A stretch of 64,000 nt of DNA, taken from the NCBI GenBank assembly GCA_040384485.1, contig JAZKJH010000002.1, positions 150,235 to 214,234 on the forward strand, in the 5' to 3' direction. The notes under the pieces were generated by a model. The model did not search any database, had not been told where the DNA came from, and saw only the letters and a program-made list of their open reading frames with translations. Shown here piece after piece: positions 1 through 64,000 of the stretch. The position numbers and the translations under genes are program-made. Positions within the stretch are counted from its first letter, which is position 1; each line of letters starts with the position of its first letter. Source of the stretch: Patescibacteria group bacterium. GTDB lineage: Bacteria; Patescibacteriota; Minisyncoccia; Phycocordibacterales; DATDWN01.

Positions 1-158
1 AATGCTGTTAAAACCACAACTTCATCAGCAGCAATCTCAGACTGTGCTTGTGTGTCTAAAACTGGGTGGATCTCCGGCTCGGGTTGTTTAGTTGTTACAT
101 AAAAATATCCAGCTACCAATAAAATCAATATCAGGCCGATTATATATAATTTTTTCAT
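1..158 (-). CDS. hypothetical secreted/membrane protein, partial (start at 158, 3' end beyond window start)
   Basis: Minus-strand ORF starting MKKLYIIGLILILLVAGYFYVTTKQPEPE... (hydrophobic N-terminus), open to coordinate 1; below 60-aa track cutoff within window. Confidence 0.4.
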   Translation of the reverse strand, partial: MKKLYIIGLILILLVAGYFYVTTKQPEPEIHPVLDTQAQSEIAADEVVVLTA

Positions 159-171
159 AAATATATTATAT

Positions 172-212
172 CAAAAACAAAACCCCTTGTCGGGGCTTCG
201 TTTGTTATCTCT
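172..212 (-). terminator. intrinsic terminator-like hairpin (copy 1 of a duplicated element)
   Basis: ccccttgtcgggg stem with flanking aacaaaa/ttgtt extension; on the minus strand it is followed by a T-run; near-duplicate of the element at 375-447. Confidence 0.45.
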
Positions 213-374
213 TTGACCTAGCACGACACAGTCGTTTACTCCTATGTCTACTTGGAAACACCACAAGAGTACTTCCATTTTCTAAAAATGATTACATTTA
301 AGAAAATTTAGTCGCCCACGGTTTTCCCAATCCTTCCTCCACGGAAAAACACCCAGTTTTCCCGACCCCTTTCT

Positions 375-447
375 GCACCACAGTGGTCAAAAATAACAAA
401 ACCCCTTTTCGGGGTTCTGTTTGTTATCTTTTTGACCACTGTGGTGC
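375..447 (-). terminator. long palindromic intrinsic terminator overlapping the 3' end of rpsI
   Basis: gcaccacagtggtc...cccctttt cgggg...gaccactgtggtgc: ~30-bp-arm inverted repeat with GC core and U-run on the minus strand; right arm lies within the last rpsI codons. Confidence 0.6.
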
Positions 448-822
448 TTTTCTCGCTTTCTTCAATCCGAACTTTCTTCTTTCTTTAGCTCTTGGATCTC
501 GTTTCAAGTATCCTGCTTTCTTTAGTCCTTTTCTTAGTTCTGCTTCACCTTCTACTAGTGCTCTTGCGATACCGTGTCTCATAGCTTCTGCTTGTGAGTG
601 GATACCACTTCCTACTATTTTTGCTGTGATTTTAAATTTGTCAGAAACTTGAAGTAGAGGTTGCTTTACAATCATTTGCATTTCTTTGATTGGAAAATAT
701 CCGTCCAAATCTTTCTCGTTGATTGTGAAAGTAGTTTTTGCTGCAGGAGTAAGTCTAACTCTAGCTACCGCTGTTTTTCTTCGTCCTACTGCCTCTATGT
801 ATTTTTCTGCTTTTTCTGACAT
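424..822 (-). CDS. rpsI: 30S ribosomal protein S9
   Basis: 132 aa, C-terminal ...RKFGLKKARKAPQWSKR typical S9; follows rplM as in the conserved rplM-rpsI operon. Confidence 0.95.
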   Translation of the reverse strand: MSEKAEKYIEAVGRRKTAVARVRLTPAAKTTFTINEKDLDGYFPIKEMQMIVKQPLLQVSDKFKITAKIVGSGIHSQAEAMRHGIARALVEGEAELRKGLKKAGYLKRDPRAKERRKFGLKKARKAPQWSKR

Positions 823-826
823 ATAT

Positions 827-1171
827 TTATTCTGTAATAATTAAATTGTTCAACATTCTACTTCTAAGTTTGTTTTTTGGTAGCATACCGTAGATTGCCT
901 CTTTGAAAATCTCACTGTAACCTTTTTTAGCAATAACTTGCTTCATTGAAGGTTGTTTTAGTCCTCCTGGGTAACCAGAGTATCGGCTGTAAGTCTTTTG
1001 ATCCATTTTTGTGTCAGCAATAAGAGCTTTTGAAGTGTTGATGATCTCAACTGTAACGTTAGGAATAGTATTTCTTGCGTATTCAGGAGTGTTCTTGCCC
1101 ATAAGCAAAACTGTTGCTTCTGTAGCCACTCGTCCAACTCTTTTGTTTGCTGCGTCTAATGTGTATTTCAT
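827..1171 (-). CDS. rplM: 50S ribosomal protein L13
   Basis: 114 aa, L13-like sequence, directly upstream of rpsI. Confidence 0.93.
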   Translation of the reverse strand: MKYTLDAANKRVGRVATEATVLLMGKNTPEYARNTIPNVTVEIINTSKALIADTKMDQKTYSRYSGYPGGLKQPSMKQVIAKKGYSEIFKEAIYGMLPKNKLRSRMLNNLIITE

Positions 1172-1182
1172 ATAAATTGATA

Positions 1183-1533
1183 TTACTTAACGAACTCGAT
1201 AACTGCCATTGGACTACCATCAGAAAGTCTTTGTGGAAGCTTTGTGATTCTTGTGTATCCACCTTTTCTTGTAGTGTATCTTGGAGAAATAGTTTTTACA
1301 ACCTTCTCTGCTCCCTCAGCTCCTATTTTAGCAATAACAGCTCTTCTACCAGCGAGGGTTCCCTTTAGGCCTTGAGTAACTAGCTTCTCTACGTATGGTC
1401 GTAGAGATTTTGCCTTAGGTTCTGTAGTCTTGATTTTCTCTTCCATAACCAATGCCAAAGCCAAAGACTTCATAAGTCCTTTTCTGACCTTTGTTACTCT
1501 TCCGAATTTTCTGTTTGCTTTGTGATGATTCAT
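1183..1533 (-). CDS. rplQ: 50S ribosomal protein L17
   Basis: 116 aa MNHHKANRKFGR...; canonical position after rpoA. Confidence 0.93.
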   Translation of the reverse strand: MNHHKANRKFGRVTKVRKGLMKSLALALVMEEKIKTTEPKAKSLRPYVEKLVTQGLKGTLAGRRAVIAKIGAEGAEKVVKTISPRYTTRKGGYTRITKLPQRLSDGSPMAVIEFVK

Positions 1534-1557
1534 GTTTTTCTATTCTATAAATACTGA

Positions 1558-2517
1558 CTATTTTAGTGAGATTCCGAAACTACCTAGAACTTCTTTTATC
1601 TCAGAAAGTCCCTTGCCTCCCAATCCCTCTATTTCTAATATATCCTTCTCTTTTTTTCTAGCTAGACCACCTACTGTTCTTATGTTCGCGTTTGCTAGAG
1701 CATTTTGTGTTCTTGCTGACAAGTTTAGAGTTTCGATTCTAGTTTTCAATGCATCTTCGTCTGGAGCTGACTCGCCAGCACTGTGTGTTTTGTCTTCAAA
1801 TGAACCTGCTGTTACAACTTCCTCTTCTTTAAAGCCAATTATAGCTTTTAGCTGACCAATCATTATTTCGATAGATCTCTCTAGAGCTTCTTTTGGAGTA
1901 AGAGTTCCGTCTGTTTCAATAAAGATTTTTAGTCTATTGAAATCTGTTCTATCGCCAACTCGCATGTTCTCTACTTCATAACTAACTCTTCTAACTGGTG
2001 TGAAAATAGCATCTAGAGTGATGTGTCCGATATCTACTCTGTTTTTCTCAATAACTTCTTTTGAAATAAATCCAAGTCCTTTCTCTACAAAGATCTCCAT
2101 ATCAAGTTCTGCATTTTTGTCTGTCAAAGTTGCGATAACCAAGTCTTTGTTCATAACCTCTACTCCTCCAGTAACTTTTATGTCACCAGCAGTTACCTCT
2201 TTTGCCCCCTTAACTTTTAGAGTTAGTGTCTGAGTTTCATCTCCAACTATAGAAAATCTGATTTTCTTTAGGTTTAGAAGTATTGTAACTGCATCCTCTT
2301 TAACTCCAGGCATAACTGAAAACTCGTGAGAAACACCAGCTATCTTTACAGATGTTACTGCTGCTCCAGGTAGAGATGAAAGAATGATTCTTCTAAGCGA
2401 GTTACCTAGAGTATGACCGTAACCAGGATAAAGACCGTCAATCTCGTATGTTCCACTAAATTGAGCTTCTGATACAATTTTTGGTTTTGATGGCAATACG
2501 ATTGTATGGTCAGACAT
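1558..2517 (-). CDS. rpoA: DNA-directed RNA polymerase subunit alpha
   Basis: 319 aa; N-terminal domain motif GHTLGNSLRRILLSSLPG-like; rpsD-rpoA-rplQ synteny. Confidence 0.95.
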   Translation of the reverse strand: MSDHTIVLPSKPKIVSEAQFSGTYEIDGLYPGYGHTLGNSLRRIILSSLPGAAVTSVKIAGVSHEFSVMPGVKEDAVTILLNLKKIRFSIVGDETQTLTLKVKGAKEVTAGDIKVTGGVEVMNKDLVIATLTDKNAELDMEIFVEKGLGFISKEVIEKNRVDIGHITLDAIFTPVRRVSYEVENMRVGDRTDFNRLKIFIETDGTLTPKEALERSIEIMIGQLKAIIGFKEEEVVTAGSFEDKTHSAGESAPDEDALKTRIETLNLSARTQNALANANIRTVGGLARKKEKDILEIEGLGGKGLSEIKEVLGSFGISLK

Positions 2518-2591
2518 AGTTATTTTTGTTAGTTATTATATATAAAATAAGGCTTATAAATTCTACACTATTTTCATCCTTAAAGCAAGTT

Positions 2592-3200
2592 TTATCTACT
2601 GTAGAACTCGATAACTGCGTTAAGATCGAACATGTTCTCAGTTTTTACATGAACTGGCATTCCCTGAACCTCTGCTGTCTTGCTTGCTGCATCGATTTTC
2701 AGCCATGATGGCATTGCCGCATTTTTGATTTTTTCGTCAATAGTTGCAAACAAAGGTTTCTTTAGAGATCTTTCTGCAATAGTTAGTTTGTCCCCTATTT
2801 TAAGTCTTCTACTTGGAGTGTTTACTCTTCTGCCGTTTACAGAAATGTGACCATGAGACACCATTTGTCTTGCACCTGATCTAGTTGGAGAAAAACCTAG
2901 TCTGTAGATAGCGTTATCAAGTCTGAGTTCTAGGAATTGGAAAATAGTTTCTGGGGTGTTGATTGCCTTTTTAAGTAGCGCTTCTTTAACGTAGCCTGAA
3001 AACTGCTTCTCACTAATACCGTATGAAAATCTAGCTTTCTGCTTCTCATTCATCTGCAGACCGAACTCAGATTTTGGTTTAGAAAATTTCTTAGATTTAC
3101 CTCTTCTTTCTAGGTGAAGAGCATACTTTTGAGTTTGAGTTTTCTCAAATATTGGTGCCCCAAGGCGTCGTGCTATTTTGTATTTTGGTCCTATTATCAT
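2592..3200 (-). CDS. rpsD: 30S ribosomal protein S4
   Basis: 202 aa MIIGPKYKIARRLG...; S4 family; synteny. Confidence 0.95.
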   Translation of the reverse strand: MIIGPKYKIARRLGAPIFEKTQTQKYALHLERRGKSKKFSKPKSEFGLQMNEKQKARFSYGISEKQFSGYVKEALLKKAINTPETIFQFLELRLDNAIYRLGFSPTRSGARQMVSHGHISVNGRRVNTPSRRLKIGDKLTIAERSLKKPLFATIDEKIKNAAMPSWLKIDAASKTAEVQGMPVHVKTENMFDLNAVIEFYSR

Positions 3201-3221
3201 AAATATATTTAAAATTGAAAA

Positions 3222-3650
3222 TTATACTCTTCTTGGTTTCTTTGGTTTTGGTCCGTTGTGAGGAACTGGAGTAACATCCTTGATACTTGTGATACTAATA
3301 CCTTTACCAATAAAACCTCTGATTCCTGACTCTCGCCCAGATCCAACTCCTTTTACAACTACAGAAGCCTCTTTCATTCCCATAGCACTTGCCTTTGCTC
3401 CTATTATTTCACCAACTTTAGCAGCTGCGAAAGGAGTACCTTTTTTTGCACCCTTGAAGCCAGTAGCTCCTGAGGAAGAAGTAGCAAGTACGTTACCTTT
3501 TGCGTCTGTAAGAACTATCTTTGTGTTGTTGTATGTTGATTGGATATTCAAAATACCTACTTCAACTTTTCTTTTTGATACAGCAGAAACAGCAGAAGAC
3601 TTCTTGTCCCCATTCCCATCTTTTGTTGTTACGATTCTTTTTTTGCCCAT
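3222..3650 (-). CDS. rpsK: 30S ribosomal protein S11
   Basis: 142 aa; S11 core motifs (...SGRESGIRGF...); synteny. Confidence 0.95.
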   Translation of the reverse strand: MGKKRIVTTKDGNGDKKSSAVSAVSKRKVEVGILNIQSTYNNTKIVLTDAKGNVLATSSSGATGFKGAKKGTPFAAAKVGEIIGAKASAMGMKEASVVVKGVGSGRESGIRGFIGKGISITSIKDVTPVPHNGPKPKKPRRV

Positions 3651-3676
3651 GATAGTTTAAATGATGTTTACGCTAA

Positions 3677-4054
3677 TTATTTCTTGTCTGCTGATTTTCT
3701 TCCGGTACCCATAGTTTTCTTCGCTCCTCGTTTTGTTCTCGCGTTAGTTTTTGTTCTTTGTCCTCTAACTGGAAGGTTTCTTGAGTGTCTAGTTCCTCGG
3801 TAAGTTTTGATATCTTTAAGTCTCTTTATGTTACCGGCAATTTCTCTTTTCAAATCTCCTTCTATTTTGAACTCCTCAACAGCCTTTCTAATAGCGTTTT
3901 CTTGCTCAACAGTGATCTCTTTAGGTTTCAGACTTACCTGTACTTTCGCTTTATCAAGAATACTGTGTGCTCTCGCACGGCCTATTCCATATAGGACTGT
4001 AAGTCCTATCTCTATTCTTTTCTCGTCTGGTATTGTGATTCCTAGTATTCTCAT
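3677..4054 (-). CDS. rpsM: 30S ribosomal protein S13
   Basis: 125 aa MRILGITIPDEKRIEIGLTVLYGIG... classic S13 N-terminus. Confidence 0.95.
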   Translation of the reverse strand: MRILGITIPDEKRIEIGLTVLYGIGRARAHSILDKAKVQVSLKPKEITVEQENAIRKAVEEFKIEGDLKREIAGNIKRLKDIKTYRGTRHSRNLPVRGQRTKTNARTKRGAKKTMGTGRKSADKK

Positions 4055-4088
4055 TTTTGTATAGTTTATTAAAAGTGCGAACTAATTC

Positions 4089-4205
4089 TTATCCTTGTCT
4101 TTGTTTGTGTCGAACATTTGCCTTACAAGTAACATAAACATAGCCCTTTCTTCGGACTACTTGGCACTGTGAACACATTTTTTTTACTGATGATTTTACT
4201 TTCAT
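4089..4205 (-). CDS. rpmJ: 50S ribosomal protein L36 (38 aa; not in ORF track)
   Basis: Translating the minus strand by hand gives [38 protein letters not shown], matching the L36 zinc-ribbon consensus; sits between infA and rpsM as expected. Confidence 0.85.
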
Positions 4206-4212
4206 TTTAGAT

Positions 4213-4434
4213 TTAAACTCTCTTGGTTATTCGGCCTTTGCCTCCGTATGGGTCAATTTCAACAACAACTTTATCCCCGACCAGAACTCGTATTCTGTGC
4301 AGTCTCATTTTTCCAGAGAGATACGTTAGCATCTCTTCACCATTATCCTCTCTTCTTACTCTAAAAAAAGTGTTTGGCAAAGCCTCTGTAACTTGACCTA
4401 CTATTGCGGTATCTTTTTTGTTTTGATCTTGCAT
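4213..4434 (-). CDS. infA: translation initiation factor IF-1
   Basis: 73 aa, S1-like OB fold ...[29 protein letters not shown]... Confidence 0.92.
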
Positions 4435-4526
4435 TATTTCACACGATAGACGCGCGAATCACCCAAATTTTTAATACAGATAGTATCCTAACAGAATTAG
4501 GGGTGTTTAGTCAACCCTACATCTAC

Positions 4527-5885
4527 CTAGTTTTCCAGTGTATTGACAATCTCGACTTTGTCTGGGTTATTCGGTATAGACCTGCTCCAGAAAGGTTGGG
4601 TTTTTATCCAGGCTTCTTTCATATTTACATATGTTCGCAAAACCTCCTCCGCACTCTGTTTTGAAAGTCCCAAGAGGTCAGTTTTTATCTTGCCTTCGTC
4701 AAATACCCAGACCACATTGGCGTCCCCCTTGATATTAAAAGATATATTATCGGTAGTGTTTGGATCAAAGTTAACTGTGTTAAGAGTAAAGTCCAAAACA
4801 TCAAGGTTAGAGATTTTTACTGAACCCTGTTCTGTATCAGGCAGTATTTTTTGCAAGATAACACCACTAATAGCTGTTCTGTCGAAAATAATAGCACTTA
4901 TGACTCCTCGCTTCTTTAAGACAGCTGATGACGTGCTTCCGCCTCCTGTTTGTGTGACCGGTTCAAATTTGTAGCTAACACTGCTTTGGTATAATACAAA
5001 GTTGTTCGGAATCTGTGACGCAATCTCAGTTGCTAATGCAGCCTGCAACTCTTGCTCCATCTCGGCTCCAGCCTTATCTAGCACTTCTTTTGAAACAGTT
5101 TTCTGTACACCAGAGAAACCTCCCGTCATTGCAGTTTTTGATCGAGCGTATATTTCGGTATATTTAGGTGTGCCTTTAAAGCCGACAATGGTTAAATCTG
5201 AAAGAGGAATGTTGTATTTTTCACCTACTGCATCAGCCTCTACCACCACTTCGGCAGAACCCGAAACAGTTTTTCCGTCTTTTACCTGTCTTGCTGGCAC
5301 AGTAACGGCAGTTTTGGCTCTGTATATCAAACCTCCTGCTGCCTCAAAGCGTGTAGTTGCCACTAGTCTTTGGGCTTCAGCGGTTTTATTGTAAATAACT
5401 ATGGTTCCAGAAGCCTTTGTATCTACTCTTTCTTCTCCAGTTGCTGTAACTGTTCTTTCTATATCTTTGGCTGTACTAACTATCTGGAATCCTAATCCAC
5501 CACTTGCCAGGTTTTTCTCAGCAGAAAGAACCTCATTTAATACTCTAGTTTCCTGTTTCGGAGAAAAGGTTATCTCCGCACTCTTAAAAAATGAGGAAAC
5601 AAAGAAAACAAGTCCGAACAAAAGCGCTCCTAAAAGGATATACCGAGTAAATCTGCTTTTACTTTTTCTGACCGGCTCGTTGTATTCAAAGTTGTTTTTT
5701 GGAACTTCTTTTTTTTCTTCTTTTACAATAGTTATTTTTGGGACAGACTTTCTTACTATATCTTGAGTTTTTGGTTTTGGTTCAGGAGCAGGGGCAGGAG
5801 CCGATTTTTTCGACACCCTAGGTATCTCTACATTTCTTATCGATTTTTTTGGAGGGAGTACATCTTGTACAATATTTTTTTTCAT
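4527..5885 (-). CDS. hypothetical single-pass membrane protein with Pro/Lys-rich cytoplasmic N-terminus and large extracytoplasmic domain
   Basis: 452 aa; PAPAPEPKPK low-complexity segment, one TM (ILLGALLFGLVFFVSSFF), no recognised domain; occupies the place of map/adk/secY upstream of infA. Confidence 0.5.
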   Translation of the reverse strand: MKKNIVQDVLPPKKSIRNVEIPRVSKKSAPAPAPEPKPKTQDIVRKSVPKITIVKEEKKEVPKNNFEYNEPVRKSKSRFTRYILLGALLFGLVFFVSSFFKSAEITFSPKQETRVLNEVLSAEKNLASGGLGFQIVSTAKDIERTVTATGEERVDTKASGTIVIYNKTAEAQRLVATTRFEAAGGLIYRAKTAVTVPARQVKDGKTVSGSAEVVVEADAVGEKYNIPLSDLTIVGFKGTPKYTEIYARSKTAMTGGFSGVQKTVSKEVLDKAGAEMEQELQAALATEIASQIPNNFVLYQSSVSYKFEPVTQTGGGSTSSAVLKKRGVISAIIFDRTAISGVILQKILPDTEQGSVKISNLDVLDFTLNTVNFDPNTTDNISFNIKGDANVVWVFDEGKIKTDLLGLSKQSAEEVLRTYVNMKEAWIKTQPFWSRSIPNNPDKVEIVNTLEN

Positions 5886-5941
5886 AGAGTTTGTTTGTTG
5901 TTATTTTAGCTCAAAACAATAGGTTTGCAAAGAAATAGTGT

Positions 5942-7153
5942 TTATAACTCTTTTAGTTTTATTTTTTTATCATAAAAAACAGTTTCGATTCCCACAAAAA
6001 TATCTTTTTCTTTGGGATAAGCATCGATGTAAAGATGTTCCAGTGCCTGAGTATCAACCTCTACCAATTTAAGGCCATTTCTCCAGTTCTGCGTTTTATC
6101 TTTTTTCTCCATCGCCAAGAAATTTAAAAATATTTTATTAATGTCTTTTTCTCCGGTGATAAAAATAGTTTTTGGAACTGCACCTTTTGGTGAAAAAGTA
6201 AGAAGTGCATCCTCTAGATATATCGCCCATTCTTTCTCTATGTCCCCAACCACTAAGTCGATAAGCTCTGTAGTAACAGTATCTAGCTTGTAGTCGGTAT
6301 AGAGACGCAGATAAGACTCGGCAATTTCCATACCCACTTCGGCGCGTTTAGCTATCTGACGGACGATATAGCTTCTTCCAATAGGCATTGTTGCAACATC
6401 CTTTATAATGTCTCCACACACAAAAGATATGTGCGTGGTTTCCGAAGTAATATCCATGGTTACAAAGCTTTCTTGAACCAAAAAGGAATCGCGAATAACC
6501 GAAAACAGTACGAGTGGAAAGGAGTGAGCAAGTACGTGCTCTTTTGATATGTGAGTGTGTTTTTGAATAAGTCCTAAAACCTTCTTCTCCACACTCTCCG
6601 GTATTAAGGATAACCAGATATCAGCTTCGAGTGATTTGGTTTTTTTGCCGAGTACGTTGTTTACAGGATAACCGTTCATTCTGGTATTTACCACAGAGCT
6701 TTCAAGAATAATGAGGGAATCTTTGGCATTTTCTGGCAGAGTTTTAAGGGTGTCAGATTTGAACTGGGCAGCTTCAGTATCAGCCAAGTTTTTCAAGGAC
6801 TTACTTGTTACATAAAAAGGTTCTTTTTCCTCTACTTTTAGACTTTTAGACAAAGTGTAAAACCAAGGAGACGAAAAAGTTGCTAGTACTTTGTGGATTT
6901 TTTTATTTTTGGAATTCTGTATTCCCTCTTTTAGGGTGTTCTTTAAAACGATATTGAGTCCTGTCTCCATGCTTTTCAGTAAATTGTTTGGGCCATCCTC
7001 GGATATAGGAAATACGCTTTTTGTGATAAACAAAATTTTTGGCAACTGATTTTTTGAAAACAATACTAGCGAGCTACTAACTAGCCCGCTGCCGATATCG
7101 ATTAAAAGAGCTAACTCCTCTTTATCTTTTTTTATGAAAGACAAAATAGACAT
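5942..7153 (-). CDS. actin-like ATPase, FtsA/PilM family (tentative)
   Basis: 403 aa; N-terminal LALLIDIGSGLVSSS resembles the phosphate-1 motif of FtsA/PilM/MreB-fold ATPases. Confidence 0.4.
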   Translation of the reverse strand: MSILSFIKKDKEELALLIDIGSGLVSSSLVLFSKNQLPKILFITKSVFPISEDGPNNLLKSMETGLNIVLKNTLKEGIQNSKNKKIHKVLATFSSPWFYTLSKSLKVEEKEPFYVTSKSLKNLADTEAAQFKSDTLKTLPENAKDSLIILESSVVNTRMNGYPVNNVLGKKTKSLEADIWLSLIPESVEKKVLGLIQKHTHISKEHVLAHSFPLVLFSVIRDSFLVQESFVTMDITSETTHISFVCGDIIKDVATMPIGRSYIVRQIAKRAEVGMEIAESYLRLYTDYKLDTVTTELIDLVVGDIEKEWAIYLEDALLTFSPKGAVPKTIFITGEKDINKIFLNFLAMEKKDKTQNWRNGLKLVEVDTQALEHLYIDAYPKEKDIFVGIETVFYDKKIKLKEL

Positions 7154-7204
7154 GCATATATTATATAGTAGCCGATACTCAGTAGCTAGGGAAAATTTGC
7201 AGCT

Positions 7205-8959
7205 TTATTCCAGTATTGCTTTTATTCTTCGAACTCCAGATGAAACTGCCTCCTCTTTTGAAATTTTAAAGTGACCAAGTGTTCCGATGTTCTCTACGTG
7301 AGGACCACCACAGAATTCCTTTGAGTATGCGGACTCCAAACTATCTCCAATAAAGTATACAGAAACTTCGTCACCATATTTATCACCGAAAAAGTGTAGT
7401 GCTCCTGTATTTACAGCCTCATCTTTTTTCATAACAACTTTTTGCATAGGTAAACCGAGCTGTATTTTCTCGTTCACTATATCCTCTACCTGTTTCTTCT
7501 CTTCATCAGTCATTTTTCTCTCAAAAGCAAAGTCAAAACGTAGTCTTTCTGCTGTTATATTACTACCCTTTTGAGCTACGCTGGTACCTAGCACATCGCG
7601 CAAGGCCTGATGTAACAAGTGTGTAGCAGAATGGTATTTTGTCTCCATTTCCCCAGTACCAGAAAGTCCTCCCTTAAATTTCTGTTCAGCACCAGCTCTG
7701 GAAAGCTCTTGATGCTTTTTGAACTCCTCCTTAAACAATTCTTCATTCAGTACGATACCTTTTTCAGCAGCGAGTTCCTTGGTTAGCTCGAAAGGGAAAC
7801 CGTAAGTTGTGAAGAGCACAAAAGGGTCTTCTCCTTTTTCGAATTGTCGAAAGCCTTCATCTATAGTTTTCTTAAATTTTTCTATTTCCAGATTAATGAC
7901 ATCTAGTATTTGTTTCTCATTGAATGAGTAGGTATCTCTGTATGCTGTGTGCCCAACCACAACTGAAGCCACAGAAATCAAAAGTGCAGTGTCTTTTTGC
8001 ATTTTTCTCATAGAAACAACTGCTCTTCGGATAAGCCTCCTTAAGATATAACCCTTTTCTGTATTGGATGGTAAAACCCCATCAGAAATCATAAACACAG
8101 CAGTTCTTATATGATCACAAACTATTCTTGCCAACCTATCTTCTTTGTTTGAAACTGGTTGAAGTGGTAAAAACAGCGGCAGAAATAAATCTGTTTCAAA
8201 AACATTACTTTTTCCTTGAAGAGTCATCACCACTCTTTCAAAACCAGAACCAGTATCAACATTTTTATTTGCTAGTCTGTCGATTACTCTCCCCTCCTTA
8301 GAAAGGTATTCCATGAAAACATTGTTCCATATTTCAACAACTCTTTGTTCATCATCCGCTTTCAGGTACTCGTCCAAACTCATACCGCTCCGCAGATCTC
8401 CAGTGAGGTCGTAAAACATCTCAGTGTCAGGCCCGCAAGGTCCGTTTGGCCCAGCACTCCACCAATTTTTTTCCTTTGGTCGGAAGTAGATTCTCTCTCC
8501 TGTTACTCCATTCTTCTCGAAAATTTCCTTCCAAATAGAAAACGACTCTTCATCGCGAGGAGCATTTTCATCACCTTCAAAACATGTCACATACAGTCTT
8601 TGAGGATCTAGTCCAAAACCCTCTTCCTTGGAAGTGAGTAGTTGGTAACTCCAGTTTATCGAGTCTTTTTTAAAATAGTCTCCTAGAGACCAATTCCCCA
8701 TCATTTCGAAAAAAGTTAAGTGGGTATTGTCTCCAACCTCTTCCAAATCCCCTGTTCTTACACATTTTTGTATATTAGCCAGTCTCTTGCCCTTTGGATG
8801 CTCCTCACCAAGTAGATAAGGTACTAGTGGTTGCATACCGGCAGTATTAAACAAAACGGAAGGATCATTTTCAGGCACTAAAGAAGCCGAGGGTATGATA
8901 GCGTGCCCTCTGTTTTCGAAAAACGAAAGAAACCTTCTTCTAACTTCTTTTGATTCCAT
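7205..8959 (-). CDS. alaS: alanine--tRNA ligase, short form lacking the C-terminal C-Ala domain
   Basis: 584 aa; class II catalytic N-terminus (FNTAGMQPLVPYLLG, ...TFFEMMGNWSLGDYFK) plus editing-domain HxxxH (HSATHLL) and CGGPHV motif; roughly 290 aa shorter than typical bacterial AlaRS. Confidence 0.9.
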   Translation of the reverse strand: MESKEVRRRFLSFFENRGHAIIPSASLVPENDPSVLFNTAGMQPLVPYLLGEEHPKGKRLANIQKCVRTGDLEEVGDNTHLTFFEMMGNWSLGDYFKKDSINWSYQLLTSKEEGFGLDPQRLYVTCFEGDENAPRDEESFSIWKEIFEKNGVTGERIYFRPKEKNWWSAGPNGPCGPDTEMFYDLTGDLRSGMSLDEYLKADDEQRVVEIWNNVFMEYLSKEGRVIDRLANKNVDTGSGFERVVMTLQGKSNVFETDLFLPLFLPLQPVSNKEDRLARIVCDHIRTAVFMISDGVLPSNTEKGYILRRLIRRAVVSMRKMQKDTALLISVASVVVGHTAYRDTYSFNEKQILDVINLEIEKFKKTIDEGFRQFEKGEDPFVLFTTYGFPFELTKELAAEKGIVLNEELFKEEFKKHQELSRAGAEQKFKGGLSGTGEMETKYHSATHLLHQALRDVLGTSVAQKGSNITAERLRFDFAFERKMTDEEKKQVEDIVNEKIQLGLPMQKVVMKKDEAVNTGALHFFGDKYGDEVSVYFIGDSLESAYSKEFCGGPHVENIGTLGHFKISKEEAVSSGVRRIKAILE

Positions 8960-9030
8960 AGTAGGTTTATATTAGCTTAAAAATCTTAAAAATAAAAATT
9001 TGTTTTACGTTAAGCTTTTGAGTAAACTCT

Positions 9031-9639
9031 CTACAAGTATTTTTTCAGCACTTGAAAATCTTGAGCCAAAATATCCTTGTTCCCACCGTTATACAAAGCG
9101 ACAGCTGGATGATACAAAGGAATTATAGTTATAGGCCCATACTCTGCTTCTGCGATAAATTTTTTACCGTGCAGGCTGCCAATCTTATCTATTTTATCTT
9201 CTAAACCGAACTTTTTCATAATATACTCCATGGAAAACCGACCAAGAGTCGCGATAATCTCAGGCTGGACTATATTTATTTGTCTATCTAGAAAGTGTGC
9301 GTATGTTTTAACTTCTTTTGGACTAGGATCTCTGTTCTCTGGGGGCCTGTCATTTACAATGTTTGTTATATAAACATCACTTCTATTGAGTTGAATGGAT
9401 TCGAGCATTTCATCCAACACTTTTCCAGATTTGCCACAAAAAGGGCGTGCTGTTTCAGCCTCGTTTTTTCCTGGAGCTTCTCCAACAAACATAATTTTGG
9501 CGGAATGACTACCTTCTCCTACCACTGGAAAATACTTGTTCTCAATACGGTACTTATACAAAGGAGATTCTTTGAAATTCAATAACTCGTTTCTTATCTC
9601 CACCATTTTTTCAAATTTTTCTTCAAGACTGATCGACAT
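9031..9639 (-). CDS. uracil-DNA glycosylase, family 4
   Basis: 202 aa; GEGSHSAKIMFVGEAPG motif and the overall layout are typical of family 4 UDG. Confidence 0.85.
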   Translation of the reverse strand: MSISLEEKFEKMVEIRNELLNFKESPLYKYRIENKYFPVVGEGSHSAKIMFVGEAPGKNEAETARPFCGKSGKVLDEMLESIQLNRSDVYITNIVNDRPPENRDPSPKEVKTYAHFLDRQINIVQPEIIATLGRFSMEYIMKKFGLEDKIDKIGSLHGKKFIAEAEYGPITIIPLYHPAVALYNGGNKDILAQDFQVLKKYL

Positions 9640-9643
9640 AGTT

Positions 9644-10252
9644 TTATTTCTTGTTTCTATTTACCCACCAATCACTATCTTTATCAAACCACCAATCGTT
9701 GGAATCGGTATTTACCATCTCCTCAGCTATAGCAAGGGCCTGTGGCGTTTTAAGTCGTTCAATAGCCTTAGTCATCCACTCCAAAGCCCGTATGTTTCCC
9801 GCATCTACCTGCTCCTTCAAAGAAAAGGCCCATTCTAGGTTGTCTGCATCTTTTACTAAGATAGATTCCGGAGATTGTCGCGCCTCATACTCTTCTATGG
9901 TTTGAAACATATCTTGTCCAAACGGAAGCGAATCCGAAATATCCTTTACTGCCTCATGCTCCTTTCTGTCCACATACTTCTGATGCACATAGTTTAAATC
10001 AGATACTCGAGACTCACCTATGTCGTGGAACAAACACATCTTCATTACTTTTGAAACGTCTACAGTGCCATCCATCATAGCTAGACAGTACCCAATAAAA
10101 GAAACTCTGTTTATGTGCTCAGCGACTGATTGGTTTCCAGTTCCTAGAAAATGAAAACCGCTTCTTGGAGTTTTAGTTAATATTCCAACTTCAAAAATAA
10201 AGTTGGTTACTTTTTGGTTTGTTGAAATTTCGTTTGGTTTGTTTTCTTCCAT
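9644..10252 (-). CDS. HD-domain phosphohydrolase (YfbR-like 5'-nucleotidase family)
   Basis: 202 aa; HD motif LFHDIGE, conserved His upstream. Confidence 0.75.
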   Translation of the reverse strand: MEENKPNEISTNQKVTNFIFEVGILTKTPRSGFHFLGTGNQSVAEHINRVSFIGYCLAMMDGTVDVSKVMKMCLFHDIGESRVSDLNYVHQKYVDRKEHEAVKDISDSLPFGQDMFQTIEEYEARQSPESILVKDADNLEWAFSLKEQVDAGNIRALEWMTKAIERLKTPQALAIAEEMVNTDSNDWWFDKDSDWWVNRNKK

Positions 10253-10253
10253 A

Positions 10254-11087
10254 TTATAATGAATTAATTTCGTTAATTACTTTTTGTATTTCTGAATCCT
10301 TCAAACCTATACCTTTTAAAAGCTCAGGTTTTTCTGTAAGTTTTTTTGCTAGTACTATTCCTTGGTTTAGTAACTCTTTTTTCTCCCGTCCATTGAGTGT
10401 CACGAGACATGTTAGTGGGTGCAGTTTGGCCTCGACTATCATGTCATGTAAGTTACCTATTGGTGGATAGTTCCATCCAATCATCTTTATCCCACCTTGG
10501 CAACTACCGTACTCGATTGCGGTTGAAGTGAATTTTGTATTAGTAATAAGCCAGCCTTCGTCGAGTTGTCTTTCTCTGCCATACTTAAACGTCATTTTTC
10601 GCAAGTCGTCGAAGCGTGCCTTTATATACAAAATAACTTTTAGGTCAGATTTAGTTCCACCCTCGTTGTGGAACTTAGCCTCAGCCATGATTAGTTTCTC
10701 AGCATTCCAAGCCACCACGTCAACTTCGTGCTCCACACAAAAGCCTTTTACTATTTTACCTGACTCTGCCTCAAAACCTTGGGTTCTGAAAATCTCGGCA
10801 ATAAAATCCTCAAAAGGAAAGCCTGATGGCCCCAAATCCATAATAGCCTTTTTAAGTGAGTACTTAACAGCAACTGGCATTTCCTCTGCATGCAGTTGGT
10901 GAAAGGCGTGTCGATATATCTCATGAGTAGTTATTTCGTTCTTAAGATGTTCTTTTGTGTGCTTTATGATATCTACAACAGTTTTGCTAGAGGCACCTGC
11001 TTTTTTTAGTGAGTGTTCAAGTTTAGCGACATCAAATAGTTCTTTCGTTCCATCAGCCTTCACCACGTATATTTTTTCGTCCGTCAT
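10254..11087 (-). CDS. ATP-cone domain protein fused to a restriction-endonuclease-like (Mrr-type) domain
   Basis: 277 aa; N-terminal ATP-cone-like VVKADGTKELFDVAKLEHSLKKAG; C-terminal PD-(D/E)xK-like segment VEHEVDVVAW...AEAKFHNE. Confidence 0.5.
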   Translation of the reverse strand: MTDEKIYVVKADGTKELFDVAKLEHSLKKAGASSKTVVDIIKHTKEHLKNEITTHEIYRHAFHQLHAEEMPVAVKYSLKKAIMDLGPSGFPFEDFIAEIFRTQGFEAESGKIVKGFCVEHEVDVVAWNAEKLIMAEAKFHNEGGTKSDLKVILYIKARFDDLRKMTFKYGRERQLDEGWLITNTKFTSTAIEYGSCQGGIKMIGWNYPPIGNLHDMIVEAKLHPLTCLVTLNGREKKELLNQGIVLAKKLTEKPELLKGIGLKDSEIQKVINEINSL

Positions 11088-11134
11088 ATTACTTTATTAT
11101 CTCATAGAACTTATTTTGGACAAAATAATTTATA

Positions 11135-12214
11135 TTATGTTGCGTTCTCTATAACTCCCCCTCCTAGGCAAGTTTCGTTTTCATAAAAAACTACAGACTG
11201 ACCGATAGAAACTCCAACCTGTGACATGTCGAATGTTGCCTTAAAACCTTGAGCTGTTTTTTCGAGTATGCAACTTTGTTTTTCTTGCCTGTAACGTATC
11301 CTAGCTTCTAGTTTATATGGAAGCTTTAATGACTCACCACTTATAAAATGAATTTCTTTAAACAATATCTCAGTCTTTGCCTCTTTTTGCTTATCTATTT
11401 CGTCCCCAACAGTAATAGTGTTATTCTGGATGCTTTTTGCAACCACAAAAAACTTCGGATCATTCGGACCTTTTTTTGTAATACTGAATCCATGACCCTG
11501 GCCTATGGTGTAGAACATAGCACCGTCGTGAGTTCCAACGACTTCTCCTTTGATGTTGTGGACATTCCCTGACTTCTTTTCAATATAGTGCGCTAGAAAA
11601 TCCTTCATATCTACTTTTCCAATAAAGCAAAGCCCTTGGCTATCTTTTTTTTCTGCTGTTGGCAGATTAAATTCCTTTGCAAGTTTTCTAACTTCTGGCT
11701 TAGTAAGGTGTCCTATTGGAAACAATACATGTTTCAATTGCTCTTGATTTAAAGTGTGAACGAAATAACTTTGATCTTTTTCCTTATCTACTGACTCCTT
11801 GAGTTCGTACCTATCATTAGATTCGCATCGCTGGGCGTAGTGACCAGTCGCGACAAAGTCCGCGCCCATTTCGAGAGCCTTCTTCAGAAAAACCCCGAAC
11901 TTAACATATTTATTACAAAAAACATCTGGGTTTGGAACTCTTCCGCTTGAGTATTCTCGTATCATATAATCCACCACCTCATTTTTATACTCCTTTTCAC
12001 AGTCCATTGTAATAAAAGGAACATGAAGAGTAGCGCAAACTCTCATTGCACTTCGTCTCTCTTCTTTCCAGTCACATGGTAGCCACTCTGGATGCCACAC
12101 TTTCAAAAATACTCCGGTAACATCGTATCCATCTTTTATAAGTAGCGCCAAAGCAACAGAAGAGTCTACTCCTCCAGATACACCAACAAAAACTTTGGGC
12201 TTTTTATTCATCAT
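11135..12214 (-). CDS. mnmA: tRNA-specific 2-thiouridylase
   Basis: 359 aa; PP-loop VGVSGGVDSSVA and MnmA core. Confidence 0.9.
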   Translation of the reverse strand: MMNKKPKVFVGVSGGVDSSVALALLIKDGYDVTGVFLKVWHPEWLPCDWKEERRSAMRVCATLHVPFITMDCEKEYKNEVVDYMIREYSSGRVPNPDVFCNKYVKFGVFLKKALEMGADFVATGHYAQRCESNDRYELKESVDKEKDQSYFVHTLNQEQLKHVLFPIGHLTKPEVRKLAKEFNLPTAEKKDSQGLCFIGKVDMKDFLAHYIEKKSGNVHNIKGEVVGTHDGAMFYTIGQGHGFSITKKGPNDPKFFVVAKSIQNNTITVGDEIDKQKEAKTEILFKEIHFISGESLKLPYKLEARIRYRQEKQSCILEKTAQGFKATFDMSQVGVSIGQSVVFYENETCLGGGVIENAT

Positions 12215-12292
12215 AATCTTTATATCACAAAACTAGGGTATTCTCATAAAACAAAAGGAAGATTTGAAGATCTTCCTTTTATACATTGGGTC

Positions 12293-12475
12293 CTAGGACA
12301 CATTACTATGTTGCCGGTTATAAATATGTGTGGCAATCATTGCCGCAACCAAATATACCAATCCAAATTCCCAAAACTTGGACTCATTTCCAAAAATAAT
12401 TCCGTACACAGCAGTGACTGAAATACCGCAAAGAAACGCGAATCTGAAACGGTCTGAATTGAATGGAACTTTCAT
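12293..12475 (-). CDS. hypothetical small membrane protein
   Basis: 60 aa, two hydrophobic segments; weak support. Confidence 0.3.
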   Translation of the reverse strand: MKVPFNSDRFRFAFLCGISVTAVYGIIFGNESKFWEFGLVYLVAAMIATHIYNRQHSNVS

Positions 12476-12534
12476 TAGATTCCTCCTATTGGTTATCCTA
12501 CAATAAAATATATCACTCGTCTAGCTTTAGATGA

Positions 12535-12571
12535 ACAAAAAAATCAGGGTTGCCTGTTGGACAACCCTGAT
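12535..12571 (-). terminator. intrinsic terminator downstream of the 12575-12994 gene
   Basis: 10-bp stem atcagggttg/caaccctgat; on the minus strand it is followed by an 8-nt U-run. Confidence 0.6.
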
Positions 12572-12574
12572 AAG

Positions 12575-12994
12575 TCACGAGAAGAAATTCTTAACTTTCT
12601 GCCAGAAACCAGGTTCGGTCTCTGACATGTCGAATGTCTCCCTTACAGGAGATGCTGGATAGTTGGGCGTTCGTTCTCGCTCTGGAAGGGCCTGATCTCC
12701 AAACCTCATAGGATGCCCCATGAGTGCCTTTCCGAAACTGAAAACGTATGCCATAACGCAACCCCCACCGGCATCGGAGTAACAAAATGCCAAGTCCTCG
12801 GCACCACTCGCAACGCTGATAACTTCGCCAGATCGAAATGTCCGACCACAGTTGTCGCACTTTGTTTTAGACCCCTTATACTTCGCTAGCTCGTAATAAG
12901 GGTCGTCGTCGGGAACGTACCCATCACTCACCTCAATTCCACCCATCCTCGCACCTCCAAGAATCGCGACACCTTCTATCTCTCCTGCTGCCAT
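12575..12994 (-). CDS. hypothetical Cys4 (zinc-ribbon-like) protein, in a high-GC islet
   Basis: Likely start MAAGEIEG... (GGAGG 6 nt upstream); CDNC...CYSDAGGGC cysteine pairs; GC visibly higher than flanks. Confidence 0.5.
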   Translation of the reverse strand: MAAGEIEGVAILGGARMGGIEVSDGYVPDDDPYYELAKYKGSKTKCDNCGRTFRSGEVISVASGAEDLAFCYSDAGGGCVMAYVFSFGKALMGHPMRFGDQALPERERTPNYPASPVRETFDMSETEPGFWQKVKNFFS

Positions 12995-13050
12995 AAGCAA
13001 CCTCCGATTACCAAACTATCACCTTTGAATTAATTGTCAAAATTTTGTAT

Positions 13051-13094
13051 AAAAAAAACGAGAGTTACGGACGATGTATTGTCCATAACTCTCG
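13051..13094 (-). terminator. intrinsic terminator between the two genes of the high-GC islet
   Basis: cgagagttacgga...tccataactctcg hairpin with 8-nt U-run on the minus strand. Confidence 0.55.
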
Positions 13095-13099
13095 ATGTG

Positions 13100-13624
13100 T
13101 CACTGAAGATCGAAGTTACGCTTCAGTGTGTCGGCCGGAATGTAGATTTCGTACTTCTCCCTGTGTGGAGCGAGCGCGATCCAGTCATGCCATGCCGTTT
13201 CCAGTTTCCTTGTATACTTTTTGATTGAAGGCTTGTTTTCATTTCCTTCAAACAAGGTCACGTTGTCGCGAACTGGAATTTTTCCTGGACGAATCCCGCC
13301 GTTTCCTACTTCGGTGTAGTAGAAGTAGTATTCATTAGACTGAATTACGCCGGTGCCAAGAAAGAAACTTCCGTCACCACGACTGACACCGCGGAGGTGA
13401 ATCAAGTTAGTCACTTCCGGTTTTGACCAGCCATGACTCACAAAATCACCGACGATATAGGCGACAACTGCTCCTAACCCTAGACCAAACATACCAACAA
13501 AGATCGCCATCATCATGATCGGCATGTAGTCGAACAGGTCTTTTGGTGGCATCCAGGCGGCTTCAAAACCCAAAAAGGTCCCAAATACCAAACCAATAAG
13601 GCCAAAAACTAACACAACAAGCAT
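13100..13624 (-). CDS. hypothetical 2-TM membrane protein with C-terminal soluble domain, in a high-GC islet
   Basis: Probable start MLVVLVFGL (AAAGGAG 6 nt upstream); two TM helices; no recognised domain. Confidence 0.5.
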   Translation of the reverse strand: MLVVLVFGLIGLVFGTFLGFEAAWMPPKDLFDYMPIMMMAIFVGMFGLGLGAVVAYIVGDFVSHGWSKPEVTNLIHLRGVSRGDGSFFLGTGVIQSNEYYFYYTEVGNGGIRPGKIPVRDNVTLFEGNENKPSIKKYTRKLETAWHDWIALAPHREKYEIYIPADTLKRNFDLQ

Positions 13625-13719
13625 CCTCTGCTCCTTTTGACTCTGATATAGTGTGCACGATTGCACAAATTTCCTAGTAGGAATTATACACTATAATATA
13701 AATATTGTCAATATTTATA

Positions 13720-14721
13720 TTATCTCAGATACCTATCTCTGTTTACCTGGTGGCCCTCGAAGTTTGTAGCGTAATACATTTTTCCATCCTTACTAGAAAG
13801 GAAGTACAGGTAGTTTGTTTTGGTTGGATTCATTGCGGCCAAAATTGAATCTAGTCCCGGGTTGTTTATGGGTGTTGGAGGAAGTCCTCTGTATTTATAG
13901 GTGTTGTAAGGTGAATCAATCTGTAGATCATCCAATGATAGCTCGTAAGTGTTTTTGCCGTTTATGTATTTAAAAGTTGCATCGACTTGCAGAGGCATAT
14001 CTATACTTATTCTCTTCCACAAAATTCCGGCCACTATTTTTCTACTCTCAGTAGTCTTTGCTTCTCCTTCTAGGATAGAGGCCATAATAATTATATCCTC
14101 TATGTTTCGGCTATTGCTTTTAATCCCAGGAATTGCCAGAATCTTTTCTTCAAAATTTGTCTCCATCTTTTCTATAACAGCATCGGGTTTAGAGGATGGA
14201 TGAAAAAAGTACGTATCAGGAAACAAATACCCTTCTTTTGTTTTTGCGAGTTCGTAAAAAAGATTTTTATCAAAACCTACAAGATTTTGTTCCAGATAAT
14301 TCCCTATCTCAATAACGCCCCAGCCTTCAGGTATAGTCAGTTTCTTGTCTTCGAGTTTGGATTCTCCTGTAGTTAGTCTTTTTGCAATAGTTAACACTCC
14401 AAGTTTTTTCTCTAGCAAATAATCTCCTGCAATAATATTTTTCTCGGCTTCCATAAGGATGACTGCTATCCTAAAAATAAAAGGTGAGCGAATTACGTTT
14501 AGACGCTCTAGCTCCAAAGAAACTGCCTGAAGGTTAGTACCGTTCTCTATATGCACTATTGTATTTACCGGAAAACTTTTAGGAGGAAAAAATGAAGAAA
14601 GAACAGCAAGTAGAACAACAAGTGCAGAAAAAACTATTACCTGTGCCTTTTTATTATCTTGCTTTATTTCAACTATACTTTCCGAAACTACAGACTGTTG
14701 TATGTTTTGATTTTCATCCAT
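13720..14721 (-). CDS. mltG: endolytic murein transglycosylase MltG (YceG family)
   Basis: 333 aa; N-terminal TM, signature SPYNTYKYRGLPPTPINNPG. Confidence 0.85.
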   Translation of the reverse strand: MDENQNIQQSVVSESIVEIKQDNKKAQVIVFSALVVLLAVLSSFFPPKSFPVNTIVHIENGTNLQAVSLELERLNVIRSPFIFRIAVILMEAEKNIIAGDYLLEKKLGVLTIAKRLTTGESKLEDKKLTIPEGWGVIEIGNYLEQNLVGFDKNLFYELAKTKEGYLFPDTYFFHPSSKPDAVIEKMETNFEEKILAIPGIKSNSRNIEDIIIMASILEGEAKTTESRKIVAGILWKRISIDMPLQVDATFKYINGKNTYELSLDDLQIDSPYNTYKYRGLPPTPINNPGLDSILAAMNPTKTNYLYFLSSKDGKMYYATNFEGHQVNRDRYLR

Positions 14722-14724
14722 AGG

Positions 14725-15951
14725 TTATATCGGTAGGTTAGATGGCGGCTCAGCTTTTCTAGATTCAGTTCTAGAGAACGTAGGAGTGCCTGCAACGGAA
14801 CCAGGAAAGTGAAAGATAGTCGCAAGTTCCTCAGTATTCAATACAAAATATGGACTTGGAGGTATTTTGTAGAAATAAGATCTTTTTTTATATGCATCAA
14901 GCATCGCTTTTTTTTCAAACTGCAGATCCTTTGGTTTCTTAGAAGAAAATCCTCGACTTGGTTTAAATCCGTTTAATGAGGAATTGAAATGCATAACCCC
15001 TCCCACAAGTCCTCCGATATTAGCCATATTGAACACATCCTTATTTGCGATATACATCATTCGCATACCCACATCAAAACCTGACTTAGAAACACTTCTT
15101 TCGAGTGCTGCGATAATATCGCTTTCACCGGAAGTAAGACTTCTGTTTGTACCAGGAACTGGTTTTCCTTCCGCATCCTTATCACCTTTTGTTTTAGCAA
15201 TTATTTTGTTTATCTCTTCCTCTGCACCTTTCTGCCATTTTAGATCAACTAGTTTCCCTGTTACAGGATCAACATTCTCAGCCTTGTGTCCACGTATAAT
15301 AATCTGAAACCATGCCTGATGTCCTGGTGGTATGGCCCCCATAGCTTCAATAAGTGGTGTAATCGGGTCGAGTTTGTATTCTTCTTTTGGATCCTTTTCC
15401 AAACCATAATCAATATATGTTTTTATAGGATATGCATCAGGTTTTGTAAGATCAAACTCCGTTGCCCAGATATCGTTTACCTCTGGGGTATAAGTTACCT
15501 CCAGTGAGTAGTCGTCTTGTTCGTATATCTCTATCCCAGGGTACTGAGAGTAAAGGTTTGCTTCTATCTTGTTTTTGTCTCCTTTTTTCACCCAAGCAAG
15601 AAACTTTACGACCCCACCTAGCGAAACTATTTCGAGGGACTGCCACATACGTAACTTGCCTTTCCAATGCTTTTCTAAAAACGTCCCCTCACTACCTGGA
15701 TCCCACATCCCGTTTATAAAAAACTCAGTTGCTCGAGGAGATTTAAAAACATCTTTTGGAGGCTTTATTTCCAAAACTATATACTCCTGCTTGTTAAAAA
15801 AAAGACCCCTTCTGTACCGCATCCATAAATCAAAATTTATTTTGATTAGAAAAACAGGTATAGCAAAAAAGATGGCATAGAAGAAAAACTGAAGCGCTAC
15901 TTTTATAAACGCGGTTATGTCTCCCGAACCTAACTGACTGAGAAAATCCAT
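14725..15951 (-). CDS. hypothetical membrane-anchored protein
   Basis: 408 aa; N-terminal TM (FFYAIFFAIPVFLI), no recognised domain. Confidence 0.5.
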   Translation of the reverse strand: MDFLSQLGSGDITAFIKVALQFFFYAIFFAIPVFLIKINFDLWMRYRRGLFFNKQEYIVLEIKPPKDVFKSPRATEFFINGMWDPGSEGTFLEKHWKGKLRMWQSLEIVSLGGVVKFLAWVKKGDKNKIEANLYSQYPGIEIYEQDDYSLEVTYTPEVNDIWATEFDLTKPDAYPIKTYIDYGLEKDPKEEYKLDPITPLIEAMGAIPPGHQAWFQIIIRGHKAENVDPVTGKLVDLKWQKGAEEEINKIIAKTKGDKDAEGKPVPGTNRSLTSGESDIIAALERSVSKSGFDVGMRMMYIANKDVFNMANIGGLVGGVMHFNSSLNGFKPSRGFSSKKPKDLQFEKKAMLDAYKKRSYFYKIPPSPYFVLNTEELATIFHFPGSVAGTPTFSRTESRKAEPPSNLPI

Positions 15952-16039
15952 ACAATAATTATACCCGAGTTTTAAAAAAAGTATATTTATCTGTAGGGAA
16001 AACTCAAAACAAAAACCACCATAGTGGTGGTCTTTTGTT

Positions 16040-17077
16040 TTATGCTAGTGCGTATTTTCCGTCTTTTTGCTTTTTGAAAAACTTTGAGTTCTGTAGGTTT
16101 ACTAGGATTGTGTTTTCTTTCACATATCTTTCCTTCATTACCTTTTTCACGATATCTTCTTTTGTCATAGGACCGTTCTTTTCGATAATGCCTCGTATAA
16201 CGTCTCTTACAACTCCGCTCATATAACCCCATTCAGAAAGAGCGTACAATCCACGTCCTACTAGTACGAACCTTGGGTCTTTTATAAGCTCGTTGTGTGT
16301 AGTCGCTACGTGAGCCTTCTTTTTGAACAACTCTGTGATTAGTTTTGCCACTTCTCTGAAGTGAATAGGAGAACCGTGTCTTCTGATAACCAGGAAGGCG
16401 TAGTCTCTCATACCTTTTGCATTGATGTTTGATGAGCCAGATTTACCCCATTCTCCTAGTGGGTTTTTGTCGATAAGTTTAGACAGGTGCAACCATCGTT
16501 TTGCTATTTCTTCGTTTTTGTATTTGTCTGAAACATCTTTTACATGCTCTAGGAACTTTTCAACCATGTCAGACTCTAGCAGTATCTCGTCGTCAGAAAG
16601 AGTTGCGTACAGGTTTCGTAGTGACTCATGAATCTTCTTTGTTAGTTCTTTGTCTACTGTCCATCGGTGCTTGAACTCGTTGTCTTCTTTTTCCTTGTGG
16701 AAATCGTCGCCCACTGTCAGTAGGAAGTGGATTTGGTTTTGAGTAGATTTGTCTTTAGATATGTGTTTCAAAAATGCATCCTCTCCGATAGTACCACCCA
16801 TCTCATGCATTATCTTTTTTAGCTCATCAAAAACAGCCTTTTCTTTTGCATACTCCTTTGATTTTCGGATATTGATAATAGAGTAGTTTTCTATTTGTCT
16901 TACTCTTTCTCGTGTAATCTTGTACTTCTTTCCGATAGCCTCAAGAGTCATGCGTTTTGTATCGTTACCTAGTCCAAAACGAGATGTAATCACGTCTTGT
17001 GCTCGGTCACCTAAAACAGACACAAGTCTCTTTATAACTTGTTTTGGTTTAAATGTTATTGGTACTTTTTCAGCCAT
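16040..17077 (-). CDS. sigma-70 region-4-like HTH domain protein
   Basis: 345 aa; N-terminus ITSRFGL...TLEAIGKKYKITRERVRQIE closely resembles sigma70 region 4.2; remainder unassigned. Confidence 0.55.
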   Translation of the reverse strand: MAEKVPITFKPKQVIKRLVSVLGDRAQDVITSRFGLGNDTKRMTLEAIGKKYKITRERVRQIENYSIINIRKSKEYAKEKAVFDELKKIMHEMGGTIGEDAFLKHISKDKSTQNQIHFLLTVGDDFHKEKEDNEFKHRWTVDKELTKKIHESLRNLYATLSDDEILLESDMVEKFLEHVKDVSDKYKNEEIAKRWLHLSKLIDKNPLGEWGKSGSSNINAKGMRDYAFLVIRRHGSPIHFREVAKLITELFKKKAHVATTHNELIKDPRFVLVGRGLYALSEWGYMSGVVRDVIRGIIEKNGPMTKEDIVKKVMKERYVKENTILVNLQNSKFFKKQKDGKYALA

Positions 17078-17198
17078 AAATTAATTGATGAGTTAATTAT
17101 TTAATAAATTGAAACACTAAAGCTTGTCTATTTGTATCATTATTAACAAACTAAGTCAACCCTTGACGATAGCTCTCTTAAAAACGCTTAAAACAGGC

Positions 17199-19817
17199 TT
17201 AAACCACAAAGTTTATGATCTTGTTCGGCACAAAAACAACCTTCTGTACGTCCTTCCCCACTATCCATTTTTCTACTTCAGCCAACCCTCTTGCTAATCC
17301 GCTAACGTATTCTTCTTTAGAACCATACGGCACAACACAAGTAGCTCTAACCTTACTATTTATCTGGATAACAATTTTAACCTCGTCTGAGACAAGTTTC
17401 TTAGGGTCGTATTTTGGCCATTTTTCTAAAACTAAGGGTTTCTTGTTACCGAACTGTTGCCAGATTTCTTCTGTAATATGTGGAGCAAATGGGCAAAGAA
17501 TTTTCAAAAAAGCTTCAAAATCCTTCTCTGAAACTATCTTACCGTTGGACAATGTTTCCTCTATTTTATTCAAAAGCACCATCATTGCAGAAACAGCAGT
17601 GTTGAAACTAAAACTTTCTATATCCTCACCCACTTTTTTTATCGTTTTGTGGAGAATAATTTCAAAATCAGGGTCAGATTTCTTATTTTTTTCAATTATC
17701 TGGGGTGATACTCTCCAAGTTCTTTCTAAAAATCTTCGAGAACCAATAATACTGTCAGTATTCCATGGTAGAGACGCTTCAAAGGGCCCCATAAACATCT
17801 CATATACCCTTAATGTATCTGCACCATATGTAGAAACAATGTCGTTTGGGTTTATTACATTTCCCCAACGCTTACTCATCTTTCGATTATCTGGACCAAG
17901 AATCATTCCTTGATTTTTCAAAGTTTTAAATGGCTCAGATGAAAATACGAGTCCATGATCTTTCAGGAACTTGTGCCAAAACCTTGCATACAACAAATGC
18001 CCAGTAGCATGTTCAGCTCCGCCAACATACATATCAACACTGTCCCAATATTTCAAAGCTTTTTTATCCGCAAAAGCTTTCTTGTTTTTTGGATCCATAT
18101 AGCGCAAAAAGTACCAAGACGAACCAGCCCAACCTGGCATAGTGTTTGTTTCTAAACCTTTTTTCACCCATGAAGAAACGCCAGCGAGTGGAGATTCTCC
18201 TGTACCTGTTGGCATATATGATTTAACCTCGGGAAGCCTTAGTGGCAACTCTTTATCTTTTAGAGGATTAATTGTTCCGTCCTTACTGTGCACAAGTGGT
18301 ATAGGCTCACCCCAGTACCTTTGTCGTGCAAAAACAGCATCACGAATCTTATAAGTCGCGTGAACTCGAGCCCAACCCTTAGAAACTAGATACTTAACCA
18401 TATCCTTTCTAGCGTCTTTTCCATTCCTTCCCATAAACTCCTTCGGTTCAGTTAGTATTCCAGACTCCATATCATTGAAACAAACCTCTAAGTCTTTAAC
18501 TTTTTCTCCAAGTGCTTTATCTAGCGGCATTAAGACAGTCTTAAGTGGAATATTGAACTTTTTTGCAAAAGCAAAATCTCTTTCATCATGAGCTGAGCAC
18601 TTAACTATTCCTGTACCATATTCTTTTAGAGCGAAACTAGCTATCCAAATAGGCAAATTCCCATTTCCTAATGGATCCAATGCATAGCATCCGGTAAAAA
18701 TACCGTCTATCTCTTTGTATTCTCCTTCAGCAAAAGATTCACGTCTTTTTACTATATCATTTGCCTTTTTGAGTATTTCCTCCTGGTTTGATCTGTCAGC
18801 TAAAAGTTTTGGCAGTAGTGGATGATCTGGGGCAATGGCAAAAAAAGTATCGGCATAACATGCTTCAAAATGCGCAGAAAAAGTTTCCAACACAATATCA
18901 CTATCCTTTACGGGAGCTTGAAAGATAAGACCTTCACTTTTTCCGATCCAATTCTTTTGAATCTCTTTTATGCTGTCGTTCCAGTCTAGTTTTTCTAAAC
19001 CAGCCAAAAGTTTGTCAGCATAGGCAGTGATTCGCAAAAACCACTGTCTCATTTCTTTTTTTTCAACAGGATAACCTCCTCTTTCAGATACTGGACCGTT
19101 GGGTCCATCTAATATTTCATCGTTAGCCAGTACTGTGCCCAAAACAGGACACCAGTTAACTGAACTCCAGCCTTCATAAGCCAGTCTATAGTTCATCAAG
19201 ATATCCTGTTTTTCCTTTGGAGTCTTACTGTTCCAATCAATTTTTGAAAAGGTTGTACGCTCTGTAGTGTGAGCTTTTATTTTTTCATTTCCCTCCTTTT
19301 CAAATATGCGAACCAAAGTTTCAATTGGTTCCGCCTTATCCTTTTCTTTGTTATACCATGAGCCAAAAAGTTTTAGGAAAATAGACTGAGTCCATTTATA
19401 GAATTCTGGGTCGGTTGTGTTTACTTTTCTACTCCAGTCATAGGAAAGGCCTATTATCTGAAGTTGCTTCTCAAACATCTTAATATTATCCATGACTGCT
19501 TTTCTAGGAGCTATTTTGTGCTCTAGAGCATACTGCTCAGCAGGAAGACCGAATGCATCATATCCCATAGGGTGAAGCACGTTATAGCCCTGCATGCGCT
19601 TCAGTCGAGCATAGACATCAGAACCTATGTATCCCTTTGGGTGACCTACATGCAAACCTGTCCCGGATGGGTACGGAAACATATCCAAAACATAATGTTT
19701 TTTGCCTTTTTCCTTAGTTTTATAAACCTTTTTCTTCTCCCAAAGAGATTGCCATTTCTTTTCAACCTTTAGGTGCTCGTATTCTGGATTTTTTTTAACT
19801 GAGTTTGATTTTTTCAT
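17199..19817 (-). CDS. leuS: leucine--tRNA ligase
   Basis: 872 aa; HIGH-region PYPSGTGLHVGHP, KMSKS (RKMSKRWGNV), class Ia architecture. Confidence 0.95.
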   Translation of the reverse strand: MKKSNSVKKNPEYEHLKVEKKWQSLWEKKKVYKTKEKGKKHYVLDMFPYPSGTGLHVGHPKGYIGSDVYARLKRMQGYNVLHPMGYDAFGLPAEQYALEHKIAPRKAVMDNIKMFEKQLQIIGLSYDWSRKVNTTDPEFYKWTQSIFLKLFGSWYNKEKDKAEPIETLVRIFEKEGNEKIKAHTTERTTFSKIDWNSKTPKEKQDILMNYRLAYEGWSSVNWCPVLGTVLANDEILDGPNGPVSERGGYPVEKKEMRQWFLRITAYADKLLAGLEKLDWNDSIKEIQKNWIGKSEGLIFQAPVKDSDIVLETFSAHFEACYADTFFAIAPDHPLLPKLLADRSNQEEILKKANDIVKRRESFAEGEYKEIDGIFTGCYALDPLGNGNLPIWIASFALKEYGTGIVKCSAHDERDFAFAKKFNIPLKTVLMPLDKALGEKVKDLEVCFNDMESGILTEPKEFMGRNGKDARKDMVKYLVSKGWARVHATYKIRDAVFARQRYWGEPIPLVHSKDGTINPLKDKELPLRLPEVKSYMPTGTGESPLAGVSSWVKKGLETNTMPGWAGSSWYFLRYMDPKNKKAFADKKALKYWDSVDMYVGGAEHATGHLLYARFWHKFLKDHGLVFSSEPFKTLKNQGMILGPDNRKMSKRWGNVINPNDIVSTYGADTLRVYEMFMGPFEASLPWNTDSIIGSRRFLERTWRVSPQIIEKNKKSDPDFEIILHKTIKKVGEDIESFSFNTAVSAMMVLLNKIEETLSNGKIVSEKDFEAFLKILCPFAPHITEEIWQQFGNKKPLVLEKWPKYDPKKLVSDEVKIVIQINSKVRATCVVPYGSKEEYVSGLARGLAEVEKWIVGKDVQKVVFVPNKIINFVV

Positions 19818-19873
19818 AAATAATCTTTTGAAACGTATAATTCATAGTACCTAAAAAACAACTGTATTGCAAA

Positions 19874-19904
19874 AATCACCCCGACTTCGTGGGGTGATTT
19901 TTTT
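19874..19904. terminator. bidirectional intrinsic terminator
   Basis: aatcaccccgacttcgtggggtgatt hairpin flanked by A-run and T-run. Confidence 0.6.
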
Positions 19905-19908
19905 CAAA

Positions 19909-20835
19909 CTATCTCAGTGGCGCTTTTGAATATGTATTTGGGTTTATTGTTTGCTCGAAACAGTGTCGTCCAGCTGGATGTACTCCTGAAATACCTCCGT
20001 AATAGTACATATCGCGAGGAGCAGAAATACTTTCCATTTTGGGATCAGAAGGTAAGTTGAATTCTGCACACAAACTGTAAGTTAAATCTCCAGTCTTTAT
20101 GTACTCGTATGGTTTTTGAGTCTGTGAGTCTATTATAATTGGGTAATAACCAAGTCCCATGCTGTCATTCAATGTTTCCGGTAGCTTTTCATTCTCAGCG
20201 TAAAAACTAGTTATAAAGTTATTTATCTCCTGCAAGTTATTCATCTTATGGTTATCTTGTTTGTACTTTCGTTGTGTAGCAGGTGAACCTAGAACAGCAA
20301 AACCTAGAACAATAGAAATTAGAATAAGCGCGGCAGCAAAAATTCTCCACCCTTTCCTTGATTTTGAAGTAAGTGTTCCTCGAATATCTGATAAATAATA
20401 TGTAAACAAGCTAACTGAAACAACAAACAATGCAAGAACTTTTAGAAGAAAACCTGTTGTTATGTCTTGTCCATCCAAAAAGTAGTACAGAACAGTTACT
20501 AGGTTCCCTACCACAACCAACCCAGCAATAAACAAAGTTACATAGGTAAGTAGTTTGTGAATTCCAGTGTTTCTTGCTTCAAGACTGTGTCTGTATGTTT
20601 TTTCCAAAATCCACATAAGGTAAACAAAGATAGGAAAAACTACAATTAATGCTGCTACTGGCCATGAAATAGACTGACTAGCATTGTAGTAGCTGTATCC
20701 ACTAGTAACCTTTGGATATGCATAGTTAATAACTGTGAACAAAAGGTTCATTAAACTAATGACCACAGTATACAGTGCTACTGTAGCCCCTAAATTCAGA
20801 AAGAAATCTTTTGAATCGAATTTTTTTATATCCAT
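19909..20835 (-). CDS. hypothetical polytopic membrane protein
   Basis: 308 aa; at least 6 predicted TM helices; C-terminal soluble domain. Confidence 0.5.
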   Translation of the reverse strand: MDIKKFDSKDFFLNLGATVALYTVVISLMNLLFTVINYAYPKVTSGYSYYNASQSISWPVAALIVVFPIFVYLMWILEKTYRHSLEARNTGIHKLLTYVTLFIAGLVVVGNLVTVLYYFLDGQDITTGFLLKVLALFVVSVSLFTYYLSDIRGTLTSKSRKGWRIFAAALILISIVLGFAVLGSPATQRKYKQDNHKMNNLQEINNFITSFYAENEKLPETLNDSMGLGYYPIIIDSQTQKPYEYIKTGDLTYSLCAEFNLPSDPKMESISAPRDMYYYGGISGVHPAGRHCFEQTINPNTYSKAPLR

Positions 20836-20858
20836 TTTAAACTAGTTAATTGATAAAA

Positions 20859-21617
20859 TTATTGTTTTGGGTGAGTAGTTTTATTTACAAAACCCTCAAA
20901 CGCCTTCAAAACCTCCATAGGTACCATATATACGACGGTGTTACTCTGATCTGATGACATATCGTTAATTGACTGCAGTGTTCGGAGGTGTAATGCACCA
21001 GGAGCAGAAGCGAGCATTGCGGCAGCTTTTGCCATGTTTTCAGAAGCTGCCAACTCTCCTTCGGATGTAATAATAACGGCTCGCTTCTCCCTTTCAGCTT
21101 CAGCTTGCTTGCCTATAGTTCTCTCTAGCTCTGGTGGCAAAGAAATATCTTTTAGCTCTACATTTTGAACTTTCAATCCCCAAGCATCTGTTTCTTTGTC
21201 CACGATATCGCGAATAGTATCCGCTATCTTATCTCTACTTGAAAGTAGTTCATCCAAAGTAACTCCGCCGACAATATTTCTCATAGTAGTTTGAGCATAT
21301 TGAGAGATAGCATGTTGAAAATCCTCCACTTCGATAATAGCCCTGGATGCATCAGAAACTTTGTAGTAAATAACTGCATTCACTCTTACTGAAACGTTGT
21401 CTTTTGTTATGGCGTTTTGGTCCGGCACATCTACAGCTTTTGTACGAACATCCACTTTTTGGTATGACTGAAAAATAGGAACGACAAGTCTCCATCCTGG
21501 CTCCATAACTCCTGTGAATTTTCCTAGTGTAAATCTAATTCCTCTTTCATATTGGTTTATTTGCTTAATACTACTTAGTAGTATTAAAAATATTATTCCA
21601 AAAAATATATATGACAT
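20859..21617 (-). CDS. SPFH/band-7 (stomatin/prohibitin-like) membrane protein
   Basis: 252 aa; N-terminal TM, then YERGIRFTLGKF...; the C-terminal coiled-coil EAEREKRA is typical of the family. Confidence 0.8.
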   Translation of the reverse strand: MSYIFFGIIFLILLSSIKQINQYERGIRFTLGKFTGVMEPGWRLVVPIFQSYQKVDVRTKAVDVPDQNAITKDNVSVRVNAVIYYKVSDASRAIIEVEDFQHAISQYAQTTMRNIVGGVTLDELLSSRDKIADTIRDIVDKETDAWGLKVQNVELKDISLPPELERTIGKQAEAEREKRAVIITSEGELAASENMAKAAAMLASAPGALHLRTLQSINDMSSDQSNTVVYMVPMEVLKAFEGFVNKTTHPKQ

Positions 21618-21643
21618 TTCTTTTTTGTTAGTCTAGTAAGGTA

Positions 21644-22042
21644 TTATTCTGTTGTAACTCCATCAAACTCTTCTTCGTTTGCCATTGCATCTGCTTTCGT
21701 AACTCTCTCTATGCCGTCCTTGTGATGAGCTGGCATATATATAGTATAAAACTTTAGTGACACCTCGCCGGTATTGATTATGTTGTGAGTGGCTCCTTTT
21801 GGCACAACTACTGCATCTCCGTCACTTATTTCGTATTCTGTTTCATTTATAACAGCCTTACCTGTCCCTTCATCAATTCTAAAAAACTGATCATTCTCTG
21901 GATGAATTTCGCTCCCAATATCTTCTCCTGGAAGAAGTGACATCAGCACAAGCTGACTCTGCTCACCCGTATAAACAACTTTTCTAAAACTCTTGTTCTC
22001 TTTTGTTAATTCCTCAATATTTGCTTTGTATCCTTTTTTCAT
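21644..22042 (-). CDS. cupin-domain protein
   Basis: About 133 aa from MKKGYKAN...; cupin motifs G(X)5HxH-like (IGSEIHPENDQFF...PKGATHNIINTG). Confidence 0.7.
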   Translation of the reverse strand: MKKGYKANIEELTKENKSFRKVVYTGEQSQLVLMSLLPGEDIGSEIHPENDQFFRIDEGTGKAVINETEYEISDGDAVVVPKGATHNIINTGEVSLKFYTIYMPAHHKDGIERVTKADAMANEEEFDGVTTE

Positions 22043-22068
22043 ATGCAATAAGTATAACATACGAAAAA

Positions 22069-22101
22069 AGCTACTTACCACAGAGAGTGTGGTAAGTAGC
22101 T
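22069..22101. terminator. perfect 14-bp hairpin, bidirectional terminator-like
   Basis: agctacttaccaca gagag tgtggtaagtagct. Confidence 0.55.
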
Positions 22102-22114
22102 TAGAACCGAATGA

Positions 22115-22327
22115 TCAGGAACGAGCGTGGGCCTTTTTGGGCTTGCGCTTCTGGCGGTCTTGGAAATACGCGACCGGAAAGCGAAGCAGGAACATCACAA
22201 CAAATGCGATGACGACCCGCTTGAGGGAAAACTCGAACGAATTCCCCTCGGGCACCATGAGGTGCGCGACAACCATCCCAACAAACATTCGTGAAAGAAC
22301 CCAGTTGCCAAAAATCGGAAATTTCAT
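22115..22327 (-). CDS. small 2-TM membrane peptide with basic C-terminal tail (about 70 aa), in a high-GC islet
   Basis: Internal start MKFPIFGNWV... is preceded by AAAGAGG; two hydrophobic helices, ends ...QDRQKRKPKKAHARS; the ORF-track N-terminal extension overlaps the upstream gene's frame region and is probably not translated; coordinates +-2 nt. Confidence 0.45.
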   Translation of the reverse strand: MKFPIFGNWVLSRMFVGMVVAHLMVPEGNSFEFSLKRVVIAFVVMFLLRFPVAYFQDRQKRKPKKAHARS

Positions 22328-22355
22328 TTTTACCTCTTTCAATTGTGATGTGTAC

Positions 22356-22511
22356 TTAATTGTATTCCACTTCAATCCTGAATGTATCTCCGTGCGCACT
22401 AACGAGACTGCCAATTGCCTCATACGGGGTATTGCCACAACCCCAGATTTCGGGGTGACCATCCAGACAGGCATGGTAATCATCGCTACGCTTCGTGATC
22501 ACAATCTTCAT
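22356..22511 (-). CDS. HicB/UPF0150-like antitoxin-fold mini-protein (51 aa; not in ORF track)
   Basis: Hand translation: MKIVITKRSDDYHACLDGHPEIWGCGNTPYEAIGSLVSAHGDTFRIEVEYN; AAAGGAG 7 nt upstream; pattern xDDYxAxxPExxGCGxTxxEAIxxL matches the UPF0150/HicB N-domain consensus; coordinates +-2 nt. Confidence 0.5.
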   Translation of the reverse strand: MKIVITKRSDDYHACLDGHPEIWGCGNTPYEAIGSLVSAHGDTFRIEVEYN

Positions 22512-22542
22512 CAAGGTGCTCCTTTGTCTAAGGTTTAAATAA

Positions 22543-22571
22543 ATTATATATGGATATCAAACTTTTGTCAA
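22543..22571 (-). promoter_or_regulatory. consensus sigma70 promoter for the HicB-like gene (TTGACA-17-TATAAT)
   Basis: Minus strand reads cTTGACAaaagtttgatatccatatATAATt, about 35 nt upstream of the start codon. Confidence 0.5.
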
Positions 22572-22576
22572 GTATT

Positions 22577-23674
22577 TTATATTCTGAATTCTATAATATC
22601 GCCATCTTTGACAATATACTCTTTGCCCTCAGTCCTCACCTGCCCTTTTTCTCTCGCAACTGCATAAGAACCAGAAGAAATTAGATCTGAATAAGCTACA
22701 ATTTCCGCTCGAATAAACTTATCTTTGAAATCCGTGTGAATAGCCTGTCCGGCCACAGGTGCTGTGGAATCTTTCTTCACTGTCCAAGCTCTAGTCTCAT
22801 CCTCTCCAGTCGTAAAATATGTAATAAGGTTTAGTAGCTTGTATCCAGATTTGATTAGCGTATCTATGCCGTCGTCTTTTCCACCAAGTTCTGTTCTGAA
22901 CATTTCTTTTTCATCTCCCTCCAGGTCCTTCAGTTCGTGTTCTATACCAGCGTCTATTAATACCCACTCGTTATTGTTTTGTTTGAAAAATTCTATCAGT
23001 TTTGTATATCTTTCGTCATTCATCTCATCCAAGTTTTTTCCGCCGCCTTTTTTATTCAAAGCATACATAATAGGTTTAGAAGAAAGCAGGTTCATTTGCT
23101 TTACTACAGGCCACTGCTTCTCGTCAAAAGTCATTGTGTTGACCAACTTTCCTTGTTTCAGGTTTTCTAAAACGTTTCCCAAAACCTCGCCTTCGAAAAT
23201 AGCTTCTTTCTTACCAGCTTTTATATCCTTTTGTAAGTTTCCAATACGTTTCGCGACAGTTTCTTCGTCAGCAAGAATAAGTTCCAGGTTTATAACCTCA
23301 ATATCTGAGAGTGGATTGATCTTGCCATCCACGTGAATAACCTTGTCGTCTTCGAAAATTCTCACGACTTCTAGTATCGCGTCAGTCTCTCTGATGTTAG
23401 TTAAGAATTTGTTTCCAAGACCTTCTCCAGTTGATGCACCTTTTACCAGCCCAGCAATATCCACGAACTCAACAACCGCTGGAATAGTTTTTGCTGATTT
23501 CGAAAGTTCAGTTAGTTTCCATAGTCTCTCGTCTGGAACTGGGACGATTCCCACAGATGGATCGATAGTACAAAACGGATAGTTCTCCGCTGGAACTGAC
23601 TTTTTCGTAAGCGCATTAAAAAGCGTGGACTTCCCCACGTTCGGCAGACCTACAATTCCTATAGATAGTGACAT
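22577..23674 (-). CDS. ychF: ribosome-binding ATPase YchF (Obg-family)
   Basis: 365 aa; IGIVGLPNVGKSTLFNALT G1 motif and C-terminal TGS domain. Confidence 0.9.
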   Translation of the reverse strand: MSLSIGIVGLPNVGKSTLFNALTKKSVPAENYPFCTIDPSVGIVPVPDERLWKLTELSKSAKTIPAVVEFVDIAGLVKGASTGEGLGNKFLTNIRETDAILEVVRIFEDDKVIHVDGKINPLSDIEVINLELILADEETVAKRIGNLQKDIKAGKKEAIFEGEVLGNVLENLKQGKLVNTMTFDEKQWPVVKQMNLLSSKPIMYALNKKGGGKNLDEMNDERYTKLIEFFKQNNNEWVLIDAGIEHELKDLEGDEKEMFRTELGGKDDGIDTLIKSGYKLLNLITYFTTGEDETRAWTVKKDSTAPVAGQAIHTDFKDKFIRAEIVAYSDLISSGSYAVAREKGQVRTEGKEYIVKDGDIIEFRI

Positions 23675-23822
23675 AGACTAAAGATAACTAAAAAATGTAA
23701 ATATGTAAAATCACTTGTTAAACTTCCTAATCTATATATCTTGCAAGGTTCAGGCTTACCGTGATATAGTCTGGCTAGTAATAAGAAAAATTCACAACTG
23801 AATGTACCTTGAAGGAGAAGTT

Positions 23823-24518
23823 ATGCAGAGAGTTAGAATCCCAAGAGGCGGTTTGTATAGCAGATTCAATCCACCGTCCTCCCTTGAAGTTGCCTCAACT
23901 AGAATTGATGAGCTTAACAGGGAAATCGAGTACATTGAAAATTCAATTGAATTTTCGGGGCCCAAACAAGGTCAATCCGAACAGGAGTACCAAACTTGGG
24001 TTCAGAAAGCAGTCAGTGCTCTGAGCTACTTCAAAACAGAAAGAGTCTACTTAGTCACATGGACAACCCAGAACCAACCTGGTTCCGCACGTACAGACGG
24101 AACATATGCTAGTTCACTCGCGTACATTGACACTGAAGTAAGAAACTTTCTGGCCTCAGAGGAAGCAAAGTATGTTGAGTTATACTCATACTCACGTCCT
24201 GAGCCAACCAAAGAGCAAGCGATCTCTAGACGTCTTGAGCTAAACAAGCTTATGGACTATTTGGAGAAAAAAGAATTACATCTTAAAAATCTTTCCGACT
24301 CCAAGAAAATTGATATGCAGGATTGGAGATCAATCAGGAAAGGTATTTGGGATCTAAAGTCCAAAATCAAGGTTGAACAACGATATCTCAAACCCCTTGC
24401 AAGACTCGCTAATCGTTCTGGGCCAGCAGTATTTCTACTGGGACTCCTTGAACGTGCGGTATCGGAGGGCTTTAAAATGACCCCTGAAGAGGAATCCCAA
24501 TTCAAGGCTTTGCAATAA
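23823..24518 (+). CDS. hypothetical protein
   Basis: Probable start MQRVRIPRGG (AAGGAG 6 nt upstream); 231 aa, helical, no recognised domain; intermediate GC. Confidence 0.45.
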   Translation: MQRVRIPRGGLYSRFNPPSSLEVASTRIDELNREIEYIENSIEFSGPKQGQSEQEYQTWVQKAVSALSYFKTERVYLVTWTTQNQPGSARTDGTYASSLAYIDTEVRNFLASEEAKYVELYSYSRPEPTKEQAISRRLELNKLMDYLEKKELHLKNLSDSKKIDMQDWRSIRKGIWDLKSKIKVEQRYLKPLARLANRSGPAVFLLGLLERAVSEGFKMTPEEESQFKALQ

Positions 24519-24533
24519 TTTATCTAACACAAT

Positions 24534-24565
24534 CACCTTCCAGTATGCTGGAAGGTGATTTTTTT
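24534..24565 (+). terminator. intrinsic terminator (first of two in tandem)
   Basis: caccttccagtatgctggaaggtg followed by tttttttt. Confidence 0.65.
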
Positions 24566-24586
24566 GAAGTTATTGTATCTGTTGGT

Positions 24587-24614
24587 GCCCCGCAAAACAT
24601 CGCGGGGCTTTTTT
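24587..24614 (+). terminator. intrinsic terminator (second, tandem)
   Basis: gccccgcaaaacatcgcggggc followed by tttttt. Confidence 0.6.
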
Positions 24615-24619
24615 AATAT

Positions 24620-24652
24620 AAAAAAATACCACCCGGGTTTAACGCCGGGTGG
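24620..24652 (-). terminator. intrinsic terminator ending the minus-strand ABC operon
   Basis: ccacccgggtttaacgccgggtgg hairpin with U-run on the minus strand. Confidence 0.6.
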
Positions 24653-24690
24653 CTTGTATCGCACAATGCGATACTCAAACAAAGAACAAA

Positions 24691-25503
24691 TTACAAACTG
24701 GCAAACTGACCTTCGATTGCCTTGACGAAATCCGCGAATTTCTGGGTTTCAGTTACTCCCGGAATCCAGCAAAGATCAAGTGCTTTGAGATCGTAGTCCC
24801 CTACAACCCTCGCACCCGATGTCACATTCCCAGCTTCATCGTGGTCACGACCAAGCAGGATCACTCTGTCTGCCGTTGCACAGGCCATGCGAATGTCATG
24901 GGTTGTGACAATAATCGTGTTCAACTCGTGAGCATTTGCCATTTCAGTGATCAGGATTCTGGCTCTCTCCTTACCGAGGATGTCCAGGTTGGCAAATGGC
25001 TCATCCATCAGAAGAAAATGCTTTGAACACATCATCTGCTGGATAATAGCGACCCTCTGTCGTTGACCACCGGACAACTGAGACGGATAGTTTTTGACCA
25101 CACGGGTCAAGCCAAACCGTTCCAGATACTCCATGGCAATTTTTTCGCCAGTTTTTCCGCCCACAACATCCTTTTTCGAAACCTCGAAGGCTCGAACAAG
25201 GTTACCCAAAACTGTCCGTGACTCGATGAGTGGATAGTCCTGAGCAACAACACCCACTTCTCCCTGTCTTACTGGTTCAGTGTGGTTGTTAATGTAGATA
25301 CCACCTTCGGTGGGTACCTGCAGACCAGCGATGCACCGAAAGAGTTGTGTCTTACCGATGCCCGAGGGTCCGAGTAGAGCCACAATCTGTCCATAGCCAA
25401 GGGTGTTGTAAATCTCAAACTCGAGATCTTCCAAAACCTGGGTCGTTTTGAATGACAACGAAACCACTGCCCTCAATAGCCGTTCACCGACTTGGTATTC
25501 CAT
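24691..25503 (-). CDS. ABC transporter ATP-binding protein (SsuB/TauB-like)
   Basis: 270 aa; Walker A GPSGIGKT, signature LSGGQRQRV, Walker B LLMDEPFANLD; high GC. Confidence 0.85.
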   Translation of the reverse strand: MEYQVGERLLRAVVSLSFKTTQVLEDLEFEIYNTLGYGQIVALLGPSGIGKTQLFRCIAGLQVPTEGGIYINNHTEPVRQGEVGVVAQDYPLIESRTVLGNLVRAFEVSKKDVVGGKTGEKIAMEYLERFGLTRVVKNYPSQLSGGQRQRVAIIQQMMCSKHFLLMDEPFANLDILGKERARILITEMANAHELNTIIVTTHDIRMACATADRVILLGRDHDEAGNVTSGARVVGDYDLKALDLCWIPGVTETQKFADFVKAIEGQFASL

Positions 25504-26375
25504 TATTTTTTTCCTCCCTCACGAAGACCAGCCCATGGAAAAATCTTTCGAGCCTTCACAAAACCGAAGTCAATGAGAAGACCGACAATCCAAAGAAGAA
25601 TCTGGATGGCGTAAACTTCATCCAAATTCCAGGTTCTCTGGGAATTCAAAAGTAGTGTACCAACACCACCTTCGGACCTGGCGATACCTTCCACAGCGGT
25701 CAGCATCATCCAGCCCATTGCCTGGTTCTGACGAAGAATTTCAAGCATTTCAGAGGCACGACCCCGAAGGTCTGTCTCGTACATTGCCTGCCATTCTGAC
25801 ATCCCCATCGTTCGCATGTAATCTCGCTCGGCTTGGGGAACGGCATCAACCATTCTTGCCCAGCCAGCGATACAAAATGCACCCACAAACACAACCAAGA
25901 TAGACAGCTTTAAGCTGTGTGCCCCGGAGGTGTAGTAAGTCAAAATGAGAGTAATACCGGCAGTGCTCAAAAACCTGAAGTTTCCAAACACAGTCACGAT
26001 ACCCTTTGTCACCGACAAACTTCTTGCAATGACTGTCAAAATCCCGATTGGGATAAGGATCAGAATCATTTGAAAGTTGAGTGTCAGACTGACAATAAGT
26101 TCTCTTCCGAGAGCGTTCTCGGTCCAGAGCTTTCCAATTGCATCAACAATTGAAACAGGTCCTGGGAATGTCGACTCAGGAATCATCATCCAAAATCCAA
26201 TTGCAATTGCAATGTGGACAAGAGTGATGACTCGCATCGCCGAACTTGGCAAAGGGACATGCGGCAAGAAAGCTGCAATAGCTTTCCTTCCCCATGTGTT
26301 TGCATTAGCAACACGAAGATTCAAACTCGGTTCTACCGACATTGCAACATCGCGTTTTTTCGACTCTTCTGACAT
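25503..26375 (-). CDS. ABC transporter permease (SsuC/TauC-like)
   Basis: 290 aa; 6 TM; start overlaps the ATPase stop by 1 nt. Confidence 0.8.
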   Translation of the reverse strand: MSEESKKRDVAMSVEPSLNLRVANANTWGRKAIAAFLPHVPLPSSAMRVITLVHIAIAIGFWMMIPESTFPGPVSIVDAIGKLWTENALGRELIVSLTLNFQMILILIPIGILTVIARSLSVTKGIVTVFGNFRFLSTAGITLILTYYTSGAHSLKLSILVVFVGAFCIAGWARMVDAVPQAERDYMRTMGMSEWQAMYETDLRGRASEMLEILRQNQAMGWMMLTAVEGIARSEGGVGTLLLNSQRTWNLDEVYAIQILLWIVGLLIDFGFVKARKIFPWAGLREGGKK

Positions 26376-26571
26376 TTTGCCCTTCCTTTGTAAAAAACTG
26401 TAACTGTCAAAGATCTAATCGTGGACTGATTTTTAAACCCTTCCACCAAACCACTTTCCTGTACTCATTTCTGAATACTTGAAAGGGACTTGGAAAAGGG
26501 TCCGATAGCTGAGCAAGCCCAACTATCGGACCGTAGATTAACCTTATCTTCTACAAGGTGTTAAAGAACAA

Positions 26572-28449
26572 TTATCGACCGATGGTGATTTCCACCCGTC
26601 GATTCCGTGCTCGTTCCGAAGCCAAGTTCTGATTGGCTTCCGGACTGAGAGGCCGGTCGGGACCCATGCCTGACGCGTTCAAGCGTCGGGTATCAATGGC
26701 CCCTCGGGCAATCGCGAGAATCTCCCTTTTCACGCTTTCGGCGCGACGGAAAGACAAACTGCGATTCAAGTCAGCAGACCCCGTGTTGTCCGTATGACCG
26801 ACGATGTCGGCCTTCAGGTTACCGGTTGCAAGCTGACGGTAAATCATTTCGATGGTTGAGAACGAACTGGGGAGTACCCGGTCCGAGCCAACTTCGAAAT
26901 TGATTGCGTAGCTGGTGTTACCAACAACTTCCGATACTGCACCTTCAGAAACGGCTGCAACATCGGCTTTGCCAGCATTCACACCAAGTACTTCGTTCGC
27001 CTTGGCAAGAGCACCCAACTCGAGGATTTCATCCACGGGCTGAAGCTTCTTGATAACAGTCGGCGCAAGATCATGGATCATGGCGCCATACTGTTCATAG
27101 ACGGCAGCGTAAATGTTTGCGCCACCATCCAGACCGTAGTACTGCATCGCATCAGCGTTGTTCCAGACTCGGCTTCCACCGAACTGAACGTCGTATCCCG
27201 CCTTGTTACGATGCCGAACACTCTTGTAAACCTGGACCCATCCGGGCTTTTCAGAAGTACCCTGGGCTGCGAGACCACCCTGGCCCTTGTAAACCAATAC
27301 AGCCATCTCAGCTGCACGCGTAAGCGCAGCGTCTGACGACTTGATCATGTCACTGGCTTCCGAGGTGCCTGCGAAAATCGCCGAAAGTGAATCAACGTTC
27401 TGCTTGCTCCAACCACGAATGGTCAGAACAGTTGACGCCATCTGGTTCAGGTTCTCTCGAGTTGAGATAGCTGAGACCAGTGTATCGCGACTTCCCTTTG
27501 CCATATTGAAATCGGCGGGGCTCCACGATGCAAATGCTTCAACGCAGACGTTCTTCTTTTCGCCGGTGGGTTTTCCGTTGCGGATTACCACTCGTTCTTC
27601 GCAATAAGCGGTGTTGTACTTCTCGACTGCGTCGAGGAAGTCACTGGAATTGAGAAAGTTCACAGCATCAGGATCCCAGGTTTTTTCATCCGGGTTGACC
27701 TTGAGGCCATTCACTTGCGCCCAAAACAGTGCCAGAAGATGGTCACCGTCCCAGAAGTAGTTGGCGATGAGCCCGCCGTTCTCGGTGTTTTTACCGAGAG
27801 CCATTTCGGGCTGGTCCTTCCACTTCACAGGAACGAAAACCTGATCTTCACCGTAGGAAGAACCCACAGCTCCTGCAACAACAACTTCGCAATCCCGTTC
27901 GGGAAGCTTGTTGTCCTTGCAAATCTGACGCATGACTTCGTTCCACTGAGCAATGTAGGCCGGGCCTCCATCACCCATCACGATGACAGCCTGAACTCCA
28001 GCTTCGGGATTTCCCCCTCCACCATTTTCCGCCCATGCTTTCGCAAAGGCAGTGAGTTCATTCTTCATCTGGTTGGTGTCATCTTCGTTGATGAGCTTCA
28101 GATAGGCTCCCCGCTTACCGATGGTTGAATCCGTCAAAGTGACGGGACCGCCATTGGCAAGAAAAAGACCGAACTGTGCGCTCCACTTCATAACATGAAG
28201 TCGAATCTCCTTATTGGCGTTCCGCGTTGCGGGACGACCAGTGGGAAGAACAACCTTCACGTTTGTTGCGACATTGGTACCGACTTCACTGGAGCCAAGC
28301 TCCACTGCCTTCGGCACAGCTGCCTCCCGAATCTTGCGATACGGAAGAAGACTGTCCTGGAAATACCAGCCAAGAGCAACGAGGATGAGAACAAAAGCGA
28401 CTTTGGGAACAATTCCCAGTTTCTGCAGAAAACTCATAACACGCTCCAC
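26572..28449 (-). CDS. periplasmic substrate-binding-protein-like domain fused to a C-terminal OmpA/MotB peptidoglycan-binding domain
   Basis: 625 aa; N-terminal anchor; C-terminal motif GHTDNTGSADLNRSLSFRRAESVKREI...NRRVEI is classic OmpA_C; the central ~450 aa resemble the NMT1/SsuA-type binding fold (tentative). Confidence 0.6.
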   Translation of the reverse strand: MERVMSFLQKLGIVPKVAFVLILVALGWYFQDSLLPYRKIREAAVPKAVELGSSEVGTNVATNVKVVLPTGRPATRNANKEIRLHVMKWSAQFGLFLANGGPVTLTDSTIGKRGAYLKLINEDDTNQMKNELTAFAKAWAENGGGGNPEAGVQAVIVMGDGGPAYIAQWNEVMRQICKDNKLPERDCEVVVAGAVGSSYGEDQVFVPVKWKDQPEMALGKNTENGGLIANYFWDGDHLLALFWAQVNGLKVNPDEKTWDPDAVNFLNSSDFLDAVEKYNTAYCEERVVIRNGKPTGEKKNVCVEAFASWSPADFNMAKGSRDTLVSAISTRENLNQMASTVLTIRGWSKQNVDSLSAIFAGTSEASDMIKSSDAALTRAAEMAVLVYKGQGGLAAQGTSEKPGWVQVYKSVRHRNKAGYDVQFGGSRVWNNADAMQYYGLDGGANIYAAVYEQYGAMIHDLAPTVIKKLQPVDEILELGALAKANEVLGVNAGKADVAAVSEGAVSEVVGNTSYAINFEVGSDRVLPSSFSTIEMIYRQLATGNLKADIVGHTDNTGSADLNRSLSFRRAESVKREILAIARGAIDTRRLNASGMGPDRPLSPEANQNLASERARNRRVEITIGR

Positions 28450-28541
28450 TGTTAAACTGTTTACGAAATTAGGTTTGTATCACCACCAGTTCACTTTGAA
28501 CTAGTGGTGATACGTTAGAGAAAAAATTCTTCTTCCTCTTC

Positions 28542-29651
28542 TTAACGAGGGGGGAGAAGACTGCCAAAACGATCTGTCGGTTCAGAAGTCTGGCTGACCT
28601 TTCGGGCAACCGGAACTTCTTCCCCAACTCTCGATCTGGCTTCGATGAGAAGTACTGGATCGCGATTCTCCGCCAACTGTCGCTGACCTTCAGCAAACGT
28701 TGACATGGAATCAACACGGCCTGTCAGTTCACGAATCAAATCTTCTTCGCCAATGGCGTCGTCAATCTGACCCGCAACCAGTTGCCCCCTAACCGTGTTC
28801 ATAACGCCTTCAGCTTCGGCAATCCACTGATCGGTCTGCTGCATCATGCTCTGTGCAGTCATCTCGAACAGCTTGGTCTTTTCGTCCTTACCAAGGATTC
28901 CCTTCAGATCATCGGCACCTTGTGCCAAGTCCTCAGCTGATTCGTAATCCTGGACCATCATCTCAACATTGAATCGAGTAACCTCGATAATTGAAGTGAT
29001 GACCCCCTGCAACTGCGTCAGAAGAGCAACATAGCCCTTCTGAACCAGCAACCGTTTTTCGAGCTTGGCAACTGCGCCTGTCAGAGAACGAATCTTCTGA
29101 CTGAGAACTCGAAATTCGGTCTGCAGTTTACTGTCCGTCCACTTACGGCCCCCATCGGAGCTTCCGTGTTCGACGCAATATTCTGCACGCCGCTTTGCTT
29201 CTGCGAGACTCGTCTGGGTCTCTTCCAACCTACGTTGTGCCGATTTTTCACGGCCAACCGCACGATCAAGAACTTCCTGGTTTTTTGCACCCTTCGGTTC
29301 GAGATAGTGAGTAACGTATGACCTGGAGCGAGTGACGGGGTCAACCTGTGCGATTTTCAAAGCAAAGGCATCAACCCATCCCATGAACAAGTACCACGCT
29401 GCTGCCTGAACCTTGGGGTTCATGACAAAAGCGCCGATTGTTCCGATGATGGCGAGCATGCCGCCCAGAACTAGCAGTTTGTATCCTGCTTCGATTCCGA
29501 GCGTTGCAAAGTTGATAATGTAAGGCAGAACGAACGTTCCAATCCCCACGATACCAGCTGCATAAGCCCCGCCAACAATCCAACGCCAAACCTTCTCTTT
29601 TCCAAGAAGGAATTTCGGCTTTGATCCAACCAACTCAGGCAAATTCGACAT
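28542..29651 (-). CDS. hypothetical membrane protein, 2-3 N-terminal TM plus long coiled-coil cytoplasmic domain
   Basis: 369 aa; start codon abuts the stop of the upstream gene (coupled); AAGGAG RBS; no confident family (TelA/XpaC- or PspA-like is only a guess). Confidence 0.5.
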   Translation of the reverse strand: MSNLPELVGSKPKFLLGKEKVWRWIVGGAYAAGIVGIGTFVLPYIINFATLGIEAGYKLLVLGGMLAIIGTIGAFVMNPKVQAAAWYLFMGWVDAFALKIAQVDPVTRSRSYVTHYLEPKGAKNQEVLDRAVGREKSAQRRLEETQTSLAEAKRRAEYCVEHGSSDGGRKWTDSKLQTEFRVLSQKIRSLTGAVAKLEKRLLVQKGYVALLTQLQGVITSIIEVTRFNVEMMVQDYESAEDLAQGADDLKGILGKDEKTKLFEMTAQSMMQQTDQWIAEAEGVMNTVRGQLVAGQIDDAIGEEDLIRELTGRVDSMSTFAEGQRQLAENRDPVLLIEARSRVGEEVPVARKVSQTSEPTDRFGSLLPPR

Positions 29652-30383
29652 CTACTGCTCCTTTGATGAAACAAAACTCAACAAACGCTTGTACTCTTCC
29701 GTACGAGCGGACACGGTAGCGCTAAAGCGACTACGGGGTCCATCGTATTTTGCTGTCACAGTTGAAAGCTCAACTTGGAGCTGTGCAACCTGTGATTGAA
29801 GTTGAGTGCGTTCGGCCACAAGACGGGCCATATCCGCATCAACTTCCTTGGTGCGATTTTCCAAGTCGGAAATAGTCGCACTTTTGTCTCGAGTTTCCTC
29901 ACTCTCACGTTTCCTCGCTTCATCCATATAGGACGCCTCGAAGGTTGAGAGTAAACGCATACGCTCACCAACACTCTTTGCGATTTGTTGTGCATTGAGT
30001 CTTGGATTTGAGGCTGACACTGCTGCCAGCGCCGCACGTGTGCACTGAACTCGATCGGTTATTACGCCAGACAAGGCATTGAACTGTGCCATGAACTCTT
30101 TGAGACCAGGTTCTTTCGATTCCTGATCCAAAGCGTTACTGATCACAGCGTCAAACTCCTTATCCACTGTTGGTTGCGAAGCCGAGCCAATGCTCGAAAT
30201 CACACCGGTCGTCCGCTGAAAAATTGACGCGGACGGACCCAAAGGAACTCCTGCCATTACGGCTGGAACTCTCTGAACAGGGCGTGATGAAACAGAAGTA
30301 TTTTGTCCTCGCGGTACGTCTGCTTCATCCGGTTCCGGAGTTTCTTCTCCATCACCTTTCCAGAACAATCCTTTCAAACCCAT
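29652..30383 (-). CDS. hypothetical coiled-coil protein with Pro/Ser-rich N-terminal linker
   Basis: Start MGLKGLFWKG (AGGAGAAAAGAGGA upstream), 243 aa; the ORF-track N-terminal extension lacks an RBS. Confidence 0.5.
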   Translation of the reverse strand: MGLKGLFWKGDGEETPEPDEADVPRGQNTSVSSRPVQRVPAVMAGVPLGPSASIFQRTTGVISSIGSASQPTVDKEFDAVISNALDQESKEPGLKEFMAQFNALSGVITDRVQCTRAALAAVSASNPRLNAQQIAKSVGERMRLLSTFEASYMDEARKRESEETRDKSATISDLENRTKEVDADMARLVAERTQLQSQVAQLQVELSTVTAKYDGPRSRFSATVSARTEEYKRLLSFVSSKEQ

Positions 30384-30473
30384 CTTTATCCTCTTTTCTC
30401 CTAAAACAAAAACATTGACAACGAACTTACACAAAAAAAGAGACTTTTGTCTCCAAAATGTACCTAATTAAAA

Positions 30474-30502
30474 TAATAGCAGTTATATGTACAACTGTCA
30501 AG
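30474..30502 (-). promoter_or_regulatory. near-consensus sigma70 promoter for the coiled-coil/ABC operon (TTGACA-17-TATTAT)
   Basis: Minus strand: TTGACAgttgtacatataactgcTATTAT. Confidence 0.45.
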
Positions 30503-30543
30503 GCTTACCAAGTTGCCAAAAACGTGTTATTTATGGCCGTAGT

Positions 30544-30571
30544 TTGACACAATCAATATATGTATTATCAT
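30544..30571 (+). promoter_or_regulatory. sigma70-like promoter for the divergent small gene (TTGACA-16-TATCAT)
   Basis: agtTTGACAcaatcaatatatgtatTATCATtc about 20 nt before the ATG at 30591. Confidence 0.4.
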
Positions 30572-30590
30572 TCATGATAGAGGGCAACAA

Positions 30591-30905
30591 ATGAGTAAAT
30601 TGACAGATGAAGTCGAACGAGCTGCGGAGTACGTCGAGACTAAGATCGAGAACCTGGCTGAAGCGATTCAGTCAATTGTAGCCAAGGGAATGTCCTACGA
30701 CCTGGAAATTCGCAAAAACGGAGTGAAGGTCCACAACATGCCTACGACAGTGGCTGGCATCCTTGCTGGACTCAGCTTCCTCCCGCCATTCCGACTAGCG
30801 GGTCTTGCTGGCCTTGCAGGCGCAACTCTTCAAGGGTATACCTTCCATCTTCGGCAGGTTACTCCACCCAAAGGAACCGGCGCTTCCTGGCTGAAGGAAA
30901 CCTAG
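30591..30905 (+). CDS. hypothetical small protein with C-terminal hydrophobic/Gly-Leu-Ala repeat segment
   Basis: 104 aa; LAGLAGLAGATL repeat; high GC; divergent from the ABC operon. Confidence 0.45.
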   Translation: MSKLTDEVERAAEYVETKIENLAEAIQSIVAKGMSYDLEIRKNGVKVHNMPTTVAGILAGLSFLPPFRLAGLAGLAGATLQGYTFHLRQVTPPKGTGASWLKET

Positions 30906-30942
30906 TACAAAATCAGACCCGTAACATTGTTTTTATGAAAAA

Positions 30943-30967
30943 GTCCGTCGCATGACGGACTTTTTTT
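30943..30967. terminator. bidirectional intrinsic terminator
   Basis: aaaaa gtccgtcgcatgacggac ttttttt. Confidence 0.6.
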
Positions 30968-30978
30968 ATTTAAATACT

Positions 30979-31557
30979 CTAGTAGACCTTTCTTCCCCAA
31001 CTCACAAACTTGTTTTGCCATTTAACTATAGACTCAGGAGATATTTTTTTCATCGGTCCAACTTTTTTCATCTTGGTGTGAATGCCAGAAAACCAGAGAA
31101 TACCGTCTTGGATTTCGTTAGTATTGTCCCCAAACAACATCCTGGCTACAAGTGGCGGAGAATCAGAAGTCACAAACACCGTTGCTGTTCTTCCCTTCAA
31201 AAGTCTTTTCCACCCCATTCCATTTTTATTAAAATTGTATGCAAAGCCAGGTAACCACATCCGGTCAAACATTCCTTTGAGTAGTGCTGGCATAGTTGAC
31301 CACCATGACGGATATACAATAACCAAATGTTCACACCATTTTATGTCCTCTTGGAGTTGTTTTAAGTCCGGCTCAAGCTGTTGAATAACTTTGTAGCCCT
31401 TATGGAGTATCGGATCAAATTTCAAATCGCCCAAGTTAACTCTTTTTACCTCATGCCCAGCCGATACAGCACCTTCTGCATATTTATCACAAAAAGATCT
31501 TCCTAAACTTTCACTATCGGGGTGTCCCAGCAATACTAAGACTTTTTTATTGACCAT
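30979..31557 (-). CDS. flavodoxin-fold NAD(P)H dehydrogenase (quinone)-like protein (NQO1/KefF/MdaB family)
   Basis: 192 aa; VLVLLGHPDSESLGRSF...; family-typical layout. Confidence 0.7.
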   Translation of the reverse strand: MVNKKVLVLLGHPDSESLGRSFCDKYAEGAVSAGHEVKRVNLGDLKFDPILHKGYKVIQQLEPDLKQLQEDIKWCEHLVIVYPSWWSTMPALLKGMFDRMWLPGFAYNFNKNGMGWKRLLKGRTATVFVTSDSPPLVARMLFGDNTNEIQDGILWFSGIHTKMKKVGPMKKISPESIVKWQNKFVSWGRKVY

Positions 31558-31798
31558 CTTTAATTTTTTTTAGTTCCAACTCGTGGCGTTTTACTACTTC
31601 CATCGTTGCTGCCATCTGGTCTTTTCCTTTTTTCATTTCTTCTTGAACTTCTAAACCAATTTTTTGAAAGAAATCTGGATTTTTTTCAATCATTTCAAAA
31701 AGTTTGTCCTGCTCAGCTTGCGGAACTCCTTTTAGTTTTGAGGCGAGCATTTTCCTCATTAAAAATGTTTTCATTGACATATATAAGTATTTTACCAA
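31547..31798 (-). CDS. hypothetical small helical protein
   Basis: 77-83 aa depending on start; no RBS evident; weak. Confidence 0.3.
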   Translation of the reverse strand: MVKYLYMSMKTFLMRKMLASKLKGVPQAEQDKLFEMIEKNPDFFQKIGLEVQEEMKKGKDQMAATMEVVKRHELELKKIKDGQ

Positions 31799-31828
31799 TT
31801 ATACCGCTCCAGGTCTACTTACTTCTAG

Positions 31829-32689
31829 ATGCAAAAATATGTTAAAATTGTTTCAATGAATGTCCGAAAGTTTTTAAAAAGTAAAAAAAGTTTTTGGAAA
31901 AAATCTAGCACCAAAACTCTTGTCCTAGTCAGTCTACCTATTGCCCTTCTTTTTTCAGTTATTTTTTATTACGGTTTCTCAGTTGGAGTACTCCTTGACT
32001 GGTCTTTCTATCAAAGCCTTGCAAATCCTAGTATAAAAACAGTAAATATACGTGAGGGTCTCCGAAAAGAAGAAGTTGCCGAGGTTCTTACAAGAAGTCT
32101 TGGTTGGTCAGAAACAGAAAAACAAAAGTTTCTTACTGCTCACCTCGCTTACAATGATGAATCGTACGAAGGAAAGTATTTTCCAAAAACATATCTCATT
32201 CACAAGGATGCACCACCAGAGGATGTGAGTAAAACTCTTACTAACGAGTATGACAAAAAGGTTAGTAAAATTAAAAAAGCTGAAAGAAGTAAGATAATCA
32301 ACGAAGATACTGCTCTTATTGTCGCATCTCTTATCCAAAGGGAGGCTGGAGGAAAAAGTGACATGCGACTTATCTCAGGGATTATTTGGAACAGAGTCTT
32401 TGCTGGAATGAAACTCCAGATAGATGCCACTTTGCAATACGCCAAGGGTGAAGAAGAGCTTTGGTGGCCACAGGTAGACCCACGAGACAAATACATCGAA
32501 TCTCCTTTCAATACTTACAAATACAACATTCCACCGTCCCCTATCGCTAGTCCTGGGTTAGCAGCCATTGAAGCAGCTTACAACCCTCAGAAAACCTCAT
32601 GCATGTTCTATCTGCACGATAAATACAGGAAAATCCATTGCTCAAAAACATACGAGGAGCATAAAAGAAAAATAGAGAAACATTTATAA
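31829..32689 (+). CDS. MltG/YceG-family endolytic transglycosylase (second paralog)
   Basis: 286 aa; N-terminal TM; signature SPFNTYKYNIPPSPIASPG. Confidence 0.8.
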   Translation: MQKYVKIVSMNVRKFLKSKKSFWKKSSTKTLVLVSLPIALLFSVIFYYGFSVGVLLDWSFYQSLANPSIKTVNIREGLRKEEVAEVLTRSLGWSETEKQKFLTAHLAYNDESYEGKYFPKTYLIHKDAPPEDVSKTLTNEYDKKVSKIKKAERSKIINEDTALIVASLIQREAGGKSDMRLISGIIWNRVFAGMKLQIDATLQYAKGEEELWWPQVDPRDKYIESPFNTYKYNIPPSPIASPGLAAIEAAYNPQKTSCMFYLHDKYRKIHCSKTYEEHKRKIEKHL

Positions 32690-32780
32690 CCGACAAGAGC
32701 GAGCGAAATGAAAATGTACTCATTTTTATTTCCGAGCCGAGAAAAGTCAAATAAGATTAAAACTTCTATAAACCAAAACT

Positions 32781-33140
32781 ATGTCCGAGAAAATAACAAC
32801 AGCAGACACACTTTTAGAAACTGAGGCGGGTAGATTTCTTTTGGAGCTTGAGGCTGGACACCACAATATACAACTCCTTGTAGAAGCATCTGATGTGCCC
32901 GAGGAGATAAAGGTCATATATAAAAACATCGTCGAAGAACTGATCAATGACTTACATAATTGTCCTAACCTAGACAGAGAAACAACTTTTGCTTTTTCTA
33001 GGGGCGCAGTAGCTCACCTACTGGACACAGTAGACAGAAAAGATAAGGAGCAGCATCACCTATTTGAAACTGTCCGAAATGCCATCTACCGAGCTGAAAA
33101 CTCCGCAGTAGGTTTTCGTTCTGACTACCTCCAAGCATAA
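32781..33140 (+). CDS. hypothetical protein
   Basis: 119 aa; intermediate GC; no domain recognised. Confidence 0.45.
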   Translation: MSEKITTADTLLETEAGRFLLELEAGHHNIQLLVEASDVPEEIKVIYKNIVEELINDLHNCPNLDRETTFAFSRGAVAHLLDTVDRKDKEQHHLFETVRNAIYRAENSAVGFRSDYLQA

Positions 33141-33167
33141 TCAAAAACATAATCCAAGTTTCAAAAA

Positions 33168-33192
33168 ACCGACACAAATTACGTGTCGGTTT
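33168..33192. terminator. bidirectional intrinsic terminator
   Basis: aaaaaa ccgacacaaattacgtgtcgg tttcgtt. Confidence 0.55.
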
Positions 33193-33198
33193 CGTTAT

Positions 33199-33456
33199 CT
33201 ACCGGACTATTCCGGCAGTCATGGACGATTTGCTACTCGCAAGTATCGTCTGAATGGTCTCAAAGAACGCTAGGAGGGTGTTCTCGAAACCAGAAAAAAT
33301 TCTTGGTACTAGGAACTTTAGCATGATAATAGCCAGTGCCCAGCCCACAACTCTTAAGATTTTCATATCTTTATTGGTTGAGGAAGGATGAAGTATTGCT
33401 CGGACAAGAGACAACACTCTGGCTAAAACCAGACTACCCCCCTCCTCTTTTGTCAC
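33199..33456 (-). CDS. hypothetical small membrane protein (weak)
   Basis: 85 aa ORF with one hydrophobic segment; support is only ORF length. Confidence 0.3.
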   Translation of the reverse strand: MTKEEGGSLVLARVLSLVRAILHPSSTNKDMKILRVVGWALAIIMLKFLVPRIFSGFENTLLAFFETIQTILASSKSSMTAGIVR

Positions 33457-33567
33457 TTTGTTAAGTGAAAAAAGAACAAGAGAGGTTCCAATCTGTCTTT
33501 TATGTAAATGTACCTACTTATATTATACAACTACCTAAAAATAATGCAAGTACCTCTAATTTCTGTG

Positions 33568-34152
33568 CTACAGAGCATTGGCGATCAGTCCAATTAACAA
33601 AATTCCGATAAAGTTGAATACAAAAGAGATTGGTATGAACCACTTCGTTTTCACGTGCAGAAAACCAAAAATACTAACCGCTATTTCGTCTGGAAAAGGT
33701 GATGCCAAAATAAAACCACCAAGCAAAAAAGTGAGCCATCTAAATATTTTTAACTTAAAAAGCATTTTTATTCTTTTTCCAGGCTTCTGATGTTTCAAAA
33801 CTTCCTCTAGGTGGTTTGACAGTCGGTCGCGTATAAAACGAAAAATAATAAGGTCTCCTACTACTGAGCCCGCGGCTCCTACCACTGCCGTAAGTATCAC
33901 TGACTGCTGTTGTGCAATTTCACCCAAGGTAACTATGGCTGGTGCTGTGGTAAAAACTGAAGTAAAAAACATTCCAGCAAAAAAACTTCCGAACAATTGC
34001 ATGTCCTTTGTAAATGTAAGTACTTGCGCAATAACTCCACTTTTCACAAGAACAATAGAGACCACTACACTTAAGCCTATAAGCAAAATATCGTGAATAA
34101 AAAAATTATTGCTTTTTCTAGAGTGAATATGGTGTCTTTCGTGCAAAATCAT
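33568..34152 (-). CDS. DedA/TVP38-like membrane protein (tentative)
   Basis: 194 aa; multiple TM; VVGAAGSVVGDLIIFRFIR reminiscent of DedA-family motifs. Confidence 0.45.
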   Translation of the reverse strand: MILHERHHIHSRKSNNFFIHDILLIGLSVVVSIVLVKSGVIAQVLTFTKDMQLFGSFFAGMFFTSVFTTAPAIVTLGEIAQQQSVILTAVVGAAGSVVGDLIIFRFIRDRLSNHLEEVLKHQKPGKRIKMLFKLKIFRWLTFLLGGFILASPFPDEIAVSIFGFLHVKTKWFIPISFVFNFIGILLIGLIANAL

Positions 34153-34180
34153 TTAATAATTATATATGATGCTAGGGTAT

Positions 34181-34215
34181 AAAAAAAGTCGGACAAGTAT
34201 CTTCACTTGTCCGAC
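34181..34215 (-). terminator. intrinsic terminator of the 34228-34620 gene
   Basis: gtcggacaagtatcttcacttgtccgac with U-run on the minus strand. Confidence 0.6.
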
Positions 34216-34227
34216 AACCTAACAGTT

Positions 34228-34620
34228 TTATCCATTTGGATGATTTGCAGAGAGTAGCACTATTTTTCTCGTACCACTCAAAGATTGGATTGACTTGTGA
34301 GCACCAGCAGAGTCCACAGATAGAGTTCCGGACCCATCATTAAAACTGAATACCAGCCAATTTACTTCCCTCCAAGAGGAGCACTTTCTTTTCTTTAGTC
34401 CTGCTTCGCCCTGAAGAAAAGGCGGACCCTCTCTTTCTAACATGTTGGCAGAGAGAGTTATGTGAACAAATGGCTCGTTAGACCGAAGAGTCGGCACGGA
34501 CATCACTTCCACCTTGGACACCTTACCGAGCCACTCAGTGCCGGTCATAAAGTAATACACTCGAAGTGTACCTCCAACGAACGCTGCTAGTACATCTTTT
34601 TTGATGTCAGTTACCTTCAT
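34228..34620 (-). CDS. hypothetical protein (elevated GC)
   Basis: 130 aa; GGAGGGTGAAGG then ATG; no domain recognised. Confidence 0.45.
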   Translation of the reverse strand: MKVTDIKKDVLAAFVGGTLRVYYFMTGTEWLGKVSKVEVMSVPTLRSNEPFVHITLSANMLEREGPPFLQGEAGLKKRKCSSWREVNWLVFSFNDGSGTLSVDSAGAHKSIQSLSGTRKIVLLSANHPNG

Positions 34621-34681
34621 CCTTCACCCTCCGCCGTAATAATAAAGCTCTGAGTAAGATACTCTCATATATTTACAATAA

Positions 34682-34709
34682 GTCAAAAACCCCTTACGGG
34701 GCTTTTGAC
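34682..34709. terminator. bidirectional intrinsic terminator
   Basis: gtcaaaaaccccttacggggcttttgac. Confidence 0.6.
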
Positions 34710-34730
34710 TTAAAACTCTAATGGAGAAAA

Positions 34731-35405
34731 CTATTCTAGAGTTACAACTACTGTAGCTTTCGCTCTTAGCTGTGCAACAAACGCCGCTATAAGAGCTTGT
34801 TGTTTGTTCACTGTAAGCTGTTGAACTATTTGCTCTCTAACATCTGCTAATGCAGGTGCACCTTCAGTTTTTCCACCATTTTCATCATAGAAGGTTTTTA
34901 TTTCTGCATCAGTTACTGTTATAGCACTTGTATTGATGTTCTGTGCTAGGTATTTCTGAATAGTAATTTGTCGAGCAATGTTGGTTCTAAACTGATCTTC
35001 TGTAATTTTTGCTTTTACCAACTCTGCTGCCAAAGCTTCTTTTCCACCAGCTTGTGTTTCAACAGTTGTAAATTGAGCATTTACCTCTTCGGTAGAAGCA
35101 GTGATACCTGCCTTTGCAATTTCTTGCATCACAAGTTCGTTGCTAATAAGGTCATTCAATACTTGATCCTTGATCAATTTTGCGTTCTCCGCAGTTGTCA
35201 CATCCACTCCTTGTTGTTTGAAAGACTCAGTTGCAGCAGTTAGTTGTGTGTCGAAAGTATCTTTACTTATTTCAACACCATTTACTGTCGCTACACTCGC
35301 GCCAGCTCCTTTAAAAACAGAATTATCCATACCAAATATTCCGTATGCAACTGCACCCAACACTACCAGCACCACTATGATTGAAACTATTTTGTCTTTA
35401 TTCAT
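34731..35405 (-). CDS. membrane-anchored SurA-N-like chaperone domain protein (tentative)
   Basis: 224 aa; N-terminal TM; helical SurA_N/PpiD-like region; no PPIase domain seen. Confidence 0.45.
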   Translation of the reverse strand: MNKDKIVSIIVVLVVLGAVAYGIFGMDNSVFKGAGASVATVNGVEISKDTFDTQLTAATESFKQQGVDVTTAENAKLIKDQVLNDLISNELVMQEIAKAGITASTEEVNAQFTTVETQAGGKEALAAELVKAKITEDQFRTNIARQITIQKYLAQNINTSAITVTDAEIKTFYDENGGKTEGAPALADVREQIVQQLTVNKQQALIAAFVAQLRAKATVVVTLE

Positions 35406-35476
35406 TTTGATTTTGCTTAACTATAAATTAATTTGATTCCAATATTATATCACAAGACTTTTCCTTCGCTACTAAG

Positions 35477-36337
35477 TTATCCCATAACCGGCTTCACAGC
35501 CTCGGACAGAACCACCTGAGCCAAGTCGTCTATCAACTCCTTGAACTGCTCATCGTTGGCAAACATAGCATTTCTTCCAATAATAAGCCGGAGCAACTCT
35601 ATCGCCTCTTCCTTTGTCCTTCCGCTTCTTCTCCAAAAAGCATCGTATTTATCCAAAATGATAATAAGCTTTTCGGCTCTATCAAACTCAGCATTCTCTC
35701 CAAAATACCTAGTAAATCTCCTGTCCTCACCTATAATATTCATTGGATTCACCCCGTCCACGATATGATGCGAGGCAGCCCCGGCAACTGCTTCAGCAGG
35801 AATACCGTCACCACTTATTATCTCTAGAGTCCACTGACTATGCATATTCCAAAAATTTCGCATACTCATTTCAGAGTTCAACTCCATTTCCTCAAATTTT
35901 TCTATTCTTACTTCTGCGTCAGCAGGAAAGTACATCTGGAAAAAGTCAGCGACTGTCATTTGTGGATCCTGCACATTCTCTACTGCAAACATATCCACCA
36001 CCAATCTTTGTTCATCTCGAGTTGCCTCCCGTGGACCAGTTTTCCCTACATCAGAAAAAAGTGATCCGATAATAACCACTTTCTGTTCTAGTTCCGTAAA
36101 AACTTTTTCAGGTTTGTTTTGAACATAATATTCAAAAATAGATTTTGCAATCTGAACAGCATTTTCTCCATCTTCGACAGTTTTTGTTACTTCATTCAAA
36201 AGTTCTAGTCTTTCGACTATTCGGGGCGCTACATGCTCAGCATCTAGTCCGACTTCTTTTAATACATCAGATATTTTAATTTTTGGATGTGTATCTAAAA
36301 CTTCCAGCACTGGCATTTCTGTTGTTAACATACTCAT
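35477..36337 (-). CDS. hypothetical protein
   Basis: 286 aa; acidic, helical; no domain recognised. Confidence 0.5.
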   Translation of the reverse strand: MSMLTTEMPVLEVLDTHPKIKISDVLKEVGLDAEHVAPRIVERLELLNEVTKTVEDGENAVQIAKSIFEYYVQNKPEKVFTELEQKVVIIGSLFSDVGKTGPREATRDEQRLVVDMFAVENVQDPQMTVADFFQMYFPADAEVRIEKFEEMELNSEMSMRNFWNMHSQWTLEIISGDGIPAEAVAGAASHHIVDGVNPMNIIGEDRRFTRYFGENAEFDRAEKLIIILDKYDAFWRRSGRTKEEAIELLRLIIGRNAMFANDEQFKELIDDLAQVVLSEAVKPVMG

Positions 36338-36383
36338 AATTATATCTAATAAACGGATTCTTGGAAATTAGAAATAAAAAAAA

Positions 36384-36414
36384 CAAGCAACGGGGGCTCC
36401 AGCCCCGTTGCTTG
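36384..36414. terminator. strong bidirectional intrinsic terminator
   Basis: aaaaaaaa caagcaacgggggctccagccccgttgcttg ttgttatttt. Confidence 0.65.
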
Positions 36415-36421
36415 TTGTTAT

Positions 36422-36646
36422 TTACTGCGTGCTAATGCTCTCAAAGATGTGACAGGAGCTCCTGTCACAAGAATCATTGAAAGGACAACGTCCATTCAAA
36501 CAGCCGACCTCTTTGGCCACTGTGTTTGAAACCGAAGGACGGTCAGGAGCTTCAGTGATCAAGCTCCCAAACATTAGTGCAATTTCGACATGGTTGACCA
36601 ACTGTGTGGATGGTGCCAGTCGCTGTCTCAAAGTACCAGTCTTCAT
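36422..36646 (-). CDS. small Cys-rich protein (74 aa), in a high-GC islet
   Basis: MKTGTLRQRL... ending GCLNGRCPFNDSCDRSSCH (C-x4-C-x5-C-x5-C); GGAGG 6 nt upstream. Confidence 0.45.
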   Translation of the reverse strand: MKTGTLRQRLAPSTQLVNHVEIALMFGSLITEAPDRPSVSNTVAKEVGCLNGRCPFNDSCDRSSCHIFESISTQ

Positions 36647-36735
36647 CAAACGCCTCCAAATATAAGCTTATTCCTATAAAAAAATCTTGTCAAATAAGGT
36701 TCAGTATGATGTGGATAAAAAGTGGAAAAATTACG

Positions 36736-36764
36736 TTGACATTTCAATATAAATGGTATATAAT
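36736..36764 (+). promoter_or_regulatory. perfect consensus sigma70 promoter (TTGACA-17-TATAAT), orphan on the plus strand
   Basis: TTGACAtttcaatataaatggtaTATAAT; the nearest annotated plus-strand gene is 1.1 kb away; the only downstream ORF is a 33-aa peptide. Confidence 0.5.
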
Positions 36765-36794
36765 CCGTTACGGTGGATCGTTAGGAATCTTGAA

Positions 36795-36896
36795 ATGTGT
36801 GAAGGCTCGCAACTAGAGGCGCCGGCGCGTACGTCTTGTACGGGCAGTCCTATTTTGAGAGATGAGATTGTTCTAACTGGTTTATGTATACTCTAG
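36795..36896 (+). CDS. candidate 33-aa Cys-containing peptide (speculative)
   Basis: MCEGSQLEAPARTSCTGSPILRDEIVLTGLCIL, AGGAA 7 nt upstream, about 30 nt downstream of the consensus promoter; GC-rich. Confidence 0.2.
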   Translation: MCEGSQLEAPARTSCTGSPILRDEIVLTGLCIL

Positions 36897-37033
36897 CACG
36901 ACTCCGGGGAGTATAACTTCGTACAGTTCCTAGCAGTACGATGTAGAGCATAAGCCAGGGAGACAAGCCGGGAAGTCCTAACTTCCACCACCAACCACTA
37001 GCCTCAACTATTTTAAAACAGGGGCTAGTTTTT

Positions 37034-37792
37034 TTATATTTGAAAATCCAAGTGTAGAGCTGCGTGATCAGAAACCTCATCTGGCAACACTTCAAACGCA
37101 CCGACTGTAACTGCAGGTGTGACTAATATGTAGTCGGCAAATTTTTCATTTTTTTTATACAAACTAGTTCTTGTTGACTCTATATTATGTGTCTTAACCA
37201 AGTTAACCAATCCCGATTCAATCATTTTCATACTTTCAGTTTCAGGTCTCAAATTAAAATCTCCACAAACAACTACAGGCAAACTTATCGAGTTAAGAAA
37301 TTGCTTTATTATTTCAGACTGTCGTAGCCTGTCTGTTGTATCGGTTTTGCCCATGCCATTCCATAAACAGTGTACATTAACTAGCACGAACTCACTCCCC
37401 TCACTCTCGAGCCTAAGCCATTGCAACTTTCTGTCATGATACCCGCTATATTTATGGTGGGTATCTTTTTTCATATAGTCCTCGTGTTTGTGTATAACAA
37501 CCTCACCATTATCCAAAACTCGAATACCTTTTTTTATGAATACACCTATACCAAACATGTCCTCTATAACTGGACTAAAAAATAAACTGTGCTCAATAAG
37601 AATATCTTGAATCTCATCAGTGCAGTTGTAGTTCTTTCCACTGTAATATTTCTCAAGCTCCGTGCTGTGTGAGTTCGCTTTATTGTAAAGCTCTTGTAAA
37701 CAAAAAATATCGATATGTTTATTACTTTCAAAAAACTCTCTCAAAGGTTTTTCGATCTGCATTCCCCATATATTGAGAGATATAACTTTCAT
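37034..37792 (-). CDS. endonuclease/exonuclease/phosphatase (EEP) family protein
   Basis: 252 aa; motifs CLQE, VNVH, CGDFN, SDH typical of the EEP fold. Confidence 0.75.
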   Translation of the reverse strand: MKVISLNIWGMQIEKPLREFFESNKHIDIFCLQELYNKANSHSTELEKYYSGKNYNCTDEIQDILIEHSLFFSPVIEDMFGIGVFIKKGIRVLDNGEVVIHKHEDYMKKDTHHKYSGYHDRKLQWLRLESEGSEFVLVNVHCLWNGMGKTDTTDRLRQSEIIKQFLNSISLPVVVCGDFNLRPETESMKMIESGLVNLVKTHNIESTRTSLYKKNEKFADYILVTPAVTVGAFEVLPDEVSDHAALHLDFQI

Positions 37793-37894
37793 AGCAAGAG
37801 TTTAGTATAAAAAATTATCCCAGTCCATCTGACCTGCATTATCTAAAACTAGATGGTAAAATTTGTAGTATAAGAGTACTATCATAGACACAAC

Positions 37895-38923
37895 ATGAAA
37901 AACTACTTTTCTTTACTAGACGGAGTTAGGTTTTTTGCTGCTTTTTGGGTAATGAACTTTCATTATCTATTTGCCCAAACTGGTGACCTTGAGTGGTATA
38001 GATATGGAAACCTAGGAGTACAGCTATTTTTCATCATAAGCGGTTTTGTGATTGTTTTATCACTCAACACAAAAAACCTAAGAGATTTCGCGACAAACAG
38101 GTTTCTGAGACTCTTCCCTATTTTCTGGATACTATGTACTGCTACATATATTCTTACTCTTATTGTCCCACACACTAGTACAGTGAGTTTTACCGAATAC
38201 TTAAGAAGTATGACTATGCTAGGAGACCTATTCAATGGAATTGTTGGCTACACTAGACTTATTGACCCTTCTTACTGGACACTCACTGTTGAGCTACTTT
38301 TCTACATGAGTATCGCTGTATTCGCCTACTTTTTCACTAGTAAAAACATCAGGTACTTTCTTTCAACCTGGGTGTTGTTCAGCATGATTGCATTTGCAGT
38401 CAAAATCGATCACAACTTTTTTATTAAAATTTTACTAGTTCGCCATGCGGCATACTTTGCATTCGGTGGAGCACTAGCGCTCATAGCAACAAAATCAGCT
38501 GAAACAAATTTCCAAAAATACTTCGACGGGATACTGCTTTTTGGAAGTGGTATTTTTGCTACCTATATCCATCCTCGATCCCTTGAACCGTACTACACAG
38601 TTAACCCTCTTGATACAAAAATAATAACTATCCTACACATATGTTTCTTTATACTAGTTCCGCTTCTAGTATACTTCTCTCCTCGTGTTAAAAATCTAAA
38701 AGTATTGAGTTTGCTTACAATACTTGGCGGGATTACCTATCCTTTGTATTTACTCCATCAGAAAATCGGCAATACCTTAATAAATTATATAAGCTCAAAC
38801 TTCGACCTATCTTGGACACAAATCTCAATCGGTTTTGAGGTTGTTGTAATATGCGTTGCATACTTTGTTTACCTACAGGATAAAAAAATGAGAGTCTGGT
38901 TGAAATACAAGTTTTTTAACTAA
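37895..38923 (+). CDS. acyltransferase family 3 membrane protein
   Basis: 342 aa; 10 TM; N-terminal LDGVRFFAAFWVMNFH motif. Confidence 0.8.
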   Translation: MKNYFSLLDGVRFFAAFWVMNFHYLFAQTGDLEWYRYGNLGVQLFFIISGFVIVLSLNTKNLRDFATNRFLRLFPIFWILCTATYILTLIVPHTSTVSFTEYLRSMTMLGDLFNGIVGYTRLIDPSYWTLTVELLFYMSIAVFAYFFTSKNIRYFLSTWVLFSMIAFAVKIDHNFFIKILLVRHAAYFAFGGALALIATKSAETNFQKYFDGILLFGSGIFATYIHPRSLEPYYTVNPLDTKIITILHICFFILVPLLVYFSPRVKNLKVLSLLTILGGITYPLYLLHQKIGNTLINYISSNFDLSWTQISIGFEVVVICVAYFVYLQDKKMRVWLKYKFFN

Positions 38924-38945
38924 AACAATTAAATTTTATTACAAA

Positions 38946-38971
38946 AACCACAGGAGTTACCTCCTGTGGTT
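38946..38971. terminator. bidirectional intrinsic terminator
   Basis: aaaaaccacaggagttacctcctgtggtt. Confidence 0.6.
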
Positions 38972-39016
38972 GATTCTTACATGTTCTAAATGAGAACTGT
39001 TTTTTTACTAGTACAG

Positions 39017-39682
39017 TTACCTGTCACTTCTGGTCGGGTTTTCGAAGAAGTCATCCTTGGTGCTCTTGAACACGTTCAAGCTGATTTTTTCGAGCAGTGT
39101 GCTGATTCTCCGATAAATCCAACGAACAAGCTTCTTCAGAGGTTCGTCAAGGAAATACCCGACCACACTCCACGGCCAGAACAAAATCCAAAGATAAATC
39201 TCGGATTTGTGCTCATTTGGACTCGGATGCACGACCCCATTGTTACCGATCTTGAGCTTGACCTCCCGACCATAGTCGGTTTCCCTACGGATGTGATCAA
39301 GCCACTCTTTCTTAAAAGCGTCCGGAACCTTGTTACCTTCGACACCTCTTAACTTAAGAAACTCTCTACGGATGTCGTCGTATCTCTCAAAGATGCGAGT
39401 GACAAATCGCCACCATTTACCTACCGCCCATACCGCACCAATGACAAAGTATGAGAGGAAGTAAAATGACGCCTGAAGTGGGTTTTGAATGATCCAAGAA
39501 AACTGCAGAACACCGGCGTAGTAAAGAACCAAGGTTATCACCACAAACGAGATTGTAGTGTACCCGGGCCAGTCGTTTTCGACAAAGACCCCCATTAGGA
39601 TCCATGCGGCTGCAAACAATATCCAAAACGCTACCGTTCCGAATGCGAAAAAAGCAAGTAACCCTGCGAACAACTCACCCAT
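39017..39682 (-). CDS. hypothetical Trp-rich polytopic membrane protein (high GC)
   Basis: 221 aa; 4-5 TM, many W/Y; no domain recognised. Confidence 0.5.
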   Translation of the reverse strand: MGELFAGLLAFFAFGTVAFWILFAAAWILMGVFVENDWPGYTTISFVVITLVLYYAGVLQFSWIIQNPLQASFYFLSYFVIGAVWAVGKWWRFVTRIFERYDDIRREFLKLRGVEGNKVPDAFKKEWLDHIRRETDYGREVKLKIGNNGVVHPSPNEHKSEIYLWILFWPWSVVGYFLDEPLKKLVRWIYRRISTLLEKISLNVFKSTKDDFFENPTRSDR

Positions 39683-39800
39683 ACTCCACCTCTTCTTTTA
39701 CGAGTTTGTAAATAACTTCCATTCATGAGAATACCTTAATTTATTAGAATGTCAAGAATCAAAAGTTAATTTCTTATGAACTCCTCTAAGCTGGAATAAC

Positions 39801-40550
39801 TTACACTTTATAAATAGAGTTTAGTAAACCAATTTTATTTAAAATTTCTGCGTAATTTTCGACTGTCATTTTTTCATATCCCAAACTATCTAATAAATTA
39901 ATAAATTCAGAGATTGCATAATCATAATAACGCAAGGTCATTGAAAGTCTGAGCTCGTTCTGGTTTTCTTCTGTTAGTTTCAGCATTGCCTCCCCGACTA
40001 AATTTTTCCAATACTGATCAATTAGATTAGCATATTTTCTACACATTGCAGTATTTTCCGAACCCGGATAGTTAAGTGATAACAAAATACCACCAGGCAA
40101 GGAAATCAAATCCTCGCTTCTTTCATTTCCTAATATATTAATTATATCCATCAACGAGATTTTATTTGAAGAAACTTGCTCTACTTGAGTATACTTATCA
40201 ACAATGCTTCTTGCCATTGTTCTTACCTCATCTGAAACTCCCGGAGGCAGGTCTTCCTCCTTAAAGATAACTTCTGAAATATTGCTATCCGGGTGACTAT
40301 GCCAACTATTCTCAATATTAGGTGGAAACTCTGTCGATATTTCACTATCGCCAACTTGATAATAGAAACCAATTTTTGAAGATTTTCTTGCAACAAAACC
40401 ATGCGCCTCGTTACTATTTGCTTTCCTTATTTCCTCCATGCGACTATACATTTCCTCCGGTGATTCGAATACTTCAAGAGTGTACCCTTCTATTTTATCA
40501 AAACCCTCACTCTCATTGGATTCGTAAACTTCAAAATTTTTCATGTACAA
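39801..40550 (-). CDS. hypothetical protein
   Basis: 249 aa; acidic; low GC like the backbone; no domain recognised. Confidence 0.5.
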   Translation of the reverse strand: MYMKNFEVYESNESEGFDKIEGYTLEVFESPEEMYSRMEEIRKANSNEAHGFVARKSSKIGFYYQVGDSEISTEFPPNIENSWHSHPDSNISEVIFKEEDLPPGVSDEVRTMARSIVDKYTQVEQVSSNKISLMDIINILGNERSEDLISLPGGILLSLNYPGSENTAMCRKYANLIDQYWKNLVGEAMLKLTEENQNELRLSMTLRYYDYAISEFINLLDSLGYEKMTVENYAEILNKIGLLNSIYKV

Positions 40551-40695
40551 ATTTTAACGCATTGGCTGGATAATTACTAATTCAACTTACGTTATCTCTG
40601 GACTTCCGTATTAACTGTTTTGGTTGGTATCAAAGCATTGTTTCGTCTTCCATAAAATCAAAAAGTCTGGAATTAACCAGACTTTTTACATTTTG

Positions 40696-40768
40696 TGGAC
40701 CCGACAGGACTCGAACCTGCCACCCCATCATTGCAAATGATGTGCTCTACCAGATGAGCTACGGGCCC
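40696..40768 (-). tRNA. tRNA-Ala (anticodon TGC)
   Basis: Minus-strand gggcccgtagctcatctggtagagcacatcatttgcaatgatggggtggcaggttcgagtcctgtcgggtcca folds as a cloverleaf with G3:U70, anticodon loop tTGCa, T-loop TTCGAGT; CCA not encoded. Confidence 0.85.
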
Positions 40769-40860
40769 GTATTAAACTTTGAAACACCTACATATCTATC
40801 CTACAATTCACAATCATTTGTGCAAATGATGGTCGCAAATATTTTTCTGGTGAAAAATTT

Positions 40861-40945
40861 GGCGACCCCACCACGGCTCGTCAGCCTCCGGCCTTGCGGT
40901 CTGGATCCTAACCAGACCTCACTCCACCAGATGAGCTACGGGCCC
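40861..40945 (-). other. tRNA-Ala 5'-half pseudo-copy with a GC-rich structured insert (not a complete tRNA)
   Basis: Minus strand begins gggcccgtagctcatctggtGgag, identical to the first 20 nt of the tRNA-Ala 130 nt downstream; it then continues into a perfect 6-bp hairpin gtctgg-ttaggat-ccagac and gccggaggCTGACGAgccgtggtggggtcgcc; no matching acceptor 3' strand. Confidence 0.35.
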
Positions 40946-41027
40946 AACATACTCAGTAACAATTTAATATTTTACACTATTTTGTATTGAAAGCAAGGTC
41001 ACTATTTTGTATTATAAAGTCTATTAA

Positions 41028-41098
41028 GGGCTTGTAGTATAGTAGTAACACGCGTCCATGGCATGGACGAGTCCGGAGTGCGATTCTCCGCAGGTCCA
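41028..41098 (+). tRNA. tRNA-Ala (anticodon GGC), atypical T-loop
   Basis: gggcttgta...cgtcc atGGCat ggacg ...cggag tgcgatt ctccg caggtcca: acceptor with G3:U70, anticodon GGC; T-loop reads TGCGA (G at position 55) and the D-stem has a mismatch. Confidence 0.55.
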
Positions 41099-41100
41099 CA

Positions 41101-41139
41101 AAAAGCAAAAGACTTTCCTAAACGGAAAGTCTTTTGCTT
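41101..41139. terminator. perfect 17-bp hairpin (terminator-like)
   Basis: aaagcaaaagactttcc taaac ggaaagtcttttgcttt. Confidence 0.55.
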
Positions 41140-41306
41140 TGATGGAAGACGGAGCAGGCATCTACTCAGCAGAGTGGGTCGCGAGTCAGGGTCGTGGAAA
41201 CTTTGTTTTGACGATAACAAAATTATCCCTGACCACAAATAAATTGACAAAATCTAAATATTATGTATAGTTCTAAATAGATTTATTGGTTCCGAAGGAG
41301 TAACGG

Positions 41307-41948
41307 ATGGCAGATGTGGTAACTAAGTTAGTGACTGATGAGGGGTCGCTCTATACCCTTTTCGACACTGTATGCGACCAATTTACGAGTCCCGCCCTCC
41401 CAATCCGGGATTTGGCGATCAAACTTCGTGAGAATGCTTCCATGAGCGAATGGATGCAGTGGGCACAAAACACTGAACACGTCTTCGACTTGAGACGTGT
41501 TACGATTCGGAAGAGGTTAAGTTACCTGACTGAGCTTAAGTCTGGTAGATCGCTCACTGACCCACAAGCTATCGAATTATACGAGTTATACCGATTTCTT
41601 CACGGCACGGTGGCGCCTCATCAGTACGAGTACCCAGAAATTGGGCGACAAGTGATCGAGAGATGGTTGACCGAGATGGACATGAGATCCAGATATCCCG
41701 AAGGATGGGATTGCTTGGATATCCTAAACGACAGAGTCGTCTATTGCACACTCCACAACCCTTGGGCTCGGAAACAATATCCAAATACCACAGAATTTTC
41801 GTTCACGCCGACCCCGGAGGAAAACAAACTCACTGGTCTATATGTGAGCCGGTTGGCAACGCTTGGACAGATTGCAGGAGTCAAGAGACTGAAACCTGCA
41901 GAAATCATTCAGAAGTTTCTTGGGAAGCAGCGAGTTACAAACTTGTGA
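41307..41948 (+). CDS. hypothetical protein (high GC) immediately downstream of the tRNA cluster
   Basis: 213 aa; GGAG RBS; near-consensus promoter TTGACAaaatctaaatattatgTATAGT about 40 nt upstream; no domain recognised. Confidence 0.5.
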   Translation: MADVVTKLVTDEGSLYTLFDTVCDQFTSPALPIRDLAIKLRENASMSEWMQWAQNTEHVFDLRRVTIRKRLSYLTELKSGRSLTDPQAIELYELYRFLHGTVAPHQYEYPEIGRQVIERWLTEMDMRSRYPEGWDCLDILNDRVVYCTLHNPWARKQYPNTTEFSFTPTPEENKLTGLYVSRLATLGQIAGVKRLKPAEIIQKFLGKQRVTNL

Positions 41949-42008
41949 GTTCCCGAAACTACCTACCCACTCACTACCAGAAATGGCTAGTGAGTGTTTT
42001 TTTTATTC

Positions 42009-43103
42009 CTACAAAAACCCCCTAACTGGTCTTATGAAAAATTCTTGGAATTTTCGCAGAAACGGACGACGCTTCCATTCTGTATAAGTTATTTCGCGAG
42101 AATGAGTGAGATCAGTATAAAAATGCTCCATTAACTCGGCCACTGCATTGGTATCCACTGTCACTACATTTGCTTCGTAGTTATAAACAAAGCTTAGACT
42201 GTCTAAATTGAAGCTTCCATAAGTTCCCCACTGATTGTCTACTATTGCAGTCTTTGCATGAAGAATACTCGGTCTATATTTAAAAATTTTAACTCCATTT
42301 CTTAGTAATTCACTGTATGAAGAATGTGAAGCAGTTGCTACAAGTAGAACGTCTATAGTTTCTGGAACAATTATTTTTACATCCACACCTCGGACGGCAG
42401 CTAGTCGTAGTATTCTAATAAGTCTCCTGTCGGGAATAAGATAGGGAGTGGTGAGATAAATACTTTTCTTTGCTCCTCGCAAAGCTTCCATCAAAGTGTA
42501 GTACAAAAATCTTTTTTTAAAGTATGGTGAGTTGGTAATAAAATCCCTTTTAATTTTATTTAGCCTGAATTCTTTGATACGAATAACAATATCCTTTTCT
42601 TCTGCCAAGTTCCACATCTCCTGAAAAGCTTGGCTCATTTCCTCAACAACAGGTCCTTCTAGTCTGGCAGCCGTATCTCGCCATGTTTTCATGTGATCCC
42701 CCACACCCACACCTCCAGTAAAACCTATCTTCTTATCTACCACCAATACTTTCTTATGATTGCGAAAAAACCAAGAAAATATTGTGTGAATCCTCCACGG
42801 GCTGATCGGATTAAAAAACCTAACTTGTATTCCACTATCAGCTAACTCCTTTAGTATTACTGAACTATTCAAAGAGTAACTGCCTACTGCATCAGCTAGA
42901 ATTCTAACCCTAACTCCACTTCTAGCTTTCTCTTTAAAAATATCAAGAAACTCTTCCCCTATTTTATCTTTCAAGAAAATATACTGCTCTATATCTATAG
43001 ACTCCTTGGCCTCTCTGCACGCACTAAGCATACCAGTCCAACTATTTACCGTATCGGTATAAAATTCAAAATTATTCGGAAACATATAGCTATTAAACCG
43101 CAC
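42009..43103 (-). CDS. cls: cardiolipin synthase / phospholipase-D family
   Basis: 364 aa; HKD motif HAKTAIVDNQWGTYGSFNLD and a second degenerate HKD. Confidence 0.85.
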   Translation of the reverse strand: MRFNSYMFPNNFEFYTDTVNSWTGMLSACREAKESIDIEQYIFLKDKIGEEFLDIFKEKARSGVRVRILADAVGSYSLNSSVILKELADSGIQVRFFNPISPWRIHTIFSWFFRNHKKVLVVDKKIGFTGGVGVGDHMKTWRDTAARLEGPVVEEMSQAFQEMWNLAEEKDIVIRIKEFRLNKIKRDFITNSPYFKKRFLYYTLMEALRGAKKSIYLTTPYLIPDRRLIRILRLAAVRGVDVKIIVPETIDVLLVATASHSSYSELLRNGVKIFKYRPSILHAKTAIVDNQWGTYGSFNLDSLSFVYNYEANVVTVDTNAVAELMEHFYTDLTHSREITYTEWKRRPFLRKFQEFFIRPVRGFL

Positions 43104-44082
43104 GGCGGTGTAATGTCAAGTTAAGTACGTGATGTAAGAACTCTTTAATGTTTGAACCGACAGCAGTCAAAGATTTTGACAATAAAGAGTCCCTTGATAA
43201 ACCAGGCAAGGAGTTAACTTCAAGAAAATATATTCCTCTTTTTGGATGCACAATAAAATCCGAACGAGAGTAGTGCCGTAGCCCCAGCGCCTTGTGTGTT
43301 AGCTCGGCCAGACGTTCTATCTCCATTTTTTCTTCCTTGGTAAAGTTACCTGGGCATATTTCCCTACTCTTTCCGCTATATTTTGCATCATAATCAAAAA
43401 CTGAGTTAGCAGAAACTATTTCTATAGGTGGCAATGTGTAAAAATCCTTGTTTCGAAAATTATCTATTACCGCACAAGTAGCTTCTTTACCTTTTATATA
43501 TTCCTCAACCAAAACAGAACCATGTTCCGCTAAAGTAGTCTCGAGTGCAGAGAGAAGTTCTTGAAATGAGTGTGCCACCACAATCCCCAAAGACGATCCC
43601 CCACAGGTAGGTTTTACTATCATCGGATGCGGTATTTCCCCCCAAATTTGTTTTGCTTTCTGCAACAGATGGTCAGACTGCTTAACCAAGATTCCTATAG
43701 GAGTTTTTATGTTGTGTTTTTTTAAAATTTCTTTGGTGTGCCATTTATTCATAGCTGTCATAGAGGGAAACCTGGTTGACCCCGTATACGGCACGCCATG
43801 AGTTTCAAGTAATTCTTGAACTTGCCCGTCTTCTCCATATTTTCCATGCATAGCATTAAACACAACATCCACACTACTCAAAACCCTCCCAGGATTTCTT
43901 TCAATTCCATTCAAGTGCCATTTTCCATCCTTAGAAACAAAAATATCAACTGGAGCATGAGTATCCTGCAATACATTCAATATACTTGCACCAGTTTGGA
44001 GTGACACGTCATACTCACTTGAAGGTCCACCTCGCAAAACACCGATTCGAAGTGATGTTGGAAGAGTAAAGTTGCTAGACAT
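43093..44082 (-). CDS. ddl: D-alanine--D-alanine ligase
   Basis: 329 aa; ATP-grasp; N-terminal IGVLRGGPSSEYDVSL typical of Ddl. Confidence 0.9.
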   Translation of the reverse strand: MSSNFTLPTSLRIGVLRGGPSSEYDVSLQTGASILNVLQDTHAPVDIFVSKDGKWHLNGIERNPGRVLSSVDVVFNAMHGKYGEDGQVQELLETHGVPYTGSTRFPSMTAMNKWHTKEILKKHNIKTPIGILVKQSDHLLQKAKQIWGEIPHPMIVKPTCGGSSLGIVVAHSFQELLSALETTLAEHGSVLVEEYIKGKEATCAVIDNFRNKDFYTLPPIEIVSANSVFDYDAKYSGKSREICPGNFTKEEKMEIERLAELTHKALGLRHYSRSDFIVHPKRGIYFLEVNSLPGLSRDSLLSKSLTAVGSNIKEFLHHVLNLTLHRRAV

Positions 44083-44354
44083 ATTTTTTATTATAACATG
44101 TTATGTTTTCGAACCAACATTATTTTTGAACCAAAACACTCACGGGTGTTAATCGTGAGTGTTTTCTCAAATATTATGGACCCATGAGGGTCCCAAGTTT
44201 GACTCTGGCTAGGAGCCAGGAAATTTATTTTCTCGGCCGGAGAAAAGTAGATTTCCGGAAAGAACAAATGTGAATATATTATTAAATTATATTCACGAGT
44301 AATTAGTATACAAAAATTAAATATTGAGAGCAATGTGGAAAACTTTTTACATAT

Positions 44355-44381
44355 AAAAAGCAGGCCGACGAATCGGCCTGC
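44355..44381 (-). terminator. intrinsic terminator of the Adk-like gene
   Basis: gcaggccgacgaatcggcctgc with U-run on the minus strand. Confidence 0.6.
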
Positions 44382-44392
44382 ATGTGTTGGGT

Positions 44393-45043
44393 CTACGCGA
44401 AGCAGGTAACCTTCTTCGCGCCTGAAGACAAGTGATCATGAATGCGCGAATCGATCGCATCCAAAATATCTTTGTGAATGACATCGGGCTTTCTGGTTCC
44501 TGAAAGTGGCAAACAGAATTCCGGACATTCTGAGTACAAAACCCGGTTGAGCTCAATCAAGCTCTTGCGATACTTGGACAAACGAGCTACTAGCACTGCG
44601 CGCTTGTCATCGTCTCGAACATGCCCATGTTCATCCGTTCTTGGACCACGACTATCGTAGCGATCCAAACACATGACATCCGGTACATCAAGGAAAATAA
44701 AAAATGGCAACCTGCCATGATTCTTAAATTCGTTGATTGCGAAGTACGCTTGTGTTGCTGTTCGTGGGAAACCCACAATAGCCACATTCCGTACTGCGTG
44801 CAGCACCTTCAATTCCTCACCCACTAGAGTGCAGGCTCGTTCGTCAGTGAAGTAGTTACCCACTGACATAAGCGCCTGTTCCGCCGGATTTGAATTCCTG
44901 TTGGCAAGCTCTGAAGTACTGATTTTCTTGTAATCCAGCGCCTCCAACATATCCGCCTGTGTATCCTTGCCCCCATATGGCGGCGCGATAATAACCACCG
45001 CTCTCGACTCTGTAAACACAATAACCTCCAATGAACTGTCCAA
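44393..45043 (-). CDS. adenylate-kinase-family P-loop kinase with degenerate P-loop (high GC)
   Basis: 216 aa; VVIIAPPYGGKDTQADML...ISTSEL aligns to Adk ILLGAPGAGKGTQA...ISTGDM; the Adk signature GFPRTATQA is present; the glycine-rich loop is partly replaced (PPYGGKD). Confidence 0.65.
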   Translation of the reverse strand: MDSSLEVIVFTESRAVVIIAPPYGGKDTQADMLEALDYKKISTSELANRNSNPAEQALMSVGNYFTDERACTLVGEELKVLHAVRNVAIVGFPRTATQAYFAINEFKNHGRLPFFIFLDVPDVMCLDRYDSRGPRTDEHGHVRDDDKRAVLVARLSKYRKSLIELNRVLYSECPEFCLPLSGTRKPDVIHKDILDAIDSRIHDHLSSGAKKVTCFA

Positions 45044-45078
45044 TGGAGAATATTAGTATAAAATGGCCTTACAGTCAA

Positions 45079-46308
45079 TTATTTTGGAAGTACTCCTCTA
45101 AGCTTCTTGTGAAAACTTATTGCGTATCTGTGCGCCTCAGCATTTGAAAGCAATATTTCCCTCTCACATTTCAACCACTTTTTGTCCCCCAATATTTCAC
45201 GTGCCCTATGTCTTTCATCCTTTACAACTGAGACCACCGGTATCTCTACCCCATTCTGTAAAAGTATCTTAGTCACAGTATTCTTTTGAGCAATCCCACC
45301 GTCGACTACTATCAGATTCGGATATAACCATTCTGTATGAGCCAGTCTCCTTTCCACAACCTCTTTTAGAGCGGCTGTATCATTTACCCCAGGATTGTTT
45401 CTTATTTTAAATTTTCTATAATCTGACTTCTTCACCTCACCATCCTCAACCACAGTCATTACACCAACGACATTCTGTCCCGACATATGAGCGATATCAT
45501 AACTTTCAATTCTAAACATATTACCAACTGATTTAGGCAGATCCTCTTTGATAAGTGATATGTCCTGAATATGATTCAATGTAAAAATTGTTCTTTTTAT
45601 TTTTTCGGCTTTTTCAAACTCCCGAGCTTTAGCAAAAGCTTTCATTTGCTTTTCCAAATTCTTTATCAGCTTTTTCTTGTTTCCTTCAAAAAAGGTTTTT
45701 ATATTTTCTATGGTTTCCGCGTATTCCTCTGCACTAACCACACCCGCACAAACCCCAGGACAAAGCCCTATTTGATAATTAAAACATCCTCGTTTCTGAC
45801 CAGGCGCGCACTTGTCTCTATATGGAAACATTTTACGGACTATCTTCATTGCTTCCTTGAGCTGACTTCCGTTAGGAAATGGTCCAAACGAATACTCAAC
45901 CTCAAATTTATTCTCCTTTAGAAAATGTGAGTTAAGTAGTTCTCGTCCACGAATAACCAAGACTCTTGGAAACTCTTCTTTGGTAATAACTACAAAGTTA
46001 AAACTTTTATTATCTTTTTCTTTGATGTTTGCCTCCGGTTGATGCTTTTTTATTAGGTGGGCTTCTAGAACGAGTGCCTCTAGTACTGAGTCAGTCGAAA
46101 TGTGTTCGATGTGATCAAAGCAAGTGAGCATTTTTAAAACGAGAGGACTTCTACTACTTACTACATCTGCATTAAAATAACTCCTTACTCGGTCCTTAAG
46201 ATTGGTAGCCTTACCAATATATAAAATATCTTTTTTGCACATAAACAAGTACACCCCAGGGGTACTTGGTAGTTTCGCTATTTCTTTTTTTATATCTTGA
46301 CTTAACAC
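45079..46308 (-). CDS. uvrC: UvrC-like GIY-YIG nuclease, short form (409 aa)
   Basis: N-terminal GIY-YIG (GVYLFMCKKDILYIGKATNLKDRVRSYF), UvrC Cys motif, RNase-H-like endonuclease region; lacks the C-terminal (HhH)2 tail of full-length UvrC. Confidence 0.65.
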   Translation of the reverse strand: MLSQDIKKEIAKLPSTPGVYLFMCKKDILYIGKATNLKDRVRSYFNADVVSSRSPLVLKMLTCFDHIEHISTDSVLEALVLEAHLIKKHQPEANIKEKDNKSFNFVVITKEEFPRVLVIRGRELLNSHFLKENKFEVEYSFGPFPNGSQLKEAMKIVRKMFPYRDKCAPGQKRGCFNYQIGLCPGVCAGVVSAEEYAETIENIKTFFEGNKKKLIKNLEKQMKAFAKAREFEKAEKIKRTIFTLNHIQDISLIKEDLPKSVGNMFRIESYDIAHMSGQNVVGVMTVVEDGEVKKSDYRKFKIRNNPGVNDTAALKEVVERRLAHTEWLYPNLIVVDGGIAQKNTVTKILLQNGVEIPVVSVVKDERHRAREILGDKKWLKCEREILLSNAEAHRYAISFHKKLRGVLPK

Positions 46309-46359
46309 ATATTTAAGTGTACTGTATTTTTTAGGAAAATCAACTTTTTGGAGGACTCA

Positions 46360-46659
46360 ATGCACATGATTTCGTTATCACAGCGCACAATCGAGATTCA
46401 TCATCTTGCCGTCGCTCTTCGGGAGGGATGGGACAGCCGTCAGGTTTTTATTGATCCAGACGTCTACGACGAATCACGACTTCATATTCCAGGTTGGAAT
46501 ACCTTGAATCCAGGTTGGCTTACTGCCTTAAAAAGGTTGTCTGAGTTGATGGATATCCCTCTATCCTTCGCCGATGAGATTGAAAAGTCCACAGCACGAC
46601 CCCGATATGTTCTACGACTTCTGCAAGAAGCAGAAGGATTTCTCAAAATTGCGCAGTAG
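46360..46659 (+). CDS. hypothetical protein (99 aa) - first gene of the high-GC small-gene cluster
   Basis: Start MHMISLSQ (GGAGG 5 nt upstream); no domain recognised. Confidence 0.45.
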   Translation: MHMISLSQRTIEIHHLAVALREGWDSRQVFIDPDVYDESRLHIPGWNTLNPGWLTALKRLSELMDIPLSFADEIEKSTARPRYVLRLLQEAEGFLKIAQ

Positions 46660-46676
46660 CTCCGAGCTACCAACAA

Positions 46677-46702
46677 ACACCCAGAACACCGGGTGTTTTT
46701 TA
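46677..46702 (+). terminator. intrinsic terminator
   Basis: acacccagaacaccgggtgt tttttt. Confidence 0.55.
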
Positions 46703-46704
46703 TT

Positions 46705-46735
46705 ACTTGACTTTTCAAAATTTTATTATAATCTG
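46705..46735 (+). promoter_or_regulatory. promoter-like element of module 1 (TTGACT ... TATAAT, short spacer)
   Basis: cTTGACTtttcaaaattttatTATAATctg; the -10 is perfect; -35 spacing is only 14 nt, so the true -35 may be the weaker TTACTT. Confidence 0.35.
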
Positions 46736-46752
46736 ATCTTGGGAGGCAGTTT

Positions 46753-46926
46753 ATGTCACAATTCGCTCGTCTGATGGTTATTGGGGGCGCAATACTCGGC
46801 TATCTAACAATCAAGCAGTTTCCTCAAGATGCGGTTCCAGCAATTTTTCTTTTTTCAGCAGTGATCCTGGAAATTATTGGTAACCAGATTTGCGAAGCAA
46901 TTCGTGCTAACAAAAAGGAAGCCTGA
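46753..46926 (+). CDS. 2-TM mini-protein, paralog A (57 aa; not in ORF track)
   Basis: MSQFARLMVIGGAILGYLTIKQFPQDAVPAIFLFSAVILEIIGNQICEAIRANKKEA; GGGAGG 6 nt upstream; C-terminal motif I-x-EAIRxxKK is shared with paralogs B and D. Confidence 0.45.
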   Translation: MSQFARLMVIGGAILGYLTIKQFPQDAVPAIFLFSAVILEIIGNQICEAIRANKKEA

Positions 46927-47090
46927 TGGACAGCAGGCGATGGAATGCTTTGTGGCTTCTTTGGTTGATTGTGACCTACATCATTTGGGGCTATAACTAC
47001 CAATGGCGAATGATGCTCGCGTCTGCCATCATCGGGTGGATCGTTCTCGATCTAGTGGACTGCGTCATCGAAGCAATCAAGAAAAAATAG
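46926..47090 (+). CDS. 2-TM mini-protein, paralog B (54 aa; not in ORF track)
   Basis: MDSRRWNALWLLWLIVTYIIWGYNYQWRMMLASAIIGWIVLDLVDCVIEAIKKK; ATGA start/stop overlap with paralog A (translational coupling); AAGGAAG RBS. Confidence 0.45.
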   Translation: MDSRRWNALWLLWLIVTYIIWGYNYQWRMMLASAIIGWIVLDLVDCVIEAIKKK

Positions 47091-47100
47091 TAGTTTGACA

Positions 47101-47129
47101 CCGCGCTCGGGGAAACCTGGGCGCTTTTT
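47101..47129 (+). terminator. intrinsic terminator carrying a conserved motif (caccgcgctcgggga...)
   Basis: ccgcgctcggggaaacctgggcgc ttttt; the same 17-nt motif recurs in the terminator at 47763. Confidence 0.5.
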
Positions 47130-47135
47130 ATTACC

Positions 47136-47170
47136 TTGACTTATTTATAATAATATGTTAATATTAGGAA
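47136..47170 (+). promoter_or_regulatory. promoter-like element of module 2
   Basis: cTTGACTtatttataataatatgtTAATATtagg (TTGACT-17-TAATAT). Confidence 0.35.
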
Positions 47171-47190
47171 AGGAAACAAAAGGAGCACCC

Positions 47191-47562
47191 ATGATTTTTG
47201 GTAACGGTAAGTCTGAGCGGGTCCAGCCCTCCGTGCGTGAGGAAATTCGACAGATGCATCAGGCAGACGACGAGGACCTGTTCGATCAGCTCCTCCTCGA
47301 CTACCGCGATGAACGCTACGCCATCCCCAATAGTGCCAGGTATTCTCACTACTTCGACCTTGAGGACGACTTCGATCCTTCGCCAACTACGCGACCGGAT
47401 GTCATCGACCTCGAAGATTCGGACTACGATTACCAGGACTACTCGGATCGCGGACCCTTTCATTTCATGAGGAACGGAGTTACTGACGAGCGGTCAGAGA
47501 GCGACCTCGAGGATGACTTCAAATTTGAGCTGATGCTGCGACGATCATCACCGCTAGACTAA
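47191..47562 (+). CDS. highly acidic protein (123 aa, about 33 Asp/Glu; DNA-mimic-like composition)
   Basis: Start at ATG 47191 with AAAAGGAG upstream (the ORF-track start at 47155 has no RBS); sequence rich in DLEDDFD / DSDYDYQDYSD runs. Confidence 0.5.
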   Translation: MIFGNGKSERVQPSVREEIRQMHQADDEDLFDQLLLDYRDERYAIPNSARYSHYFDLEDDFDPSPTTRPDVIDLEDSDYDYQDYSDRGPFHFMRNGVTDERSESDLEDDFKFELMLRRSSPLD

Positions 47563-47575
47563 CAAGGAGATATGC

Positions 47576-47749
47576 GTGTCAGGAGAACGATGGTACGTTA
47601 TGTGGGCTCTTTGGGTCATTGCATGCTACCTCATATGGGGTGGTAGGACAGGGACCGGACAGCCACAAATCATGTTTGCCGTGATCATATTCGGCGTGGT
47701 AGCCGGTATCGCGCTCGATGGCCTAATCAAGGCAATCAAGAGTAAATGA
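47576..47749 (+). CDS. 2-TM mini-protein, paralog D (57 aa, GTG start; not in ORF track)
   Basis: VSGERWYVMWALWVIACYLIWGGRTGTGQPQIMFAVIIFGVVAGIALDGLIKAIKSK; AAGGAG 6 nt before the GTG; aligns along its whole length with paralog B (RW..W.LW.I..Y.IWG...AIK.K). Confidence 0.4.
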   Translation: MSGERWYVMWALWVIACYLIWGGRTGTGQPQIMFAVIIFGVVAGIALDGLIKAIKSK

Positions 47750-47762
47750 CTTTTCAACACCG

Positions 47763-47795
47763 CGCTCGGGGAATTCCTCCCCGAGCGTTTTTTTT
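47763..47795 (+). terminator. intrinsic terminator carrying a conserved motif
   Basis: cgctcgggga attcct ccccgagcg tttttttt; perfect 10-bp stem. Confidence 0.65.
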
Positions 47796-47876
47796 AACTC
47801 TGTCGTAAAAATATATTTTATCATCTAAGTAGACTTTTAATACTGTTTGTGAGATTGTTTTACAGGGAGAACACTG

Positions 47877-48116
47877 ATGATAAAAGTGATCATAACGTAC
47901 CATTCAGATTCAGGAGAACTGATTAAGCCTCCAGACCACTATCCCGCTGTGATTGATTTTCAGTTGAATAATGCATGCGAAGTGACGGATGACAAAGTCA
48001 AGGACATGGTAGAATCTTTTCTAAGATCTGTACACGACGAAGTTCTACCAAATGGAATTGAAATCGGCTGGGGGTTTTCCGACTCTATAACACCTCTAGT
48101 GGATCACAAAAAATAA
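47877..48116 (+). CDS. hypothetical small protein (79 aa)
   Basis: MIKVIITYHSDSGELIKPPDHYP...; GGGAGA RBS; the N-terminus loosely resembles the HicB-like mini-protein at 22356-22511. Confidence 0.45.
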   Translation: MIKVIITYHSDSGELIKPPDHYPAVIDFQLNNACEVTDDKVKDMVESFLRSVHDEVLPNGIEIGWGFSDSITPLVDHKK

Positions 48117-48131
48117 TGACATACCAATAAT

Positions 48132-48175
48132 GCGTTCGTGGAGTTCCTCCCTCGAACGCATTTTTATTATCCATC
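48132..48175 (+). terminator. intrinsic terminator
   Basis: gcgttcgtggag ttcct ccctcgaacgc attttt. Confidence 0.55.
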
Positions 48176-48332
48176 TTCTTCGCTTAAAAGTAACTGCTTG
48201 TAATTGAAAAAGGCCTTTCGTCGGAGAGTCACTTCGGTCTGATGACCTCTAGTATTTCCTCGCCTTCTCTCGTCAATCGCAGCCGACCACGGCTAGATAG
48301 ATTGCCTTTTGAGATTATATGCTGTTATTTAT

Positions 48333-50966
48333 TTATCCCTTCCTATACGCTTTGTATTGTTTCAAAGCCTTCTTCAAATACTTCCCTGTATAACTTTTTT
48401 CGTTATTTGCTATCTCCTCTGGAGTTCCTTTGGCTACAAGCTGTCCACCACCTTCCCCACCTTCAGGACCAATATCTAGAACATAGTCACTAGATTTTAT
48501 AATATCCATATTGTGCTCAATAACTAAAACAGAGTTACCCTTGTTTACTAGTTGCTGGAGAATCTCAATAAGTTTTTTTACATCCTCGTAGTGTAATCCG
48601 ATAGTTGGTTCGTCTAGAATATACATAGTTTTTTGCAAATGCGCTCTGTATAGTTCAGAAGATATTTTTACACGCTGAGCTTCACCACCAGAAAGAGTTG
48701 TCGCAGACTGACCGAGCTCTAGATATCCAAGCCCCACGTCATTAAGGGTTTTTAGTCGGTCATAAATAGCTGGAATATCAATAAAGAAATCTAACGCCTC
48801 CTCAACCGTCATTTTCAAAACTTCGTATATATTTTTCTTTTTATAATTCACCTCCAGAGTCTCTTTCATAAACCTTTTCCCCTTACATACATCACAGGGT
48901 ACGTACACAGTAGGCAAAAAGTGCATTTCTACTTCTATCATTCCATTACCCTGACAAGTCTCACATCGTCCACCTTTTACGTTAAAAGAAAATCTGTTAG
49001 CTTTCCATCCTCGTGCACGAGCTTCAGATGTTTCTGCAAACAAGTCACGGATAAAACTCCAAGCCCCAGTATATGTAGCAGGGTTTGAACGCGGAGTTCT
49101 GCCGATAGGACTCTGGTCTATTAGTATTGCTCGGCCCAAATACTCTGAACCAGCAAAAGTCTTACAATTAAATATTTCTGCTGTTCGATATCTTTTTTCT
49201 AGTCTTGCTTGCAGGTTCTTATACAAAATCTCATAAACAAAAGATGATTTACCTGAACCAGATACTCCCGTCACCGAAACAAACCTACCGAGTGGAATAT
49301 CCACATTCATATTTTTTATATTGAAAACTTTTCCTCCGCGAATTTGAATATCACCTTTTGGATGGTCGCGTCTTTCCGCTGGAACTTCCAGAACTTTGTC
49401 CCCTCGCAAATAGTCTAGTGTGTTTGAACCGCTCACATTTTTCTTGGCAGTCAAAAGCTCGTTCAAATCCCCCGCCACAACAACATTACCACCGTGTATA
49501 CCCGCACCAGGGCCTATGTCTACTATATAGTCCGATGCATATATAGTGTCCTCGTCATGCTCTACCACGATAATAGTATTGCCGAGGTCACGTAAATCCA
49601 GGAGAGTTTGGATCAATCTGTCATTGTCTCTCGAGTGTAGTCCAATAGTAGGCTCATCAAGCACATACAAAGCTCCTACAAGCCCTGAACCAAGCTGTGA
49701 AGCAAGACGAATTCTCTGTGCCTCTCCACCAGAAAGAGTGTGAGCTCGTCTGTTTAGCGACAAATACTCGATACCCACGTTGAGCATGAACAAAAGTCTC
49801 GATTCTATTTCTCGCAAAACTACTTTAGAAATATTTTTCTCTCGCTCAGACATTTTCAATCCTTCAAAAAATGCATAAGCATCTTTGATAGACATGTCAG
49901 TCAGATCTACTATGTTTTTCTTGCCTATCATCACGTGCAAAGCCTCCTCTCGAAGCCTTGCTCCTTTACACTTTGGACAAACTTCTTTTCCAAAAAAATG
50001 TTTTGTTCCTAGTCCGTTACATTCTGGACAGGCACCGTATGGAGAGTTAAAAGAAAATAGTCTTGGCTCTACTTCTGGATATGAGTAACCGTCCTTTGGA
50101 CAAGAAAGTTTTGACGACATGAAAAACTCTTCTGGTTTGTAGTCTTTTACTTTTTCTTGCGCCATGTCTCGGAACATTATTTTTACCTGACCATCAGACT
50201 CGTTTAGAGCTTTTTCCAAATCCTCTGCTAGTCGCTCCTCAGCACTTTTTTTATCGTTTTTAAAATCAAGAAGCGAAATACTGTCTACCAGTACATCTAT
50301 AGTGTGTCTCTTTGTCTTGGAAAGTTCGATTCTATCTCGGAGTGATTTTCTTTCGCCATCTATCATTATTGTTGAGTAACCTTTGCCCAGGAGGTCGTAC
50401 AACATCTGGTAGTACTCTCCCTTTCTACCTTTTACCACTGGAGAAAATATTTCTACGTATACAGGTAGTGGAATTTTTACATCTACTTTTTTAGATTTGG
50501 TGTACTCACTAATTTTTTCAAGAATAAAGTTTTTTATTTCCTCGTTTGAAAGTTTTGTTATTTCGTCGCCACAAACAAGACAATGTGGGTGCCCAACTCG
50601 AGAATACAGTATACGCAAATAGTCGTATATCTCGGTGATAGTCGCCACAGTTGAACGAGGGTTGTTAGACCTAGATTTTTGGTCTATAGAAATAGCTGGT
50701 GAAAGTCCGACTATTTCATCCACATCAGGCTTTTGAAGTTGTCTTAGAAATTGTCTTGCGTACGAAGAAAGGGATTCTATGTATCGGCGTTGTCCTTCGG
50801 CAAAAATAGTATCAAAAGCCAGGGATGATTTCCCTGAACCAGAAAGTCCAGTAAAAACCACCATCTTGTTTCGTGGCATTTCTACTGTGATGTTTTTCAA
50901 GTTGTGGGTGCGGGCACCCTTCACAATAATTACATCATTATTTTTTTGTTCTTTTTTAGGTGACAT
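48333..50966 (-). CDS. uvrA: excinuclease ABC subunit A
   Basis: 877 aa; two ABC ATPase modules ([12 protein letters not shown] and [10 protein letters not shown]) with zinc-finger inserts. Confidence 0.95.
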
Positions 50967-51068
50967 GTACGCAAATAAACCCCTGAATCTCCCTATGGGT
51001 TAAGTATGAGCATATCATAAACTCCCTATAAAAAACAGACTCGTTACAAATGCAACGAGTCTGAGAAT

Positions 51069-51308
51069 TTACTTGTTCTTGCGAAAGAAAAACCACAGAA
51101 CAAAAGGGGTGCCGACCACCAAAACGATTAGAGCTTGTTTTGGTGTTTTAATGAACAACCCGGCTAAATCGCTCAAAATAGACACCGTACCTATTTCACC
51201 TTTGCAGAACTTGCGAGGTTGAGGCCCATAAGGACCGTTGCGATAGTCATAACTGAGAGTAGCCCAATGTACAAATGTGTTGGGTTCATTTGAGTCTCCG
51301 CTCAACAT
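51069..51308 (-). CDS. hypothetical small membrane protein (weak)
   Basis: 79 aa; C-terminal TM ALIVLVVGTPFVLWFFF. Confidence 0.3.
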   Translation of the reverse strand: MLSGDSNEPNTFVHWATLSYDYRNGPYGPQPRKFCKGEIGTVSILSDLAGLFIKTPKQALIVLVVGTPFVLWFFFRKNK

Positions 51309-51342
51309 ACTACTCTTTTTACAAGAAACCTCAAGTAGAAAG

Positions 51343-53442
51343 CTACCTTAGGGCATCCTTTGCACCTCTTTTGTTTTTTGGTTTTTCCTCAAGTTTTGCA
51401 GCGGCAGTTTTTTTAGCCTCTAGTCTTTTCTGCAACTCAACTATCTCATCTCGCAGTATCGCCGCTGTTTCAAAGTCTAAAATTTTCACCGCACCATCCA
51501 TTTGTTTTTCTTTTTGTCGTATCAGTTTCTCTGGGTTTTTCTCCAACATTTTTTGATCAAGTAACAACAAAGAATCCACAGTTTTCTTGTGCTCTGTTTT
51601 CATTTGGTCCGTGATGTCCTGGATTTTCTTTATGATGGTCTTCGGAGTGATACCATGTTTCTTGTTGTATTCCATCTGCAAGTTTCTTCTCCTTTCTGTC
51701 TCGCCTATAGCATTTTTCATGGAGTCAGTCATATGGTCCGCATACAAAATAACTCGTCCATCAGAGTTTCTAGCTGCACGACCTATTATCTGTATAAGAC
51801 TCCTTTCACTACGTAGAAATCCCTCTTTGTCTGCATCAAGTATCCCGATAAGTGTCACTTCTGGCAGGTCTAGCCCTTCTCTTAGCAAGTTTACTCCTAC
51901 TATCACATCAAACTCACCTCGACGAAGAGCCGTTAAGATTTCTATTCTTTGTATTGTTTTTATATCACTATGCAAATACTCAGCACGAATACCTTTTTCT
52001 TTTAGATACTCAGACAAGTCCTCTGCCATTTTCTTGGTCAAGGTCGTTGCGATAACACGCCCACCTTTTTTAATAGCTGCCTGTGCCTCTTTTATAAAAT
52101 CAAAAATCTGACCTTTGTAATTTCCCTTTTCTACTATTGGGCGCACTTCAACCACTGGGTCAAGCAATCCTGTAGGTCGTATCACCTGCTCTACTATTTG
52201 CTCCGAGTTCTCTCCTTCATAGTTTCCAGGAGTCGCCGATGTATATATCACTTGCCCGACTCGTTCTTCAAATTCTTTAAAATTCAAAGGTCTGTTGTCA
52301 CGTGCACTTGGTAGTCGAAAACCGAAATCCACCAAACTATTTTTTCGAGACGCATCACCACCCTGCATCGCGCCTATCTGAGGAACCGAAACGTGAGACT
52401 CGTCTATGATAGTCAGAAAGTCTGGAGTACCATCGGCCTTATGAGGAAAATACGAAAGCAAAGTGTCAGGAGCCTCTCCAGGTTTCTTGCCAGAAAAATG
52501 TCTTGAATAGTTTTCTATTCCGTTACAGTAACCCATCTCTCGGATAAGAGCCAAGTCGTATGTAGTTCTTCTTTTCAATCTTTCTGCCTCCAAGTTTTTG
52601 CCCTCTTTCTCTAGCTCCTTCAATCTTTGGGTTAATTCCTTTTTTATAGAGTCAAAAGCTTTTTTACTTTGTTCGTCTGTAGAAATAAAGTGCTTTGCAG
52701 GAAACAAGAAGAAAAATTCAACCTCATTCTCGATAGCCCGAGTAATACTATCTATTTTCAAAATTTCTTTTATTTTGTTATCGACTATTTCTAACCTATA
52801 AATAACCTTTTCTGACACCGGCATAATTTCAATCATGTTTCCTATCGCACGAAACATACCGGGCACCAGGTCCGCTGTGGTTCGTTCAAAATGAATATCT
52901 ACAAGTTTTCGTATGAAATCCGCTCGAGAGATTTGCTCCCCTTTCATTATCTTCAAATTCACCTTTTCATATTCCACCGGAGAACCCAGACCGTAGATAC
53001 AAGAAACAGACGCGACAATAATCACGTCTTTACGGGTTAGTAGGGCTTGGGTAGAAGCATGTCGCAAACGGTCTATCTCTTCGTTAATCATTGCTTCCTT
53101 CTCTATATATGTATCTGAAACCGGCATATATGCCTCTGGCTGATAGTAGTCATAGTAGGAAACAAAGTAATGCACGGCATTGTTGGGGAAAAATTCTTTG
53201 TACTCTTGAGCTAGCTGGGCAGCTAGAGTTTTATTGTGAGCTATAACTAGAGTCGGTTTCTGAATCTCTTGAATAACATTGGCGATAGTGTAGGTTTTAC
53301 CAGATCCAGTCACACCCAAAAGAGTCTGATGTCTCAGACCGTTTTTAACACCGTCAACGAGACCTTGGATAGCTTTGGGTTGATCCCCAGCCGGCTCAAA
53401 GTCTCTATGTATTTTGAATAATTCTTTTGCCATTACTGACAC
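51343..53442 (-). CDS. uvrB: excinuclease ABC subunit B
   Basis: 699 aa; helicase motifs (GVTGSGKT, DESH), C-terminal UVR domain. Confidence 0.95.
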   Translation of the reverse strand: MSVMAKELFKIHRDFEPAGDQPKAIQGLVDGVKNGLRHQTLLGVTGSGKTYTIANVIQEIQKPTLVIAHNKTLAAQLAQEYKEFFPNNAVHYFVSYYDYYQPEAYMPVSDTYIEKEAMINEEIDRLRHASTQALLTRKDVIIVASVSCIYGLGSPVEYEKVNLKIMKGEQISRADFIRKLVDIHFERTTADLVPGMFRAIGNMIEIMPVSEKVIYRLEIVDNKIKEILKIDSITRAIENEVEFFFLFPAKHFISTDEQSKKAFDSIKKELTQRLKELEKEGKNLEAERLKRRTTYDLALIREMGYCNGIENYSRHFSGKKPGEAPDTLLSYFPHKADGTPDFLTIIDESHVSVPQIGAMQGGDASRKNSLVDFGFRLPSARDNRPLNFKEFEERVGQVIYTSATPGNYEGENSEQIVEQVIRPTGLLDPVVEVRPIVEKGNYKGQIFDFIKEAQAAIKKGGRVIATTLTKKMAEDLSEYLKEKGIRAEYLHSDIKTIQRIEILTALRRGEFDVIVGVNLLREGLDLPEVTLIGILDADKEGFLRSERSLIQIIGRAARNSDGRVILYADHMTDSMKNAIGETERRRNLQMEYNKKHGITPKTIIKKIQDITDQMKTEHKKTVDSLLLLDQKMLEKNPEKLIRQKEKQMDGAVKILDFETAAILRDEIVELQKRLEAKKTAAAKLEEKPKNKRGAKDALR

Positions 53443-53477
53443 TATACAACAGAAATGAATAAAATAGAAAAAACCGC

Positions 53478-53687
53478 CTAAGCGGTTTTGGACTTTCCTT
53501 TTCTCCTTGGCACAAAGAATGTTGCTTTGGATGTGATGGGTTTGCGCTCATTCTCGATTAGACTGAGCATGCTCGCCCTGTGTTCGGGCGAAAGAGGTTC
53601 CAATTTCAATTTCCTTTTTGGAAGATTACTTGGGGTATTACCCGAGACATCAACATGCTTACTTGGAAAACTGATTCTTCTGGTCAT
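53478..53687 (-). CDS. hypothetical small basic protein (elevated GC)
   Basis: 69 aa; AGGAGA 5 nt upstream. Confidence 0.35.
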   Translation of the reverse strand: MTRRISFPSKHVDVSGNTPSNLPKRKLKLEPLSPEHRASMLSLIENERKPITSKATFFVPRRKGKSKTA

Positions 53688-53696
53688 TTCTCTCTC

Positions 53697-53832
53697 CTAA
53701 AAAACATATGCTGGCCAAAAAATAACAGTCGAAAGTTGTGAATACCAAGGCTCGTTCTTCGTAGAAGTGATGCCGTTCACACCTGCTCCCAACAAAAGCC
53801 ACCCAAGAAGAATCAAAGACCATGTAGGCATA
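53697..53832 (-). CDS. candidate 44-aa membrane peptide (not in ORF track; coordinates +-1)
   Basis: MPTWSLILLGWLLLGAGVNGITSTKNEPWYSQLSTVIFWPAYVF; GGAGGG 5 nt upstream; ends 10 nt before the next gene. Confidence 0.3.
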
Positions 53833-53867
53833 ATGCCCTCCACTTAGAATCCTACTGGTTTCTAGTC

Positions 53868-55082
53868 TTAAGTCAATTTATTTTTATAGTATCTCTCCAC
53901 AAATTCCTTTTTATATTTCAAAAAGTCCCCGCTGTTTATCTCTTCTCTCATTCTATCTACCATACTAACTATAAAATGTGTGTTGTGTATTGATGCCAGA
54001 ACTCCTGCCAACATTTCTTTCTGATGAAAGAGGTGGGCCATATATCCACGAGAAAAGTTTTTGCATGCATAACACTCACAGCCTTCATCTATTGGACCTG
54101 GGTCTTCTCTGTATTCTTGGTTATAAATATTTACTTTACCGTCCTTTGTATACACACCTCCGTTTCTTCCAAGTCTGGTTGGTGCAACACAGTCAAACAA
54201 GTCACAACCTTTCTCAACTGCCATGAACAAGTCGAGCGGTTCGCCAATCCCTAGTAAATGTCTTGGTTTTTCTTTTGGCAAAATATTGTTGCACCACTCA
54301 ACCGCTTTTTCCATATCTTCTTTTTCAAAAGACCCGCCGATACCGTAGCCGTCAAAGTCGAGTCCTGCCATAAACTCTGCACTTTCTTTTCGTAAAGTCT
54401 CATCACGTCCTCCTTGAATAATACCGAACAACGCTTGAATTTTTGAATGCTCTGTTCCTTTGTGATATTCCAAACATCTTTTTGCCCACCTGTGTGTTCT
54501 TTCAAGTGCTTCCTTCTGATAGTGAAGTGACTCGTACGGAGAAGTACATTCGTCAAATGCAAAAATAATATCTGCCCCTAAATTATGTTGAATCTCGATG
54601 GATTTTTCTGGAGTAAAATAATGAGCCGAACCATCAGAGTGTGAACGGAACATAACTCCGTTGGGGTCTATGCGAGCTATTTTCGGCAGTCCATCCTCTG
54701 GTGCAGTTACTGGCAAAGCTATTTCATCTTCGTGTTTTCGGTGACCTATTTTACTCACACCTTTTTGTCCGTATGCCGCACCGAGTGAAAAAACTTGGAA
54801 ACCCCCAGAGTCAGTCATGAGAGGTTTGTTCCAATTCATAAACTTATGCAATCCTCCCAGTTTTTTTATTTTCTCATCCCCTGCTAGATACAAATGGTAC
54901 GTATTAGCGATTATTACTTGTGTTCCTGCCTCGGAAATATCTTTCGGTGACAAACCTTTTACTGTACCTTTGGTTCCCACAGACACAAAAGCCGGTGTCT
55001 GTATGTCACCGTGGGGAGTAGATATGGTTCCGGTTCTAGCAAGAGTTCCTTGAAGTTCTTTGTTAATTACGAATTTAAACAT
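53868..55082 (-). CDS. tgt: queuine tRNA-ribosyltransferase
   Basis: 404 aa; zinc site CxCxxC...H (CECYACKNFSRGYMAHLF) and the catalytic Asp region. Confidence 0.9.
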   Translation of the reverse strand: MFKFVINKELQGTLARTGTISTPHGDIQTPAFVSVGTKGTVKGLSPKDISEAGTQVIIANTYHLYLAGDEKIKKLGGLHKFMNWNKPLMTDSGGFQVFSLGAAYGQKGVSKIGHRKHEDEIALPVTAPEDGLPKIARIDPNGVMFRSHSDGSAHYFTPEKSIEIQHNLGADIIFAFDECTSPYESLHYQKEALERTHRWAKRCLEYHKGTEHSKIQALFGIIQGGRDETLRKESAEFMAGLDFDGYGIGGSFEKEDMEKAVEWCNNILPKEKPRHLLGIGEPLDLFMAVEKGCDLFDCVAPTRLGRNGGVYTKDGKVNIYNQEYREDPGPIDEGCECYACKNFSRGYMAHLFHQKEMLAGVLASIHNTHFIVSMVDRMREEINSGDFLKYKKEFVERYYKNKLT

Positions 55083-55122
55083 ACGAATAAATACAGGTTA
55101 ACATTTATATCAGAAATATAAA

Positions 55123-55155
55123 AATAAAAAAACCGCGTTCCAGAAACTGGAAGCG
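55123..55155 (-). terminator. intrinsic terminator (minus strand) immediately upstream of the tgt start
   Basis: ccgcttccagtttctggaacgcgg followed by tttttttatttttat on the minus strand. Confidence 0.5.
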
Positions 55156-55159
55156 GAGT

Positions 55160-55560
55160 GCTTTGAAACAAGAACTGAAGGTTTCCCCTGGCCCCCTAAC
55201 ACAGAATTGTATTAGGGGAACCAGGTTTCGTTGACCTAGATCACTATCAGACAGGCTACTGTTTGACTATATGACGCCGAGCTCGAACGGAGCTGGGCAT
55301 AGTCGGATCCACATTACCAAGCAGATCACAGTAAACCGGGTCAAGGTCGAAGAGTGTCCAGCTCCTCAACTTTCAAGTCTGACGAGATGTGGACACCACC
55401 GAGCGAGGCTCGATAGCATCTCTGAGAAGAGCCTTGGCATAACAACACCCTAAGCAGCACACCGTCACCCGTTTTTTTTCTTTTGGTAGGCGGGGCGGCC
55501 ACTCAGTACCCATTAAGGCCATTGGGATTCCTTTAGCTTCTCGTTAGCAATCTTTTACTA
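55160..55560 (-). ncRNA. candidate structured non-coding RNA / leader (GC-rich, about 400 nt, no ORF above 30 aa)
   Basis: GC much higher than the flanking intergenic DNA; multiple stable hairpins (ggtttcccctgg/ccaggggaaacc, cgagctcg, cgagcctcgctcg); ends in the intrinsic terminator above; class not identified. Confidence 0.3.
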
Positions 55561-55660
55561 CTTTAGCATACTATATAATATTTGTCAAATATTCAGAGCT
55601 TTAATATAAAAATAACCCTTAAATAAGGGTTATTTTTATATAGTTCGAAAATTTAGAATT

Positions 55661-56116
55661 TTACTCTACCTTGAGAAGTTCTACTTCAAAAATTAGTGTC
55701 GATCCCCCTGGTATAGGTCCATAGTCATTCATCCCATATCCCAACTCTGGTGGCACTGAAAGCAGTCTTCTGCCTCCAACTCGCATACCCTCTATACCCT
55801 TATCCCAACCTTCTATCACCTGCCCTACTCCTAACACAAACTGAAATGGTTCTTTTCTGTTAACTGAACTATCAAAAACAGTTCCATCTACAAAACGTCC
55901 TGTGTAATGAACAACAACTCTTTTACCTGCTACTGCTAGATCACCTGTTCCAGGTGCTGTCTCTTCTATTAAAACTTCTGGTGTATTATCTGACACTTGA
56001 TTTGTATTATCGTTATTAATTAAAGAAAGAAAATATTGACCGAATAGAAAGAAAAATCCAACAACAAAGACCGCGACAACAACTGCTATCCATTCTTTTG
56101 TATCTAATGTTTTCAT
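55661..56116 (-). CDS. FKBP-type peptidyl-prolyl cis-trans isomerase, membrane-anchored
   Basis: Start MKTLDTKEW; TM; FKBP_C motifs VVVHYTGRFVDGTVFDSS...FVLGVGQVIEGWDKG. Confidence 0.8.
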   Translation of the reverse strand: MKTLDTKEWIAVVVAVFVVGFFFLFGQYFLSLINNDNTNQVSDNTPEVLIEETAPGTGDLAVAGKRVVVHYTGRFVDGTVFDSSVNRKEPFQFVLGVGQVIEGWDKGIEGMRVGGRRLLSVPPELGYGMNDYGPIPGGSTLIFEVELLKVE

Positions 56117-56152
56117 GAACAATATTATATCCCAGTGTGCTATAATTTCAAA

Positions 56153-57178
56153 ATGAACAACAAACAATCTCGAGGATCAGGAAAAAAATCATACGGACAT
56201 CAGTCACTTCGTGCTAATGCGCGACGTATCCCGCAAATTACAAAAGCGAATGCAACGAGCATGGAGAGAAACAACCGAACTAAGCCGAGCAGTAGCCGTG
56301 ATGGCTATAACCGAACAAAGTCGAGCAGTGGCCCTCGTGGCTACAACCGCGCTAGCCCCGAGAGTAGACCTGGTATTTTTAATCCCGCTAAGCCTGAGGG
56401 TGGAATAGGTAGTGCACGAAGCAAACCTAAATCTAACAGAAAAAGAAAAGCTGCTTTGCCAGTAGTGAACAATGACACCTACCCTATGCGAGTAAACAAA
56501 TACCTGGCACATAGAGGTATCGCTACTCGAACTGGAGCAGATGAGCTGATAAAAAGCAGTAAAGTTCTAATAAACGGAATTCTTGCAAAACTAGGTGACA
56601 AAGTCACAGAAAAGGACAAAGTAGAAGTCCGCGGGGTTCACCAAAAGAAAAATTATATCTATCTAGCTTACAACAAGCCGAGAGGTATCGTGAGTACTAA
56701 CCCTCAAAGAGACGAAAAAGGAATTCTGGAAAACATCAAGACTAAGACAAAAGTATTCCCTGTTGGTAGACTCGACAAAGATTCCCATGGTTTAATTATC
56801 CTAACCAACGACGGAAGAATAACTGATAGGCTCCTGAACCCCGCCAACGAGCACGAAAAGGAATACATAGTAGAGGTAGACCGAAAGTTCACTCCTGCGT
56901 TTCAAAAACACATGGAAGAGGGAGTTGATATTGGCGACCCAGAACCAACTAAACCTGCTCAGTTTAAAAAACTAAAAGAAGACAGATTTAAAATAATTTT
57001 AAAAGAGGGGCGCAACAGACAAATCCGTAGAATGACTGAGAAGCTCGGATATACAGTCAGAGATCTACAGAGAGTCCGTGTCCAAAACATTGAACTAGGT
57101 AAGATTCCCCAGAACTCTTATGTGGAAATAACTGGTGAAGACAGAACACAATTTCTTAAAAGCCTCAACTTGGAGTAA
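56153..57178 (+). CDS. pseudouridine synthase, RluB/RsuA family, with S4 domain and R/S/G-rich N-terminal extension
   Basis: Start MNNKQSRG; S4 domain MRVNKYLAHRGIATR; catalytic PVGRLDKDSHGLIILTNDG. Confidence 0.85.
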   Translation: MNNKQSRGSGKKSYGHQSLRANARRIPQITKANATSMERNNRTKPSSSRDGYNRTKSSSGPRGYNRASPESRPGIFNPAKPEGGIGSARSKPKSNRKRKAALPVVNNDTYPMRVNKYLAHRGIATRTGADELIKSSKVLINGILAKLGDKVTEKDKVEVRGVHQKKNYIYLAYNKPRGIVSTNPQRDEKGILENIKTKTKVFPVGRLDKDSHGLIILTNDGRITDRLLNPANEHEKEYIVEVDRKFTPAFQKHMEEGVDIGDPEPTKPAQFKKLKEDRFKIILKEGRNRQIRRMTEKLGYTVRDLQRVRVQNIELGKIPQNSYVEITGEDRTQFLKSLNLE

Positions 57179-57205
57179 ACCTCGAAACCTAATATAATAG
57201 AAAGC

Positions 57206-57973
57206 ATGACAGACCAAAATAAAGATTTTATCGAGGGAGATAAACCAACAGAAGAAAAACAGATAATCAATGTAGCACTCAAGGATGCCCCAGTGCGAAC
57301 CATAACCAAAAAGGAGCTCCATGAGACAGCTGTAGAAAGAACTCATCACATAACCCGAGAATTTACTGACAGCTTCAACTTTCTAAAAAAATTCCCCAAA
57401 TCAGTTAGTTTTTTTGGAGGAGAAAGAATAAATGAAGATGATCCTTACTATGAAAAGACGCGTTCACTCGCAAACCTCATCGTAAAAAGACTTAATTACG
57501 CTGTAGTTACTGGAGGAGGAAGAGGAATAATGGAAGCTGCCAACATGGGAGCGGCTCAAGCTGGAGGAAAATCTATTGGACTAACAATCGAGCTTCCAAA
57601 CCATTTGATTCAAAATGCGTTCATAAACGCCAACCTAAACTTCCATTACTTTTTTAGTAGAAAAGTGGCACTAGCTTTTGCAGCCGAAGCTTACATCTTT
57701 CTACCAGGAGGATTTGGAACCTTCGATGAATTCTTTGAAATCCTAACCCTAGTTCAAACCAAAAAGATAGAAGCTGTTCCTATTATCCTAGTTGGAGGAG
57801 AGTTCTGGAGAAGTTTTGATGAGGTGATAAAAAAAGAAATGCTTACTCGAGGGACAATAGATGAGCATGAGACAAGTTTGTATACAATAACAGATGACGA
57901 GGAAGAAATAATACAAATAATACAGAACGCTCCCGTTCGAAACGGCATCGACCTATCCACTCATACAGACTAG
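57206..57973 (+). CDS. LOG-family protein (cytokinin riboside 5'-monophosphate phosphoribohydrolase-like)
   Basis: 255 aa; motifs VTGGGRGIMEAANMGA and PGGFGTFDE. Confidence 0.8.
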   Translation: MTDQNKDFIEGDKPTEEKQIINVALKDAPVRTITKKELHETAVERTHHITREFTDSFNFLKKFPKSVSFFGGERINEDDPYYEKTRSLANLIVKRLNYAVVTGGGRGIMEAANMGAAQAGGKSIGLTIELPNHLIQNAFINANLNFHYFFSRKVALAFAAEAYIFLPGGFGTFDEFFEILTLVQTKKIEAVPIILVGGEFWRSFDEVIKKEMLTRGTIDEHETSLYTITDDEEEIIQIIQNAPVRNGIDLSTHTD

Positions 57974-58009
57974 ATATAAAACAAAACCGGGAATATTCCC
58001 GGTTTTGTT

Positions 58010-58213
58010 TTATATCTTCTTTTTAATCTCTACGAATTCGTTCTCGATCTCTTTAAGTCGTTCTTTTGAATTTTTTATTATCTCTGCCCCTTCCTTTACC
58101 AACTCCAAACCCTTTTCCACATCAAGTTCACTCTCATTCTCAAACCACGAAACTATCTGGTTTAGTCTTTTCAATCCCTCATTCAAGCTACCTTTTTGTG
58201 TTGTCTTTTTCAT
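58010..58213 (-). CDS. xseB: exodeoxyribonuclease VII small subunit
   Basis: 67 aa helical hairpin protein directly after xseA. Confidence 0.75.
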   Translation of the reverse strand: MKKTTQKGSLNEGLKRLNQIVSWFENESELDVEKGLELVKEGAEIIKNSKERLKEIENEFVEIKKKI

Positions 58214-58223
58214 AATGTATATT

Positions 58224-59498
58224 TTATTTTACTGTTCCTTTGATTATACCGTCAGAAACTGTTACTTCCAAACTATCCCCTTTGTCGACATCCTTCACAC
58301 TCCTTAGAACCTTATTGCCGACCTTAACAATACTATATCCTCTTTTTAGTTGTCTCTCGGGGCTCAATTGAGTTATTGATCTACTGTGTTGACTGAGCTT
58401 CTCTTCAGCACGCGAGACTAACCCAGCAAATCCTTTTTCCAAATCACGCTTACTTCTCTCAACTCCTTTTAAAACTTCGGCCAATACAAAATCTATTTTG
58501 GAAATTCCCCTCGCCATAGCTTCGTCACTTTTACGGAATGTTTCAAAAATGGAATTAAAACTTTCTTGAATCTCAACTTTTGCATTCTCAACTAAAAACT
58601 GTTTGTCACGCAAAACTCTACTGAACTCAGAAAAAATTCTTTCTTCCGCAAAATTAACCGTCCCCAAAGCCTCTGCCCAGCTTTTGTTTAATATATTTGC
58701 AACAGCAGTAGGAGTCGAAACATTTTTGTCAGACACCATGGAAACAAGTGGAGCATCCTTGTCGTGCCCTATTCCGGTAATAACTGGCACGGGGAAATCC
58801 GCGACTGCTCTCACCAACATCTCATTATTAAAAGCCTGAAAGGACTCGAGTGAACCCCCTCCGCGCATAATAACGAGAACATCTATATCTACTTTTTTCA
58901 AAGTATTTACTGCTAATAGCAAGTCCTTTATTGCATCTAAGCCTTCTACCTTAGAATCGACAAACTGAACTTCATAACCAAACTTCCCAATGTTTGAAAG
59001 AAAGTCATGAATCACCGCGCCACTTTTAGAGGTTATCACTCCTATTTTGTTCGGATATTCTGGAAGTTTCCTTTTTCTATCTATACTAAACAATCCTTCG
59101 TCACTAAGTTTCTTTTTAAGTTTCTCATATGCCATTTGTAAGGCTCCTTCTCCAACCATCTCTATATGCTCTACCTGGAGAGACAAACTACCGTTAGGTT
59201 TATATATCGCAGGATAGGCAGTCAGTATAACTTCTACTCCTTCTAGTAAGGTTACTCCGGAAATTTTGTAGTCATTCTTCCACATAAAGCACTTTATGGT
59301 ACTACCATCTTCCTTATCTTTCACCGAGTAATACATATATGAACGACCTGGATATTCTTGTATACCTGAAATCTCTCCTAGAATACGAGTTCTGGCGGCT
59401 TTTAGTCCGGCATTTACTGTATCAAGATATTTACTGACTGTTAGTATCTCCTGTGACAACATTTTTTCTTTGTTTATATTTTCTATACAAGTACTCAC
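58224..59498 (-). CDS. xseA: exodeoxyribonuclease VII large subunit
   Basis: 424 aa; N-terminal OB fold and ExoVII_L catalytic region. Confidence 0.85.
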   Translation of the reverse strand: MSTCIENINKEKMLSQEILTVSKYLDTVNAGLKAARTRILGEISGIQEYPGRSYMYYSVKDKEDGSTIKCFMWKNDYKISGVTLLEGVEVILTAYPAIYKPNGSLSLQVEHIEMVGEGALQMAYEKLKKKLSDEGLFSIDRKRKLPEYPNKIGVITSKSGAVIHDFLSNIGKFGYEVQFVDSKVEGLDAIKDLLLAVNTLKKVDIDVLVIMRGGGSLESFQAFNNEMLVRAVADFPVPVITGIGHDKDAPLVSMVSDKNVSTPTAVANILNKSWAEALGTVNFAEERIFSEFSRVLRDKQFLVENAKVEIQESFNSIFETFRKSDEAMARGISKIDFVLAEVLKGVERSKRDLEKGFAGLVSRAEEKLSQHSRSITQLSPERQLKRGYSIVKVGNKVLRSVKDVDKGDSLEVTVSDGIIKGTVK

Positions 59499-60063
59499 CT
59501 ACCGCAGGAATAATAGAAACCAAAACGACTCCGATCATAATAGGCATAAGTAGACTGTCAGGGTTTGGAATAACACCTCCAAGATAATATCCTAGAAGTG
59601 GCAAGCTCAATGCCCATACCAAACCTCCCCAAACTGTATAATGCAAAAACTTTCTGTAGTTCATCTCAGCAGCTCCTGCAAAAGTTGGACCAAAAGAACG
59701 AACAACTGTCACAAACCTTCCAAACAAAATCATTTTCCCTCCGTATTTATTATAAAAATTTTCTGTGTAATCTATGTGTCGCTTTTTGAACCAATACTTG
59801 TCGTTGCTCGCAATAATAAAATCTCTCATTCGTTTCCCGAAAATATAACTAACGATATAACTACCTACTCCAGCCAAAAAGAAAGTGAGTATTAGTAAAG
59901 GTATACTAAAGTATCCTTGAGATGCCAAAACTCCAGAAAGAAACAACATACTGTCACCTGGCAATATAAAAGTAGGAGGCAAAGATTCCAAGAAAACTAT
60001 CACAAATAGGGCTATGTAAGCAAAGTACCCAAAATAATCAATTATCTGTACCAAATATTCCAT
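59431..60063 (-). CDS. DedA-family membrane protein
   Basis: Start MEYLVQIIDYFGY (210 aa); the ORF-track version is extended upstream; DedA motifs FGRFVTVVRSFGPTFAG. Confidence 0.7.
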   Translation of the reverse strand: MEYLVQIIDYFGYFAYIALFVIVFLESLPPTFILPGDSMLFLSGVLASQGYFSIPLLILTFFLAGVGSYIVSYIFGKRMRDFIIASNDKYWFKKRHIDYTENFYNKYGGKMILFGRFVTVVRSFGPTFAGAAEMNYRKFLHYTVWGGLVWALSLPLLGYYLGGVIPNPDSLLMPIMIGVVLVSIIPAVGEYLYRKYKQRKNVVTGDTNSQ

Positions 60064-60114
60064 CCAGATATTGTAGCACAGGGTTTTTGGATATGAAAAA
60101 GAATTGAAAATTAT

Positions 60115-60142
60115 TTGACATAAAGATAAATTAATGTATAGT
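60115..60142 (+). promoter_or_regulatory. near-consensus sigma70 promoter (TTGACA-16-TATAGT)
   Basis: TTGACAtaaagataaattaatgTATAGT about 60 nt upstream of the ATG at 60206. Confidence 0.4.
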
Positions 60143-60205
60143 TTTCCCAGGACACCATACAGGTGTACAGGTGCTAGCGTACCTACTTCCAATGGAGAAA
60201 ACGCG

Positions 60206-60646
60206 ATGGCAAAGAAAGTAACGCTCTTTATCGACATTTCACTCAAGGCCCAGCTGAAAAGGAGGGAGGAGGAAATGGAGCCCTCTCCCGGTTTTTCCTC
60301 AGCAATGTCCATGTACTCCGCATTCATCAACCTCTCCATGAATCCATTCTGTGTGGGTTCCCTGGCTGAGATTGATGACAGTTTGCTTGGAAAGTTCTTG
60401 GACAAGAAGGGTAACACTTCGGATGAAGTGTTCAAGGTCTCTTCAAGAGTAGAAGCGAGCATGCGATACTTGCGGGCCAACGACCTTCCGATCGTGAGAT
60501 TGGAAGTGCAGTGCTTTGCAAAGTTCAGCAAGAAATCGCTTGCCGTCTACGCCTTTGATTTCGATGAAGACAACGGAAGAAACGTCGACATCAGAGGATT
60601 CGTCGATGAAGAAGAGTTTAAGGAACTCTTCATGGCTTCACTGTAG
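60206..60646 (+). CDS. hypothetical protein (146 aa, high GC)
   Basis: Start MAKKVTLFIDISLKAQLKRREEE (GGAGA RBS); the ORF-track start at 60134 lies inside the 5' UTR; no domain recognised. Confidence 0.5.
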   Translation: MAKKVTLFIDISLKAQLKRREEEMEPSPGFSSAMSMYSAFINLSMNPFCVGSLAEIDDSLLGKFLDKKGNTSDEVFKVSSRVEASMRYLRANDLPIVRLEVQCFAKFSKKSLAVYAFDFDEDNGRNVDIRGFVDEEEFKELFMASL

Positions 60647-60653
60647 GCGACCC

Positions 60654-60692
60654 GGGCTACCACACATTGATTTGTGCGGTAGCCCTTTTTTT
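60654..60692 (+). terminator. intrinsic terminator
   Basis: gggctaccacacattgatttgtgcggtagccc ttttttt. Confidence 0.6.
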
Positions 60693-60733
60693 ATACATAA
60701 ATAAAAACCCCGTCGAAACGGAGTTTTTATTTA

Positions 60734-62020
60734 TTAGTCTAAGAATGTCAGAGCCTTTCCTTTTCTTCCTGCTCTTCCTGTTCGTCCTATTCGGTGAACA
60801 TAGTCTTCGTATGTAGCTGGCAAGTCAAAGTTGATAACGTGAGAAACTCCACTGATATCCAAGCCTCTAGCCGCAACGTCTGTTGCTACTAGTATTTGAG
60901 CTCTATCCTCTTTAAAGTTCTTAAGAGATCTTTGTCTTGCAGACTGATTTTTGTCGCCGTGAATAGACTCAGCCTTAAATCCCCTGTCTCTCAAAACTGT
61001 TGTTAATTTCTCAACACCATGTTTTGTTCTACCGAAAATAAGGACTTTCCCAAAGTCTGGTTGAATAAGCATGCTGTGTAGTACATCAAGTTTATTTTCA
61101 CCTCTAGCAACTCGCACCACGTCTTGGTCAACGTTTTTAGAAGTATCTTGAGTCTTTACAGAAATCATAACAGGTTCGTTTAGGAACTCTTTTATTAGTC
61201 CGTTTACTTCTGGAGACGTGGTCGCTGAGAAAAACAGAGTGTGTCTGTTTTTCGGCATTTCCTTCATCATAAAGCGCATATCGTTTACAAACCCCATGTC
61301 TAGCATTCGGTCTGCTTCGTCCAATACAATAGTTTTAAAGTGTTTGAGTTCAAGAACTTTTTTCTCCATAAGATCTTTTAGTCTTCCAGGTGTTCCGATA
61401 ACGAATTCATTTCTATATCGTAGTGCTCTTATCTGCGGACCTATTGGAGCTCCTCCCACGCACACAACTGAATATATTTTCATTTTATCTAAAAAGCCTT
61501 TCAACTCTTCTTCGATTTGTATCGCAAGTTCTCGAGTTGGAACAACAACCAAAATATTTTCATTTGGTTGAGTAATAACTTTGTTTATAAGAGGTATTAG
61601 AAAGGCCGCAGTTTTACCTGTTCCTGTGTTTGCAATACCAACTAGATCCATTCCTTTTAGAATATGTGGAATAGCCTTGTCTTGAATAGGTGTTGGAGTT
61701 GTATAACCTTTCTTCAGAATGTTTGCTTTCAAACTTTCGTCTATCAAAAAATCTGTAAAGTTATGATCTGGAACAAAGTGCACTACTTCTTCAGTAATAA
61801 CAGCTTTGCTTACAAACAAACTTGGGTTGATGTGTTTACTGTGGCCACCTCCACCTCGTCCTCCTCCACGAGAAAATCTACCTCCACCTCCGCTGGATGG
61901 CCTAACACTTGGTCTTCTTCTGTCAGCGTAACCTCCTCTAGCAGGAGTGCTTGATTTGCCTGCAAATGCAGGTCTTTTGAAAGTTCTGGTTCCAGAACTT
62001 CTTGGTGTATTTCTTTCCAT
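60734..62020 (-). CDS. DEAD-box ATP-dependent RNA helicase with RGG-rich N-terminal tail
   Basis: 428 aa; Q-motif, GTGKTAAF, VLDEADRMLDMGF (DEAD), SAT, HRIGRTGRAG. Confidence 0.9.
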   Translation of the reverse strand: MERNTPRSSGTRTFKRPAFAGKSSTPARGGYADRRRPSVRPSSGGGGRFSRGGGRGGGGHSKHINPSLFVSKAVITEEVVHFVPDHNFTDFLIDESLKANILKKGYTTPTPIQDKAIPHILKGMDLVGIANTGTGKTAAFLIPLINKVITQPNENILVVVPTRELAIQIEEELKGFLDKMKIYSVVCVGGAPIGPQIRALRYRNEFVIGTPGRLKDLMEKKVLELKHFKTIVLDEADRMLDMGFVNDMRFMMKEMPKNRHTLFFSATTSPEVNGLIKEFLNEPVMISVKTQDTSKNVDQDVVRVARGENKLDVLHSMLIQPDFGKVLIFGRTKHGVEKLTTVLRDRGFKAESIHGDKNQSARQRSLKNFKEDRAQILVATDVAARGLDISGVSHVINFDLPATYEDYVHRIGRTGRAGRKGKALTFLD

Positions 62021-62308
62021 TTGAATTTAAAATTGAGGTGTTTAAGGAACTTGTACTAATTTACAAAATTCAGATCTCGTAAGTTCAAAATGGTGCAATG
62101 CATCCAACAATTAGAGAATTTATCTCTTAAAGAAACTAGTGAGAATTACTCAATGCAATAACTATATATTATCAGCCATTTTTTGTCAACGTAAAACTTG
62201 ACATATGTCGTATAAAATGCTATCATTATACCCAGATTTTGTGTGCGCGGCTGGTCCAAGAGGACTAGGTGTATACAAACAGAACGTTTGACAGAAAGGC
62301 AACAAAGC

Positions 62309-63532
62309 ATGAAAAAATGGTTTGTTCTCGTCGCTTTGCTTTTGTTTGTGGGGTTCGCTCCTCAGATGGAAGCGCAGTCATTGCAAGAAACGCACCCGCG
62401 TCCTCTTGAGCAGTACACCGTTCAGCAAGGAGACACTCTGTGGAGTCTTGCTGGTGAACACTTGAACTCACCCTTGGGGTGGGAACAGTTGTATCAGTCG
62501 AATCCATTCCTCCGGGAACCAGGGCGACGGTGGATCACAGAAGACGGCAAGGTTGTCGTACTTTTGAAACCGGGCGAAGTCCTCAATGGGCTCAATGTGC
62601 TCGGATTCAGAGAAACACCTCGTCCAGACCTTCTTTCAACACTGAAAGGTGAAACAAAGATAGTCGAGATGCTTCCAGAGTGGGCCTGGATTCTATTTGT
62701 AGCGCTGGTTCTGCTAATCATCTTATTAGTGATGCTGGCAAACTGGCAGTACAATCGATACCATAAAACTCGGGATCGCCTTCGTGACGACATCAGCTCA
62801 TTGGAAGCAATGACTGCTGACAGAGACGAGGCACTGCGCTTATATGCAGATCCTGTGAACTCTGGACCGCCGATGGTTCCTGGAGGAGTAAACCTCGAGA
62901 CTGCTCCGCAACACTTCCAAAACATGGGAGTTCGCGAATGGGCATCTGCAACAGGAGGACGGATTGTTGAGCCGGATCGTATCCAGATTCTCAGCATCAT
63001 TCCTGGTCACGCATGGGGCCGACTCTCAGTCCGATACCGCAATGGTACGCTGCCTGAGGAACGGGTATTGACTGGTCAGCGGGTCTTCCGTGGTCAGGTA
63101 CGCATGCCTGATGGTACGGAGGAAACTCTGTACATGTTGCAGGGTTGCGGAAACGACGTTCGCTTTTCGGGAAACAGAAATGTTCCTGGAGCCGACTTCC
63201 GTTTCGTTCCCGACAGCGAGCAGGTTCCGGCACCCCGTGTTGAAACCCCGGCTCCGCCGACACCTGTTGCAACCGCAACGGTGGCGACAAGCAACCGAAA
63301 TGAGACTGGAACAGTTCCAGTCACACCTCTGGTTGATCGAGTTGAACAGCTTGGACACGAGGTCAAGCAGATGCTCGAGACCGAAATCAACACGGACCTC
63401 AGGTTTGTGTTCAAGCGTCGAAGGACTGACGGACGTCCGATGCTGATCGAGGTGAATGGCATCGACACGAACGAAACTGAATTCACGGTCAACGTGACCG
63501 AATCTTCAGTCTCTCTTCGATACATGAACTAA
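62309..63532 (+). CDS. LysM-domain membrane protein with signal peptide (high GC)
   Basis: Start MKKWFVLVALLLFVGFAPQMEA (signal peptide); LysM YTVQQGDTLWSLAGEHL; central TM; about 250-aa C-terminal domain of unknown function. Confidence 0.6.
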   Translation: MKKWFVLVALLLFVGFAPQMEAQSLQETHPRPLEQYTVQQGDTLWSLAGEHLNSPLGWEQLYQSNPFLREPGRRWITEDGKVVVLLKPGEVLNGLNVLGFRETPRPDLLSTLKGETKIVEMLPEWAWILFVALVLLIILLVMLANWQYNRYHKTRDRLRDDISSLEAMTADRDEALRLYADPVNSGPPMVPGGVNLETAPQHFQNMGVREWASATGGRIVEPDRIQILSIIPGHAWGRLSVRYRNGTLPEERVLTGQRVFRGQVRMPDGTEETLYMLQGCGNDVRFSGNRNVPGADFRFVPDSEQVPAPRVETPAPPTPVATATVATSNRNETGTVPVTPLVDRVEQLGHEVKQMLETEINTDLRFVFKRRRTDGRPMLIEVNGIDTNETEFTVNVTESSVSLRYMN

Positions 63533-63552
63533 CACTCCCTCGGGAGTACACA

Positions 63553-63587
63553 CTGGTTAGGGCTCACGCGCTCTAACCAGTTTTTTT
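63553..63587 (+). terminator. intrinsic terminator
   Basis: ctggttagggctcacgcgctctaaccag ttttttt. Confidence 0.6.
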
Positions 63588-63600
63588 AATACAAAAATAT

Positions 63601-64000
63601 TTAGAATTTTTTCCGCCAAGATCTATCCAAACTCAAAGTTGTAGCTTGCGTATTTGCTACCATAAGTAATATCGCCATAAGTAACATAATAGGATTTGCG
63701 CTCACTGTTCCAGCAAAAAGGAAATTGTAATTCATAAAAGCACCGAAGAAGGATGCAAGGTAGGTAAACAAACCGAAAATAAGTCCTAGTCCTACAAATA
63801 TTTCTCCGAACGTTATCAGGTATGACCAAATTTCAATATAAGGAACGACTGCATTCTCAAGAAACCAGGCGTACCACATAGAAACATCAGGGTGCTCACC
63901 TCCAGTTTTCGCCAGAGCTCCTTTAACAAAACCTGTCATAGCAGCTCCAGCGTTATCTCCTACCCAAGCAGTGTTTGTAACTTTTTCATATCCAGCATGC
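63601..64000 (-). CDS. DoxX-family membrane protein, partial (N-terminus beyond window end)
   Basis: The reading frame stays open upstream of the M at 63939 to the window edge; TM pattern typical of DoxX. Confidence 0.55.
   Translation of the reverse strand, partial: HAGYEKVTNTAWVGDNAGAAMTGFVKGALAKTGGEHPDVSMWYAWFLENAVVPYIEIWSYLITFGEIFVGLGLIFGLFTYLASFFGAFMNYNFLFAGTVSANPIMLLMAILLMVANTQATTLSLDRSWRKKF

Follow-up and report, generated by a model that had tools for sequence, protein, structure and literature searches.

A family of structured elements at tRNA-Ala loci in a clade of Patescibacteria

Genomes of Patescibacteria are tiny and contain little non-coding DNA. In one of them, an intact tRNA-Ala gene is preceded by a partial copy of itself that is interrupted by a GC-rich hairpin. 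Is this arrangement debris, or is it a conserved element? The sequence-only reading of the window (the whole stretch of 64,000 nucleotides analysed) had seen in it the scar of recombination or integration at a tRNA gene or, alternatively, a small tRNA-derived mobile or structured RNA element. All the sequence features on which that reading was based were present, small corrections aside (Table 1). Its interpretation was supported in part: there is a structured element tied to tRNA-Ala, but the scar did not stand, as comparison with relatives showed the arrangement to be conserved. The second alternative was broadly right, and lineages differ by duplication, inversion, recombination and truncation of the copies. 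The GC-rich insert belongs to a family of conserved structured elements of 85–125 nt, here called modules, at tRNA-Ala loci of a clade of ultra-small Patescibacteria. Related loci or contigs compared with the window are designated by L-numbers.

Table 1. Features of the tRNA-Ala locus in the window
Feature	Coordinates	Strand	Remarks
Truncated module	40615..40659	-	5′ junction GGAAGACG and hairpin B kept; helix P3 gone
Terminator hairpin of tRNA-Ala(UGC), AAAAAGTCTGG/CCAGACTTTTT then U-run	40660..40687	-	Inverted repeat; terminator-like site
tRNA-Ala(UGC)	40695..40768	-	Canonical, G3:U70; ARAGORN; Rfam tRNA 63.9 bits
AT-rich spacer, composite unit to real tRNA	40769..40820	-	Unconserved between lineages
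Copy of tRNA-Ala nt 27–37, CATCATTTGCA	40821..40831	-	Exact 11-mer, directly 3′ of module
Module, U type	40832..40921	-	Model R1 match 40821–40904, 64.6 bits, E about 2e-18
Copy of tRNA-Ala nt 1–24 (acceptor 5′ strand and D-arm)	40922..40945	-	23/24 vs 40745–40768
Candidate promoter of composite leader/tRNA-Ala(UGC), TTGCTT-16-TAAAAT	40969..40996	-	Read from sequence; inferred
Promoter-like site for tRNA-Ala(GGC), TTGAAA-17-TATTAT	40987..41015	+	10/12 matches
tRNA-Ala(GGC)	41028..41099	+	ARAGORN; Rfam 48.1 bits; one non-standard D-stem pair
Terminator of tRNA-Ala(GGC), 17-bp hairpin (41102–41118/41124–41140) and U-run	41102..41140	+	100% complementary
Module, D type, second full copy	41136..41244	+	Model R1 87.3 bits, E about 1e-25; behind tRNA-Ala(GGC) and terminator
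Near-consensus promoter, TTGACA-16-TATAGT, right after module	41244..41271	+	11/12 matches
213-aa ORF, no homologues	41307..41948	+	GC 0.48 vs about 0.39 for the window

ARAGORN and Rfam called two tRNAs in the region and no others, Ala(UGC) and Ala(GGC). The intact tRNA-Ala(UGC) was found by both where it had been predicted, and its 73-nt sequence has an identical copy in L003 and in 13 metagenome loci. For tRNA-Ala(GGC), the Rfam alignment showed everything described earlier: the GGC anticodon, the G3:U70 pair, a T-loop (UGCGAUU) with G55, and an imperfect D-stem with one mismatch. In its D-loop (AGUAGUA) there is no GG: G18G19 is missing, as is U55, and C56 is kept. The suggestion that this tRNA is decaying could not be sustained, as decay is not demonstrable and the gene scores well.

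Non-proteinogenic cell-wall tRNAs have lost the elbow contacts between G18/G19 and U55/C56, bind EF-Tu weakly and have a Fem/MurM transferase as partner. The staphylococcal cell-wall tRNA-Gly, a substrate of Fem transferases, and tRNA-Ala(GGC) both lack G18G19 and U55, which is a resemblance only; in S. aureus these nucleotides are missing from the non-proteinogenic species (PMC4574755). It also has cell-wall genes (ddl) as neighbours, again a resemblance only. A difference is the retention of C56 in tRNA-Ala(GGC), and no FemAB or MurM-type gene was found among the 30 window ORFs scanned for domains.

The partial copy belongs to a composite unit (40821–40945, minus strand) that is separated by 52 nt from the real tRNA-Ala(UGC) downstream and consists of tRNA nucleotides 1–24, hairpin A, the module core and tRNA nucleotides 27–37. 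The 5′ copy differs from the tRNA only by A21G. It had been described as 20 nt long and 130 nt away; its length is 24 nt and the gap is 153 nt (177 nt from start to start). Two matches to the tRNA 5′ end were reached in 0 of 100 shuffles. The anticodon-arm copy is also there, although it is not degenerate over nucleotides 27–37, where it forms an exact 11-mer at 40821–40831 (chance expectation, about 0.04 matches in the window). A degenerate 3′ strand of the anticodon arm (ATGAT after a 3-nt insertion) follows this copy in the window and in L079; in L011, L016 and L006 the tRNA-derived copy stops at nucleotide 37. The spacer 40769–40820, with about 45% identity between lineages, resembled tRNA nucleotides 38–73 no better than shuffles did. 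No normal tRNA was called at 40861–40945 by ARAGORN or by Rfam, for which thresholds as loose as E=10 were scanned. A complete odd tRNA or tmRNA was ruled out by ARAGORN, with only tRNA nucleotides 1–24 and 27–37 present. An attempt by hand to pair GGGCCCG with UGGGGUC of the module was dropped: a G-G mismatch resulted, and L080 showed no covariation.

The window holds 2.5 copies of the module, two full and one truncated, and no further repeats of it elsewhere. In the U-type copy of the composite unit, TGA is followed by hairpin A (40898–40918), GCAAG, helix P2, GG, and helix P3 with hairpin C (40867 down to 40831). P2 pairs GCC (40890–40892) with GGT (40870–40872) and encloses GGAG, hairpin B (40876–40885) and CGT. 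Hairpin A is the GC-rich hairpin noted before; the 7-nt loop (TTAGGAT) was described correctly, while the stem (GGTCTGG/CCAGACC) has 7 bp, not 6. Homologues of the U-type module were found in L011, L016 (two), L006, L079 (two) and L080. The D-type copy reads GGAA, P2 (GAC/GTC) around GGAG, hairpin B and CGA, then AG, P3 (GGTCG.../...TGACC) and hairpin C. It is orthologous to L005 1888–1996, and its P3 and hairpin C are almost identical to those of L078. The truncated copy behind tRNA-Ala(UGC) gave a weak model match (40546–40659, E=0.54), and its hairpin B matches the one in the intact module that follows this tRNA in L078, the closest relative. Inverted 25-nt copies follow the two tRNA terminators (40639–40663 vs 41132–41156, 84%). 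These copies and the second full module at 41136–41244 on the plus strand were absent from the earlier reading.

The core of the module starts with a purine-rich, GNRA-like junction (GGAA, GAAA, GCAA or GGGA), continues with a 3-bp P2 enclosing an internal loop (GGAG opposite CGA) and the hypervariable hairpin B, and ends with two purines and P3 (GGUCG.../...UGACC, with a conserved G-U pair), capped by the variable hairpin C. Minimum-free-energy folds of single copies recovered the same two-helix core. A closing helix P1, which would give a three-way junction, was supported only in L017, L013, L020 and the R-type copy of L011, and is absent from the window copy at 41136–41244 and the R-type copy of L005. 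Because P1 holds in part of the family only, our claim is restricted to the two-helix core. The module has a GC content of 0.54, against 0.38 in the region, a GC-rich composition that structured RNAs in AT-rich genomes typically show.

A covariance model of the core covers 21 copies at 14 loci. All the Patescibacteria copies (20/20) are next to a tRNA-Ala gene or fragment. The model search of about 205 kb of Patescibacteria sequence gave strong matches only beside such a gene or fragment; no module was found away from tRNA-Ala in the 64 kb of this genome and about 140 kb of relatives. L078, L079 and L080, which had been fetched by Ddl homology and not by tRNA sequence, carry the module too. 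Scans with exact patterns found nothing in metagenome contigs or viral contigs. Degenerate patterns gave 55 mostly chance matches in viral contigs, one chance coding match (L018) and one true remote copy (L020), which is in a tandem array on a GC-rich contig with no tRNA within 3.3 kb.

In an alignment fitted to the model and made of related sequences, for which covariation counts lean towards structure, 96.9% of cells pair and both-side changes occur in 14 of 18 pairs (73 cells). The observed value was reached in 0 of 500 shuffles on four of five measures and in 1 of 500 on the pair-type count, and controls with slid partners paired in just 37–53%. The module is therefore a conserved structured motif, of RNA or single-stranded DNA, with compensatory changes beyond those of shuffled and slid controls.

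The composite of tRNA 5′ piece and module upstream of tRNA-Ala(UGC) was also present in five other Patescibacteria contigs, L011, L016, L006, L079 and L080. The copy of nucleotides 27–37 is found in all of them except L080 and is identical (11/11) in the window, L011, L016 and L006. The copy of nucleotides 1–24, which heads the unit, matches at 24/24 in L011 and L079; in L080, the 5′ fragment carries T7, the acceptor-stem variant of its own lineage's tRNA. Between lineages, the module is 72–88% identical and the spacers are unalignable, against 11/11 and 23–24/24 for the two tRNA-derived copies. The Ddl proteins of the composite-bearing lineages, at least five besides that of the window, are only about 50–75% identical to the window's. 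The composite is missing from some relatives (L005, L010, L013 and L014), and the existing copies are orthologous and diverged. Several related contigs end inside the locus.

Partial tRNA copies beside a tRNA gene are a classic signature of integrase-mediated insertion. These copies, and the one truncated module at 40615–40659, would fit a unique, decaying and functionless scar of integration or recombination. Such a scar is very improbable here: the composite has been kept in at least five other lineages with Ddl as diverged as stated above, its helices show compensatory changes, its tRNA-derived flanks have stayed perfect next to randomised spacers, and no integrase was found around a segment of just about 150 nt between the repeats. 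Divergent flanking genes exclude the related loci as assembly artefacts of one organism. A pair of integrase attL/attR sites was rejected since no integrase domain occurs in the flanking ORFs of the window or of L005–L014 and the repeats are 153 nt apart, and a lineage-specific insertion was rejected since L011, L016, L006, L079 and L080 have the same composite. The module is likely to be functional because a non-coding element of about 100 nt has been kept, with compensatory changes, in two to four copies by one tRNA gene in tiny genomes.

As for its nature, we favour, with a probability of roughly 0.4, a structured RNA domain transcribed with tRNA-Ala units, as the promoter logic suggests. 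In the window and in relatives, the composite unit has a tRNA-type promoter on one side and the tRNA on the other, so it would be transcribed as a leader of about 180 nt and removed by RNase P. The candidate promoter in the window lies 23 nt before the 5′ fragment and is below the scan threshold; its motif pair is conserved upstream in L079. In L080, the composite unit begins 10 nt past a tRNA-type promoter (TTGTGT-17-TAATCT). Immediately before the real tRNA-Ala(UGC), the promoter scan of the window detected no site. The module shares the strand of any tRNA gene or sense tRNA fragment that directly precedes it, except for the R-type copies. In L005, L011 and L014, these copies and the tRNA are on opposite strands; the strand of the copies bears no tRNA, and no promoter for them was found by eye. 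Most module copies lie directly behind good intrinsic terminators, and the 17-bp terminator of tRNA-Ala(GGC) has an orthologous hairpin in L005. Copies in this position might be made via read-through; little read-through RNA is expected because of these terminators.

The strand test gave 20 G-U against 4 A-C cells, with 96.1% pairing on the modelled strand and 90.3% on the opposite strand. G-T pairs are tolerated in folded single-stranded DNA as well, so this bias does not separate RNA from single-stranded DNA. An RNA domain of this kind may bind a protein or act in the folding of the precursor. The family may have originated from a unit of tRNA-Ala, hairpin and module that was duplicated both in tandem and in inverted orientation, with reshuffling by recombination between the copies. 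A copy resembles its counterparts at the same position in other loci more than it does the other copies of its own locus; this points to old paralogues that have stayed in place. Six loci (L003, L007, L008, L009, L012 and L015) have the identical tRNA without the module, and this patchy presence implies that the module is not needed for tRNA-Ala function.

The chief alternative is that the locus was shaped at the DNA level. A non-autonomous mobile or recombination module that targets tRNA-Ala genes, recognised either in the form of folded single-stranded DNA or as the site of a recombinase whose gene lies elsewhere, would create partial tRNA duplications, tandem arrays, inversions and a hotspot for foreign gene cassettes. 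We regard this explanation as possible, if rather unlikely. In L016, two diverged modules are inserted in one pseudo-tRNA at look-alike sites (GTAG/CT/CATC and GTAGAG/CA/CATC, slashes marking the divisions), the first breaking its D-stem, and L006 is a recombinant of the two. L079 has identical tandem units; in L013, a cassette of promoter, tRNA, terminator and module is inverted relative to L010; in L005 and L014, the module is bracketed by direct repeats of the tRNA 3′ 15–17 nt. Set beside L078, the two copies of the window resemble the outcome of exchange or truncation. Copies that are tandem, inverted, recombinant or truncated, the window remnant included, would also be generated by selfish or recombinogenic DNA. 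The tandem array of L020, the patchiness among loci with identical tRNA, and the adjoining GC-rich genes, without homologues and each with its own strong promoter, also favour this explanation.

Moreover, tRNA genes in this bacterial group attract mobile DNA: L003 has a GIY-YIG ORF between duplicated 5′ ends of the same tRNA-Ala, and L002 has a group I intron (Intron_gpI, 65.8 bits) with an HNH ORF in a neighbouring tRNA. On the other hand, a scan of about 50 ORFs of the window and the loci found no transposase, integrase or nuclease gene, the roughly 205 kb contain no copy away from tRNA-Ala, and the position-specific copies are old orthologues and not recent insertions. There are no target-site duplications, and terminal inverted repeats are a few bases at most. 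Neither the strongly conserved unpaired junction nucleotides nor the 3-bp helix with its fixed internal loop resembles what is known of transposon ends or attC sites.

Comparison with known mobile elements gave partial likenesses. Integron attC sites have R″/R′ boxes and a single imperfect hairpin with extrahelical bases, in arrays of promoterless cassettes beside intI. The module was rejected as attC: the aligned copies, inspected by eye, have no GTTRRRY/RYYYAAC boxes, there are two helices, no intI was seen, and the genes beside modules carry strong promoters of their own, unlike attC cassettes. PATEs of the IS200/IS605 family and REP/BIME elements share with the module strand-specific hairpins with conserved bases at their feet, GTAG by the left junction, and tandem and inverted copies. 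PATE and REP elements have many dispersed genomic copies and a TnpA(Y1) or RAYT gene. In the sequence searched (64 kb of this genome and about 140 kb of relatives), the module was confined to one locus and neither gene was found; its core combines a GNRA-like junction with an internal loop and a 3-bp helix that is fixed. Integrase islands and prophages at tRNA genes likewise have direct repeats of part of the tRNA around the insert and variable, compositionally foreign genes beside it. Islands usually duplicate the 3′ part of the tRNA, whereas the window duplicates the 5′ end, and brackets a segment of about 150 nt with a conserved folded core and no integrase, in an arrangement common to distant lineages. 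Homing-endonuclease genes and group I introns of tRNAs (for example, free-standing GIY-YIG genes of the phage T4 SegB type) are present in the relatives L003 and L002; the module, by contrast, encodes no protein, is far too small and gives no Intron_gpI signal. A group I intron has a P3–P9 catalytic core and is at least about 200 nt long; this candidate was rejected for a module of 85–125 nt without an Intron_gpI match, while the same scan detected the intron of L002.

Another explanation starts from the tRNA-derived segments. The tRNA-Ala 5′ half (nucleotides 1–37), with a structured insert at the hinge of D-arm and anticodon stem, might pair with the downstream tRNA 3′ half as an intron-like or alternative fold, serving as a precursor-folding switch or a split-tRNA-like partner. 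These segments are identical to the cognate tRNA amid diverging surroundings, the copy ends at nucleotide 37 in L011, L016 and L006, the window and L079 retain the degenerate 3′ strand of the anticodon arm, the L080 fragment tracks the acceptor-stem change of its own tRNA, and the two ends of the insert are adjacent at the base of the fold. Yet no 3′ half accompanies the composite unit, the piece of nucleotides 27–37 is missing in L080, and the D-stem is broken by the first module in L016. No bulge-helix-bulge was seen on reading the junctions and removal of the module leaves a discrepancy of 1–2 nt, so precise splice junctions are lacking. Flank identity could stem from gene conversion with the adjacent gene, and the D and R types are modules without any tRNA 5′ fragment. 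We consider this explanation improbable. Archaeal tRNA introns and split tRNAs are similar in the insert at the same hinge, in the related inserts at two sites (L016) and in the 5′ piece ending at nucleotide 37, the canonical intron or split position. They differ in that the host here is bacterial, no bulge-helix-bulge is visible, there is no 3′ half, an intact tRNA follows, and the module exists free of tRNA pieces.

A related proposal, which we hold to be quite doubtful, is that 40821–40945 is a separately promoted RNA in which a tRNA-Ala 5′ portion, unchanged relative to its cognate tRNA, is joined to a conserved folded domain. This RNA would act on tRNA-Ala, and free-standing copies of the domain would bind the same factor. 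It could compete with, or pair to, the tRNA 3′ half in a shared precursor and thereby gate maturation; alternatively, it might be a partner of tRNA halves.

Membership in a described RNA class, such as hammerhead or other self-cleaving ribozymes (CUGACGAG), permuted tmRNA, 5S or SRP RNA, T-box or a TIGR array, is scarcely credible. It is suggested by the string CTGACGAG in the window copy and by weak Rfam matches to permuted tmRNA (11–21 bits), which cover only the tRNA 3′ half. None of the 4227 families of Rfam 15 matched the module in sequence or structure, no family reached E<0.05 on it in permissive scans, and ARAGORN found no tmRNA. Rfam scans of the window region and related loci, with gathering and with permissive thresholds, returned only tRNAs, chance-level matches and the true group I intron of L002. 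The hammerhead core consists of CUGANGA and GAA strands around three helices. The CUGAnGA-like string (ggCTGACGAgcc), listed earlier as a feature, is merely the variable, non-conserved hairpin B (homologues: GGCTGGCGAGCC, GACCGACGGGTC and CCGAGACGG). CTGACGA is found in the window copy only, homologues having CTGGCGA, CCGACGG or CCGAGAC, and no Rfam ribozyme matched at E up to 10; the hammerhead reading of CTGACGAG was rejected. Resemblance to 5S or SRP RNA (GGGGUC...CGAGAG; GUCAGG.CUCGAAGG) was judged coincidental because the Rfam models give nothing. For the GGAG/CGA loop, K-turn, sarcin-ricin and T-loop motifs were rejected, their strand lengths and sequences not fitting. A TIGR array is made of 36-nt units that carry box C/D-like motifs, and a Tas gene with a Nop domain lies next to it (PMC12045711); the units here are 85–240 nt long and no Nop-domain ORF is nearby.

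The candidate structured non-coding RNA motifs of the Weinberg/Breaker type, which comparative genomics has revealed in GC-rich intergenic stretches of AT-rich bacteria, are similar in several respects: a GC-rich island within AT-rich intergenic DNA, junctions whose unpaired nucleotides are conserved, compensatory helices, hairpin tips of variable length, a narrow phylogenetic range and a neighbourhood of tRNA genes. Some large motifs of this type, such as GOLLD and ROOL, lie near tRNAs. The module differs from such motifs in its several paralogous copies per locus, on both strands, with one type fused to exact tRNA pieces and many copies behind terminators. Nothing relevant was found in the literature on a Patescibacteria tRNA-Ala motif of this kind.

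As an RNA, the element would add a new class of structured RNAs from a little-studied part of the bacterial tree, and the version fused to exact tRNA pieces would hint at direct interplay with tRNA-Ala maturation; were the composite a separately promoted RNA, Patescibacteria would have a tRNA-linked regulatory RNA of a new class. As a DNA element, it would be a recombination module of a new kind, targeted to tRNAs, which would explain the gain of genes without homologues at the locus and the broken metagenome assemblies. Whichever reading holds, the covariance model is a handle for annotating such tRNA-Ala loci.

The perfect 17-bp hairpin, the near-consensus promoter and the GC-rich gene at 41307–41948 were all present as described. 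The gene had been included in the same scar or element. Among 5.8 billion proteins, its 213-aa product matched only itself; it has no Pfam, NCBIfam or PHROG match, and no homologue was found beside tRNA-Ala in the loci compared. Without homologues or domains and with an AlphaFold2 model of low confidence (pLDDT 48.9), it was rejected as a candidate recombinase. The ORF is lineage-specific cargo outside the conserved unit. TTGACA-like promoters lie behind modules in L011, L016 and L017 as well.

Two tRNA genes, both for alanine, were identified in the 64-kb window by ARAGORN and Rfam. The sequence-only reading had reported a 5′-half tRNA copy upstream of tRNA-Ala(UGC), a 17-bp hairpin, a near-consensus promoter (TTGACA-16-TATAGT) and an ORF near the pair, and all were found. 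The tRNA copy is real, and a second match to nucleotides 1–24 never appeared in shuffles of the window. That reading did not mention the inverted copies beyond both tRNA terminators or the second copy of the GC-rich core. Below, the GC-rich structured element is called the module, and the array of a tRNA 5′ copy, hairpin A, a module core and a second tRNA copy is called the composite.

Coordinates of features in the window, mainly at the tRNA-Ala pair
Feature	Position	Strand	Remarks
tRNA-Ala(UGC)	40695-40768	−	ARAGORN; Rfam 63.9 bits
tRNA-Ala(GGC)	41028-41099	+	ARAGORN; Rfam 48.1 bits
Copy of tRNA-Ala(UGC) positions 1-24	40922-40945	−	Upstream of tRNA-Ala(UGC), same strand; one change, A21G
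Copy of tRNA positions 27-37	40821-40831	−	Exact; about 0.04 matches expected by chance
Hairpin	40898-40918		7 bp, 7-nt loop; between the two tRNA copies, alongside GC-rich stretch
Second copy of GC-rich core	41136-41244	+
Module remnant	40615-40659	−	Truncated
Inverted copies	40639-40663, 41132-41156		84% identical
Direct repeat CACTATTTTGTATT	40975-40988, 41000-41013	+	Exact, 14 nt, 25 nt apart; in divergent promoter region between the tRNA units, overlapping −10 of both candidate promoters
ORF, 213 aa	41307-41948	+	No homologue among 5.8 billion proteins; GC above surroundings
Flanking gene	39801-40550	−
Flanking gene	39017-39682	−
GC-rich block	24000-31000		7 kb; GC 0.45-0.53 vs about 0.38

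A metagenome scan for exact matches to the last 47 nt of the tRNA gave 13 loci. In three related loci (L011, L016 and L006) a composite lies directly upstream of an identical tRNA, in the order tRNA 5′ piece, hairpin, GCAAG, GC-rich core, GTGAC, CATCATTTGCA. The composite hairpin shows compensating changes (GGTCTGG/CCAGACC, GGTTTGG/CCAAACC, GATTGGG/CCCAATC and ACTTGGG/CCCAAGT). Cores related to these follow the tRNA terminator in L010, L011, L013 and L005 and occur upstream on the opposite strand in L005, L011 and L014; in L017, L014, L005 and L002, cores are nested in a helix formed by the 3′ 17 nt of the tRNA and their inverted copy. Three further contigs were retrieved through their Ddl homologues, independently of tRNA sequence, and all carry the module: in L078 (Ddl 75% identical) an intact module follows tRNA-Ala(UGC), L079 (68%) has the window-type composite in tandem with a 178-nt period, the contig ending within the repeat, and L080 (64%) has a composite upstream of a tRNA-Ala(UGC) of differing sequence.

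One of the two readings first offered for the locus was the scar of integration or recombination at a tRNA gene, a view that fails because the composite recurs upstream of tRNA-Ala(UGC) in L011, L016, L006, L079 and L080. The likeness to tRNA integration scars is superficial: the 5′ end is what is duplicated, the segment measures 150 nt, no integrase was found among the flanking ORFs scanned, and the layout is conserved.

A covariance model, R1, found 21 module copies at 14 loci. In the window together with L002–L017 (181 kb), all solid R1 matches were at tRNA-Ala loci, and no further copies were seen elsewhere in the 64-kb window. The module was absent at six loci with the identical tRNA (L003, L007, L008, L009, L012 and L015). 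Among viral contigs, scanning turned up a single remote copy, L020, which scored 38.6 bits; its contig is GC-rich, its neighbours are cysE, galE and cdd, and the nearest 3.3 kb contain no tRNA. There (IMGVR_UViG_3300033463_005745, 2880–3319, minus strand), a GC-rich version of the module forms a tandem array of at least 2–3 units, repeating about every 240 nt, and a small hairpin stands before each one; the loop motif of that hairpin, AAACTGCTTT, is also present in Patescibacteria copies. Rfam 15, searched at permissive thresholds, had no family matching the module. We conclude that the module represents a family of structured elements, conserved and strand-specific, which is tied to tRNA-Ala loci in Patescibacteria and absent from Rfam, that the window carries 2.5 copies of it, and that the "pseudo-copy" belongs to a conserved composite.

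TIGR arrays, attC sites, hammerhead, tmRNA, 5S and SRP were excluded as the identity of the module. The module has the behaviour of candidate structured RNAs from GC-rich intergenic regions, none of which it matches. Hairpin modularity is shared with PATE/REP elements, but the module is confined to one locus. The composite is reminiscent of non-canonical tRNA introns and split tRNAs of archaea, yet it has no visible splicing motif and no 3′ half.

Alignment of 13 module copies with MAFFT and RNAalifold gave two helices, P2 and P3. Within P2, of 3 bp, lie an internal loop (GGAG, ACAG or GCAG facing CGA) and hairpin B of 10–44 nt. P3 (GGTCG.../...YGACC) includes one conserved G-U pair and continues into hairpin C, which is variable. 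The strand 5′ of P2 is GNRA-like (GGAA, GAAA, GCAA or GGGA), and two purines form the P2–P3 junction. In the model-fitted alignment of the 21 R1 copies, 96.9% of cells pair and both-side changes occur at 14 of 18 pairs (73 cells). None of 500 shuffles reached the observed value on four of five measures, and one of 500 did on the count of pair types; with slid partners, pairing fell to 37–53%. The modelled strand pairs better than its complement (96.1% vs 90.3%) because G-U cells (20) outnumber A-C cells (4). Single-sequence folds return the same two-helix core. A closing helix, giving a three-way junction, is convincing in only some copies, that is in L017 (0 of 300 shuffles), followed by L013, L020 and the opposite-strand copy of L011; it is absent in the window copy on the plus strand, and the upstream-type module has a local hairpin in its position. 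Our claim is therefore limited to the two-helix core.

Between lineages the module is 72–88% identical, while the spacer before the real tRNA is not alignable (about 45%) and is no closer to tRNA nucleotides 38–73 than shuffles are. The copy of nucleotides 27–37 is kept at 11/11 wherever present and that of nucleotides 1–24 at 23–24/24. In L080, where the tRNA has T7 (GGGCCCTTAG...), the upstream fragment has it likewise. A freely decaying pseudogene is excluded; the tRNA-identical pieces are maintained either by selection or by gene conversion with the neighbouring gene. A more adventurous and quite improbable reading is that these segments pair with the tRNA 3′ half, making a precursor-folding switch or a half-tRNA partner.

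Our preferred reading, with a probability of about 0.4, is that the module acts as RNA. Counted for it are the architecture, the GC-richness, the old positional orthology of the copies, their co-orientation with tRNA transcription units and the promoter arrangement of the composite. In L080 the composite starts 10 nt after TTGTGT-17-TAATCT, the promoter type and spacing of intact tRNA genes elsewhere (e.g. L013), and the real tRNA has its own TTTACA-18-GATAAT within the spacer. TTGCTT-16-TAAAAT precedes the composite in the window and in L079. Because a promoter scan of the window listed nothing immediately before the real tRNA-Ala(UGC), transcription of this gene probably runs through the composite, which would form a leader of about 180 nt to be removed by RNase P. 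The remaining module copies follow good intrinsic terminators, and no promoter was found by eye for the opposite-strand copies in L005, L011 and L014; such copies are the chief weakness of an RNA-only reading.

The same copies speak for a DNA-level recombination or mobile module, which we consider somewhat less likely, as do the patchy presence of the module, its tandem, inverted and recombinant copies and the foreign cassettes adjoining it. For example, L016 has two diverged modules, a and b, in one pseudo-tRNA at two look-alike sites, GTAG..CATC and GTAGAG..CATC (nt 1–10, module a, nt 13–24, module b, nt 27–37), and L006 is a recombinant of the two. A promoter-tRNA-terminator-module cassette of about 330 nt is inverted in L013 relative to L010 between the same flanking terminator hairpins; its ends have short inverted similarity (TTTTGGTAT.. 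and ..GTGACCACAAA). Compared with the L078 module, the window remnant has kept hairpin B and lost P3, and the plus-strand copy has a P3 and hairpin C almost identical to those of L078 joined to a different hairpin B, which suggests that inverted copies have exchanged sequence. GC-richer genes without homologues and with strong promoters of their own adjoin the modules; in the window this is the 213-aa ORF, with others in L008, L011 and L017. No recombinase or transposase was found among the ORFs scanned in the window and related loci.

The genes beside the tRNA vary between related loci, and the three flanking the pair in the window had no Pfam, NCBIfam or PHROG match. L010, L013 and L014 have in common small GC-rich ORFs near tRNA-Ala, on differing sides and strands of it, for one arginine-rich protein of about 100 aa, one of 115 aa and others of about 85 aa, none with a family match. 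In L003 (Zambryskibacteria MAG SIBV01000005, 3485–3900), an 87-aa GIY-YIG ORF with weak homing-endonuclease matches lies between two tRNA-Ala 5′-end copies, each broken by the same 37–38-nt perfect palindrome (CCCTCACATGGA...TCCATGTGAGGG) flanked by 9–10-nt repeats of GGCCCGTAGC; the downstream tRNA is intact. L002 (Saccharibacteria MAG CAYXDY010000026, 6407–6900, minus strand) contains a group I intron, scored at 65.8 bits by Rfam and closely preceded by an ORF for an HNH endonuclease; the intron terminates in a tRNA 3′ half located immediately before tRNA-Ala(UGC), so that a mobile intron is carried by a tRNA in this bacterial group.

The 73-nt tRNA-Ala(UGC) is 100% identical in the window, L003 and L005–L017, contigs whose Ddl is only about 50–65% identical to that of the window and among which its position relative to ddl and the PLD-family gene varies. 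The pattern points to conservation of unusual strength or, alternatively, to a tRNA cassette that has spread horizontally. Four independent assemblies (L001, L078, L079 and L080) break in or right beside the tRNA-Ala/module region, which fits repeated or rearranging sequence there. A Logan contig (SRR26324625), 100% identical across 5,252 bases, begins inside tRNA-Ala(UGC).

tRNA-Ala(GGC), which adjoins ddl, scores well as a tRNA and has G3:U70. Its D-loop is without G18G19 and its T-arm has GUGC in place of GUUC (G55); the same elbow nucleotides are missing in the non-proteinogenic cell-wall tRNA-Gly species of S. aureus (PMC4574755). This likeness stays a lead only, because no Fem/MurM-type gene was seen among the 30 window ORFs scanned and there were no relatives of the tRNA to compare.

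The surrounding genes of the window are of ordinary chromosomal kinds (uvrA, uvrB, a uvrC-like gene, ddl, the PLD-family gene, tgt, yceG and xseA), and the PLD-family gene has its closest relatives, at 61–63% identity, in MAGs of Zambryskibacteria and Saccharibacteria. The 7-kb GC-rich block may be acquired DNA; it carries ABC-transporter genes, two large ORFs that lack domains and a gene for a 625-aa protein that has an OmpA domain.

What the first reader, a model, noticed from the sequence alone, without database searches (positions are those of the whole stretch)
46340..48180. Modular cluster of six small genes: three paralogous 2-TM mini-proteins, one highly acidic protein, duplicated promoter-pair-terminator modules
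This 1.8-kb high-GC islet sits between the backbone genes uvrC-like and uvrA. It carries six tightly packed plus-strand genes of 54-123 aa. Four of them fall below the 60-aa cutoff or are mis-started in the ORF track. Three (46753-46926, 46926-47090, 47576-47749) are clear paralogs: 2-TM peptides sharing an N-terminal RW..W.LW.I..Y.IWG block and a C-terminal [IV]..EAI[KR]..K tail. They are arranged as two repeated modules, each laid out as promoter-like element, upstream gene, paralog, terminator. In module 1 the upstream gene is paralog A and its stop overlaps the start of paralog B (ATGA). In module 2 the upstream gene is a 123-aa protein with about 27% Asp/Glu (an Ocr/ArdA-like DNA-mimic composition), followed by paralog D with a GTG start. 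The two module terminators share a conserved 17-nt motif (caccgcgctcgggga), which suggests the whole module was duplicated. Co-expressed small TM peptides with divergent partners resemble toxin/immunity, holin-like, or phage-derived anti-defence cassettes. I recognise no described family.
Basis: seen in the sequence. Interest (0 to 1): 0.8.

Follow-up and report, generated by a model that had tools for sequence, protein, structure and literature searches.

The report
Variable small-gene cassette islet, uvrA–uvrC gap
Between two DNA-repair genes of an uncultured ultra-small (Patescibacteria) bacterium sit four self-contained mini-operons encoding six tiny orphan proteins, mostly membrane peptides; related genomes carry a different assortment at the same spot, so it is a fast-changing accessory hotspot whose function is unknown.

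Summary
The six plus-strand genes are real. Each has a Shine-Dalgarno site, the compared families give dN/dS below 0.4, and four stable hairpin/U-tract terminators split them into four units: g1 | gA-gB | g4-gD | g6.

Only gB and gD are demonstrable paralogs (39% identity, E=3e-11). gA shares just the size, the 2-TM layout and a C-terminal D-x-[IVL]-[CI]-x-A-I-[KR] tail. The duplicated piece is "TM-mini gene + terminator" (about 210 bp), not a whole module.

None of the six proteins matches Pfam, PHROGs, NCBIfam, PADLOC, phage or plasmid records; g1 and g4 also have no PDB sequence match. The acidic g4 is a compositionally disordered orphan with no Ocr/ArdA homology.

The host is a Zambryskibacteria-like Patescibacteria MAG. 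Nearly every relative with UvrC at least 61% identical carries 1-5 small opposite-strand genes in this gap. These include g6-like, g1-like, acidic+TM-mini and TM-mini cassettes in different orders. In ten other genomes cassettes end in one hairpin family, GGCGCCGA-loop-TCGGCGCC.

Best reading: a clade-specific, recombining, moron-like cassette islet encoding small inner-membrane proteins and partners. Function is inferred only (envelope/conflict role). Toxin-antitoxin, integron, holin and DNA-mimic memberships fail tests.

The parts
46297..46330 (+). Promoter-like site for g1 (TTGACT at 46297-46302, weak -10). It overlaps the first codons of the divergent uvrC gene.
   Evidence: Repeat family D2, promoter scan, sequence read. 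This is a consensus match only.
46360..46659 (+). g1: 99-aa soluble protein, predicted four-helix bundle. It belongs to an orphan family.
46675..46704 (+). Terminator T1 (8-bp stem plus U-tract) after g1.
   Evidence: -11 kcal/mol, z -3.65.
46707..46734 (+). Promoter-like site P2 (TTGACT, 16 nt, TAATCT) for the gA-gB unit.
   Evidence: Sequence; repeats D2/D4; alignment with cassette promoters of relatives.
46753..46926 (+). gA: 57-aa 2-TM mini-protein of the 'A-type', with C-terminal ..NQICEAIRANKKEA.
   Evidence: Hydropathy. Its C-terminal motif and size are shared with L012 (two copies), L015 and L017 minis. It is not significantly similar to gB or gD.
46926..47090 (+). gB: 54-aa Trp-rich 2-TM mini-protein, translationally coupled to gA (ATGA). 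Paralog of gD.
   Evidence: E=3e-11; dN/dS 0.32.
47103..47130 (+). Terminator T2. Its left arm and 5' flank form the conserved 17-mer ACACCGCGCTCGGGGAA (47098-47114).
   Evidence: -17.9 kcal/mol, z -4.6.
47136..47164 (+). Promoter-like site P3 (TTGACT, 17 nt, TAATAT with TG extension) for the g4-gD unit. By my count it is about 76% identical to the promoter of the acidic+TM cassette of L012.
   Evidence: L012 sequence.
47191..47562 (+). g4: 123-aa acidic protein (27% D+E, net -19, 15 aromatics, 7 Pro), probably disordered, and an orphan.
   Evidence: The only database hit is itself. There is no Pfam or PDB hit. The best weak match is the syntenic 70-aa acidic ORF of L012, E=0.054. NCBI annotates it as a hypothetical protein, MES3004756.1.
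47576..47749 (+). gD: 57-aa Trp-rich 2-TM mini-protein with a GTG start. Paralog of gB.
47762..47796 (+). Terminator T3 (11-bp perfect stem plus U8). It carries the same 17-mer as T2 (47757-47773).
   Evidence: -22.4 kcal/mol, z -6.6.
47877..48116 (+). g6: 79-aa soluble alpha/beta protein, a member of a 12-protein family. In every member whose context was examined, the gene lies in the uvrC-uvrA gap.
48129..48168 (+). Terminator T4 after g6; 76% identical to the T3 region over 37 nt.
   Evidence: D1, I1; -18.7 kcal/mol, z -6.1.

Best explanation
SHOWN
The stretch is the local, unusually large version (2.0 kb, six genes) of a variable islet that occupies the uvrA-uvrC junction in one clade of Patescibacteria (Parcubacteria, Zambryskibacteria-like). 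It consists of four insulated expression units on the strand opposite the uvr genes. Each unit has a strong Shine-Dalgarno site, one or two small ORFs and a GC-rich hairpin/U-tract terminator; three of the four also have a sigma-70-like promoter site (none was found for g6).

The products are:
- a four-helix-bundle protein (g1);
- a coupled pair of 2-TM mini-proteins (gA-gB);
- an acidic, probably disordered protein followed by a 2-TM mini-protein (g4-gD);
- a small alpha/beta protein (g6).

The islet changes by cassette gain and loss, reordering, tandem duplication (gB+terminator gave gD+terminator, or the reverse) and recombination between genomes.

INFERRED
The TM minis are helical hairpins in the cytoplasmic membrane with both ends in the cytoplasm. 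They present a conserved basic tail, D-x-[IVL]-[CI]-x-A-I-[KR]. The variable upstream partner (the acidic protein or another mini) acts with them.

The units behave like prophage 'morons': add-on genes with their own promoter and terminator and foreign base composition, here in a chromosome. My best guess is that they give an accessory envelope or conflict function, for example membrane-level exclusion of phage or foreign DNA or toxins, as HK97 gp15 does. I do not think they are a poison/antidote pair. The functional part is a low-confidence inference; I put it at about 0.25 on its own. The overall confidence of 0.55 refers to the architectural and evolutionary description (a variable, moron-like cassette islet of real small genes), which taken alone I would put near 0.85.
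For: REAL CODING GENES
- Six of six genes have an SD site, against 4 of 49 large window ORFs at their first start (a crude count).
- pN is below pS in all seven family comparisons, with dN/dS 0.10-0.36.

UNITS
- Four stable terminators.
- TTGACT-16/17-TAnnnT sites that align with cassette promoters of relatives.

ADD-ON DNA
- In 59 related loci that hold both genes (of 70 fetched), the uvrA-uvrC gap ranges from -15 to about 2470 bp. In the window it is 2025 bp. Islet DNA is absent from all of them.
- GC3 is 0.55-0.67 for gB, g4 and gD against 0.33 for the uvr genes.

CLADE-WIDE LOCUS
- Nearly every relative with UvrC at least 61% identical has 1-5 SD-led small opposite-strand ORFs in the gap. 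They are mostly 1-2-TM minis or g6-like.
- L012 has g6-like | g1-like | acidic+TM-mini | TM-mini, with the same promoter/SD/terminator layout.
- L074/L075 have g6-like | g1-like | g1-like.

RECOMBINATION AND MOBILITY
- Between L012 and L013 the g1-like cassette is 97% identical in DNA. The flanks are 91% (uvrA) and 80% (uvrC). The adjacent g6-like gene has no DNA similarity.
- A g1 homolog sits alone between grpE and a Clp_N gene in another genome.

MORON ANALOGY
- The definition (own promoter and terminator, deviant GC, extra DNA) and the description of gp15 as a small inner-membrane exclusion protein are taken from PMC3594210.

AGAINST A POISON/ANTIDOTE PAIR
- TM minis occur alone in L017 and in the last cassette of L012.
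Against: - There is no experimental or transcript evidence.
- Promoters are consensus matches only, and such matches are not enriched in the region.
- No promoter was found for g6.
- The islet is not in a prophage. No phage genome carries any of the families, so the exclusion function is pure analogy.
- gA, g1 and g6 have near-host GC3, so not every unit looks foreign.
- Raised GC in g4 and the minis is partly an amino-acid-composition effect (GC1 0.64 in g4).
- Homology of g4 and g6 with their L012/L013 counterparts rests on weak scores (E 0.02-0.07 among 9372 ORFs) plus synteny and, for g6, a profile search.
- Membrane topology is inferred from hydropathy and charge only.
Confidence: 0.55

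Rival explanations
1. These are addiction or toxin-antitoxin cassettes. The 2-TM mini-protein is a membrane-damaging toxin, comparable to GhoT or to type I toxins. It is neutralised by the upstream protein (g4, gA) or by an unseen antisense RNA. Tandem spread reflects selfish behaviour.
For: - The proteins are small, hydrophobic, 54-57 aa, with small-xxx-small motifs and basic C-termini (sequences).
- They are tandemly duplicated in an intergenic region.
- The second gene uses a GTG start (gD) or is translationally coupled (gB), which could keep it sub-stoichiometric.
- A 17-nt 3'-UTR element is perfectly conserved while the coding sequence is saturated. It could be an RNA-pairing site.
- The distribution is mosaic and mobile-looking.
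Against: - Minis occur as stand-alone cassettes with a strong promoter and SD in L017 and L012.
- The upstream partner is not conserved in kind: an acidic protein, another TM protein, or nothing.
- There is no hit to any toxin or antitoxin model in Pfam, NCBIfam or PADLOC.
- No antisense promoter lies opposite the 3' ends.
- The 5' UTRs are short and show no obvious SD-sequestering structure.
Confidence: 0.15
2. This is a new hairpin-mediated cassette system. The conserved 3' hairpin is both the terminator and the site or homology patch by which promoter-gene-hairpin cassettes are inserted, duplicated and moved between intergenic sites and genomes. It would be an integron-like logic without attC or IntI.
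For: - GGCGCCGA-loop-TCGGCGCC ends cassettes carrying unrelated genes (g6-like, g1-like, A-type minis, other TM ORFs) in L007, L012-L015, L017, L045, L073 and L074/75. In about 1 Mb of these loci it is found only in the gap, apart from one site in a high-GC outgroup.
- The same hairpin follows the g1 homolog at a different locus (grpE-Clp_N) in L077.
- Two L012 terminators behind unrelated genes are identical over 24 nt.
- In the window, the left arm is 17/17 conserved between T2 and T3 although the genes are saturated at synonymous sites.
Against: - In single-cassette genomes (L007, L017, L045) the hairpin lies 9-22 nt after the uvrA stop. It may simply be an old bidirectional terminator that was copied by tandem duplication.
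- The window uses a different hairpin sequence.
- No recombinase or transposase lies within 10 kb.
- The generic palindrome is common in high-GC phages, so it is not specific outside this clade.
- Only one off-site example was found.
Confidence: 0.15
3. This is a phage-derived anti-defence cassette, with g4 as an Ocr/ArdA-type DNA mimic.
For: g4 is 27% Asp+Glu with pI 4.2. The GC3 of g4 and gD looks foreign.
Against: - There is no match to the Ocr or ArdA profiles or to any PDB sequence.
- A charge-hydropathy estimate puts g4 and its L012 counterpart on the disordered side. They are rich in Pro and aromatics, unlike compact mimics.
- No homolog was found in phage records, in viral contigs fetched with a hairpin pattern, or in PHROGs.
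- The locus is chromosomal and flanked by housekeeping genes.
- It is always co-encoded with a membrane mini-protein.
Confidence: 0.05
4. This is a bacteriocin/immunity or holin-like lysis module.
For: The peptides are small, Trp-rich and hydrophobic with basic tails, and one pair is coupled.
Against: - There is no double-glycine leader context.
- No C39 peptidase, ABC exporter, endolysin or phage gene was identified among the large ORFs scanned within about 10 kb.
- The peptides are far more hydrophobic than secreted leaderless bacteriocins (GRAVY 0.6-0.8).
- There are no holin or bacteriocin profile hits.
Confidence: 0.05
5. The ORFs are spurious, or the region is a non-coding or regulatory spacer.
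For: Three ORFs are under 60 aa. A public gene call skipped gB and gD.
Against: Six of six have an SD site. dN/dS is below 0.4. Families are conserved across genomes, and gB/gD are paralogs.
Confidence: 0.02

Closest known systems
Prophage morons (e.g. the HK97 gene 15 moron, which encodes a small inner-membrane superinfection-exclusion protein)
   Same: The DNA is extra relative to related genomes. Each unit has its own terminator, and three of the four have a promoter-like site. Part of the islet has deviant GC. Products are small and include inner-membrane proteins. The definition comes from PMC3594210.
   Different: It is not in a phage or prophage. The flanks are uvrA and uvrC, and no phage genes lie within 10 kb. 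Several units are arrayed at one conserved chromosomal site across a whole clade. There is no sequence relation to any phage protein.
Integron gene-cassette arrays / CALINs
   Same: An array of small, mostly orphan ORFs in one orientation. Each cassette ends in a conserved inverted repeat. Cassette content and order differ between relatives.
   Different: There are no attC core sites (RYYYAAC/GTTRRRY). The hairpins are 22-34 nt terminators rather than the roughly 57-141-bp attC (attC sizes from my own knowledge). Three of the four cassettes carry their own promoter-like site. No IntI was found nearby.
Tandemly repeated small-membrane-toxin loci (type I toxin-antitoxin such as ldr, ibs/sib, zor-orz; type V ghoST). 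This comparison is from my own knowledge.
   Same: Small hydrophobic proteins are duplicated in tandem in an intergenic region. GhoT is also 57 aa with two TM segments and follows its partner gene.
   Different: There is no homology. The minis also occur alone. No antisense RNA gene was detected. SD sites are strong and leaders are short.
DNA-mimic anti-restriction proteins Ocr and ArdA
   Same: g4 has high negative charge.
   Different: There is no sequence match. The composition points to disorder. The gene is chromosomal and paired with a membrane peptide.

Membership tests
Prophage moron | Extra DNA compared with related genomes | tested here: met
   The gap is 2025 bp, against 214-433 bp in the closest relatives and -15 to 50 bp in many deeper ones. 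Islet DNA is absent from all 70 loci.
Prophage moron | Base composition differs from the surrounding genes | tested here: met
   GC3 is 0.55-0.67 (gB, g4, gD) against 0.33 (uvrA, uvrC). For g1, gA and g6 it is only 0.36-0.43.
Prophage moron | Own promoter and terminator | tested here: inconclusive
   The four terminators are strongly supported. Promoters are consensus matches only and none was found for g6. No transcript data were available.
Prophage moron | Resides in a phage or prophage genome | tested here: not met
   The flanks are uvrC, adk-like, ddl, uvrA, uvrB and tgt. No phage or integrase domains were found within about 10 kb. There was no phage DNA or protein match.
Integron cassette array / CALIN | attC sites with R''/R' cores (RYYYAAC ... 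GTTRRRY) at each cassette end | tested here: not met
   Neither core occurs in any of the five intergenic spacers. The hairpins are 22-34 nt.
Integron cassette array / CALIN | IntI integrase with an attI site adjacent (complete integrons) | tested here: not met
   No recombinase was found among the ORFs within about 10 kb.
Ocr / ArdA DNA mimics | Sequence or profile membership (Pfam Ocr, ArdA) or similarity to solved mimics | tested here: not met
   There are no Pfam families at E<=1 and no PDB sequence at E<=10.
Ocr / ArdA DNA mimics | Compact fold displaying a DNA-like array of carboxylates | tested here: inconclusive
   No structure model was made because the budget went to g6 and g1. Charge-hydropathy places g4 on the disordered side.
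Toxin-antitoxin with a membrane toxin (type I / GhoT-like) | Homology to a known toxin or antitoxin family | tested here: not met
   There are no hits in Pfam, NCBIfam, PADLOC or PHROGs.
Toxin-antitoxin with a membrane toxin (type I / GhoT-like) | The toxin is always accompanied by a cognate antitoxin gene (protein or antisense RNA) | tested here: not met
   Minis stand alone in L017 and in the last cassette of L012. No antisense promoter was found at the 3' ends. An undetected RNA cannot be excluded.
Toxin-antitoxin with a membrane toxin (type I / GhoT-like) | Toxicity on expression, relieved by the partner | not testable with these tools
   This needs an expression experiment.
Holin (class II) | Sits in a lysis cassette next to an endolysin, or matches a holin family | tested here: not met
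   There are no lysis genes nearby and no holin profile hits.
   For gB-gD it is met (E=3e-11). For gA it is not: E=0.22 or no alignment, and hhalign probability 4%. The shared C-terminal motif occurs 7 times in 761,881 ORF residues, and all 7 are these minis. The motif was defined post hoc. gB vs the L017 mini gives E=0.03.

The most novel reading that the evidence does not exclude
A clade of Patescibacteria maintains a non-integron gene-cassette system. Promoter-gene-hairpin cassettes encoding tiny membrane and partner proteins are inserted, duplicated, reordered and exchanged through their conserved 3' hairpin. In most members that hairpin is GGCGCCGA-loop-TCGGCGCC with a C-rich 5' flank; in this genome it is GCGCTCGGGGA. 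The uvrA-uvrC junction would be the main landing site and other intergenic sites (grpE-Clp_N) occasional ones. This would be a new way for minimal genomes to keep a fast-changing accessory repertoire.
Probability: 0.15. Interest if true: 0.85.

Novelty: new variant of a known kind. Interest (0 to 1): 0.5.

Why it matters
Patescibacteria have tiny genomes and, according to the abstract of PMC6509639 (seen), rarely encode CRISPR-Cas. How they cope with phages, and how they deal with their host cells, is largely unknown.

A conserved chromosomal site that swaps small, well-expressed membrane-protein cassettes between close relatives is a likely place for such conflict or interface functions. It also supplies at least four new small-protein families to test: g1-like, g6-like, A-type minis and B/D-type minis.

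Two of the genes (gB, gD) were skipped by the one public gene call examined, so similar loci may be under-counted. If the shared cassette hairpin proves to be the vehicle of cassette movement, it would be a new cassette mechanism. If not, the locus is still a clean natural example of moron-like units outside phages.

Tried and rejected
- Profile libraries (Pfam, PHROGs, NCBIfam, PADLOC) for all six proteins: nothing.
- Word-indexed search of 5.8 billion proteins. The gB+gD profile found nothing. g4 found only itself. The g6 family found 12 small proteins; those located sit beside uvrC.
- Exhaustive HMMER of g1 against 1.84 billion representatives: itself, one true homolog (P0016) and one spurious acidic repeat protein.
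- PDB sequence searches for g1 and g4: nothing.
- The afdb50 fold library was unavailable.
- Viral-contig scans for the g1 family and the gB/gD family: nothing. The g6 alignment was too divergent for that tool.
- A generic hairpin pattern in viral contigs gave 120+ hits, mostly in high-GC phage contigs (median GC 0.65). None encoded an islet family, so this was uninformative.
- Metagenome scans. The gB/gD family found nothing. The exact L012/L015 hairpin found only two contigs identical to the L015 islet.
- BLAST of the islet DNA, g4 and gB against phage records, and of the islet DNA against plasmid records: nothing.
- Integron idea rejected: no attC cores and no integrase.
- Joining gA to gB/gD by jackhmmer, a family HMM and hhalign failed.
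- Rfam: only two tRNAs in the window.
- Literature searches found no description of such a locus in Patescibacteria.

Full report
**1. What is in the sequence**

The region 46340-48180 lies between a short uvrC-like gene (45079-46308, minus strand, 409 aa; GIY-YIG, UVR and UvrC RNaseH domains) and uvrA (48333-50966, minus strand).

| Gene | Coordinates | Length | Note |
|---|---|---|---|
| g1 | 46360-46659 | 99 aa | |
| gA | 46753-46926 | 57 aa | |
| gB | 46926-47090 | 54 aa | start overlaps the gA stop (ATGA) |
| g4 | 47191-47562 | 123 aa | |
| gD | 47576-47749 | 57 aa | GTG start |
| g6 | 47877-48116 | 79 aa | |

Each has a GGAGG-type ribosome-binding site 5-8 nt upstream. By a crude count, only 4 of 49 large ORFs of the window have one at their first start codon.

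Four stable hairpins followed by U-tracts close g1, gA-gB, g4-gD and g6. Their energies are -11 to -22.4 kcal/mol, with z = -3.7 to -6.6 against shuffles. There are therefore four units, not two.

TTGACT-16/17-TAnnnT promoter-like sites precede g1, gA and g4. None was found for g6. Promoter-like hits as a class are not enriched in the region.

**2.

- *Paralogy.* gB and gD are true paralogs: 39% identity, E=3e-11. Synonymous sites are saturated and dN/dS is about 0.32.
- *gA.* It is not demonstrably related to them. BLASTP gives E=0.22 against gB and nothing against gD. hhalign aligns only the last 16 columns at 4% probability.
- *What the three share.* They share length, two hydrophobic segments and a C-terminal tail, D/N-x-[IVL]-[CI]-x-A-I-[KR]. 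A slightly looser regex for this tail, [DNQ]x[IVL][CI]x[AT]I[RKQ], occurs only seven times in 761,881 residues of ORFs from the window and 70 related loci. All seven are these mini-proteins. The motif was defined after the fact, so this is suggestive only.
- *The 17-mer.* ACACCGCGCTCGGGGAA is exact in both terminators and unique to them in the window.
- *Extent of duplication.* Homology between the "modules" covers only gB+terminator against gD+terminator (61% of 229 aligned columns) and an 18-nt U-tract/-35 junction. gA and g4 are unrelated. g6's terminator belongs to the same repeat family.
- *g4 composition.* It is 27% Asp+Glu, pI 4.2, net charge -19, and rich in aromatics and proline. A charge-hydropathy estimate puts it on the disordered side.

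**3. Homology**

None of the six proteins hits Pfam, PHROGs, NCBIfam or PADLOC.

- g4 has no relative among 5.8 billion proteins. NCBI annotates it as a hypothetical protein of a Patescibacteria MAG.
- The gB/gD profile finds nothing in proteins, viral contigs or metagenome contigs.
- g1 has one distant homolog in an exhaustive search.
- The g6 family has 12 members of 72-79 aa.
- Structure models are moderately confident but match nothing informative. g6 has pLDDT 78 with a beta-beta-alpha-beta order; g1 has pLDDT 75.6 and is a four-helix bundle.
- Phage and plasmid records have no match.

**4. Context in relatives**

UvrC relatives place the window in Patescibacteria, in Zambryskibacteria/Paceibacteria-like MAGs, with 76% identity at best. 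Those genomes keep the order uvrB-uvrA-uvrC.

- *Gap size.* In deeper relatives uvrA and uvrC abut or overlap. In the clade with UvrC at least 61% identical, the gap is 200-1600 bp, against 2025 bp here.
- *Gap content.* It almost always holds 1-5 SD-led small ORFs on the opposite strand. They are mostly 1-2-TM mini-proteins of 34-85 aa or g6-like proteins. Gap GC is often above the genome's.
- *L012.* It has a strikingly similar islet: g6-like | g1-like | acidic 70-aa + 54-aa 2-TM mini | 55-aa 2-TM mini. Each unit has a promoter-like site, an SD and a terminator. By my count its acidic+mini promoter is about 76% identical to the window's g4-gD promoter. The acidic protein is the best, though weak, match of g4 (E=0.054).
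- *Other islets.* L015 and L017 carry A-type minis with gA's tail. L074/L075 carry g6-like | g1-like | g1-like.
- *Order.* In every other examined genome that has one, the g6-like gene is next to uvrC (L008, L012-L014, L054, L073-L076). In the window it is last.

**5. Signs of turnover and movement**

- The closest relatives (UvrA 88-89% identical) share none of the window's cassettes.
- Between L012 and L013 the g1-like cassette is 97% identical in DNA. uvrA is 91% and uvrC 80% identical, and the adjacent g6-like gene has no DNA similarity.
- A g1 homolog (39% identity) sits alone on the opposite strand between grpE and a Clp_N gene in another MAG.
- In ten genomes, cassettes carrying unrelated genes end in one hairpin family, GGCGCCGA-loop-TCGGCGCC, in several cases with a C-rich 5' flank. 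In about 1 Mb of related loci that hairpin occurs only inside the gap. It also follows the off-site g1 homolog.
- In single-cassette genomes the hairpin lies 9-22 nt after the uvrA stop. It may therefore have begun as a shared bidirectional terminator.
- The window uses a different hairpin. It shows the same pattern of a terminator arm conserved better than the genes.

**6. Interpretation**

*Shown.* This is a clade-specific, variable, recombining islet of insulated small-gene units. The genes are real: they have SD sites, dN/dS of 0.10-0.36 and conserved families.

*Inferred.* The minis are cytoplasmic-membrane helical hairpins with a conserved basic cytoplasmic tail, working with variable partners.

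The units meet the descriptive criteria of prophage morons: extra DNA, own promoter and terminator, deviant GC (PMC3594210). They are not in a prophage, so I say they work like morons and do not file them as morons.

A conflict or envelope role such as membrane-level exclusion is my best guess, at about 0.25. The alternatives fare as follows:

- A poison/antidote reading is weakened by stand-alone minis and the lack of any toxin-antitoxin homology.
- Integron membership fails: there are no attC cores and no integrase.
- Holin and bacteriocin readings lack any supporting neighbours.
- The Ocr/ArdA idea rests on charge alone.

**7. Novelty and score**

The protein families match no described family, and I found no description of such a locus. 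The kind of thing, a hypervariable accessory islet of moron-like units, is known, so I rate it a new variant of a known kind.

Interest is moderate (0.5). The structure and comparative pattern are solid, and the hairpin association is intriguing, but function is untested. The most novel reading still open is hairpin-mediated cassette mobility. I give it a probability of about 0.15 and an interest of 0.85 if true.

Noticed in passing
window 48171-48332 (+): The 162-nt spacer between g6's terminator and the uvrA stop folds unusually well on the + strand (-44.4 kcal/mol, z -3.5, 0 of 200 shuffles as good). It does not on the - strand (z -0.5). There is no Rfam hit, and no similar DNA in the 70 related loci. 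It could be a small RNA, a 3' UTR element or a cassette remnant.
   Followed up: partly
window 41307-41948 (+): A 213-aa ORF with no Pfam hit lies on the strand opposite its neighbours. It has an AAGGAG ribosome-binding site, its own terminator near 41998 and GC3 0.53, against about 0.32 for the adjacent PLD-like gene. It sits next to two tRNA-Ala genes and may be another add-on unit.
   Followed up: partly
window 44393-45043 (-): The adenylate-kinase-like gene next to uvrC has a TTG start, GC3 0.52 (neighbours about 0.33) and only a modest ADK match (E=4e-9). It may be a divergent or acquired copy.
   Followed up: no
window, whole: Backbone genes rarely show a Shine-Dalgarno motif at their first start codon (4 of 49 large ORFs), while all six islet genes and the 213-aa ORF do. 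The count is crude because true starts are unknown.
   Followed up: partly
window 51069-51308 (-): A 79-aa ORF with a C-terminal hydrophobic segment fills the uvrB-uvrA gap on the same strand as the uvr genes, followed by a terminator near 51034. The uvrB-uvrA gap may also be a small-gene site.
   Followed up: no
L077 4998-5234 and 6001-6321 (GCA_040384425.1): Two opposite-strand single-gene units are inserted in a dnaK-grpE-Clp_N run: a 78-aa orphan between dnaK and grpE, and the g1 homolog between grpE and Clp_N. The g1 homolog ends in the GGGCGCCGA..TCGGCGCC hairpin. An AbiEii/DUF6922 pair lies about 5 kb away.
   Followed up: partly
L012 vs L013, 9284-9726: The g1-like cassette is 97% identical in DNA between two genomes whose uvrA is 91% and uvrC 80% identical. 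The neighbouring g6-like genes share only 40% protein identity. This is a sharp mosaic boundary.
   Followed up: yes
L002, L003, L009 (uvrA-uvrC gaps): A separate family-like set of single-TM minis of 42-54 aa ends in ..RGE or ..SGE. L054 and L010 carry longer minis ending ..KNGID and ..KDCIE. The gap therefore hosts several unrelated mini-protein types.
   Followed up: no
window 45079-46308 (-) and relatives: By tblastn extent, UvrC in this clade is only about 400-460 aa. No helix-hairpin-helix domain appeared among the Pfam hits.
   Followed up: no
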